A DNA stretch of 50,296 bases, counting the filler, from Perkinsus olseni (Eukaryota): NCBI GenBank assembly GCA_013115125.1. It is 2 parts of 2 records of this genome, joined end to end, with 100 filler letters (N's around TTAATTAATTAA, not from the genome) between each part and the next. Parts side by side here need not be neighbours in the genome. Positions count along the whole stretch, not along the records: positions 25,216 to 50,296 come from JABANN010000500.1; 1 more part is not named here. The stretch is one strand, 5' to 3'. Both the position numbers and the translations under genes were made by a program. The notes under the pieces were generated by a model that was not told the origin of the DNA, searched no databases, and saw only the letters and a program-made list of their open reading frames with translations. Positions 1-50,296 of the stretch are shown piece after piece (within the stretch, counting starts at the first letter, position 1; each line of letters begins with the position of its first letter).

Positions 1-553
1 GGTGAGGGTGGATAGCGGCTGAGAGATCAACACTCTAGGCAATAACAACGAGATGCCAAACACAAAGATCGTTTTGTCGTTTTGGTGCCCGAGAGGGGTC
101 GGTGAGGTTACTTTCGGTTATTCATCGAATATGATGCTGCTCCCGTCAAACTATCTTAAACAGCGAGGAGTCGGCTGCTATAACGTCCGAATGGGGAAAA
201 TTCTTGTGGGTATTCATCATCGATATATCACTCTGGACGGAGAATACCGCAATGTTGGCACGCAAGATTGAAGGGTATCTACTAGGTGTGCCATTATCAA
301 GCTACACCACCATTGTGCATTGAATATTATAAAAAACACTCTGCGGACGCATCTGCGTCGTAGACTACGAGTGCCGACTCGGCCCAAGACGATCGCTCGG
401 ATGCTCTCTTCGACCTGCAGTTCACTGTGTGACATCGTTGTGTCGACGATACTCTCAAACTACATAAACACAACAGCATGAGAGATGATGATAGTTTAAC
501 CTTATTCTTACTGAATAAGATGATGATGAAATGATAAACAATACCAGTAAGAA

Positions 554-3500
554 TCATGCCAGATTGGCTTGCATGCCCGTGCTAGAGTCTAAATTAGCGG
601 CCACCGGAGTGGCAGCAGAGTGCTGCTGAGACCGAGTCAATGGCTCGTTACCGCCTCCCGCCACTGGCGGGGCGAGGACTGTCTGAGCTGAATGGGAGAG
701 ATCTCCGCCACCAAGGTTGGGGTTGAGATTCTCCCGTACTTGCACTCGCTCGACGCCTCCATCTAAATAGATAGTTCGGAGTTGGCTGTTGCTCGCTGGA
801 GGTTCTTGCTTTCACCAGCTGCCACTCAGTCTGATTAACTGCAGCATACACAGATGGCCTATCGAGCCCCTCCTCGGAAACACTCGAGCTGTTCAACCTC
901 CCACTGTGAACGCAACTTTTCGACTTGGGGGATACATCAGTAGTAGCACAACGGCCATTATGCATGATTCAAAACTCATAAGCACAATATGCTACGGCGA
1001 TCTCCTTCCGTACGTTCATCTTCGCATTGGAATCATCACAGACATATGTGACCTCCCAGAAGCCTTCAAAGGGAACACATCGGTACCAATCCTGAGGGGG
1101 CTCCAACGGCAAAGTAACCTACAAGAGAGTAGGTACGAGAGTACTGATCCCCCTGCGTTCAACGGCTGTACATCTGGCGAAGTCCCAATGCGCGAGTTGA
1201 TGAAGCGACTGTCTTCCGCTCGTTTCAAACGTAATACGATCTGTGCAAGGACACGACCTTCATGAGTGCCAAAGTGACATTTGAAAACTGAGTTGTCTGC
1301 CCGAAGGGGATTGAGAAGATTCAACCTGAGGAATCTCATTTGACCAGCAAGATGGCTCGAGGAAGGGAGTTACATTCCAAGACGTCGTTCTAGTAAACTG
1401 ACACAAGTCGGTCCGAATTGGGCCGGAAAGCCCAACCGAGGGCGGCAGAAGTGCTCCCGGATACTGACGTAATCTACTATACGATTATACCTGACGACGA
1501 GGGCGAAGGGAATGGATGGCCGTCCTGCTGCTGCTGCAGTGGCGGTGGGGGGCTGCTGCTGTTGACCACCTACAACATTATGAATATGTCCCTCCTAAGC
1601 TGCACGTGATGATTGCTGATTGGGAAGAGGACGAGGAGGTTGTCCACTTGGGCACATTTGACGTAGAAGTGATGACTGACTCGCCTCAGGCACATCATTA
1701 TCTACATAACGGCCACCGTCCAGTCCGGAATGAGCAGTCGCTACCACTCACCACTTCTGGGCTGAGCCGACCTTCACTCAAGGCGTCCTGGATAGATTGG
1801 GTGACCTGAGAAGCGCCCGCACACCAGCGCCTCTTCCGAAGTCCCTCGTTACCCGGAGCCAAGCCTCAGCTGTGATTGGGACGGCTGTTTTGGGCGCCCT
1901 GTGAGGCGATATGTAGTCGAACTCTAAAGTTCCCGAACTCGGCAGCGACCAATCCTGACCGTATCTGGGAAAGTGTTGAGGAAGACTCTTGTTGTTATCG
2001 GCTCCTCCTCACTTGAAGGGAATGCCATCCATGTGCTCATTTCTGAAGCACTGATAGTTGCCGTACTGACTGACGTCGGGTCGCCCTTTCGCTTTACACC
2101 ATTCAACGTCCCACCTGTTTGTGCATCTGAAAGGCATCACCATCGAGGGAACTTGTGACCAGCAAGGGTCTACAGAAGATGCTCTGCCACCATGTAATGG
2201 TCTGCCGTCTTCAGATCGAGCTTGTAGTGCCCTGTCGGGTTGGAGCCGCTAAAGATGAAGTACCTGTCCAAACGCTGATTACCAACAACAGGGGCGACAG
2301 TAACCCGTACAACTTGATGTCTGCTGGCCGCACCAGGCGTTTATTAGAAACTTTCTTCTTCCCCGGCATGGCTATTCCCAAAGGAAGAGAGGCCTGAGCT
2401 GAGGGGCTCCACAACCGCAGCTCTCACGGAAGTCGGGGGCGACCTCTTGTGTGAAGATTGTGATCTTGGCGAGGTAGTCCAGCAGCGACAGGGCATGGGC
2501 CGGGTCCAGTATCTTGTCCAGGAAGGTCTCTAAGAGGAATACCTGGCAGTTTGAGAGAGTGCGACCGTTAGCAGCTGGCGACCACGCTCCGTCACTTTCA
2601 ACTCGCTGGTGACGGTAGCGTTGAAGAGTATCGACACTTGCTCTGCTTCGAGGGCGAAGTCCTTCGACAAGGCTTCGATGATGGGCCTTCGGGATGAGTC
2701 TTGGCCACAATGGGTGTAACTGACAGGAGGATCCCTTTTCGAGTCCAATAGCATTCACGGATAATCATGTAAATTGTACACAAGATATTCATAGACACTT
2801 TGATATTCATTCAATCACTAAAAAAATTACCATATATCAGTTTCACTATGACACAATAGGGAACAGACCAGTGGAACGAGATTGCTTAGAAATGCTTCGC
2901 TCGACGGTGAAGTTGCGTACCATCTCATCAGCCTCTGGAAAAGATCGTCCGACAGTCTCTTCCGTATAGTTCTAGTCGGATCATCATTCAGCGTATCCGG
3001 ATCCACGGCAGCCTCAGGAGACTTCTGCCGGTACCTGCGGTAGAGACCTCCAAGCACACGAAGAGTCCACAGCAAACCAGTACACGGCGGTGTAGGTGAG
3101 CATCCCCGCGTTGGGGAGTTGCCAAACATTCTCCTCATCCAACTCGAAGCTCGTCAGGGATGCACCATCGTGCCGTATCTACAACAACGTATCTTATCGT
3201 CATCCTGGCCGTAGACAGAATAAGTTACCTCGTAGAAAGTGTCAGGGAAGCTGATGGAATCTTCTATGATTTGCCATCGCCTCAGACACTGTCGAGCCAC
3301 AGCTCGATTGTAGGGGTTTTCCATGTGAAGCCGATAAGACCCAGTGGGGTCCAAGAAATTGTAACTGTGGACGAATAAGTGGACTTGTAAAAAAGCTAAA
3401 ACATGACCTACTTCGCTCCGACGTCGAGGGAGTCATCACCGTTGCCACCATCCCCTGGCAAGCAGGCTCTCACTATAATTACCCTCACCCTGATGATGCT

Positions 3501-6500
3501 TACCTTTGGGTGTGTCATCCACGCCCGAGAACTCACATCGATCAACGTCGACAAAGTACATCTTACGATCGGGCGGGTAGGGGTTGAGGTACCTGACCAA
3601 AGCATCAGCCAGGCAAAAGGGAAGAGGAGAAAGCCGCTACATCAGTCTTAGAAGGGCTCGGATGCCATCGGCTCCTAAGGGATTGTTGGATACTAGTACG
3701 GTGTGGATGCTTGGGTGAATGCACAGGGAATCCGCCAAGACCTGCCTTCGACCTAAGATACCATCTTAGGCTAGCAGCAGTCTTACGAAAGCGGATTGAT
3801 AATTGAGCTGGGAGTTGCGCAAGTCCACATACTCGACGCTGGCGATGCCTGATCGAGAGAGGACTAGTGGCCGCGGAGGAGGAGGTATTGATGACGTACT
3901 GCCCAGGTAGGTGCACAGAATGTTCATGCAGGGGAAGCAATTATCGAGGGCCTTCCGACCGACGCACTCCTCCAAGGCCACGAGGCCAGCCTTACCGAGG
4001 TAACCAGACCGGGCGAAGTGAGTACCCAGAGAATGACTCAGCAACCTGAGGAGGAAGAGATTTCCCAATCGCCCCACTCGACCGAATGCCGGCAGCGGAC
4101 TGATGATTCTGGCACGTCATCATTCTCACGGGGCATTGTGGCGGAGCACAGGCTCTGGCCGGGCCGACCATCATCGTCCGACTTACACCGAGTTGTTGGC
4201 GCAACTTAGCGATGTGACTACATCAACCTCTGCCAGGGCGAATCCGATATGGTCCAGGGCCCTGAGGGTGGTGGAGCATTGGCAGCAGCAGCAGCACCAC
4301 CACCACCTCTACGAGAAGTCTCACATGTGGTTGAGGTGATTGCCGGAAATATCCAAAACCTTGAGGTGCTGCAGTCGAAGGATCATATCGCCGACACAAA
4401 TTGGGCCCTGGTTTGACCATCGACCTGACATCATTCAATACCACTCCTTTCGAACTTCCTGAGCTGCTGAACTCACCAAGGGCGGTGTAGCTGAGATCGA
4501 GCTCCTCGATAATCTCGTTGTCAAGGCCTTCTAGTAGGATGGCATACGCGTAGTCGGTGATGTTGATACCCGACAGTTTGAGAACCTGGGCGACGAGTAG
4601 TGGAAGGTACGGTACGAGATTGACGACCCCTCACCACTAGTTTGGGCACTAAATCATCCTGCAGTAAGCGGCCAAACGACCTGATGGTGTCCGTCCCCAG
4701 GGCTATGTTGTCACTAAGATCGATGAACTCGACCGAGTCCAACCATTCAGCTTCCTCCAGGCGGTCCAGGAGAAATCTGAATTTGGAAATCTAGAAGCAT
4801 TCCCGGGAAAAGTCCAACAGTAAGATTACAGGAAACCCCTATCCGTAATAGAGTTGCCATTCAAGTAAAGCCTCTTCAGTGGCTGGCTGCGTATCTGCAA
4901 AGATGCGCTCGGCGGCGTCAACTCTGCGGGTTGGATCACCTCCACTGCGCCGGTGACGATCGCCTCCAGTTCTCTGTCGGAAAGGCCTTTATGGGAGAGA
5001 ACCTGACAGGTGATGAGAATAAAGAAAAGTGTGGTATGAGAAGTTGCAAGCAAGAGACCGGGAGAGATTGAACTGAAGGTAGAAAGCCCTACAAGATCGT
5101 TGACGCCGAGGGGGGCGGCCAGCACTGGGAGGGGGGTCGGAGGAAGACCTCTAGATCGCACAGCCTCGAAGAAGGCCAGGCAGCCGGGGTATCTATCGAC
5201 CTTCTTTGTGTAGAGCAAGAGTGGGGTGTAAGATACTACTTGAATTGTTGTTTGACGATCTTTTCTAGCTCATAATTGATTCGTGGCGCCTCCTCGGAGA
5301 ACTCGCGCCAGCTAGAAACATCAAGCCCTGGGAGGAGCGTTTCCAAAACCTCCGCGGTACGACTTCGAGCCAAGGGCTTCTCCGGCTCTTCCGATGGTAT
5401 CAAAGGTCGGCCTACGAACTTCGCGTGAAAAAAGATACGTCAGTCCCTCGTCTCGAACTACCCGTCTCCCTCTGCGCTATACCCGGTAGTCTGCTGCTGT
5501 TGGTCTCAGCCGATCCATAGGTAGCCGGCCTTCGGAAATCTGAGAGGACAGATGGCAGCTCCCCTCCTGCTTGATGCCCTCACCTTCCAGTGCGTTGATG
5601 ATCTGCGTACCAAGAAGGCCTTTCGCCTTGAGTTTCCGTCGGACCCCGAGGGGCATGTTTTCGATCTCTCGGCCATCGCCACTGAGATGATCCTCGCAAA
5701 CGTGCATCATACGCGACTTGGACAGAGCCAGTGTGTCGTCGAAGCCGCCTTGTGAACTTAGCATCTTTTCTCCTGCAGAATACCATGATCGACCTCAAGA
5801 TTCCGACCCCGAGAAGCCGACTTGATAGCGTGCTTCTCGCCGTGTCTATCCTTCTATCCTGCTGTTGCAGCATGATGGGCGGCTGGGACGTGAGGGCTTC
5901 CGAAGGCCAATTCCTTCTGGACAGTTTGCTCAACACTCTGCACACAGGAAGCCGTCCCTGGCGCGCAGGAGAGCCTCCACCTACTTGTTCCGGGGCTGCA
6001 TCTTCTCGTCACTACTGGTCAGTTTCGGCAGGGTGACGGCGGCGGACTCCGGTCCTTCCGCGGGTCCGGCGTGACTGACATGACAGCATACCGAGAGGGC
6101 GGAGGGAAGGGGGTCTAACCCTTGGGGGGAACTCTCTGGTGGAGGGGGGCCACTGGTGTTGTGCAACCCGTCACCGGCGGGCGCCGTCTCACCACTGCAA
6201 CGAGGGGAAGAGTATAGCTGCCAACTGTGCCGGGAAAATCACTTACCCGTTCTCATCCGTATCCTGGAGAGAGTTCCCTTGTAGATCGCCCCTTCGCGTC
6301 ATGTACTTAGTCTGTTCACTGACTCGATACCTGACCACAGCCCCCTCCCATCTGGACTAAGCTGAGCTTGTGTGTGCCACGCCGTCGCGGCGCTTAGACT
6401 CTTTTCTGCGTTACCCAGCTAGGCCGAATGCTGCTGTCACAACGAGCGGAAAGGACAGATGCTCTGAGTCGCTCCTGGCAGGTTAGCTAGGTTGAAGAGC

Positions 6501-7370
6501 ATGTTGCTACATCTGCCAGTAGTTGTCGTAGTTGGCTTCCTGAGTGACATCTGCCATCTGATTGTCCGACGAAGAAAGGTCTGAAGAGCGGCCTTAGCTA
6601 GGGTAGTGGAGGTCACCTTACCTAGCGTGCTTCCCTTCAGGCCCGGCACCTCTCGCCGTATAAAACCGATTGAGTCACGGGCGCCCTTCGTAGAGAGCTG
6701 AAAGTTACGAATGGAGTGGTATGGATTACGATGAATTACGATGGTTTACTTGGATGAAGCTTGGTCTTCGGCGACGTATTCTGTGTTCCAGATCTATGAG
6801 ATACTGGAAGACCTTCGGGCGAAGAATTGTCAGACCCATGGTAGCCTCGTCATTGGCGACGAACTCGGCCCGAAGGTACTACGTGGAGCATGGCATGAAC
6901 CTAAGGCCCGGCGTTGCCCTCACCTTGGCTCTCAGTTCTGATATTTTCTCGAGCTCCTTTTCCCTCAGAGTGCCTTCTTCTCCCAGTGAAAGGGAGTGCA
7001 TGAAACGCACCTGCACGACTTCCCGTCAACAAACGCAAAAAGGAACTCGTCGAATCGAGAGGGGCTGTTAGCAACGCGTGATGGCAACTTATGGAAGGTG
7101 CTTTCGGATCAATCTTTAAGGGGCTGCCACGAGCAGCCTAACATCTGTTCTCGCCGATAATTGACATACCTCAATTGACCTTACCAGCCAACCTGTGTTC
7201 CTGAATTTATAGTGGAGTCTGAAGGGATCCTCTTGAGAGGTGGCATCATCGCTGTTGGCTTCCTCTGCCCTCTGCTGCTGCTGGGCAGCATCGTCGCCGT
7301 CGAATTGTGAGCCTTCACTCGAGGTCGAGTGCCTCTTCTCCGTTGAGTGCTCTGTCACGTTACAGGCCAT
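554..7370 (-). CDS. Large multi-exon leucine-rich-repeat (RI-like/NLRC3-like) protein; could be more than one gene
   Basis: Chain of minus-strand exons from MACNVTEH (7370) to ...MQANLA* (554). LRR segments PLKRLYLNGNSITDRG, VEFIDLSDNIALG and IEELDLSYTALG; C-terminal DPTGSYRLHMENPYNRAVA motif; short GT-AG introns. Confidence 0.6.
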
Positions 7371-7563
7371 TGCCGCTATCGCTGTCGGTTTGAATAAATT
7401 TTTCCCAATAGAACCTGAGAACGGGGGAAGTCTTATGTAGTCTTCTCATGACGGAGTCGTCGCTACGTCGTTTGTCTAACGTGGACGCTCTCGTGTCGTC
7501 TCCCCTGTAAATGGCTTCGTGTATTTTCATTATTCTGTCATCAACCTGAGGATGTCCATGAAC

Positions 7564-8420
7564 TCAGGGCACACTAGGTCCAACTGACCAGTCGTGCGGC
7601 CTCTTCGTCAGGATCAACATGTGCCTGCTTGTGAAGAGTATCTTTCTTTTGTAGCTTCTTCCCCATTCAGTTAACAGTACTTCACCAAAAAGACACCTTC
7701 TCCTATAATAGAACACTGAAAGCGCCGATTGGCGATGGAAACTTGAGATGACGCTAGCCAGATGGTGAACGCGAGCCGCAGCGAGTTCACAGTTGCAATG
7801 GGTCAACAAACACAGTGTGGTGATACTGAGTAACAAACTCGGGGTAAATAATAATGAGTAGCTCATCAGTAGCAGCCGTTGCATGCTCGCAAGCATGCTG
7901 TGAGTAATACAGGTGCCAGAGACGGGTGACTCAACATCAAGCCGTGCCACTGAAAGCCTCGAGAATATGCATCGATCGATATTTGAGAGGCTGTGAACCG
8001 TCAGGAGGCCCAAAGAAGCTGACAACGCGTATGTCATCAACACATGAATGCCAATCAATAAGGATAGTCCGAAGTTTCCTAGAGTTCTTGGTGGACTCTA
8101 TCCGAAAACCCTCCAGTGGAACACTTGCAGTGACCATGAGCGCTTCAACCGGCATCCGAGTGTTTGTCTATGCAGTACTCGTGCAGAACGATATTACAAC
8201 ACTGGAAAAGGAAGTGTCGGGCTCGGAAATGCACAGCACAATTGGATAATCTTGCGCACTTGATAGCGCTCATGAAGAGCCTAGGCCCAGTCACGAGTGT
8301 TGATGACGGGTACACGAAGTGAAGGGCGAAGAGGTCAGCAGCCTAAAAATGCATGAACTTACCACCCCATCCAACCCTGACAACATCCTACGCGTTGAGC
8401 TCCTTCCATGGTAGTGACAT
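7564..8420 (-). CDS. Hypothetical multi-exon protein
   Basis: ATG (MSLPWKELNA) followed by short GT-AG introns joining ORF pieces 7937-8155 and 7564-7820; no recognised domain. Confidence 0.4.
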
Positions 8421-8809
8421 GGATGGTGGAAACCCGAACCTTATGCCGTGTTCCGCTGCGTCCGTGATCTTAGCTGTTGAGTTCATTGTTGAGTTCAGTA
8501 AAAGGATTGGGAAAGGACGATCAACGCAACTTAGCCGAGGAGCTTTCGCATGAACCTCGTCTGCTATCCAGGCTCGTCTTTTGAGCTCAAGATGCAGTGA
8601 ATTCCTGATCGAATGCTCGTGTCTCGGTCATTCTTCGAGATCTCCACTGGCTCACACTCCTCTGTATGATTTCTCGTGCTGAATACGTTCTCCTCACTTT
8701 ATACAGGGTGCCGATTTAAGAAAGGGCAAACCCCTTCATGATGATGGTCCTTATTAAGTCGGCACTCTGTACCCTCCTTTTCTATCATTTCGAGCGTCTT
8801 GTCCGGGAG

Positions 8810-11800
8810 ATGTCGATCTAGTTAGTATCATACGTCTCTTCGCGGTAGCTGCCGTACTAATGGTACCAGCCTGGGCACGTCTAGCGGCTGCTTCCCTGCC
8901 GTTCAGGGCGGCTGGTAACGAGTACACCTCGGAACTGTTTGGCGATGGTGCGATCGCTGGAAATAGAGAGGTAGTTCTCGAGGACGTAGTGCAGCTGTGA
9001 TGATCGCGGATGCGGGAGTTCGTTGATCCATCTATAGTTTTACTTCAAAACTTCCTCTTGTTGGAGTGAAACCACGATTGTATCTCGAGAAATGGTGATT
9101 GAAGGAAAGTACAGACTCATTGAGGTCATCATGATCTGCCCTCTCCGAGCCATTTTTGGCTTTGCTAGCTCCCTGTCGCCTCGATCTGACTTGAGTGAAG
9201 CATGTCGGAGTAGCCGGCGTGACCTCCCAAGTGACCGCTGCGATGAGTCGGCAGCCTCCGTGTCCAGTTAGGTCGGCCTCACCTCGTCTATGATGGTGAT
9301 AGGAGACTGGGGTGGGATAGGTCGCCAACGGTTCTGGAGTTCTGATGAGTAACTCCACCAACCCATGCGATTCTGATTTGCTCATTTAGACGGAACACGG
9401 CAGCCGCGATGGGTGAGGTCGCCGAGGAGAGGACAGTGGTGGCCGTCCTGAGTAGTAGGTGGGCTGCTGGAGGGTCGATAGGCATGCATCCAGGCACTGG
9501 GGACAACTTCTATGAAGAGGGCATCCCGACAGACGAATTCGATCCGAGATTTCACGACACATTTGAAAACGTCTTCTCGGCTCCGAGTCTTCGTAAAATC
9601 CCCTGGTATGTGATAGCTGGCAACCACGATCACATTGGAAATGTGACAGCCCAGATTGCGTAGTGAGCTGAGGAAATCTGTCGGCGTTGTTAGCAACGGT
9701 GCTAGGTACAGCAAGATGAGCGCGCGTTGGGTCTTTCCGGCGTTGTTTCACTATAAACTGTTCAGAATGGGAGGATGTAGCGTACTCGTAGTAATGATAG
9801 ACACCATCGTTTTGGACGGTGTGGCCAAGGAAAACCCGAGTTTCAACTGCAGAGATCAGGAAGGGATATGTATGAGCGAATATGACGGAGATGATGGGGT
9901 TAGGAAATGGCCGTCACGCGCCACGAAATTCTCCGATTTGAACAGGAGCTGTCGGATACTCAGCAGTCCGCGCTGCGGTGGATCGAGTCAGCACTTTCAC
10001 AGCACAACACAACTGCTGACTTTATTCTAGTAGTGGGGCACTACCCTATCTGGTAGAGTTTGCTGCTGCTGCTGCTGCTGTAGATAGTGACTGGGGGATG
10101 TAACATCCCGGATGTTGTCAGGTCGCTTGCGGAGCACGGACCTACCTATCGGCTGTCTCGGTTGCTGATGCCGCTGTTGACGAAGTATCGTGTAACGGCT
10201 TATCTGTCTGGCCATGATCATGTTCATCAACATTTGTATGACGGGTCGTTCAAAAAACAAAGCCAAAACCAGTTCTGGAACTGTTTTACAAAACCGGTCC
10301 TCAGCACTGGTTCTGAAACTGCGTTTATAGACATGGGTTTCCCAAACCAGTTCTAGAACCCGTTTTTCAATGCGATCTTTAAATGAGTTCTCAAAATCAG
10401 TTATCAAAACAGGTTCTGGTCTAATGCTTCGAGTAAAGATTCGCACCTTTCTCACTATGAATGGAACCATTCCTGCTGGCAGAGCCTCAGTTCGTATCAT
10501 AGTAAAGAGTTGATCGAACTGCCATCGACGAGCTGCGAACCGGCGTGATAAACGTTGTCGTCGGGAACGGCGCGTCCCACAGCTCTAGACACTGGTATAT
10601 GTATTGGCCTCAAGTTCCTCGGTCAGAATACGTCGTGCAGGGATCTATCAGTCGGTGCAATTCGACATGAGTCTAGGTGCTGTGCACAAGCACATTGATG
10701 CTTTTATACTGGTGGGGATGCAATTCATTTCCTCCAGAAGACCCTTGAAGGTGATGCGCGGTTCCCTGGAGCAGCGGAACGTCCTGCAAGCCATTGGTTC
10801 CCTCGAGAGGTGTCGTCTGAAACTCGCCATTCGCCCGCTGGTCCAGCAGAACCCAGATGTGTTTTATAACAGGAGAAATTTTTCCTCCCTGAACTGCATC
10901 TTCGTGGTGAGCAATGAGTACAGGCAGTACCTTACTCTCAACCGAAGTTCGCGGGAGCCCGGCATGTTGCCTTTGTCCCGAATGAATCGTCAATTTGGCC
11001 GACGCTACGCCGTCGACGGTCTTCTTGCGGGTATACCAGCGAAACTCCTAGGAGACTCGGCTTATGCCCTATTACGAAACTTCCTTACTCCGTGGCACGG
11101 AACCCTTGCTCACGTGTAGTCGCTAAGAGCACGGCGGACGAAGAAGTTGTGACCTGGTATAATTTCTGCCAATCCTCAAGGCGTTTCGAATGTGAACAAG
11201 TTCTTGGTATCATGAAGAGCAGGTTCATCATGAAGTGTATGTAGTTCTTTGATTCCGTGTTACCTATTAGCCGAAAGTTTTGTTACGTCGGTACTGTATG
11301 ATAACCAAGCGGGATTTGAGGCCAGGCCGCTCGCCACAATTATCTCAAAACCCATCAGACCAGTTTTCAAGAATAAGTTCCGAAAACCGCTTATGTAATC
11401 AGTTTTGAGCTCTAGCGTACGCGCCCGGAACCCGTTCGGAAATAGGTTCCATATCCAATTCTAGCATCCATTTTTTGGAGGCGATTTCATCAGAACCGGT
11501 TCTGGAACCAGCAGCTGGTTCCTTTTTCAGCACGGTGCTGACAGAACCCGTCTATTAAACGACCGTGAATGTTACATCTTCGCTACGCCCTTCGGTATAT
11601 TCTTATTCAGGTATGAAGGGCGGACAGGTCTCCATCTCCTCAGCACTGGAGCCGCTGCCAGATGCTTCACAGGACAACCGAGGCTCTTCAGGTAGTGAGA
11701 TTTATGTGACATTCCCCATCGTATCAGCCCTTACTGAGGCTCAGCATCGTCCTTGTTCTTGTCTCTTGCTTCTCATATACTATGGAATTCATAATATCTT

Positions 11801-11921
11801 CTGTAGAATCACGTGTACGGTGTTCCACTCGGGTATGGACGACTTGAGAGTGCTTTCCTCGCGAAGGAATGGACGCTCGGGGATGAGGGTCGGATTACGC
11901 GGGCTCGATAGTATGAGTTGA
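8810..11921 (+). CDS. Secreted purple/tartrate-resistant acid phosphatase (ACP5-like metallophosphoesterase), multi-exon
   Basis: Signal-like N-terminus [17 protein letters not shown]. Motifs [21 protein letters not shown] and GHDH lie in successive exons; after the long intron the frame continues as [15 protein letters not shown]. 3' end approximate. Confidence 0.85.
10242..11565 (+). mobile_element. Degenerate PIF/Harbinger DNA transposon inside an acid phosphatase intron
   Basis: TGA direct repeat at 10239-41 and 11566-68; imperfect TIRs CGGGTCGTTCAA / TTAAACGACCG; subterminal AACCRGTTCT repeats. Transposase remnant [11 protein letters not shown]...LLGDSAYAL...FLTPW...[24 protein letters not shown] is interrupted by a stop. 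Confidence 0.85.
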
Positions 11922-12330
11922 AGAATCAGCTCGTAAGTTTCGTAGACTATCCAAGTGTGTGAAAGAAGTTATGCCGCGAAATGAGCGAGTCGTTTGTTGC
12001 ACGGAACGACGAGATTTTCTGCTCACCCACGATTTCTCCAATACTCTTCTTTCCAGGAGGGGTTGGAGTGCGAGGGTGGCGAGGCCGTTCTGTGGAGTGG
12101 TGGGATGGGCGCCAGCCTGTCTGGCCGGGGCTTCATCGCCAAGCACGCATTCCTCGACAATACTGACGCTCTCAAAGTCACCCACACCGGGGTGATAGTG
12201 TAGTCGCGCAATTGAGGGGGCCTTACGGTGGCCTTAGACGAATGGCCCGAGACGTAGTCTTCGGTACCTTGCAGGCTGGCATAGAGTTAGACGGTCGAGC
12301 TGTCCATACCCACGCCGCTACTCCAGGGCC

Positions 12331-12564
12331 TGGAGCTGGGCAACCGTACTGGGGTCGAGGAAAGTACGGTACGGAGTACGTTCCAAACTGTCAACTTAGT
12401 ACGGGTACGGAGAATTAGTACGTATTAAAAATATTGAATAACGCATACGTGTATTGAAGTACGGTACTTGGGAGCCCCTGGGACGAGTAGTACGGGTACG
12501 GAGCCGTACTCGTACCCGTACCGTACTTCGTACTAGACCGTACCCGTACTGTCGCCCACCTCTA
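12331..12564. mobile_element. hAT-like MITE with internal CCGTAC/GTACGG repeats
   Basis: Ends TGGAGCTGGGC...GCCCACCTCTA (imperfect TIR); CTCCAGG on both flanks; interior densely filled with (G)TACGG / CCGTAC units in both orientations. Confidence 0.65.
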
Positions 12565-12903
12565 CTCCAGGCACTCGCTATTCTGGACGGAGTTCTTCTT
12601 TCATGGATGCCCCCACGGTGGCTTCCTACTCCTAGATTTCGATGATAGAGGCAAGATGATGACGGGAGAGTTCTTCAAAGGAGATGGACGGAGTCTTCAT
12701 AAATTAACACCGATCCCCTCCCGCCATGCTTCCAAGCTACCGCTGTACACTTCCTGCTTGCGTTAGAGAATTTTGTGGCGAGTGACGATCTTCCATACCT
12801 TTTCCCACCATTCTATCGGAATGCTTCGGTAATAGCGGGAACTTGTCGTCCTCGATTGCCCTTCATTTTCTACCCTGTTTTGCACAGTTGTCTTTCTCAA
12901 TTC

Positions 12904-14685
12904 ATGCCACCATTCTTATGTCCCCTCTTCCTTCTTCTATCAGCGTTCGTGGCTCTCTGCAGTGCTGGTGAGAAAGTCAACCCTTTTCGAGTATTTGGGT
13001 GAGCTCTCATCACCACCAACAGCTCCGCACCCGAGACCCTTTAGGTACCTTCCGGAGTACCGCCTGTCGGATGATATCGACTTCGATGGTATCTTTTCTA
13101 GCGGCGTGACCGATCTCATATTCTTCAGCGTGGAGGTTGGATACCTCGGCATCATTGAGCAGAAACAGCGCCTGCCAAATCCCACCATTCTTGAGAAGGC
13201 CCGAGCGGCAGCGGACGCCCACGGTGGTCGGCTGATGGTCAGTATTGGTGGAGCTGGGAGGAGCCAAGGGTTTGCGGACATGGTCGCGCACAATGGGGAT
13301 GTGCGGAGGTTCCTTGGACAGCTGGATGATATGTTTAATAAATACCAACTTGATGGTGTGGACTTCAACTGGGAGTATCCCCGAAGCGGAACTGAATGGA
13401 ATAATTTTAAGCAGATGTTGCGATGGGTCAAGTTCAAGTTGAGGAAGAGAAGTCAGCCAGCTACTATTACTCTAGCGTAAGCTTGGGTTAAGAGAATACC
13501 GAGAGAATGAACTACTCTGAGTTTTCGGGAGTTTATGAATTGGAAAAAATATTCACTTGTGTTTCACTTAAAACCCGAGTGTTCGATTGGGAATCCAAGG
13601 GATTGATTGGGAACATTCATCAGAGTTCATAGCCTAGTATGGGCCTTGAGAGGCTCCTCCTGATGCTGGCCATATGTGCCGATATTACGATTAGGTTGAC
13701 GCTGTGGCGGTAGCATAAACTGTCCTATGGAATGACGTCCCACGACTTTCCCTTCGAGTGTTTGTATCATCATCATCATCAGATACCACCCTGATGGCGT
13801 TCAGGAGGAGATGATTAGCAAGTACAGGTTCAGCAAGCAGTGCGACTACTTCCTGGCGATGACTTATGAGCATGCCGAGGGGCGAGGTGTAGATAGCGTT
13901 AGGGCTGCTGTTGGTGCATGGCGGCAAAGAGGCTTGGATGAGCGGAAACAAGCGTTAGGGGTGAGGAGCGACGCGGCTTTGGTGATAGCGAAGCGCTGAC
14001 GGTCAGCGAGGGAGAGGGGAGGGAGAGGGGAGGGAGAGGGGAGGGGGAAGAAATTTCATTGCATTCGATCGATGGTCTTGGACTGGCTTTGCCATCCTGG
14101 CGGTCGTGATTTCTATGAGTAATCAGCATCAACCTTAGATACCATTCTATGGTAGAGACAGGCAGACTGGAGAGCCTCAAACGTATGCGGAGATCTCCGC
14201 CGTATCCAATCCACATCAGCAGTTCATCTATGATTCACCGGAGGAGGTTGAAGCGAGGACGAGATACGCGAAGGACGAAGGCCTGGGGGGCGTCATGATC
14301 TGGGAACTCGGTAAGTGAGGGATGCTGATACAAATACGCCTCGGCTGGGAGTGTAACATGATGAGGTAGTTTGATCAATGCCAAGGCCCGTTACCACGTT
14401 CGGGACCATCTGTCTCGATGGGGACAGTTGCAATTTTCCATCTCTCGTGCGCTTACTTGGACTTGCTCTCTGGCAAGACCTTCTTTAAGAAATACCATAC
14501 GAGTGGGAGTCTCTTCCAAGAGATGACACAGTATCGTGCCAGGCCAAGATCTTCCCCCGTCCAACGGCAGCTCTCTTCTGTCCGCTATCAGCAGGGTTGT
14601 GTCACCATCATCAGCCACTCCCGGGCCGGAGAAGGCTTTCGACGAAGACGAAAGGACAGAGCATAAGAAAGAGGAAGAACTATGA
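12904..14685 (+). CDS. GH18 chitinase-like glycoside hydrolase, multi-exon
   Basis: Signal peptide MPPFLCPLFLLLSAFVALCSA; motifs SIGG, LDGVDFNWEYP, AMTY, GIPFYGR and GLGGVMIWELGQD; C-terminus ...KKEEEL*. Confidence 0.9.
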
Positions 14686-14835
14686 TATCGAGTTCAAGTG
14701 TTTCTTCCAGTCTGTATCTGTTAAGTTTCGTAAACATCAATTTCCGACAAATTGTGGGACGCCGGTCGCGCGCGCCCTGATGATCGGAAATGGTTTCTCG
14801 TTTTCAAAGTGCATGAAAAGATCGTTTTTGTATCA

Positions 14836-16945
14836 ATGGCTTTTGTACGAACGAAGAAGGGGATTTGGGACGGCATCTACGAACCTTCGGCGAGTGTCCT
14901 CAATGTACTTGGGAAGATAACGGCGGCTCAGACGAAAGGTGAGGAATCTTAGGTTGACGCGAGGATAGTATCTTATAGGTCACAATGCTTCTATAAAAGA
15001 TTTGTCGACGGAGGAATTGGTTGATATTATGGAAGAATCCTTTCTGAGTGTGAGGGAGGAAGGTCCGGTGAAACGACGGACGCTGCGGAATATGGTAGTT
15101 GGGAGGGACTTTCTGGGTGGTGGTCATGTTGTTGCAGAGAGTCCTATCACGGAGTCTTACAGTTGTGTTAAAAGGCTTACGACATTCTCCTTCCACTTCT
15201 ACCCAAGTGTACTCCGACCTTTATGCGGATATGACCCTTGCTGATGGAGTGGTATCTTCTTTATTACTACCATCGTCAGTCTGCTTCATCTAGGATTTAC
15301 TGTCGTATTGGTTATGATGATAGCAAAGCCTTGTTGTAGAGTTCTACCGTTGCTCCTTTTCTCAGCCCAACCCGCCGTATGATTCTGTCATAATGAGCCT
15401 ACCAGTGGAGGGGTACTCGGTATCACCTGGGGATAATCCAGCACCGGAGGTATCCAAGGTCGACGCTGGCATTTGGTAGAGTCGGCGTATCTTTTAGGTT
15501 GGAGAGGATCCTATCCCGACTCTGGCTGGACTTAATGCGCAGAGTCCTTTCATCACGCTGAAGTCCAAACTTGCAGGTGCTCAGACGGGGCGTTTCTCGG
15601 TTGCGTGGAGGATGTCTATTTTGTACGGGTCTCGTGAGATAAGTTTTCGAAGCTTCTTCGCTTTTAGTAAATATTTTTGGATTTTTTTGGATGTTGTTTG
15701 TTGGGGTTAATTATTGAGTTGGTGGGTTTGTGGTATGTTAGATGAGGAGCAACTTTTGTTGATGAATGAAGGAAAAGATGAATTAGAAAATAAAATGAAT
15801 TTCCTAGTCCGTAAGTGGCCAATAGGTTGATAACTTGACCTATTTTGTATCTTCCTAGGGAAGTCGGAAGATTTGTCTCTCTTGGTTGAAGAGGATCCAC
15901 CGGCACAAGGTGGAAAGGACAAGAAGGGAGCGGCTGCCGAGGGGGAAGTGAAAGAAGGGAAGAGTGATGTGGTAGGTGGGCCGCTCGGATCCTTAGGGAC
16001 AATGATGATGATCGTATCATCACTTTGCAGTATCTTGATGTTTTTAGTATGGGGAGTATTGCCTTAGTCATTCTGCAGTAAACAATGGTAGTGGACCACT
16101 ACTAGTGGTCCATGCGTTGTATAACCTGACCTCCTCACTGTCTCCACACTTTCACCTTCATTTATATATTCATCCACCTCATCAGTAGGTGACAGAGGTA
16201 TTAGCATCTGCCGATACTCGCTACTCGTAAGGCATCAGTTTACTGTCAAGTATTAGTAATCTTTTATGATTAGTGATTCTCTAGGTACTGTTTTTCTCTC
16301 GCTGTAGTAGTGCTAGCCCGTACCTTTCCCTCTTCACCGTATTGTCATCATTTGCGGAAGCCTTAATATGAGCCTCGCGAGGTTCCCCTCTCGGCTGTTT
16401 CGGGCGAGTCGTTTGTGAGGGTCGTATTTCTGGGAATGACGGACTTGCTACGTCAGGAGATGGAAGTGCTTCTCCCGAGATTCACGATCACTCTCACGGG
16501 TACACCGAAGAAAGGAAGTCCAGCTGAGGGTCATGAAGGAGAGACGTGATGAGAATTGGGAAAGGAGTGGTATGAGAAGGTTCAGACATCTGTGTATGGT
16601 GTAGTTACGTTGAAGAGGTTGTGGTGGGGGCCAAGCTGTCCGGTAGACTGACGCGTGGTAAGCCGTACGTCAGTGAGGAGGAGCGGGAGAGGTTGGAAGA
16701 GGAAAGGCTCGCTAAGGTAATGATAATTATCGCCGTATTTTGAGCTCGCTCGCGTTTCGCTCGCCCGTATATCAAGGAACCTTTTACTGATGTTATTCGT
16801 TTTGTATTTTCCTAGTATGCTACTTGGAGAGGATAACTGTCGTGATTGCTGTTGTTAGGAGAAAGAAGATAAGAAGAACAAGAAAGGGAAGGGGAAGAAA
16901 GGAGCAGCGGCAGTGCCGGAGGAGCCTCCGATGATCAGAGAGTAG
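14836..16945 (+). CDS. Hypothetical multi-exon protein with Lys/Glu-rich segments; may extend to about 18.0 kb
   Basis: Exon pieces MAFVRTKKGIWDG..., GGKDKKGAAAEGE, EEERERLEEERLAK and KKGKGKKGAAAVPEEP separated by GT-AG introns. Confidence 0.45.
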
Positions 16946-18319
16946 TTGCCTCGACGACCTTCGCCGTCACTAAAAAATATCATATTTTTTGAATATGATA
17001 CCATATTAAATGCGGCATATTTGAAATATGTATACCAGAAGCGTTATAGAATGCCCCGGTGATTAGTGAACCCCAAAACGAAGCGAGTTTGGAGAGTTAC
17101 AAATTATGACAAATACTCAGTGGGAGAGCGTTACAGCTTGAATCCGCTGAGGGACCAAAAGACCTGAGTATCCAACATAGCTCAATAACAATGATTATTC
17201 AGTCACAAAGTGTAGGGGGTCGTGTCGAGGGGAGGTGTGCGCAAATTTGAGTGAAATTTGTGGTTGTCTGGCAAGGTACTCGTGGGAGGTTGACAATCGT
17301 GGAGGAGTGGCGATCGATGACGTGATGGAAGATGCTCCTCCTGGGGAGGAGGGAACACCACCGGCTGTCCCTATGACGGACCTCTGGGAGTAGGGTTGGG
17401 AGGGAACGACGCATCGAGTGGCGTGGTTGTGGTGTAAAGAACCAATTCACTTGTGAAAGGTACATGAATTCCTGGGTAGAATTGACCGGGTCCAATCCTG
17501 AATCTTGGGAGATCATTTTTGTGCGGACAAGACCGGTGAAGGAGCTAACGGAGGTGGGGTCTCGGTCGGAGTACGATAGTTGATCTTGATGGATGGCAGA
17601 GTCAAGAGGGTCAGCCTGGTGTGGAAGAGGATGATAGTCAGGAGAAGTGGGAAAGTTGTGGTACGTCCCTTGCTAGGATCACCCTTCCCGGAGTGAGTGT
17701 GAAGTTGGTCAGCTCTTGGGTACGTGATAGGTGTTTTTCGGTCAGGTTTTGGATACCTTGGAAAGAGATGAAGATGACGTGATGGAGGCCTTGGCTGTCC
17801 TCTGTGGTGTCGACGTGGCGCGACTCCGGCCAATCAGTCTGGGAGTCCGAGAGAATCGATCATTTGTTAACTTCAGGATCTCATCGGATGGGAATTGCCC
17901 TGGTGGGTTGGGAGGTGGACTATCAGATAGTGAGCATATAATAACTGAGAGGAATGGCCAAGTCGTTCGAATGGATTTACTCAACGAAACCGCCAGAATA
18001 ATCTGAACTATAGGCTGTGATCTTGATGCCTCGTGTATGTTTACCATAACCCATACTAAGATTGACGCGTCCGTGTCGTCTATTTTGGAGGGTGAATGAG
18101 GAAGAGTGGTAGAATTAATGGCATGGTATCACTTGTCGATGAGATAACTTTTCTTTGGTGAGAATTAGCCGACAATTTTTTTCATTTTTTTCGCAAATTC
18201 GACGCCCTCTCGAAAAGGAGTCGCGTGACTATCACCAATTAAGTATTTGAAGGTGGTGACGAAAGTGTAGTATTTCTTCAGATAAGTTTTTGAGGAGCAG
18301 TGAGGATTTACTAAGTCGA

Positions 18320-19636
18320 ATGGAGCAAGAGTTGGGAGGAGATCCTATGAAGGAAGGAACTGTGATAGAGTTTTTACGGAAACTGAGGGTAAAGTGGGTG
18401 AGAAATTCCGCGGAATAATTTTCCCATTTGTTTAGTTGACGGATGAAGATGACGAGGATGATACGGATACGCGCCCCTCTGATAATGACGATGAGAGTGA
18501 AACGTCCGGAAGCCCCAAGGGGAGTTTCTACCTGGTACGGCCTCTGCGTTCTGAGGATTAGCGTCACTGCGCCACGAAATTCGAAGCATCCGTCGTTGCC
18601 CTCAGACACGTAAATCGACGTTCACGTTCGAAACTCAGAGTACCTTCCAGCAGGCCGTTGTGGCAGCGGTGGAAGTTAATGACTATTCTCGAGGACGACC
18701 AGTGAGTGTGGAGGGGGTGAGGTCTGGTTGGCTCGTGGTCGCCTGATAGAGTCGCTCCCGGGATTGAGTTCGTGTGAGAGACAATCGGGGAGCGTTCAGT
18801 AGTCCTCACCTGAAATCCCCGGTATTGAGTGAGGGAAGATCTTCGACTCGGGAGAGGCTGTTTGTTGACCACCCGCAAAGTAGTAGTATGATGGTGGTTG
18901 GCAGGTGCTGACTCGCCTCGGCAACCTTGGTGTGGTGGGAGGGGGGATGATGACGTGCCGGGTTGGTCATGGCGTGTCCGTGAGGACCATGGATGAGCTC
19001 AGGAAGGATGTCGAGGAACTGCGTCGTGCGGGGAAGGAAGGAAATCCTGTGTGCGCGAAGTAGGGAGGAATCTTTTGGCTGCGTGGTGCAGCTAGAAGTT
19101 GGTGGTGTTCAGGTATGAGGACATGCGTTGGCGCCGATGTGATTGGTGTGATCGCGAACCCCTCTTTTTCGAGTACCGTTGTATAGGTGAGTAATGCTTT
19201 TCTTGTTGTTGTCTGGGAGAGTTGCGAAAAATGTGGTATATCAATACCGAATCTATCGGGCCGGAGTCTTTGCCCTGTTTATTTTGTGATTGCCCAAGTT
19301 ATATCAGCATTATTACCGTCACTACTATTATCGTCAACCGGTGTTAAGATAAACTCTCTCCCTCAGTCTGCGATGACCATGGTTGGGTATGCGGCCTCTG
19401 TGCAGTCGGCGATCTGGTTGTTTGCCCGATGAAGCATTCGACCTGTCGGGTGCAGACCTGCACGGATGAACAGTAGGCGTATCTTAGGTTGAAGCTAGGG
19501 AGATATGGAGGGGCATCTTGTTGTCAGTTTCATACCATGCGAAGGATGTGGTACAGCAGGGCGGCAAATTAGCATCGAGTGTGCGTTTGGCGGACACTAT
19601 CGACGATGGCTTTGTTCAGACTGCACTGCGAGGTAA
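18320..19636 (+). CDS. Hypothetical protein with C-terminal Cys-rich (zinc-binding-like) motifs
   Basis: Exons with an acidic tract, then CDWC, CDDHGWVCGLC, CPMKH, CEGC and WLCSDC motifs. Confidence 0.45.
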
Positions 19637-19990
19637 GATTCTTATAAATTAACTCACAGTAAACGTGCATGCCTGTTATAAGTTCTATATAGGTTACCTT
19701 TGTTGTACTACCTTCCGTAGGTAGTAATATATTTATTCTTATTATATTAATAAATAAGATGTAACAGTGTAGAATAACTTGAACGACTGTCGGACTGTCG
19801 ACGATGGCTTTGTTCAGACTGCGCTGCACGGTGAGATTCTTGTGAATTGGAGACACCAGCGCCTCACAGTGAAGGATATCTCGCATGCCTTTTATAATTT
19901 GTATATAGCTCAGCATTGTAATGTTACTTTTCGTAGATATTATCGGTATATCTATTTCTATAATAATTATCATCCAAAAAAGCAGCTCAC
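19591..19990 (+). repeat. Diverged tandem duplication, unit about 200 bp
   Basis: TCGACGATGGCTTTGTTCAGACTGC occurs near 19600 and 19798, with downstream matches CTCACAGT, GCATGCCT and TATATAG at corresponding offsets. Confidence 0.75.
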
Positions 19991-20549
19991 ATAGAATAGC
20001 CTTCAACACATGAATGGCTACGAATTGCTCTAGATAAATTCTAAAGACACGTATTAGATTCTGTGTGATTCAGGGAGGTCTACGGACCATTCTTGTCGAG
20101 CGCGGAGCCGTTGTATGGAGGGGGACCTCTGATACCCTCCGCAGGGATAGTACAACATCTCCGAGGTACCTAGGTCAAGTTGCTGAGCAGATCGATCGAT
20201 CGATCGGGCGAGCGCTTCTTGCATGCAGGATTTGGTGGTCCGGCTGCTTTGGCGGAATATAGCTCTTCGGCGTTGCATTGCTTGGGCGTGGGCTTCACCA
20301 TCACCATACGGGATGTAGGGCATGGGGTGGGCGGCTGGTGCTGCGGGCTTGGTTGAACTCAAGGCTTATCGTCGGTCGTAGTGCCCTCGAGGCACATCAG
20401 AACCCCAGGTGGATCTGCTTTGGCACTGAACGGACTCTTGTTCATTTGCCGTCAAGGTGTGGTATCAACCGACTGGCGTATTTCGCTGTCCTCCCCTTTC
20501 GTACGAGTGACAGCGAGGCAAAGAGACTCGAATCCTAGGTGTTGATCAG

Positions 20550-21696
20550 ATGCCCGAATCTTTGTGGTCGGAAGGTAGCCTAAGGAACCCCCGAGTCCGG
20601 GGTCAGACTATCCGATATGAACTGGGTGTGAAGGAGGATCTAATGATGCTGCTGCATGTGTCCTCGAGCCAGCTGTCAATAATAGGGTAGTTCGTGATGG
20701 CTTTGGGGGCGGCCGGAGGGAAGTCGATTCCTCAGGCGAGAGTTTTTGCCGGACCATAATTGTGTCCAGCTGCAGCTGTATCTTCATCGCGGTATGGAGA
20801 ACATTGAGGTGAATTTTGTGGCGCGCGAGAATGAATCGGGGGATGATCGATTTAGGTCTGCCCATATGCGTTGGTCCACGATTTATCGAGGATGGCTATT
20901 GTGTGGAAGCAGAGGTTGATGAACTCGCAGGGAGAAGGAGAGCAGAAGGAGGAGGATGCTCTCGAGGTTCGGGCGAGTATTCGGGTTGTCAGGTGGGACG
21001 GCTTCATTCAGGTGGTGGATGGTGAGGAGCAGGCCTCGTCTAAATTTTCTCGAGTGGCTCGGGAGTTGATGAGGGGCTCGAAGGAGCAGCAGCAGGAGAA
21101 GCTGCTAGTGTTGGATAAGCACTTTGCGGTGGGGGACGAGGAGGATGATGAGGAGATCCCGTTGCCTGTGGTGGTACGATGGGGGAGGGGTGCCGGTGTT
21201 GGTCACTGCCGGCGCTGGGATCTCTTATGCGTTCGTCGTTGACGGTCTTCAGGTTGATGAAATTCTGGCGGTGAGTGTACATGATGTACTCGAGTCGGGA
21301 GAGCCGGTAAGGGTTCTGATAAGAGCTGGGACGGGACTGTTTCTTCTCTGATGTAGCTTATGGAGAGCGGGGTAGCGAGCAAGCAGCCTGTGAGTGGGCG
21401 AGTGTTCGGAGGGGATGCGAAGGAAGCTATCCGGGAGGACTATTTGCGAGGTAATTCCATCGTCCCTGGCGGCTGACGGGAGTTTGACGTTGTAGTAGTT
21501 GTGGCAGTACGTCTCTTCTGTGCAATTGTTTGAAATGGGTCAAACGTCGCCGTTCTCGGTTGCTGGACAATAGTGGGCGTTGGGACAGCTAAGGTCGAGG
21601 GGCAACGGCGTCTGTGCATTGACGAGGTGCCCCTCTCCCGACGCCCACTGCCCATGGCGATGCAAGTCGCTCTCAATAAATTGTGCATTACAATAA
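20550..21696 (+). CDS. Hypothetical multi-exon protein
   Basis: Spliceable plus-strand exon series including VHDLSRMAIVWKQRLMN, ASSKFSRVARELMRG and VVDGLQVDEILAVSV. Boundaries uncertain. Confidence 0.35.
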
Positions 21697-22111
21697 TTAA
21701 TCGAAATTCACTTGATTCAGTTTAGATTACGTGATCGAATTAGCTTGTGATCTCTCGTTGAGGAGTGTGCTGGTGTGTGAACCATGAAGATGGTGGTGTG
21801 TGAACCTGCTCAGGATGCATCTCGTGGTTATCCCAAATGAAGGGACTGGAATCTCGACGGAACTCGTCGGTGAGGGCATCATCAGTCGACATTGGTCGAG
21901 AGATGCTGGCTATGTTACTGGGAGAAGGGCAGGAAGATTCGAAAGAGTAGTATTTAGGGAAATACAAGTGTGTGCAAGAGAGCAAGATTCACTGCTGTTC
22001 CCATGGGTTCATTATCATCGTGTTGTTGTTACGATAGCGACCTTGTTGTGTTGTAGCTGTTGTTAATAATGGGCTTCGATGACTTGGATCTCAGCGGGAA
22101 TTTATAATCTC

Positions 22112-24748
22112 ATGACAGCCCCGTCTACCGGAGGTACTGATGGTGTGTCGCCCTGCAGTACTGCAGAGAAGGCGGGGGAAGCTTTGATGGTCGACCAGCT
22201 GCCAACTAGCGACCCAGATGAGCTCAGGTGGTGCTTGGGAGGTACTTGTATCGTGCTGAGAGTTTGTGATTTCGCAGGCAGCTGGCGCGGATAGCCAGGG
22301 AGAAGGGCGACTTGGAGAGAGCATGCAACCTGCTGGGCGATGCGTGTGAGATTACTTGCACGAGGGAAGGGACGGATACGTGCAAGGCGATGGCGGCGGT
22401 GCTCTTCGACTTCGGGTGGGCGTAGCGCTATTCTACTCATGTTGGATTGTGTGGAGCAGGGATTGTCTTCTGGCGAAGGAGGAAGAATCTTTGGACATCT
22501 TGAATGGCGATGATGGTGGAGAGAACGGGGTTAATATGGATAACGTGTTGGGAGAAGGTAATGCTTGCCAGGGCGTATATGGGTACCGGAATGCAACATA
22601 GGGTCGTCTGCGAAGAGCGCGATGGATCGGCTACAGGAGGCTGTGGACATGGTGAAAGCGTCGAAGGAGAGGGAGATGGCTGGCGATGGGACGGGTAGTT
22701 GACGGTGGTGGTGCGTGTCGACCACGGTGGGCTGCTTTAGACGCTGAATCTGATGTGGAGGATCTCCAGTTGGCCTGGGAGAACCTCGAGCAATGTCGAA
22801 AGTGTTTAGGGCTGTTCACAGAGGAAGATATGCCTTGGGATCTGGCCAGGTGAGGTAGGGTCACTGAAGAGAGGTAGACTCATTTCAAAGATTCTCCCTA
22901 GAGGTGGGCGGGAAGAATCTGTCGAGGTCGGACAGTTGATGCGGCCATGAAAAGTTAAATTATATGCGGAGAGTCTCCTGGCATGAGACTTTGCAGAGTA
23001 CGCACTATTCTCCGGATTGATGGATTATCCAACGTTAATAGCTGTATACGGCCCGGTGGATATGTGTTCTTCTTATGGCCCGAGTTCAACGCTTCTGCGG
23101 ATGTGAGCGGTTGCCCATCATCTCTCACTTCCCATGGTCCCATATCTGTTGCTCTTCAACTGGATGGCTAAGGCCGAGCTGGTTGATGGGCTCGAATGCC
23201 TCTTGTTTGCGTTGACACGTTCCTTTGAACTGAAGTGCTGGAGCCTGTATCCTGTAGCCTGTGACGAATCCCACCTACCGAGGAAACTCCATCATGAAGC
23301 ATGGTAATCATGGTAACCGACAACCGATGTCGGTTGCATTGCTTCACGTTCATGACTGGGGCGGTTGCAATCTAATTTACGCATTCACGATGAGGGTCTG
23401 GAAGGGGGGTGCTGCGGTCCGAGGTGTCGCTGTCAATATCAACAGTTCTTCCATTGACGGGGCTTTTTTGCAGACGGTTTGTGATCCGGCTGAGCAGGAT
23501 CTACTGCAGACAACAACTTCTTCAACAGACTGGTGAAGGTGCTATCACTTGTTTGTGCTGTGACGCAGCTCCAGGAATCATAAAGGGAGCTCAGCGATTT
23601 CCCGGTGACATTATGCACCGTTGCGGATGCCATCGTGATGAGAGTATCAGAAAAGCCAGGGTGTCGGACACGGACCGTCGGATAGGCCGAGAGATTGCAG
23701 AATCTGGCAATGTGCCCACTCTGGGTTCACAAATGTATCCCTCATTTTCAGCTTTGAACCACACGCCATACTTGATATACACTGTGGAATCGCAGTCCTG
23801 CCGGCTTCCGTACCGAGAATAAGCGTTGAGCTCACCCGTCGCAGCCCTGGGGACAGGCTCTGTCCTCAGCTATGAAGCTGCTGTAACACCCGGGGACACC
23901 ATGTCCCTCTCGGGCTTCATCCCTGGAGGCTATTGACAATAACTTATTATTATGGCGCTGTAATCTCAGACGATGCCACAGCCGACTCGGCGATTTCCTT
24001 CAACTACAAGAGCGTTACCCTCAGGCTTGTGAGGAGTTCGGGAAGGTGACTTCTGTTGCACTTCCTTTTTGGTTGATACTGCTGTTCATCAGGCTCTTGA
24101 GATCTGCGAAAAATGCAATCCACCAGTTCGGGAGAAGGCTGTGGTAAGAGCGTAAGGGCTGCCGTTGGGGGATGGGGCATCGAGGGAGATGTCGTCAGAT
24201 ACTACTCAGACTGGGCGAGTCCCAGCGGCAAGGGGACAAGGAGAAGGGAAAGGAGACTCTTTTGACGGCCAAGGCGTTGTTGGATGATCCTCAACAGCGG
24301 GATGAGGATACCGATGATGTGAGACTCTTGCGTTGTAGTCTACAATTTGTAGCGCGACGGCCCTCAACCAAAGTGTTCCATGCAGCTGCGCGGGATAACT
24401 AAGAATTGTTATTGACGCATAGGGTACACTTGCTCGTTATTAGCATTACAGCTTTATTGACAATGTTATTGCTCGTTACTAGCCCGTTCTCGGAAACAGT
24501 TTCACGGCAAGTTGATGTTTTCGGTATTTTGAACTGTACTGCCAGGGGTTACCTCCTCCGTCGTGTAGGTCCTGGCTGCTATCAATGAAGCTCTGGAGGA
24601 TAACCAGGCAGGAGAGGTGAATGACCAGGTGAAGATCATTCAGCAGATGATGGCTTCAACGTCGCGAGCATCTGATGGACCGGCACTCTCTCTTGGAGCT
24701 TCCACTTCGGCGAAGTTCGATAAGGCGACGCTAGGATCTGATTCTAAG
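22112..24748 (+). CDS. NASP/Sim3/Hif1-like SHNi-TPR histone chaperone, multi-exon; 3' end uncertain
   Basis: TPR-like GDLERACNLLGDACE, an acidic insert, EDLQLAWENLEQCR and CHSRLGDFLQLQERYPQACEEFGKAL (SHNi-TPR pattern). Confidence 0.8.
22899..23723 (+). mobile_element. Degenerate hAT transposon remnant in a NASP intron; right end uncertain
   Basis: Begins TAGAGGTGGGCG, identical to the 12.5-kb MITE end. Decayed transposase fragments SVALQLDG* and ITCLCCDAAPGIIKG...HRCGCH (D...CxxH pattern). Candidate right end TGCCCACTCTG at 23713-23723. Confidence 0.6.
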
Positions 24749-25016
24749 GTGGGGGCTCATCGACTAACTCAACTCAGTTGGAGGTGGCAATGTGTTCATA
24801 CAGTGTGAGCGGTGGATGTACCACGTGGGCGGTGGTCCACCGCCGGTGGCGGACAGTTTTTCGATTGCTCGCACATGCTCGGTAGCCGAAATTGAGGATG
24901 TCGGGCCGACATCGCCGACTGAACGTGGGAGCAAGCAGAGCTCCCGACCAGAGAGCCACCCGATTTGGACAGCTTCAATGGTCACGATGGCCGGGTAATC
25001 GGAAGACCCGGTCATC

Positions 25017-25047
25017 GGGGGGGGGGGGCGGCGCGGGGGGGCGGGGG

Positions 25048-25115
<68 letters not shown>

Positions 25116-25215
25116 NNNNNNNNNNNNNNNNNNNNNNNNNNNNNNNNNNNNNNNNNNNNTTAATTAATTAANNNNNNNNNNNNNNNNNNNNNNNNNNNNN
25201 NNNNNNNNNNNNNNN
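25017..25215. other. Assembly gap/artefact: poly-G run, N runs and TTAATTAATTAA all-frame-stop linker
   Basis: About 100 nt of near-homopolymer G followed by Ns flanking TTAATTAATTAA at 25160-25171. Confidence 0.95.
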
Positions 25216-25280
25216 ATCCGAGAATCGAACTCGGGTCACAACGATGGCAACGTTGTATTCTACCACTAGACCAATGATGC
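25216..25280 (-). tRNA. tRNA-Gly(GCC), 3' end truncated by the gap
   Basis: Reverse complement reads GCATCATTGGTCTAGTGGTAGAATACAACGTTGCCATCGTTGTGACCCGAGTTCGATTCTCGGAT: D-loop, CAACG/CGTTG anticodon stem with GCC, and T-arm. Confidence 0.95.
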
Positions 25281-25408
25281 TGTTGATGGTTATCGTTTAG
25301 CAGCTCGCCGACAGTTTTTTCTTCGATTGTAAGAAATTGCAGCGATTTTATCCGTAGTTTTGCAGCATCGTGAGTTCGAACGTACCTGACATGTTATGCT
25401 TTTCTCAG

Positions 25409-26756
25409 CCAGGAATGGTTGGAGAAGCTCACCGCAGTCGAATTAGATGAGGAGTGGGTACTAGTGTCGCTGGCCTCGATCCAACACCGCCGCCCTGTTT
25501 TGCAGGGATGTCGCCCGCCTAGTACTTGACTACTTTCAAGTCACGGAACGAAGTGCAGCGGCGGCTGAATTCGTGATCGAAGCTGGTCTCACTGACCCGA
25601 TACCGAATGGTCACCATCATCACTCTCATCATGGTACTGCCTTCGCGGACGCCCGGCGTTTCCCTTATGGCCAGCTCTCAGTCACCTCCTCCTCGTCATC
25701 CTCAAGCAGCAGCAGCAGCAGCAACGCAACAAGTAACGGCGTAGATTTTGCAGTCGCTTATCTCCCACCGGGTACACGAGCACAAATTCGGCGGACGTTG
25801 ATTAATGATGATGATCCCCTAGGAGCAGAGCGCTTGCTAGATGCTCTTGACCCTAAGGTGAACACCCGGTGTACCATATACTGTATCATGAGCCTTTCTT
25901 AGATACTTATGGAGAACCCAACAATACGTATACGACTACGGATAGCCCAATTGGTCAAGTTAGTAGAATCAACAGCAGCAGACCAACGGGCAATGGCTAC
26001 TGCAATGGTCTTCGGTTTATCATACCTTATTTCAGCCCCCTGCTTCTGAATTATTGAAATTCGTGCAAGATAGAGTGGCCCCACTGATAGGGAATGATGA
26101 GAGTAAGGATGATGATGACTCGACAGATCTGTTGGAGAAGGCGATGATGTTGATAACATTTGGGAAGAGTGCAAGTAGTTGAATAAGGGCCCAGCAATCG
26201 GGAGATCCCAGGTTCGATTCCCGCTACTACCGTATTCAGGCATGTCATCGTTGAAAGGCCTCCAATGTAAATTGATGGAAGACCTTGACGCCGCCATACT
26301 CCGGCACTTTGATATGAGCCCAACACCACTCCTCACGTCCATTGTGAGGTATATGACGATGGAACAGGCCAAGGCTGCGGCATCATCCGAGGTGACAAGA
26401 GGGAATGACTATGGAGGAAGTCTTCGATCGTCATGTCAACAGGCCAGTGGAGCAGTGTGCGTAGTACCTCAACTTGCTGATGTTGGTGCTGCTACTTTCT
26501 CAACGACAATGGCCTCCCCTCCCAGTAAGACAGCCACTAATGGCACTGTCGGCAATAACAACAACAACAATACTAGGAGGTTATCGACTAGGGAGGTTAT
26601 CCTCAGTGGTAGATGAATAAGGGAAGGAGTGGTATGATCTATTCAGTATGACCACGTTTAGATACCAGTAGTGATGAGGGCGTAGTACCCTTGGCGACAC
26701 TACTTGGTGGCCTATCACAGGCTGAAGACTCAAGTGATGATGACAACAATCCCTGA
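25409..26756 (+). CDS. GID8/TWA1-like LisH-CTLH-CRA protein (CTLH E3 ligase subunit); start codon not located
   Basis: QEWLEKLTAVELDEEDVARLVLDYFQV...AAAEF (LisH); RAQIRRTLI...LDALDPKILMENP.IRIRLRIAQLVKLV (CTLH); KLMEDLDAAILRH...LLTSIVRYM (CRA). Confidence 0.75.
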
Positions 26757-26987
26757 AGGGGAGGTTCCATGTTTTGTTTCATACTACTATCATTGCTAAC
26801 TTATCAGCTCCCCAAGGATTCGTGTTAATCCAACCTTCCAAGTTCCGTCAACCTTCCCTGTGCCTGAATATGCCACAGCCGGGGATCGAACTCGGGTCTG
26901 CGCGTGCGTGCAAAATGGGTCGCGCGTTTTCAAACCTTCTGCACGTGTGGGGAAGGAAATCAATGGGCCTTGGTTAGTTTTCGCCTA

Positions 26988-28616
26988 ATGGCTCTCCTCA
27001 ACCTGGTCTGCCTGCTACTTGCCTGGGGCCTCGTCGATGCCGCAGCCAAGGTCGATCAGCCAAAGATCGATCAGTTGGCAGATCTGACTGAGGATTCTCA
27101 TTACAACAACTTCGATCTGTAGCACACTCGATCGCCTAATGATAGTAATGCTGCTGGTCATCAGGTCAGCAGTGATACGTCTTAATATTACCGGATACAA
27201 GGAGTACGCCTTGAAGCAGCCTAAGCCCTATCATATCTTCATCATGTTCACAGCCAACTCTGGTGTATGTAAAGTATGCCCTCACTTGGAGAGGTCCTTC
27301 GATAGAGCATCATTATCTTACTATGCGGTAGTAGTAGTGATAGTAATACTAAGCACAACTGTGTTCATGTCGTATACAGATCGGGGCTCATCACGCAGCT
27401 GATGATGTTGATGGCGATCCAGTATTCTTTGGTATGATAGACGCTTACTCTAACACGGAGCTACAACGACTACATGAGCTGAAGGCAGTACCATTGTTGG
27501 TAGTACTACCATCACCGTGCTGATGCTACTGATGATGCTGCTACTCCGGCGGTAAGGTACATTTTAGTCACAAATCACAGTTGACTAAGAAGAAGAAGTC
27601 CGGCACTCTAGCGATCAAGGCAGCGGATCAGTTCCGAATCTCCAAATATGATCATACTCCTGAGGACTTGCTGGTGTGGATGAACCAGAAAACTGGTCGG
27701 GAGGTGAGGGTCTTCAAGACGCCTCATGAAAGGCTATCGGTAATAATATAAAGTGTTACTCCGCCATCGTCCTTGCATTGACACCTCTACAGAGCGCGTT
27801 AAAGATGCTCTTCGGGGCCGTGTTGTTGGTGATAGTGGGAATCTTCGGTATCTACAGTGCCCGTACTTGGCCTATCACCTGCGCTATTGTAGCCCTCTGT
27901 ATCGAGGTAATAGAGTATGGACCATCATCACTATTATGTTTTTGTGTATAGTTCGTCTCCATGTCCGGTATATTCTTCAATATACTACAGGGTATGATGA
28001 TGCAGGGCAAAGATGCTCAGGGTAACCCTGAATGGATCATGGAAGGGGTAGTGCGACTACAGGCCTATCAGCAGCAGCAACCTTGGTATTTAGATGCGCG
28101 GACAGTATCTAGGAGAGGGGTTGGCGGCCTCCTTCATGATGATCACATCAGGGGTTTGTATGCTGATTGCAGTCAGGCTACCCAGCGTTAAGTATTTCCA
28201 AGGGAGCAAGAAAGCAAGTGAGTAGCTGTACTCCTATTGAAATGGTTGTGGAATCATCAGCCTCTACAGGTAGCATTCAGCTAGTATCGGTAGCAGTAAG
28301 CGTCCTCTGCATGTGGGCTGTGTTTGAGATGTATGCAGTGAAAACTGGATGGTGAGGAGAGCAGGGAGGGGAGGCTAGTCGCCCGTTACTGGTGTTATTC
28401 ATTTCTGTCGTATTTGTCTTGAGACATCGGCTAGGGGGTCATGATGGCAGCAGGTGGTCTGAGGAGTCCACTGTGGGGATCTTGTTCCACTAGGGTTCCT
28501 GTGAGGTTCAGGCTTCTCATCATGTACATGGTCTCAGGGCGATGTCATCGACCTTCTACCCTCCGGATACATACAAGAGAGGCTGGGTTAGAGCTGACCA
28601 GGGCAACACATTCTGA
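26988..28616 (+). CDS. OST3/OST6 (MAGT1/TUSC3) family oligosaccharyltransferase subunit, multi-exon
   Basis: Signal peptide; thioredoxin-like IMFTANSGVCKVCP (CxxC); SGIFFNILQG; RGQYLGEG; transmembrane segments; C-terminus ...DQGNTF*. Confidence 0.85.
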
Positions 28617-28798
28617 GCGGAGCGAAGCTTTTCCCAATCGTAATTTTTGGAAGGATGGTCGTCATTCATGGGGGAGGGGTCTCAGTGTTTGAATGCTCTT
28701 GGTAGTTTATGACTGCTCTTAGTGGTCGTTGTGTTGGGTTGAATGTCTCGACGAGGATTCGAACCCATGCCCTTCGGACTGCAGTATTGTAGTTTCTT

Positions 28799-31700
28799 AT
28801 GACCATCAGCGCCGAGGTTGATCTCACACCGTCACGATGCTTATTGATTGATCATTACGATTCCTACACTCATAATTTAAAAGATATTTTTGAGAGTATC
28901 TTGGGGTCGGAAAATGTAGATGAAGTAAAATGCGATTCGAAGTACGACGCTTCGGTCTTGGACTTGACTAAGTACTCTATTATTGTACTATCCCCAGGCC
29001 CTGGTAACCCTGATAATGCCGACGATCTAGGTGCCCTTACCAGCTCAATACTAGCAATGTACAGTGGTCGTGCTGATGCCTCATCACTACCACTCCTCTT
29101 TGGGGTATGCCTCGGTCATCAGGCCATAGCTGCTGCCTTCGGTGGGAGTATAGTACCATCTTGTCCAGCAAGGCATGGTGTCCGTGCTACAGTGTCCGTC
29201 TCAGCATCTAGGAGCGAAGGGATCTTCGCGGACATCCCCGCTCAGTTCGCGGCTATACGGTATCATTCGTTGGAGGTGGCAGAGGACACCCTTCCAGAGT
29301 GCTTGGAGCTTCTAGCGTGGTCTTGGGATAAGGTCGACGACGTGGAGGTCGAGAGGCTTCCAATCGATCACGTGATCGATTCGGATAGTCCATCATGGTT
29401 ACGTAACCTCAGAGAGAGTCATTGTATATGTAAGGAAGGGTCGGGTAGGAGTAGGCGAGTGCTGATGGCTCTGCGGCATCGCCAGCTACCGATGTTTGGA
29501 GTTCAATTCCATCCGGAGTCTGTGTGCTCCGAGTTTGGTTGGCAAGTATGCTCTAATGTATGTCGTATGGCAAGGGATAGGAAGTTCAGAGTATGTCGGC
29601 CAGCAAGGAGTAGCCTCGACCTTCCAAGCCCCCGCCCCTTGACCCGCACAGGTTCTATCCCCAGCACTGGCAACTTGCAGCTATTCTCTCGGAGCTTCCC
29701 TGTTGGTGATGGTTTTGATGTGCGGACCTTCTTCGAGTCCTTCATCTGCGACTGTAGAGATATTGCAGAGGATGAGCCGGCTCCGGTCGTCTGGTTGGAT
29801 TCGGCTAAGTCGAGCAAGCATTCTAGTGATGGCCGATACACCTTTATGTGTGGTGGAAGACAGGCCCGGGGATCGAACCTGTGCGTTGTGGATGATAAGC
29901 TAGAGCTCCTGTGGGGACGTGACAGCGAACTGAGACCAGACAAGAGCCAGCTGGCGGATCCTGGAGATCCCTTCGTGTTACTCCGAGAATACTGTGATCA
30001 ACTTCGCGGGAAGGTTGGCGGCCCCCTAGAGGTATCATCCCTCCCTCCATTGATACCTCCATGTATCCTAGGGACCTTGGGATACGATGGCCTATCTACG
30101 GTATATATAGTGAGTGATAGGATACTTGCTATCGATCACTCGATCGATATGGTAACGGCACTGCAGGTAGGTGGTGATGACTCCGAGCGATGGTTCGACT
30201 GTGTGGGCAAGGCCGTCAAGGAGTGTACATACCTTGGCCCATACTCTTTCTTCTGCTGCCCGACGCCTGTGAGTCCTCTGGAGCTGCGAGTGAGAGACAC
30301 TCGGGGTTGCTACATGGATAAGATAGAGGCATGTCAACAGGCTATTGCCTTTGGTGACAGCTACGAGCTTTGCCTTACTACCCAGATTGCTACTGATGGT
30401 GATAACCACCGCGTATGCCCTCTATGTGCCTTCATTAGGTTGAGGCAGCGTAACCCCACCAACTACATCGCGTTTATGTACCTACCCTCTATCGGGTATG
30501 TAGCATGCGGGTCACCGGAGAGGTTCTGTAAGGTGGCCGAGGGTTGTGTAGAGATGAAGCCGATAAAGGGTACTCGACCTAGAGGCCAAGATCCTGCGGA
30601 GGATGAGAGCTTAGTGGCAGATCTGGCTACCAGTCCAAAGGATTTTGCTGAGAATCTTATGGTAGTGGACCTAGTTCGTAATGATCTCAATACTGTATGT
30701 GAGACAGGGAGTGTCCACTGCCCTAAGCTCATGAAGGTGGAGAGCTATCAGAACTATCATCAGCTAGTCTCAACAGTTTGTGGTCGTCTACCTATCGAGG
30801 AAGGGTATCACGCCTCTCCAGTTGCTGCCTTAAAGGCACTGTTCCCTGCTGGCAGCATGACTGGTGCCCCGAAAGTGAGAGCCTGTCAGATCCTTGACAG
30901 CTTGGAGAGTGGGCCTAGAGGCATCTACTCGGGCGCCATCGGGTATGTAGCACCACTAAATGACTCGGCTGACTTTGCAGTTGTGATACGGACGATCGTA
31001 TTTGATGGTAGTACGATTACAACAGGGTGTGGAGGAGCTATCGTGGCTGGGTCGAACACTAAAGACGAGTGGGATGAGGTCCTAGTGAAGGCCCGACCCC
31101 AGCTCTGGTCCCTCACTGGTCACCAGGTTATGCTTACTACGGATGTGGGAGTAAAGGCAGTGATCCATCCTAAGGTCTCCTGGGACATGACACATCTTAG
31201 GTTATTCGAGACGATGTTGTTAAAGTGTGGTACGATAGAGTTCCTGGACTACCATGCTCAGAGGTTTGCCGCTAGTGCTGCTGCCCTCTGGGGGGTACCC
31301 CGGGATGAGGCTGAAGCTGCTTTCCGAAGGATTCTCAATGCCAAGCTTGTGGGGGTCATCGGGCCCAAACGGTTGAGGTTGGAGATGAATTCCGAGCTGG
31401 TGGAGGAAGGGTGGCGGTGCGATGAGTGCCCCTTGCCTGTGGCCACCCCACAGCCCCTACGCCTCTCCGAGACCGCAGTGGACCATTCTGACCTACGACT
31501 CAGGCACAAGACTAGTGACCGGAGGGTATATCCCACACAGCCTGACCGTCTACTCTATAATGAGCGTGGTGAGGTCACTGAGACGCCCATCGCTAATGTA
31601 GGGGTGAGAAGGAAGGATGGAGTGATTATCACACCTGCTGGGGACTGTGGCCTCCTCCCAGGCTGCTATCGTAGATGGCTACTGGAGGCAGGCAAGGCAG

Positions 31701-31863
31701 TGGAGGGTATCATCACACTAAACATGCTCAAGGAGTATGCGAAGGAAGGGCGTGAGATTGTGGTAGTAGTGCTGGCGGCTCCGTCATGCACTTCAGTTGA
31801 TATTCTTCTTCTCAGTGCTTCAATAGTGTCCGCGGCATCTGGCGAGCTCAAGTCCAAGTCTAG
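28799..31863 (+). CDS. pabABC: Trifunctional PabA-PabB-PabC fusion (aminodeoxychorismate synthase plus ADC lyase-like class IV PLP domain); exons 28799-31762 and 31816-31863, 1003 aa
   Basis: GATase motifs IDHYDSYT, SPGPG, GVCLGHQ, RYHSL, FHPES. PabB motifs GDSYELCLT, SPERF, KPIKGT, ENLMVVDLVRNDL, FPAGSMTGAPK, GGAIV. Class IV PLP motifs LFETM, H.QRF..SA, HKT, NERGEVTE, GLLPG and, after splicing, NSVRG. Confidence 0.93.
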
Positions 31864-32012
31864 TCAACAGAGTTTTATCATCATCATGAATGATCACTGC
31901 TGCTGGTGTTAGTCCACGTCCAAGTGATGACGTTTCCTGCACCATCCCCTTGTCTTGTATTCCACCCTGGGCCTATCTCCCGTCAGTTTTTGTAATACCC
32001 TTACTAAAAGTG

Positions 32013-34775
32013 ATGTCATCCAACTTACCAGTGGCCCCTCCAAAGTTCGATGAGGCATCTCTAGAGGCGGAGCTCCGGCGTATGGGCCTGGATGATGATG
32101 CTGATGGTGGTGGTGATACCCTCTTCCGGAGGGGTAATACTGATAATGACATCACCAACTTGATGGCCTCTGCATGTGCCTCTGAAGGTGATGATACCTA
32201 GGCGTAAGGGTAGGGCTAGCTATGCTCAGTCTGTAGGTCAGCGGCCAGCGGGCTTATCATGGGCCTCTTCCAACGACGGCAGTCTGAACGACCCGACCCT
32301 GTTGAAGGAGTTGGCTGCTATGTCCGAGGAGGAGGAAGATCCTGAGAAGGTCGATAAAGTCGTGCAGGCTGCCATGTCTGGGGAGGTACTAGGAGATGCC
32401 CCTACATCCTCCCTGCCCCTCCCGCCCATCAGGATAGGTCGTGTAACGCGGTATCCAAAGCCCCCACTGGCCTCACAAGCGAGGAGCTCATGGAGTCCTT
32501 GGGGCTTCAAGATGATGATGATGATGATGATGCGGGAGGACTGGATGGTAGTTGAGCATGTCGCCTTGTTGCCGTTATCGTCGTAGTTGTAGGTGGTATG
32601 GCAGTGGTGGAGGCTGCTGAGCCCCATGCCTGCGAACTGTTGGTCAGCCTTGCGGTCATGGAATGGTACCTCGGGGAGGATGCTCCCATACAGCTGACTG
32701 ATGAAGAAAAGGAGGGTGAGTGGGGACCACCGACTACATCTGGTGAAGTCTTCATCAGAGCTCAACCTTCAAGTCCGGACCCTCACCCTGGATGCTCAGT
32801 CCGGAAGGCTGTCCTCGGAGAAGTAACTAGTACATGAATCTGCTAACTCTTAGCGCTGCTGCTGCTGCACCTGCAGATACGCTGAGAGGGTGGAGGCTCG
32901 GATCACAGCGGATGAAGCTCTCCTAGAACACCTCGGCGTGGCCGATCGTGCGATAGTTGAGAAACGTATAATGATTGCCAAGAGTAGGCCGTTACTGCCC
33001 CTTGTTGCTGCATGGTGTTATGATGCGGTCCTTGATGCAGATGAATTAGCGAGCGATGGGAGCGGAGATGATGAGGGCGAGGACGAGGACGAGGAGGAGG
33101 GCAAGTATGAAGAGTACCGGACAGTAGTGATGAGGAGATTGAGGGAGTACCAGAGAGGTGCCGCTGCTTTGGCTGGAGCTGGCGTTACGGAAAGAGCAAG
33201 GTGGGCCAAGAATGCAAGATTCGGCGTGGGAGTATCCATTCTCCCTAGGGACCTGCTACATTCGGCAGTTGAGCTTAAGGATCTTCTGGAGAGCGGAGCG
33301 AAGCAATACCGTTTGGCTGTAAATGAAGGAAGGGTAAGATGCCGCATTGGCCTTCCGGCGGACTCCACCCATACGCCCAGTAGGTGCCGCCCTCTCTGAC
33401 TGATGAGATACTCATGGGGCAGTCAGAGGTGGACCGTAGAGCGGTGATTGATGAGTTGGAGAACAGGTTGCGAGAGGCCTCACAGCAGCATAAGGAGCAT
33501 GCACTCTTCTGTTTGAAGTAGTACCGGCGAGGTTACCGTTGGTGAAGCTAGAGATGTCGTGCAGGCTCTCCCAGTCACCCGACTTACTCGATCCTCCGGC
33601 CCACGGACAAGTTCCGAGACGCCTAGCAGGCAAACAGAAACCTGAAGAGGCGGATGCGATAAAAAAGTTGAAGGACGAGGCCGTGGTAGGATACTCTAAC
33701 CTAGTTTGTATCTTCCCAGGTCGACCTCTGGATACTCTGCAGATGCATAACACTCTTCGGAAGAACGCTGAGGCCGAGATTGCCTGGCTCGAAGATTCCA
33801 GAGCAGACCGATGGCAATTCGTGCCAACTGGTATGAAAATCTTTGCTGTGCGCTGAGCATCTTCGGTTGATTAGAGCTTGAGAAACGTAGTGTGAAGTAT
33901 ACCCGATTGAATGAAGATGAGGATGTTGAGGAGATGGGGCATTTGAAGGTGTCGTTAGAGGTAGTATCGTCCGAGTTGCTCTCAGCTGCTGTCGTTGCCA
34001 CCATCCATTCTGCCTGAGTAACCCTAGTAGATACCGTCCGAGACAATGAGGTGTCTGAGGGAGTGGTCAGAGGACTACCCCGTGCATCTTGAAGTCACCA
34101 TTCATGGACTGCCTAGTGCCTCCGATCCATACGTCTTTACCATGGAGTTGTTGGTAGTAGTGCTGGTCGTGTTCTATGGGTTTACCGCTCATGGCCACTT
34201 TTAGGGCACCACTTTGGATCATGACTTTGATTTCTCGCACATGCGGCAGACGACAGTAGAGAGGGCATTTGGCAAGGCAAAGATTACTGTCAAGGTGAGC
34301 TCTTCCGTATCTTCCTCGGTCAACCAAAGATACGCCCTATCAGGTTTTCCGGCAGCGTAACGCTTTGGCCAGTCTGTTCGGCAACTCGTTGAAGGAGATC
34401 GGCAGTACCCCCAGTGCGGTAAAACTGGAGGGACTCCAAACTCATACACACCTAGAGGGAGAGTAGGAACTCTATCTACCTCTTATAAGTAGTGCTACAC
34501 TCTCAGCTTGGTCCTAGCCCCCCACACTGGGGACACCCCTGAACCGAGGAGGTCCAACAAGAGGCGCTCATCCATCCAACCCATCATCAAGGTCCTCATC
34601 ACGTCATCTGGCGAGTCCAGTGGTAGTCTACAGGTTCGGTGTCGTCTTCGAGCCCCAGCCGGTCGATCCTCATGGTTGACTGTCAATGAGTATACCTATT
34701 GCGTCCTGCCTACCCCACTGCCTCCGACCATCAAGGACTTCACGCTCAGCAATGAGGCCCAGGATCAGGAGATGG

Positions 34776-34807
<32 letters not shown>

Positions 34808-35316
34808 ACACAAGGTCGGGAGTGTATCTCTTCGTGGTGTCGCCGTTCCAGGGTATAACCTCAGAGCCTTGCCGTGTCGTGGACCCACTGGTGTCGCCAT
34901 TGGATCCATCATTATGGGTATCAGTCGAGGCCATAGAGGACAGGCTTCAACAGCTAGCTGATGATGATGAGGAGAAGGAAGGCCTCGAGACTCGAAGGGG
35001 CCATCTCGTTGATGAGGTACCGCCGGAGCTGGTCAGCTCTGCAACACACTCAGTGGTCCTCAGATCCAGTCGGGTGCTCTATCTTACGACAAGTATGTCC
35101 AGTCGATGAGGAGGAGTGTAGAGAGCGATATCAAGCTAGCTATACAAGTAAGGGAGTATTGTAGCCTCTGTCATACCACATCACCACCAACTCCAGTTAA
35201 AACGGCTAAATCGGACTCATGAAGCGGCGGTTGTCTACAAGCGAGCCAAGGTTATGAGAGAAGCACTACAGGCTGCTGCTGCTGCCGAGGAGGACGAGGA
35301 AGAGGAGGGAGTATAG
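32013..35316 (+). CDS. Coiled-coil/C2-domain protein, CC2D1/Lgd-like, multi-exon
   Basis: DEASLEAELRRM and DPTLLKELAAM segments, coiled coils, a C2-end-like GSLQVRCRLRAP, SVEAIEDRL and an acidic tail. Confidence 0.5.
34064..34454. mobile_element. Unclassified 391-bp insertion in an intron, flanked by a 7-bp direct repeat
   Basis: GAGGGAG at 34057-63 and 34455-61; removing the insert and one repeat leaves a 58-nt GT-AG intron. Confidence 0.45.
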
Positions 35317-35461
35317 GTGGATCTCTGAGTGACCAAGTTTTCCTATTTTACATTTCTAATGACCAGTTTCTCACCACAAGTTCGAATTTCGTGGCGCGTG
35401 ACGTACATCGTTGTTGTTGTTATCACCAGCATCTTCAGCGTTACCTCTTCCCTCCTCCCTG

Positions 35462-36603
35462 ATGCCCACGTCCCCTTCCCCTCGTCGTTCGTCGTCCAGA
35501 GGCAGTAGTCGCTCTCGTTCGAGGTCCTATAGCAGAGATAATAGACGGTACGAGAAGAGGGATGAGCCTTCGAGGAGCAGGTCTAGAGGTAGTACTCACC
35601 AGTCCTTGGGGTACACCAGGATGGTATATTTTCAGATGCTGCTCGTGGTGGTGGCGGTGATGGTGGTGGTGAGAGGCCTCGCGAGGAAGGGAGCTACAAC
35701 GAGGGGGAGAGCTGCAGCCTCATCGTCAGGAACCTGGTAGGGGGCATGTATTGGGGTATAGACGTAAGAGGCTATCTGTGCTCTCAGAATTATGATACCT
35801 CTCCACAGCATGTAAGAAGCCTGTTCAGTAGATATGGCGAGATAAGGGACGTGTACCTCCCATTGGACTACAACACTGGCAGGCCTAGGTGCTCCTCCTC
35901 ACCCTCCTCACCCTCCGATAATCATCGCTATTCTCCCTTCATCATCTGCTGTCTTTCTCCGTCTTATTCAGAGGTTTCGGCTTTGTGGAGTTCTGTGATC
36001 ATCGTGATGTGTTGGAGGCGAAGAATGCAATGAACGGCAAGGTTGTTGATGGCAATGCTATTCGTAGGGATTTGCTCAGCTGCCTGCCGCCGCTCTATTC
36101 ATCTTGATCTCGGTTGGCGCGTGTTGAAGCGTATTGGAATCTCAGGGTGATGATGATGGTGATGATGATGTGGGTAGAAGAACTTATCGTCTCGTTCCGA
36201 TGCTCATCAGCATGATAATGATGAAGAGGATGATGAACTTTAGTCGATGATCCCTTATTGGATGATTCAGAAGTTGATATCGCCCAGCGCGGTCGGAAGT
36301 CCCCACACACGATGAGGAGGCTCATCAGTCGCAGAGGAGGCTATGGAAAAGGCAAAGGTTACTACGGTGGAGGAGGAGGAGGAGGATACGGGTAGGACTA
36401 CCGTTCCATCATCCTTCTCTTGACTTGAACGTTGTCCTAGACGTGGCGATAATTACAGTGGAGGTTATGGTGGCGGCTACAGTCCTCGAAGACGTAGTGA
36501 TGATGATTACTCCGGAGGGAGAGGCTATCGAGATGAGTATGGCCGAGATGACCGTCGAAGCCCTAGAAGGCGTTCAAGGAGCTACAGCCGCGATAGACGT
36601 TAG
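35462..36603 (+). CDS. SR splicing factor (single RRM, SRSF10/SC35-like), paralog 1
   Basis: RS-rich ends; [36 protein letters not shown]/RS tail. Confidence 0.92.
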
Positions 36604-36856
36604 AGAGGTACTAAAAGAGAGGTATGAAGGATGGAGTGACTCCGCATTCTATGATGACAGGTGATGGTAAGTTCCCCTTGGAGAAGGGTTGAATCTCCCT
36701 AGATGATGCTGATAGTGAATTATGATCATCTCTGATGAGATGAGTACCGTTATATGAGAATATCCTTGCTTCTTGTTGCGTTGGGTGATCCATCGGATTG
36801 TCCTCTTATCGACGACTTTCATTATGCTTGGCAGTGGTACCCGAGGCTAACCACCA

Positions 36857-37978
36857 ATGCCCTCGTCGTCTAGATCCTCCAGCAGGAGTCGTTCCGTATC
36901 CGCCAGATCGGACTCCCGCAGTCGTAGTGCCTCCAATAGGAGAGGGAGGAGCGAGTCTCCTAGAGAGCGTCGTGACAGTGGTAGTATCATCAGTATGGGC
37001 TGCGACGCATTTCACTCACGGCGTATCATCACCCGACGACAGCAGCGTTTTGTATTCTTAGCAAATCCGCATGAAGATTGTGTCCTCAAATTTATACTAC
37101 GTTAAGGCTCTCGGATGATGGGTTTTTTACTGCATTTCACGATGCTTCCCAATTGCTTTGCCTGTGCTATTTGTAGGTGACGCGGAATCCCCCCATGGCG
37201 GTGCAGGCCCTGCGCCCCGTAGACGTGAGCGTAGCCGTTCTCGAACCCCTGGCGGAAGGGGTCCTTCCAGAGAGACCTCGTGTAGTCTTCTCACCAGGAA
37301 TTTGGTAATATCATACTATCCTAGCGCTGTATTTACTCGGCTTGTTGTTGCTGTCGCAGCCCTACGACTGCAATCCGATGATGCTGCGTGAGGCCTTCGA
37401 GAAGTATGGCGAGATCCGTGATGTCTACATACCTCTTGACTACTACTCGAGGCGTCCAAGAGGCTTTGGCTTCGTTGAGTTCTCGGATCCAAGGGATGCT
37501 GATGAAGCGAAGGCAGCTATGGACGGCAAACGTATTGGCGGCAATGCTATTGGTGAGCCTCACAGCCGACAACCTTGATAATAGTACCTCCCTTGTCAGA
37601 AGTGGAAATCGCTAAGGAGAGGCGGAAGTCTCCAAAGTCCATGAGAAGGATGGACGATGACTACAGAGGTATATGCCTACCATCCGGTCTTGATGTAACC
37701 GTTGGAATGGGGCTCAGGTCGGAAGGGAGGTTATGGTGGTGGCGGCGGGTATCGTGATGACTACTACAGAGGCGGTGGAGGCGGATACAGGTTCGTTAGT
37801 ACCACGATTGAGTGTATTGAAGTGGTTCTCGTAGGGAACGTGATTATTATGGTGGCCGCGGAGGCGGGAGAGGAGGCAGAAGTCGGAGTAGAAGCTATGA
37901 TCGTGACGATAGGTGAGCTGATGGTTTCTTGGCCCTCGTTCGCTTCAATATGGCGGTACGTGATACAGGGGGGGATGA
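36857..37978 (+). CDS. SR splicing factor (single RRM, SRSF10/SC35-like), paralog 2
   Basis: RS-rich N-terminus; SLLTRNL; YGEIRDVYIPLDYYSRRPRGFGFVEF; RGG/RS tail. Stop is at 37916, or 37978 if the last intron is spliced. Confidence 0.92.
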
Positions 37979-39242
37979 GAAGGAAGATAAGGAGAAAGCT
38001 AGTGAAGGCTGCTCCCTTGAGAAGGGTCGAGTCGAGAATCCTCCCGAAGCCACGTTTACTACAAGGCTTGTCTGGTCGAGTCGAGAAATTAGCGCCACTT
38101 ACCGAGTATTTACCAAGTAGAAGTCGTCTCAAGTTGAAGTCTCCTCCTCCTTATCTCCTACTGCCCCTCCTCCTGAATCTCTCGATTTCTGGAAGTCATG
38201 GCGGTAAGAAGCCAGCAGCATAGAAGATCTCTTACCCACTCGCCCCCACCTAGTTACAGTTGAACATTGTGGAGACACGACTCGTATGGCCGCAACTCAT
38301 CTCATCCATATGCTTCAGACGATCGAGATCCCGTGGTCGCGGCAGATATTAGAGAGGGTATGGTCAAGGACAGTGGTGGAGGACTACAGCGTCAGCTATA
38401 CCTCAATGACAGATTATGATGATAAATTACGATATCTTGGCGGTTTTGAGTTAGTTAATAACATTAATACATCGCTACATGCAGTCCCAACCATTATGCG
38501 GAAATGGTCGCAGCGGCAGTAGTCGATCATCCGTGGACTTCATTTATTAGTAACCCTCATCATGTACAACATGAGCTAATAAAGAAGGCTGAGATAATGC
38601 CAAGAGATGAGTCTCCCTTCACCACCCAACCTGGTGTGTGCTATTCATTGCAATCATGTGCTAAGTAGACAGCAGCATCTCCTCAGGCGGACCACTTAAT
38701 TTCGTAGTCTCGACAAATATATCAGATGACAGCTTCGTGTGCGACTCCCCGACGATTACCGCCCACCATTGCTGTGGATCATGCGGCTGTGGTAAGCAGG
38801 CGGGGCGAGCGAGAATCACATCCCCTATTCTGCACGTATGTGACATGACCATCTTCCTGTGACAGCAGAATAGACCTGCAACTCATCACTCCTGCCAACG
38901 TCCCCAATGCAAGCAAACTCAGCGCGGGTAGAAACATAACCGTTGTTGGTCGTTCCGATCTCTACACGAGCTCGGGAGCGATTAGCATCGCACAAGGGAT
39001 TACTTTAAGTTGCTTGTAATCGCACAAGCTTTGAAACCGTTAACAACAATTTGAATAGAATATACCACCTCAGCTATGTCGAAGATTTCACCCAGTACCC
39101 AATATAATTGGCCCGGATGTAGCGTATGTATCATCATCGGTGGAATAGTCGTATAGACAAATGTTGCGGTCTAAGGTTAAACAAAGACAAGCAACAATGT
39201 CCCCGAGAGGCACCCTTCTGGCGCGATTTGGCGGAAGAGTGG

Positions 39243-40736
39243 TATGACGCAATTTTTGTCTTCGGATTGTGTCATCGCATGTCCTCTTATCTCATCCGCA
39301 ATCCTACTAAACTGGTGTCTGCATCTTCGGGAGAACATCAGTAGCGGGGATTTTGGGGTAAATTACCTCTCCTGGTGGCGAAATCCTGAGGCGCGCGCAA
39401 CGGGCTACCGCCCTGAGTGTCACCCGTTTGTTTAGGGAATGGTGAAGCCGGCTCAATAGGACCCGAGGGGAAGGTCTATCCCGGTGTGATGATACCGGGT
39501 GGTAGTAATGGAGGTGTACCCGATTCCTTTCCTGGGGCTTTGGCAAACACACCCCATCCTGCATTCCGCTTCGCGAGGTGGGGAACAGCTTCTGCGAGAG
39601 TAAGCATTCGTACGTGACGTTAGGCCAGTGACAGACGTCCATGTAAGAGTGCTGGACGTAACGCATCCCGACCGAGCTATGATCAAATGGGATGCGAAGT
39701 TCCGATTGGGCCCACCTTTGGGAGAGGAAAGCGCGTGAGTTGCCGTGGTATCTTTAGTCGAAGATGTGATGAGGTAGACCTGCTGAGACGCCGGCAGAAG
39801 AGGGACTTGGCAGCGGTGATGGCATTGAAGGTGGCAGCAACGAGCTGCCGGGGGATCTCAAGCCGATCGGGGGCGAACTACCGGTTTTCCAGAAGTTCTG
39901 CTCGAAACTGAATAGACCCCATATGTGAGGAGCCACTGTTGGTATCCCCCTGCGTGAGTCTTCATACAGGTATAAAGTTACTGTCAATGCCGGTGGCGGG
40001 CACCCTCTTGATGAGACTCTACGGATGAAGGTACGCTACTTCGGTGTTCATTAGCATTATGCATGTGGAATTATTCAGGCTGGTATCTATCGAGTCATCA
40101 TGCTGGGCCCCACGCCGCACGGCTGCATGCACGGCAGCAACTGCGCTCATGCAGCACAAGTAAGGGAATCCTGCTGCTGCCGTAGAGAGGTCCTCCCTTC
40201 CAAGGTCCTCTGCCACCCATCACACGGAGTTCGGGCCTACGCAGGAGGGCATCATCATCCAGCTCCGCACCCTGGCATTCACAGCCACCTCCAACCTACA
40301 GGGCCCAGGATGAGCCCTTTCACGACCCGGGATGAGGCCATGCTCATCTCTCCCGAACCACTTCATAGAGCTGTGTAAAACAACCACTCACGAGTCACCG
40401 TATCCAAGTCCCCTGTGCAGGGTAACGCAGAGCCCGCCGGGGACAAGCTATGCTCAAACGTCCTCTTTTGCTGGGAAGGGTGAGGCCTACAATGGGGGTC
40501 ATGCTGTCGATGCTCCCTCGGGTGGCAACTGTGGATGCCCGGCGCGATTTGGGGTTGGGGATCCTCCGGAGATGGGCTCCAATTTCATGCCACCAACTGT
40601 GACCATCCAGAAGCTATCGCATTACAATGATTTCTTTTATGCTGTATGTATCGAGTTCTCTCAGGTGGTGGTATGTGCGGTGATAAGGTGGACCCCCCAG
40701 CAGCAGAGACACCATGCTTCCATCCCCCATCAGTGA
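39243..40736 (+). CDS. Hypothetical Gly/Pro-rich multi-exon protein
   Basis: Regular short GT-AG introns between open plus-strand segments; no recognised domain; boundaries uncertain. Confidence 0.3.
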
Positions 40737-40739
40737 CAA

Positions 40740-41567
40740 TTCATAAGGCTGAGGAGTACATGGGCTTCTTGTGATGCCCTCCCGAGTGTCGTTACCGCAG
40801 CATGTTGGGTCGAGTGCGTTTAAGTCCGTGGTGTGAGTGCCTTCGTATGAGTTGGTAAGTTGCATTGCTTTCTATATGTCAACCCACTCGAGGACTCAAG
40901 CCGGCAGGTTACTATGCAGAAACGGCATCGGGGAGGAAAGCCAACAACACACAACATGAGAATCTTCTTAGCAGCTCGCGTGGGGAAGGATGGTTGACTC
41001 AGCATGGACCTGTCACAAGAACGTCAGTACCAAAGTAACTCGTGACCATATCAGTCACAGTCTGGATCTGGAGACCAGGTGGCAGAGATGGCGGCTTCCT
41101 CGAGGATCTCGTCAACTGTTTCGATAGTACGGGAGGTTCTCCCTCCGCTGTCTCCAGAGCTGCTCCCTTCATCGCTTTCATATTGCTCTCAAGAGCCTTC
41201 CCGACCCACGCAGTGAGCTCCTGCCCTTTGGAGTTGGACAACTGTGCATCAACTTCATCCCTCGTAACGAAAGCTAGAGCCTCGATATCCTTCGAGGTGT
41301 GCAGTAGGAACTCTCTCGAGAACCTGTAACTTGGCGCCTGCGCCTTGCCCCAAGTGAAGGCTTCACTCATGAGTCGCCCTAACCAGGAGCTTTCCATCCG
41401 GGGTTCTATACATCTGACTGGGCTGAAGGTACCACAGGCCCAAAGCTAGCTTACCCCGCTCAGGCGCTGAGAAGCCGTTCATAACGAGGCATACTCAGCG
41501 CTTTGCTTACCATTCTTCCCGCTGCTACTACTGGAGTTGAGCTCCTTCGGAATATTGAGGACAACAT
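40740..41567 (-). CDS. Hypothetical protein with a possible mitochondrial presequence
   Basis: MLSSIFRRSSTPVVAAGRMVSK (Arg/Ser-rich, no acidic residues) spliced to the 132-aa ORF 40999-41397; 3' end approximate. Confidence 0.45.
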
Positions 41568-41697
41568 CGATGTGGTAGCCAGATTGGTGGACCCAGCACG
41601 AGGCCTTGCAGTCCGGTATGCAACATTCGAAAAGAGTGGCAAGCTTTGATGCTTGCGCCTGACAGAGGCGTAGTCAAGATGACACCTGCCTTCGAGC

Positions 41698-43702
41698 CTA
41701 CCTCTGAGTCTCCTCATTCACCCTGAATGTATTCATTCGCTCAGTGCTCGTCAGCAACCTGTGCATCACCGATCGCGCCTGATTCGCGGCGTCGGGAGTA
41801 TTCCACGCTGGCAGTGCAGCTGACCTCGGGGGTGAGCTGCTCGACACCGCTCAAGGACTCCATCTGGGCCACTTGTACAAGCTAGAGTACACCATTTCCA
41901 GACCTACTTAGTAAAACCCCAGAGCAATTTAATAAAGCCCAGACCAAATTAGTAAAACCCCAAAGCAATTTGATTTTATGAAAGACCAATTTGTTAAAGC
42001 CTAACAAAATCACTAACAAGTACGAAAAACTCACAACGTCGCCCTACATTGAGTAAGCCCTCCTTATTTTACAGATCGCGGGTTAGAGTCTAATCGTTGA
42101 ACATTCGAATTGAGCCTCCGACTGGCATGCCTTACATAGCTGAGCAACAAGGATACAATGTTAGGGCGTGATTGAAACAAAGATGCAAATTGTATACAAA
42201 GTTGCAGAGTAACCTCTTCAACCCCTTTTTGAAGCAACTTCTCACAGTACGGCAGGAGGTACTCTGCCTTCGCTCCACCGCCACTCATGGCCGGAGTCCC
42301 CGGGCCGGGAGGAGGGACGATCCAGATGCGTCTCGCGTGCCGACTAAATTGCTTTGGGGTTTTACTAATTTACTCTGGGCTTTATTGAATTGCTCTGGGG
42401 TTTTACTGATTTGGTCTGGGGTTTTACTAAGTAGGTCTGGAAATGGTGTAGAAGGGTCGAGGGTATCCATGCGTGATGAGACCTCAGTCACGAGCCTGTC
42501 AGCCAACCTGAATGATTCAAGGTAGATAAATAAGATGAAGAGGATCCAAGAGAGGTCCTACGCTGAGTAGGCACCGCAGCTATCTTGCCCGTCGGGAACG
42601 GACCGGACAAACTCCTCCACCAGAATCTGTACCGTACTGTCAGAGAGAGTGTCGGCTTCTCCAGTAGCGGCGGCAAGAAACCTCGCTATCGTCGAGAAAG
42701 CTGAGAGGTCGTATGGGAGGTCTGTGTATCGAGGGTAGGATTAGCCTCCCGCAAGTATCGTATGAAGTACACGACAAACTCAGGTAAGAGTATCTGAGCA
42801 GGGGGGTAGAATAATAGTAGAGGTGGGATAGCCTCACTCTGGGCCAGACTAGGGAGGGTGGTGAGCTCAGCAGGGCGGCGTAGGGCACACAATATCCATG
42901 CCAAGTGGAGGACATCAGTGGACGAAGGAGGGCTGCTCTTCAGGAGCTTCACCGTCTCTGAAACGGTGTCACACGATACACAGAAATGCTCAAGCTTCCC
43001 TCGTCCTGGGGTATCTCCAGGCGCGCTCATGAGCAGTTTATGACTACTAAAGCCGATCTCCAACATCTCATCAACGCTCGTGCAAATCGGCAGGGATTGG
43101 TGCACTTATCGTTAGAGCGGCCGGAGTGTCGCTATTCGTGATCTATATGTCGTGAAGTGGCGTTTGGCCTTCGTGATGCTTTTGTATAAAAGGAACTCCT
43201 GTGAGTTGTGTGCCGTTGGTGGATTGTTAAATTGCATATTAACCATTTTCAGCATGACTCTGCCACCACCGTTGTTGCCGTTTGACACAGACGTGAGCTA
43301 GGAAGCAGGCCCTTATGCAAACCACACCCCGGACGAGCCTATCAATAGTTGCATCTGCAATGCCATCGGGTCGTTGGACCACTAGCCGGAGCATGTGTAA
43401 ATTGTCGGCAAGCCGCTGTTGTGTCGACGATGCTTTGGCCGACTTGAGGGAGGAGACAATCTTGACAGCCGACAAGTGTACCAGCGGACGACAGTCACAC
43501 TACTACGCGCCTACATTGGAAAACCTATGCGCAAATTCATGCTGCGAAGTGTCCAATTCAAGGATATGAGGAGAGACTGTTGCTGGAGCTGTCGGTGTGC
43601 TGGACAACCTGAAGGTAGCGGGGTTCTGAGTAGGGGTGTAAGTGATGGCAGCACCTTCGGGCTAGAACCATCGGTGGCCATGTCATCATCCCCCTGCCCC
43701 AT
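41698..43702 (-). CDS. Hypothetical helical multi-exon protein (host of the TIR element)
   Basis: Spliceable exon series; LADRLVTE joins in frame to LVQVAQMESL across the element-containing intron. Confidence 0.45.
41890..42448. mobile_element. Non-autonomous TIR element with TA target duplication and 21-bp subterminal tandem repeats
   Basis: TA|CACCATTTCCAGACCTACTTAGTAAAACCCCAGA ... exact reverse complement|TA; (TAGTAAAACCCCAGAGCAATT)n arrays at both ends. Confidence 0.85.
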
Positions 43703-44288
43703 ACCGACAGACCACGACGCGAGAACATCATGACCCTCATAAGAACTACAAGTGCCGCGGATGCAGTGAATGAGGAGCATCGATCGTAGTCAAACCAGGG
43801 GTCTCGAACAAAAAAGACAGTTCTACAGTCAGGTCGGTATGTTTATCAGAACACACGTGGCTTGCACCCTATGCCATCGCTTCATCTCTACAGGGACGTG
43901 TAAGTGGTACCAGTGTGAGTACCACTCGAGTTGCTAGGGGGCAAGCACGTTGCATTCATCGTAGTTAGTTTGCTTTACTTCATCGTCATGCTACGGACTG
44001 GAGTACGGAAATACGCCCGTTAAGACGGAGATTGTCGAATAAAATACGCTCTCTTACACCCTCGAGGCTACACAACCAGTTCTGACCTAAACAACCCCGG
44101 CGATCATCAAAACCCTTCGTAGAGTTCCAGCTGCCAGTGCTATTGCCGCTACTACCAGCACTAACTCAACACTACAAGAAGACTTCCCTCTTACTATACA
44201 AAGAGTGCGCCAAAGATACTTCCAACTTAAACTGTGGACTATGAACAAACAGAGTAAATGACGATGAACCAAAGCAGGGAACGCTGAT

Positions 44289-45284
44289 TCAAGTCGTCTT
44301 CTTTTTGCTTCTCAAACTCGCCCTCGCATAACCGTATACGTCACTACTCCTCAGCAAACCAGCCGCTACTAGTCTCTTCAGACGGACTTTATCCTTGTAG
44401 TCCACGTCAACCAGTGGAATACCAATCTCCTTGCCGAACAGCTGGCGCACTCTCTGAGAGAAATCCTGAGGGTTCTCTCCCTGTTTCGGGGTCACTGGCG
44501 CCATAACGTGTACGTGCATCCTAGTGTACGGCTGAGCCATCATGCCGATAACAAACGTAATGATACTCCCATAGGACCAGTGAGGATCAAACATTTGACC
44601 TCGGACGAAGTCGGGATACCAGACAGCTACCGGTAAAACGGTTTTGCCAAGGCAGAAGGCCCCAGTATGGAAAGTGATCAAGCCCGTACCATTTGACGTC
44701 GTGCCCTCCGGAAACAGCAGCAAAGGCCTCAAATCCTCAGGGCTGACCACGTGAGCTTTGAGGAGCTCCGTCGTCGGTGTAGACTTCTTACCGACCAAAC
44801 GATTAACAAATATGCAATCCAAATATCGCATGCAATCTCCAATCAGAGGAGCCTTTTTGAGAGGAAATTTGCCAACGAAGGCCGGCAGGTATACCGAAAG
44901 AAGATAAAGTACTTCTACAAAGCTGATGTGATCCGCTACGATCACGTGGGACTTATTCGTGAGTTCCTCAGGTTTTGGTGCCGCCGGATCTGCACTGAGT
45001 TCCGGAATAACGCCAAGACAGAACACCGCGAACTTGCCCCAAAACCTCATCGCACCGAAGGCCAGGACGTCAGAATGCGTAAAGTGTCCGATATAGAAAA
45101 CGAGACCAGCAATGAGCATACTGGTGGCGAAGAGGAACAGTCGAATTGGCACCAAGACTACCCCGAGTACTACGCTTCGTACGAAGTAAAACCTCGACAT
45201 CGGGTATCGAAGGAAAGGCTCGGCCTTCCGCAGTACCTCCGGCACGTCTGCCTTGGTTAGCGGCGGTTTCGACGACTCCGGCAT
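44289..45284 (-). CDS. Lysophospholipid acyltransferase (LPCAT/LPEAT, PlsC family), intronless, 331 aa
   Basis: N-terminal transmembrane segment; DHISFVE (HX4D/E), IFVNR, LLFPEGTTSNG and FHTGAF motifs. Confidence 0.92.
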   Translation of the reverse strand: MPESSKPPLTKADVPEVLRKAEPFLRYPMSRFYFVRSVVLGVVLVPIRLFLFATSMLIAGLVFYIGHFTHSDVLAFGAMRFWGKFAVFCLGVIPELSADPAAPKPEELTNKSHVIVADHISFVEVLYLLSVYLPAFVGKFPLKKAPLIGDCMRYLDCIFVNRLVGKKSTPTTELLKAHVVSPEDLRPLLLFPEGTTSNGTGLITFHTGAFCLGKTVLPVAVWYPDFVRGQMFDPHWSYGSIITFVIGMMAQPYTRMHVHVMAPVTPKQGENPQDFSQRVRQLFGKEIGIPLVDVDYKDKVRLKRLVAAGLLRSSDVYGYARASLRSKKKTT

Positions 45285-45371
45285 TTGAGTTCAGAAGTCC
45301 CTGCATGACATCGTGGAGGTCACTATAGAAGATGAACTCAACAAAGAGTCATGCATGATACGGATTAATTA

Positions 45372-46813
45372 CTACAGATCCTCATCGGAATCGAAATCAT
45401 CCAATAGACTTGCAGTACCATCCGTGTTCCGACGCATTACTCTGTAGAACTCATCAAAGGAAATGCTACCATCCCCTAAGGTGTAGTCATCCGACTAGCC
45501 GTTGGTGATAGGCCGCCACTACCAGATCGATCAGCTTCCTCTATCATCTCCATCAACTCATCATCTGGTATGTTCTCACCCAGCTCCGTTGAAACTCTCT
45601 TAAGACTCCGGAAAGTTATTTTACCTGTACCCAACTGCTCGGTGCCCCTCGATAACTAAGTACAAAGATCGCGGATTTTACCCGTCACAGATTCCGATGT
45701 GATTGCTACGGATGGACTATTGGCGAGTGCTACGATATTCAATAGCAGATCAGAACCACCAAAGGCCCAGAGTTGCTGCCTACTGCTGCTACTACTATTC
45801 CCGCTGTCCATACACACGGCGTTACAGAACCTGGATGATCGAAGTGCACTACCAATGTTATCTTCATCGAACAGCTTGAATATCTTCATTATCTCCTCTC
45901 GTGAGTCTTTACTGGCCTGAGTGATGTGGTATGATGGTGGGTACGTGCTTCCTCGAGTTCGCTGTTGATTTAAAGGCCACTCCAATGAAGGCACCAGCTC
46001 GGAGGGAGCAGCTTGCACACTCAGTGGCGGCATGATGACACGCTACACACGAACTTAAGAGATAGCAGACGAGTACACAGGGGGCCTCATGTCCCGACAG
46101 CACCATCTTGAACGCTGTCGTCTACACTGACAATCGAGTGACGCTTGCTCATGTCCGAACCCATCATAGCAGTTGAAACGAATGCGGGTGAGACGGCGGT
46201 ACCCTGGACGGCCATTGAGATGCCCGACTCCTAGCTCCCTAGCTAATTGCAGTACTCTGTTTAAACATAGTGCACTACGAAACTTACACAAAAAAAGATG
46301 GGCTGGCTACATTCTCAGAGCACTGAGATGTCCTCCTCCCCTCGCCCTCTAGTACCATCTTAGGAGCCATCATATCACAGAATTCATCCAAGGTCACTGT
46401 CTGACTCGGATGTTTACCAACCTCAGCTAGCATGCGAGCTACCATATCCTTAGTAACCTGCATCACCATTCGCATGATCCATGTGAATGGACAGGACCCA
46501 ACTACATCCTCTAGCCCCAAGGCCCTCATAGCTGCCTTCATCTCTCGAGCGTCGATGCAACCAGAGTTGTCGCTATCGAACAAAGCAAAGGCCTCTCGAA
46601 CCTGACCATTCATGCCCGGTACAACGACACGGTCGTGTTCACCAGCTACCTCTTCAAGCTGATCCTGAGTCAAACTTCTCTTTCCATCCAACGGTCGCTT
46701 CGGCGGCCCCCCACGAGAAGACTTTTGGACACCACCTGCTCCAAGATAGTGTCTGCCTACCGAAACAGTTGCTTCACTCTACCTCTCAGTGCTGCAGCAT
46801 AGGACCTAGGCAT
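45372..46813 (-). CDS. Centrin/caltractin (EF-hand protein), multi-exon
   Basis: [92 protein letters not shown]. Confidence 0.92.
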
Positions 46814-47066
46814 CACGACAGCAAAGGCCCTGTGAAGTTACTAATTGATATCACCATACTCAAGTCCATGAGAATTCACTAGACATCAGCCATTGTAATG
46901 ACAGTAACTATAAATACAATTAGGTTCACCTGATAACAGGCAAAAATGCAGAAGAGTCAATAGGAGCTTGGTAGTAGGAGGTAGTATGATAATCAATGTC
47001 GCACCCCCGATTCCGTGGCCGACAAAGATTGATCATCACATCATCATCTTCATTCCATACCACAGT

Positions 47067-48050
47067 TTAATATATTTGTCCAGATAGACTCTTCCACTGC
47101 TTGAAGACATTTTCACATTCATCAACAGCACAGCCCCAAGCGGTAGTCAGATCACGGTCCTCAGCCTTCAAGGCGAGCTGCTGCCTCTGATAGCAGGCCT
47201 CGGACTCATCAGCAGCACGCTCAGAGTAGAACAACTTCGAGATACGAGCCCACAGGCAAGCACAATGAGAGAAGACATCAGGCTGGGTACTGGCATACCT
47301 AACAAACCAGAGACAATAACACTCAAAGAGATCCACCTGCGAAAACCTACACTTTGCATCCAGTGAGTTCATGAGTGCCGAGAGTTATGGCGGCCATCCT
47401 GATGGCTCGGACCATGGGAGTATCCAAAGCATCACCACGGTCAGATCCACGGGAGAGGCTATCACCGACGAGCTCACCAACAGCAGAGACAACAAGAACG
47501 TGTGAGTGGGAAGTGAGCTGAGGCAAGAATCGTGAATAACAACAAAAGGCTGAGATGTCACTACCTTAGCCATCCACTTCTCATCCTCCTCAGTCTTGGT
47601 AGGGTTTACTGGCATCATGGTACCCGACTCGGGACCGGCAAACTCGTCATAGAATGCCTTATCATCAAAGCCGAATCGAGCAGCACAATAACGATCAGCA
47701 CCAACATACATGACCTTAAGGCCGCTAGCCATGATAGCACCCCAGCACATGGGGCAAGGCTCACAGGTGGTGTACAGGACACAATCAGAGAGCTCAGATC
47801 GGCCAAGATGACGGACAGCATGACGGATAGCGTTGACCTCAGCATGGCAGGTAGGGTCCTTACTGTAGAGGACAGTGTTATGAGCACAACTGATGGGCAT
47901 ACCATCACGGACGACAGAAGCACCGAAAGGGCCACCATGGCGAAGGATAACACCGGCGTTGGCACTCATGCAGGCTGCCGTCATGAAGCATTCATCTACT
48001 TTAGTGACGGTGAGCTTGGACGAAGAAGTCTGTTGTTGTTCGGACGACAT
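47067..48050 (-). CDS. Guanine/guanosine deaminase-like protein (CDA superfamily) with a second, degenerate CDA domain; exons 48050-47565, 47517-47351, 47298-47067
   Basis: GGPFGA, DPTCHAEVNAIR, CEPCPMC and GFDD motifs; the second domain lacks Zn ligands; ends ...W.SLSGQIY*. Confidence 0.88.
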
Positions 48051-48434
48051 AGTGTGGAATGAGAGGGAAAACGGAGAGTCTATGATGAGAGCTTGAGACT
48101 ACTGCTATGACTACTACCACTATAACGTTAATGACTGTATGCTTGGTACGCAGGGATAAGCTTAGTATCTTAGTGCTAGTAGCAACAACACTCAGCGACC
48201 AAATCGATCATGTTGGCGTACGCTACTGACACTACCATAAACTAGCTAATATCCATCTAGTCGAAAAGTTATGGTCCTTATTATCTTTTGGCTCAACCAA
48301 AGCTGGGGTGCAGTGAGTGTGAGAGTACTAATCTGATGAGGGCTGTAACCCAGTGCCTTCTCAAAGACACAGGCATAATGGTTAATGAATCAACATCAGC
48401 AGCATACAAGTTGTATAAGTAAGAACGAGTAGGT

Positions 48435-49681
48435 TCAACATGCCTTCAGCTGAGGGTTCTCCTTATGGAGTTCGCTTTCATACCACAATGGTATAATCTA
48501 TCTGTAAACAAATGTCCATAGCACAGTTATGGACAACACGAAGATCTCTCTCCGACTCTTCCATTGTATACATATTGATCACGTTGATTGATAACGAGCA
48601 CTAAAGACAGGACCACTCCAGGATGCTGTGGGCATCGACGATAGCCTTACTTCGATCCAGGAGAGGCTTCCGTACAATAATGAAGGGACTCTGCACAAGC
48701 CCATAAGCAGGCGGCATGAGACTCGACATCCGCCTGTATAACGAGAGTATAACTGACGCAAATGCTCCGATGCGGTCTAGCAGACGGGAAGTTACATTCT
48801 GCATCCGTGAAGGTACGGAGAATTGATGGATCGGCAAGCCAGACGGATCGTTCTAACCATTGACGTGTCCACCGGGTCCGTGAAGTCATCGATGGCCGGT
48901 GAATCGCTGTTGGCTAGAATGTCGTTATCCTTGTTAACGATGATACAATGGTCGGGAGAAGATAGCTGACTAGAATATGAGAGACTCCTAAACGCCGCCG
49001 TTGGTGACTCACCATTGAAATGATCCTCTTGTCTTCGTAAAAAGATGGCGGGTTAACGCGCGTCATAGGAGGGAAATTGCTTCCCTTAGTGTGCGGCAAA
49101 ATGGCATCATAGAAGGATAGGTAATCCACACCATTCTTGGCCGCAGTAAAACGGTCTAAGCCGATATAAAGTTGCTTCATTCCACTGGAGACTATCGCGC
49201 CCCAACACATTGGGCAGGGCTCGAATGAAGAGTAGATAACGCAGTCGGAGAGATCATGAGTCTCAAGACGACGCATAGCCAAGCGGATAGCATTCATCTG
49301 CAGCAATATACAGGAGCACTACTCGAGGCTGTGTTATTGTCATTACTTCAGCATGGCAAGTAGGATCGCAGTCCGAAAAGAACGTATTATGGGCAGAGCA
49401 TATGAGAACGCCGTCACGGACGATGGAGGCGCCGAAAGGTCCCCCTTCTTCGTTGAGGTTGACTCCTGATAAGGCGGAATTACAGGACGAGTGGCAGTCG
49501 ATGGTCCTACCACTCATCGCACTCATCACTGCAGCAGCCATGAAGCGTTCGTTGGTCGGTAGCTGATTGAAGGCATTACAATCTATCCTAGACGGCAGCT
49601 ACTCACCAAGGACCCATCTGCTGCGTCCGCTGGCTCAATGTCCTCGCTCACTTGATGACTGAAGGAAGCATTAGTTAACAT
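48435..49681 (-). pseudogene. Second guanine-deaminase-like paralog; last exon frameshifted (truncated allele or pseudogene)
   Basis: GGPFGA, DPTCHAEMNAIR and FEPCPMC are intact. The last exon aligns to paralog 1 only after removing three 4-nt insertions; premature stop at 48579-81. Confidence 0.7.
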
Positions 49682-50228
49682 TAGAAAATGATACGAAGAC
49701 TATACTGCAGAAATGTAAGAATGACGAATAAGTCGGCCGTCGGAGATGGAACACAGGCGCGTCACCTTGCACGCGTGACAAGAACGTGACGCAGATGGCA
49801 GCGACTGTTGGGGAATCTTATATTGACGATCTTGCCAGGCAAGATTTACCACTTTCCAACCGTCTGATGATGAGTGCTTTGCATCACGAGAGTCGTACAC
49901 GACGTGCAAACAATAACTTTCTTATCAGAAGTTCGGATGACGTAGTGTTTGGGTTATCATCAATTACCCCGCTATGCTCCTGCTAATGGTGTCGTGTTGC
50001 CCAACGATCCTTCGTCAAGGAACTGTTCATAATGGCTCGCTGAGGGTCGTCAATCACCGGCAGAGGACGGGGCCGTCACTCAGTAGTAGTTGTCGTTTCA
50101 ATGGATGGCAGCCTTCCCTTTATCACTCAACACTTTGCCCGATGTGCTGCTAATACGTATCGTTGCTCACCTCCGACTTAAAGATATCAGCATGCTCGTG
50201 GCGGCCTTCAGAAGCCCGGCCTGGACTA

Positions 50229-50296
50229 CACCATTTCCAGACCTACTTAGTAAAACCCCAGAGCAAATTAGTAAATCCCCAGAGCAATTTAATAAA
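50229..50296 (+). mobile_element. Terminus of another copy of the TA-flanked CACCATTTCC TIR element; runs off the window
   Basis: TA|CACCATTTCCAGACCTACTTAGTAAAACCCCAGAGCAA, identical to the end at 41890. Confidence 0.85.

Follow-up and report, generated by a model that had tools for sequence, protein, structure and literature searches.

A single spliced gene of Perkinsus olseni encodes a predicted trifunctional p-aminobenzoate synthase

We analyzed a stretch of 50,296 nucleotides of the Perkinsus olseni assembly GCA_013115125.1 (the window) and found that one of its genes is expressed and encodes a single polypeptide in which the PabA-, PabB- and PabC-type sites are all intact, as judged from RNA contigs and residue conservation. 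This protein is most likely a trifunctional pABA synthase, which would convert chorismate and glutamine to pABA alone; the three activities are predicted from sequence. According to reviews, pABA synthesis takes two genes in plants and lower eukaryotes, one for a GAT-ADCS and the other for the lyase (PMC6100094). The Perkinsus gene would represent a one-gene pABA route in a parasite of molluscs (shellfish) and, through its relatives, also in other protists and in giant viruses.

Results

Gene structure and expression

The longest open reading frame of the window lies on the plus strand at 28799 to 31912 and comprises 1037 codons without splicing. The corresponding 1037-amino-acid read-through protein was ruled out, since a 53-nt GT..AG intron at 31763 to 31815 (plus strand) was removed in the contigs of all four runs examined, which came from four studies. 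These four runs (two recorded as RNA, one guessed to be RNA and one of unrecorded type, all represented by contigs only) belong to the 20 of 24 listed runs in which most of the stretch was present. P0002, a protein model of P. olseni, likewise has this intron spliced out. The coding part of exon 1 (28799 to 31762, plus strand) carries codons 1 to 988 and is intron-free, while that of exon 2 (31816 to 31863, plus strand) consists of 15 codons and the stop codon TAG at 31861 to 31863, giving a spliced product of 1003 amino acids; no letters differing from the window were listed in any of the four runs.

The end coordinate of an earlier, sequence-only reading, 31863, is that of the spliced stop codon. 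The same reading had placed three domains and all of their motifs in one frame, which was correct for every motif except NSVRG: this motif is absent from the unspliced frame and sits on the 16-codon second exon, joining the others only after 31763 to 31815 is spliced out. As far as contigs can tell, no early transcript end occurs before the PLP domain, and the contigs span the gene with its intron spliced. Single spliced contigs of runs X1 (3108 nt) and X18 (3072 nt) extend from 28783 to beyond the stop codon, and in runs X4 and X7 the gene is covered by overlapping contigs.

One X18 contig starts at 28783 with a loose end of nine letters, and this loose end plus AG corresponds to the 3' end of PmaSL1, the Perkinsus spliced leader whose sequence is printed in PMC3101222. 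The AG (28783 to 28784, plus strand), a trans-splice acceptor seen in this one X18 contig only, is located 14 nt upstream of the ATG, and the GATase domain starts at about residue 14 to 15, so that no space is left for a targeting peptide; the trifunctional enzyme is probably located in the cytosol. In contrast to the plant GAT-ADCS enzymes, which are plastid-targeted (PMC6451014), the Perkinsus protein has no N-terminal extension.

The three domains

The class I glutamine amidotransferase domain extends over approximately residues 15 to 257 (28841 to 29569, plus strand) and matched Pfam PF00117 above the curated cut-off (E 1e-31, best stretch residues 15 to 177) as well as TIGR00566 (139.5 bits against a cut-off of 121). 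Its triad consists of C104, carried by GVCLGHQ, and of H238 and E240, carried by FHPES, and was invariant in all 23 aligned triple fusions. An insertion of about 45 amino acids (29330 to 29461, plus strand, approximate bounds; columns ~250 to 305 of the triple-fusion alignment) is common to the Perkinsus GATase domain, protein P0003 and 14 intron-less environmental triple fusions.

The PabB-like portion begins with a diverged N-terminal part (approximately 29700 to 30300, plus strand) that carries WLDS at residue 332. The Pfam family Anth_synt_I_N had no match in the Perkinsus protein at E<=0.01, and this part was 20 to 28% identical to six non-Perkinsus relatives. The chorismate-binding ADC synthase domain that follows (residues 505 to 764; 30311 to 31090, plus strand) matched PF00425 above the curated cut-off (E 3e-77), and its best PDB matches were ADC synthases (8hx6, E 2e-71). 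K590 of the PIKGT motif (30566 to 30568) aligned to K274 of E. coli PabB (1k0e) and did not vary among the 23 triple fusions of the alignment. A lysine at this position generally separates ADC synthases from anthranilate synthases, which are not known to carry it. The cut-offs of the pabB models were not reached (331.2 against 442.55 bits for TIGR01823 and 294.5 against 328.4 bits for TIGR00553), yet these were still the top two NCBIfam models among the matches listed; the TrpE model TIGR00564 also stayed below its cut-off (232 against 518 bits). In both the PDB and NCBIfam searches, ADC synthases ranked above anthranilate synthases. We also considered C570 as a special, abyssomicin-reactive cysteine, as its stretch CGSPE resembles a peptide that PMC6100094 gives for PabB of B. 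subtilis. This candidate was rejected: a cysteine occupies the position in 71 of 278 proteins compared, so C570 is nothing special.

The class IV PLP domain, which is ADC lyase-like and of the PabBC type, covers approximately residues 800 to 1003 and spans the intron (31196 to 31860, plus strand); it was recognized by PF01063, by its match to 3qqm and by an Atlas model. Pfam Aminotran_4 matched residues 802 to 978 above the curated cut-off (E 2e-19), and RHKT with K904 (31508 to 31510), NERGEVTE and GLLPG all lie in the same frame. Residues T805, H819, R822, K904, E928, G955 and R958 were invariant in the 23 aligned triple fusions. Seven residues are strictly conserved across four PabC structures (F27, T29, H43, R46, K140, G199 and R202 in PaPabC numbering; PMC3174152), and all seven have counterparts in the Perkinsus domain when mapped by motif and spacing rather than by structural overlay (F803, T805, H819, R822, K904, G955 and R958), with spacing equal to that of PabC for F-T-H-R and for G-R. 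N991 and S992 correspond to the phosphate-side motif Asn236/Ser237 of PaPabC; both are encoded by exon 2, and the lyase site is thus completed by splicing. N236, whose counterpart is Asn991, is a residue typical of ADCL (PMC8105722). The ADCL-typical Tyr22 is without a counterpart, the ungapped position, near the start of the fused domain, being Thr798. As to the active-site tyrosine (position I or II), and by sequence position only, Arg908 at Lys+4 is as in PaPabC and Tyr911 at Lys+7 as in T. thermophilus PabC.

Class IV enzymes are difficult to distinguish by sequence (PMC1971073), and no pabC model was among the 25 of 50 NCBIfam matches listed. The best PDB match of the lyase domain was 3qqm (Mlr3007; E 1.5e-18), whose PDB name gives no activity. 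An Atlas model is available for the P. olseni protein, and its lyase part superposed on the C-terminal part of bacterial PabB-PabC fusions with a TM score of 0.87; this part of the fusions was nearest to the lyase domain by both sequence and predicted structure.

Folate-pathway context

All four folate-route genes that we sought are encoded in the genome (chorismate synthase, GTP cyclohydrolase I, HPPK and DHPS), and HPPK adjoins DHPS. The three genome matches of PF00425 were the pABA gene and two exons of one MenF-MenD-like gene, the sole other chorismate-binding gene found, which precedes TPP-enzyme exons as in MenF-MenD. PF01063 also gave three matches: one was the pABA gene, and the others were exons that belong to C2937 and C2904. 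With two further class IV PLP genes present, a back-up for the lyase step is possible. Among 30 ORF pieces of the flanking genes, 3 had Pfam matches, none of them folate related, and a search for Ham1 in a 6-kb stretch near the Perkinsus GTP cyclohydrolase I gave nothing better than E 0.6.

Comparison with known enzymes

The sequence-only reading knew of no characterized three-way fusion, and this does not hold. DIP1790 of C. diphtheriae, described and assayed in 2007 as a trifunctional pABA synthase (PMC1971073), resembles the Perkinsus protein in that one polypeptide combines GATase, ADC synthase and ADC lyase. It rescued an E. coli strain in which both synthase subunits were missing and, supplied with chorismate and glutamine but no PabC, formed pABA at 7.0 nmol/h/mg, unlike the Arabidopsis ADCS, which required PabC (PMC1971073); in the supplement of that paper, the three roles are all assigned to a single gene number, 1719. 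This kind of enzyme has thus been known since 2007, and the Perkinsus enzyme is no first as enzymology. For lyase type and domain order, the comparison covered other actinobacterial-type triple fusions; these have a lyase different from that of Perkinsus, with a KGPD motif, or the domain order B-C-A. Two Corynebacterium PabAB proteins searched against genome contigs returned 80 listed loci, none titled Corynebacterium, and a search for DIP1790 matched 9 of 201 and 0 of 3 genomes at the thresholds used, none at more than 56% identity.

The GAT-ADCS enzymes of plants, fungi, Plasmodium and Streptomyces (8hx6, the best PDB match of the whole Perkinsus protein, E 2e-107) have the first two domains in the same order, but they lack a lyase domain and rely on a separate ADCL. 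Bacterial PabB-PabC fusions, such as Altererythrobacter P0122, and Mlr3007 have the short HKT-type lyase that is nearest to the Perkinsus one. In the fusions this lyase stands directly behind PabB, as in Perkinsus, but a GATase domain is missing. Such fusions have been reported in Lactococcus, Streptococcus and Helicobacter (PMC5535693). The Perkinsus domains in the Perkinsus order were found in Planoprotostelium fungivorum P0021 and Pandoravirus massiliensis P0067, which are ~31 to 51% identical to the Perkinsus protein, depending on the catalytic domain, lack the GATase insertion and carry database names that say only anthranilate synthase component II or p-aminobenzoic acid synthase. No chain in the PDB covered all three domains. 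Further literature on the known systems includes PMC4161248 and PMC6763611.

Distribution and phylogeny

The architecture as such turned out to be common, contrary to the novelty first supposed. All three families were present in 22 of 120 homologues listed, including those of P. fungivorum and P. massiliensis, and ESM Atlas clusters with the three domains comprised 65 members (eukaryote) and 197 and 58 members (Actinomycetota), with taxa taken from a few members of each.

Of the 51 lyase domains placed in a tree, 31 rows formed one clade (95/90*) that included Perkinsus, 15 insertion-sharing proteins, the Planoprotostelium protein, 4 pandoravirus-like proteins and 8 others; five of these 31 are incomplete, with most or all of the GATase domain missing. 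The clade was nested among six bacterial PabB-PabC fusions, and 14 actinobacterial-type rows (A-B-C with a KGPD lyase, or B-C-A) lay across a 100/99* branch. A single clade of 6 actinobacterial A-B-C triple fusions and the 31 eukaryote-type rows was rejected (AU p 1.1e-6). A quick tree built from 61 synthase domains showed the eukaryote-type triple fusions mixed with long lyase-less PabA-PabB proteins, some of which are possibly truncated gene models, and the synthase domains of bacterial PabB-PabC fusions branched far away from that of Perkinsus (99*). Monophyly of the eukaryote-type triple fusions by synthase domain was weakly rejected (AU p 0.032) in this quick tree with one long branch. 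The trees are unrooted, were sampled by similarity to the Perkinsus protein and do not include DIP1790. As far as these trees go, the Perkinsus protein looks like a chimera of a eukaryote-type PabA-PabB and a lyase module derived from bacterial PabB-PabC fusions, separate from the actinobacterial triple fusions, and the simplest reading for triple fusions overall would be at least three separate origins. The 14 insertion-sharing proteins may represent environmental Perkinsozoa, as suggested by the shared insertion and by their tree position (87/93, not starred).

Giant-virus relatives

Viral contigs scanned with a single protein gave no match, whereas an alignment-based scan returned 76 loci, 6 of which matched the whole protein. 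Five of these are on contigs of 1.8 to 2.5 Mb and one is on a contig of 395 kb, and all six encode intact triple fusions of 1057 to 1125 amino acids; their size and the named protein P0067 suggest that they are pandoravirus loci. At each of them the divergent neighbor carries a Ham1-like domain together with a GTP cyclohydrolase I domain; the two are fused in five loci and adjacent in one. Ham1 has NTP pyrophosphatase chemistry, and we conjecture that the Ham1-like domain could act in the FolQ role.

Discussion

In the reaction sequence that we propose, the GATase domain would hydrolyze glutamine by means of Cys104, His238 and Glu240, and the PabB domain would combine the ammonia with chorismate to give 4-amino-4-deoxychorismate (ADC). 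This step would involve an adduct with Lys590, as known for E. coli PabB. ADC would then pass to the PLP domain, where, with Lys904 as the Schiff base and Thr805 as the proton donor, pyruvate would be removed to yield pABA, to be used for folate by HPPK-DHPS.

The chemical instability of ADC (PMC8105722) makes channeling within the polypeptide plausible. The idea competes with a simpler arrangement in which the three activities are present and ADC is freed to solution, the fusion fixing only co-expression and stoichiometry, to which we give a slightly better than even chance. Such an arrangement is compatible with a trifunctional synthase and rivals the channeling idea only. It agrees with the widely differing length of the synthase-lyase linker among relatives, with the existence of triple fusions in two orders (A-B-C and B-C-A) and with the fact that separate enzymes are enough in Arabidopsis and Plasmodium. 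The instability of ADC argues in the other direction, as does the rate of DIP1790, which was not raised by added PabC (7.0 versus 6.0; PMC1971073); the latter is compatible with a rapid hand-over without being proof of one. The Perkinsus fusion would be a natural test case for ADC channeling, and the sequence-only reading also saw in it a candidate folate-pathway drug target.

A second alternative restricts the protein to a bifunctional ADC synthase, the C-terminal domain having another role (D-amino-acid or branched-chain transamination) or little role at all, while pABA is produced from ADC by a separate class IV enzyme. C2937 and C2904 would be the candidates for such an enzyme. The exons of C2937 presumably resemble plant ADCL/D-AAT, and against PDB class IV aminotransferases they gave only E 0.067 and 1.5. 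A double ADCL/DAAT activity is documented (PMC8105722), and the Perkinsus lyase domain lacks a tyrosine where canonical ADCLs have Tyr22. In the literature searched we found no assay of any PabBC-type lyase, and PMC5535693, in reporting PabB-PabC fusions, states that they still need testing. We nevertheless regard this alternative as unlikely: the lyase domain has been kept fused behind PabB across bacteria, protists and viruses, Thr805 and all seven PabC residues are retained, and the domain is as conserved relative to P0003 (64% identity) as the synthase N-terminal part (65%).

That the first two domains form an anthranilate synthase (TrpG-TrpE) instead of an ADC synthase is much less probable still. 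Anthranilate synthase models also match (E 1e-71 to 1e-63), and no separate TrpE was found among the three PF00425 matches in the genome, but the PIKGT lysine aligned to PabB K274, the top matches were ADC synthases and a fused lyase is sensible only for ADC. An artefact, be it bacterial contamination, mis-assembly or separate genes read through, has practically no chance of being the explanation. The coding exon measures 2964 nt, while other genes of the genome emerged exon by exon, and the window has two N gaps at 25116 to 25215, but the reading is refuted by the RNA contigs, with their spliced intron, leader-like end and four runs without differing letters. Also against it are the presence of most of the stretch in 20 of 24 listed runs and the identity of the product to P. 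olseni FOZ63_031544 (95%; the closest database protein, a 781-amino-acid model without most of the GATase domain) and to a second Perkinsus-like protein (69 to 70%).

The trifunctional synthase of Perkinsus would belong to a eukaryotic and viral family of triple fusions with a PabBC-type lyase, apart from the actinobacterial fusions, and this family seems undescribed in the papers searched. A family of this kind in Perkinsus, protists and pandoraviruses was not found in the literature searched, although subscription papers and genome supplements may mention it. Among the Perkinsus-specific literature listed, no paper concerned the folate pathway by title, and the words folate, cyclohydrolase, aminobenz, chorismate and Ham1 did not occur in two reviews of giant-virus metabolism.

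One joint reading of these findings, which we offer tentatively and think possible rather than probable, is that of an old eukaryotic family of single origin, composed of a eukaryote-type PabA-PabB and a bacterial PabBC-type lyase. It would have been kept in Perkinsozoa, amoebozoans and other protists, many of the bifunctional PabA-PabB proteins of other eukaryotes being descendants that lost the lyase. Pandoraviruses would have acquired it and set it head-to-head with a Ham1-GTP cyclohydrolase I fusion, in which the Ham1-like domain would supply the dihydroneopterin triphosphate pyrophosphatase (FolQ) activity, a step that is often missing. If this is true, the viral module would start both folate branches.

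Additionally, some minor features of the locus were observed in the RNA contigs and the protein models. A second skip of 58 nt, at about 31603 to 31660, occurred in X4 only, at a depth of 21 versus ~420. The P. olseni model P0002 has Trp where the window has the stop codon TAG, followed by 10 further residues. The nine-letter loose end of the X18 contig is found in identical form at the next gene, where it marks 31985.

Stop codon, splicing and neighbors of the triple-fusion gene

In the interval 31861-31893 of the window, a TAG codon stood where the P. olseni database protein P0002 carries a tryptophan, and the ten codons that followed were still similar to the P. olseni tail. Thus, the protein of the window lineage is ten residues shorter. 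A minor 58-nt skip within the lyase domain (31603-31660), observed only in run X4, would shift the reading frame.

The next gene downstream (31985-32500, plus strand) had its own leader acceptor at its start, approximately 120 nt past the stop of the triple-fusion gene, and introns of 47 and 49 nt; its acidic product had no match in a Pfam search. The pieces encoding OST3/OST6 (27088-27399, plus), an RRM (35593-36030, plus), an acyltransferase (44289-45284, minus), and a cytidine/dCMP deaminase-like protein (47385-48050, minus) are ordinary genes.

Related fusions and the giant-virus gene pair

The GATase insertion of Perkinsus was common to 14 metagenomic triple fusions of approximately 1,000 amino acids each in our alignment (P0004 to P0014, P0016, P0017, and P0025), and insertion-bearing triple fusions could serve as a marker gene for uncultured Perkinsozoa. 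The bacterial proteins P0273 to P0275 were ordered synthase-lyase-GATase (B-C-A), which is an additional triple-fusion arrangement. Two PabA-PabB proteins (P0143 and P0208) were fused to a FolC-like Mur ligase middle domain or to an FKBP domain, and the Planoprotostelium model P0021 ended in an HMG-box tail; these extra domains may reflect genuine fusions, or neighboring genes may have been merged during annotation.

In six loci on IMG/VR giant-virus contigs (L103 to L108), the gene for the triple-fusion pABA synthase lay head-to-head with Ham1-like and GTP cyclohydrolase I coding sequences, which were fused in five of the six; the minus-strand side of the arrangement was at approximately 1640-3140 and the plus-strand side at approximately 3780-7250. 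Such a viral gene pair would cover the initial reactions in each of the two branches of folate synthesis, with the Ham1-like domain as a possible FolQ enzyme.

Other chorismate-binding and class IV PLP genes in Perkinsus

In an intron-split gene at locus L008 (G000:C2845, approximately 3400-5400, minus), exons for a chorismate-binding domain preceded exons for the N-terminal part of a TPP enzyme, a layout resembling a MenF-MenD fusion for quinone synthesis. The stand-alone class IV PLP gene at L009 (G000:C2937, approximately 3900-5400, minus) is possibly a second ADC lyase; we take its exons to be reminiscent of plant ADCL/D-amino-acid aminotransferase, with weak PDB support.
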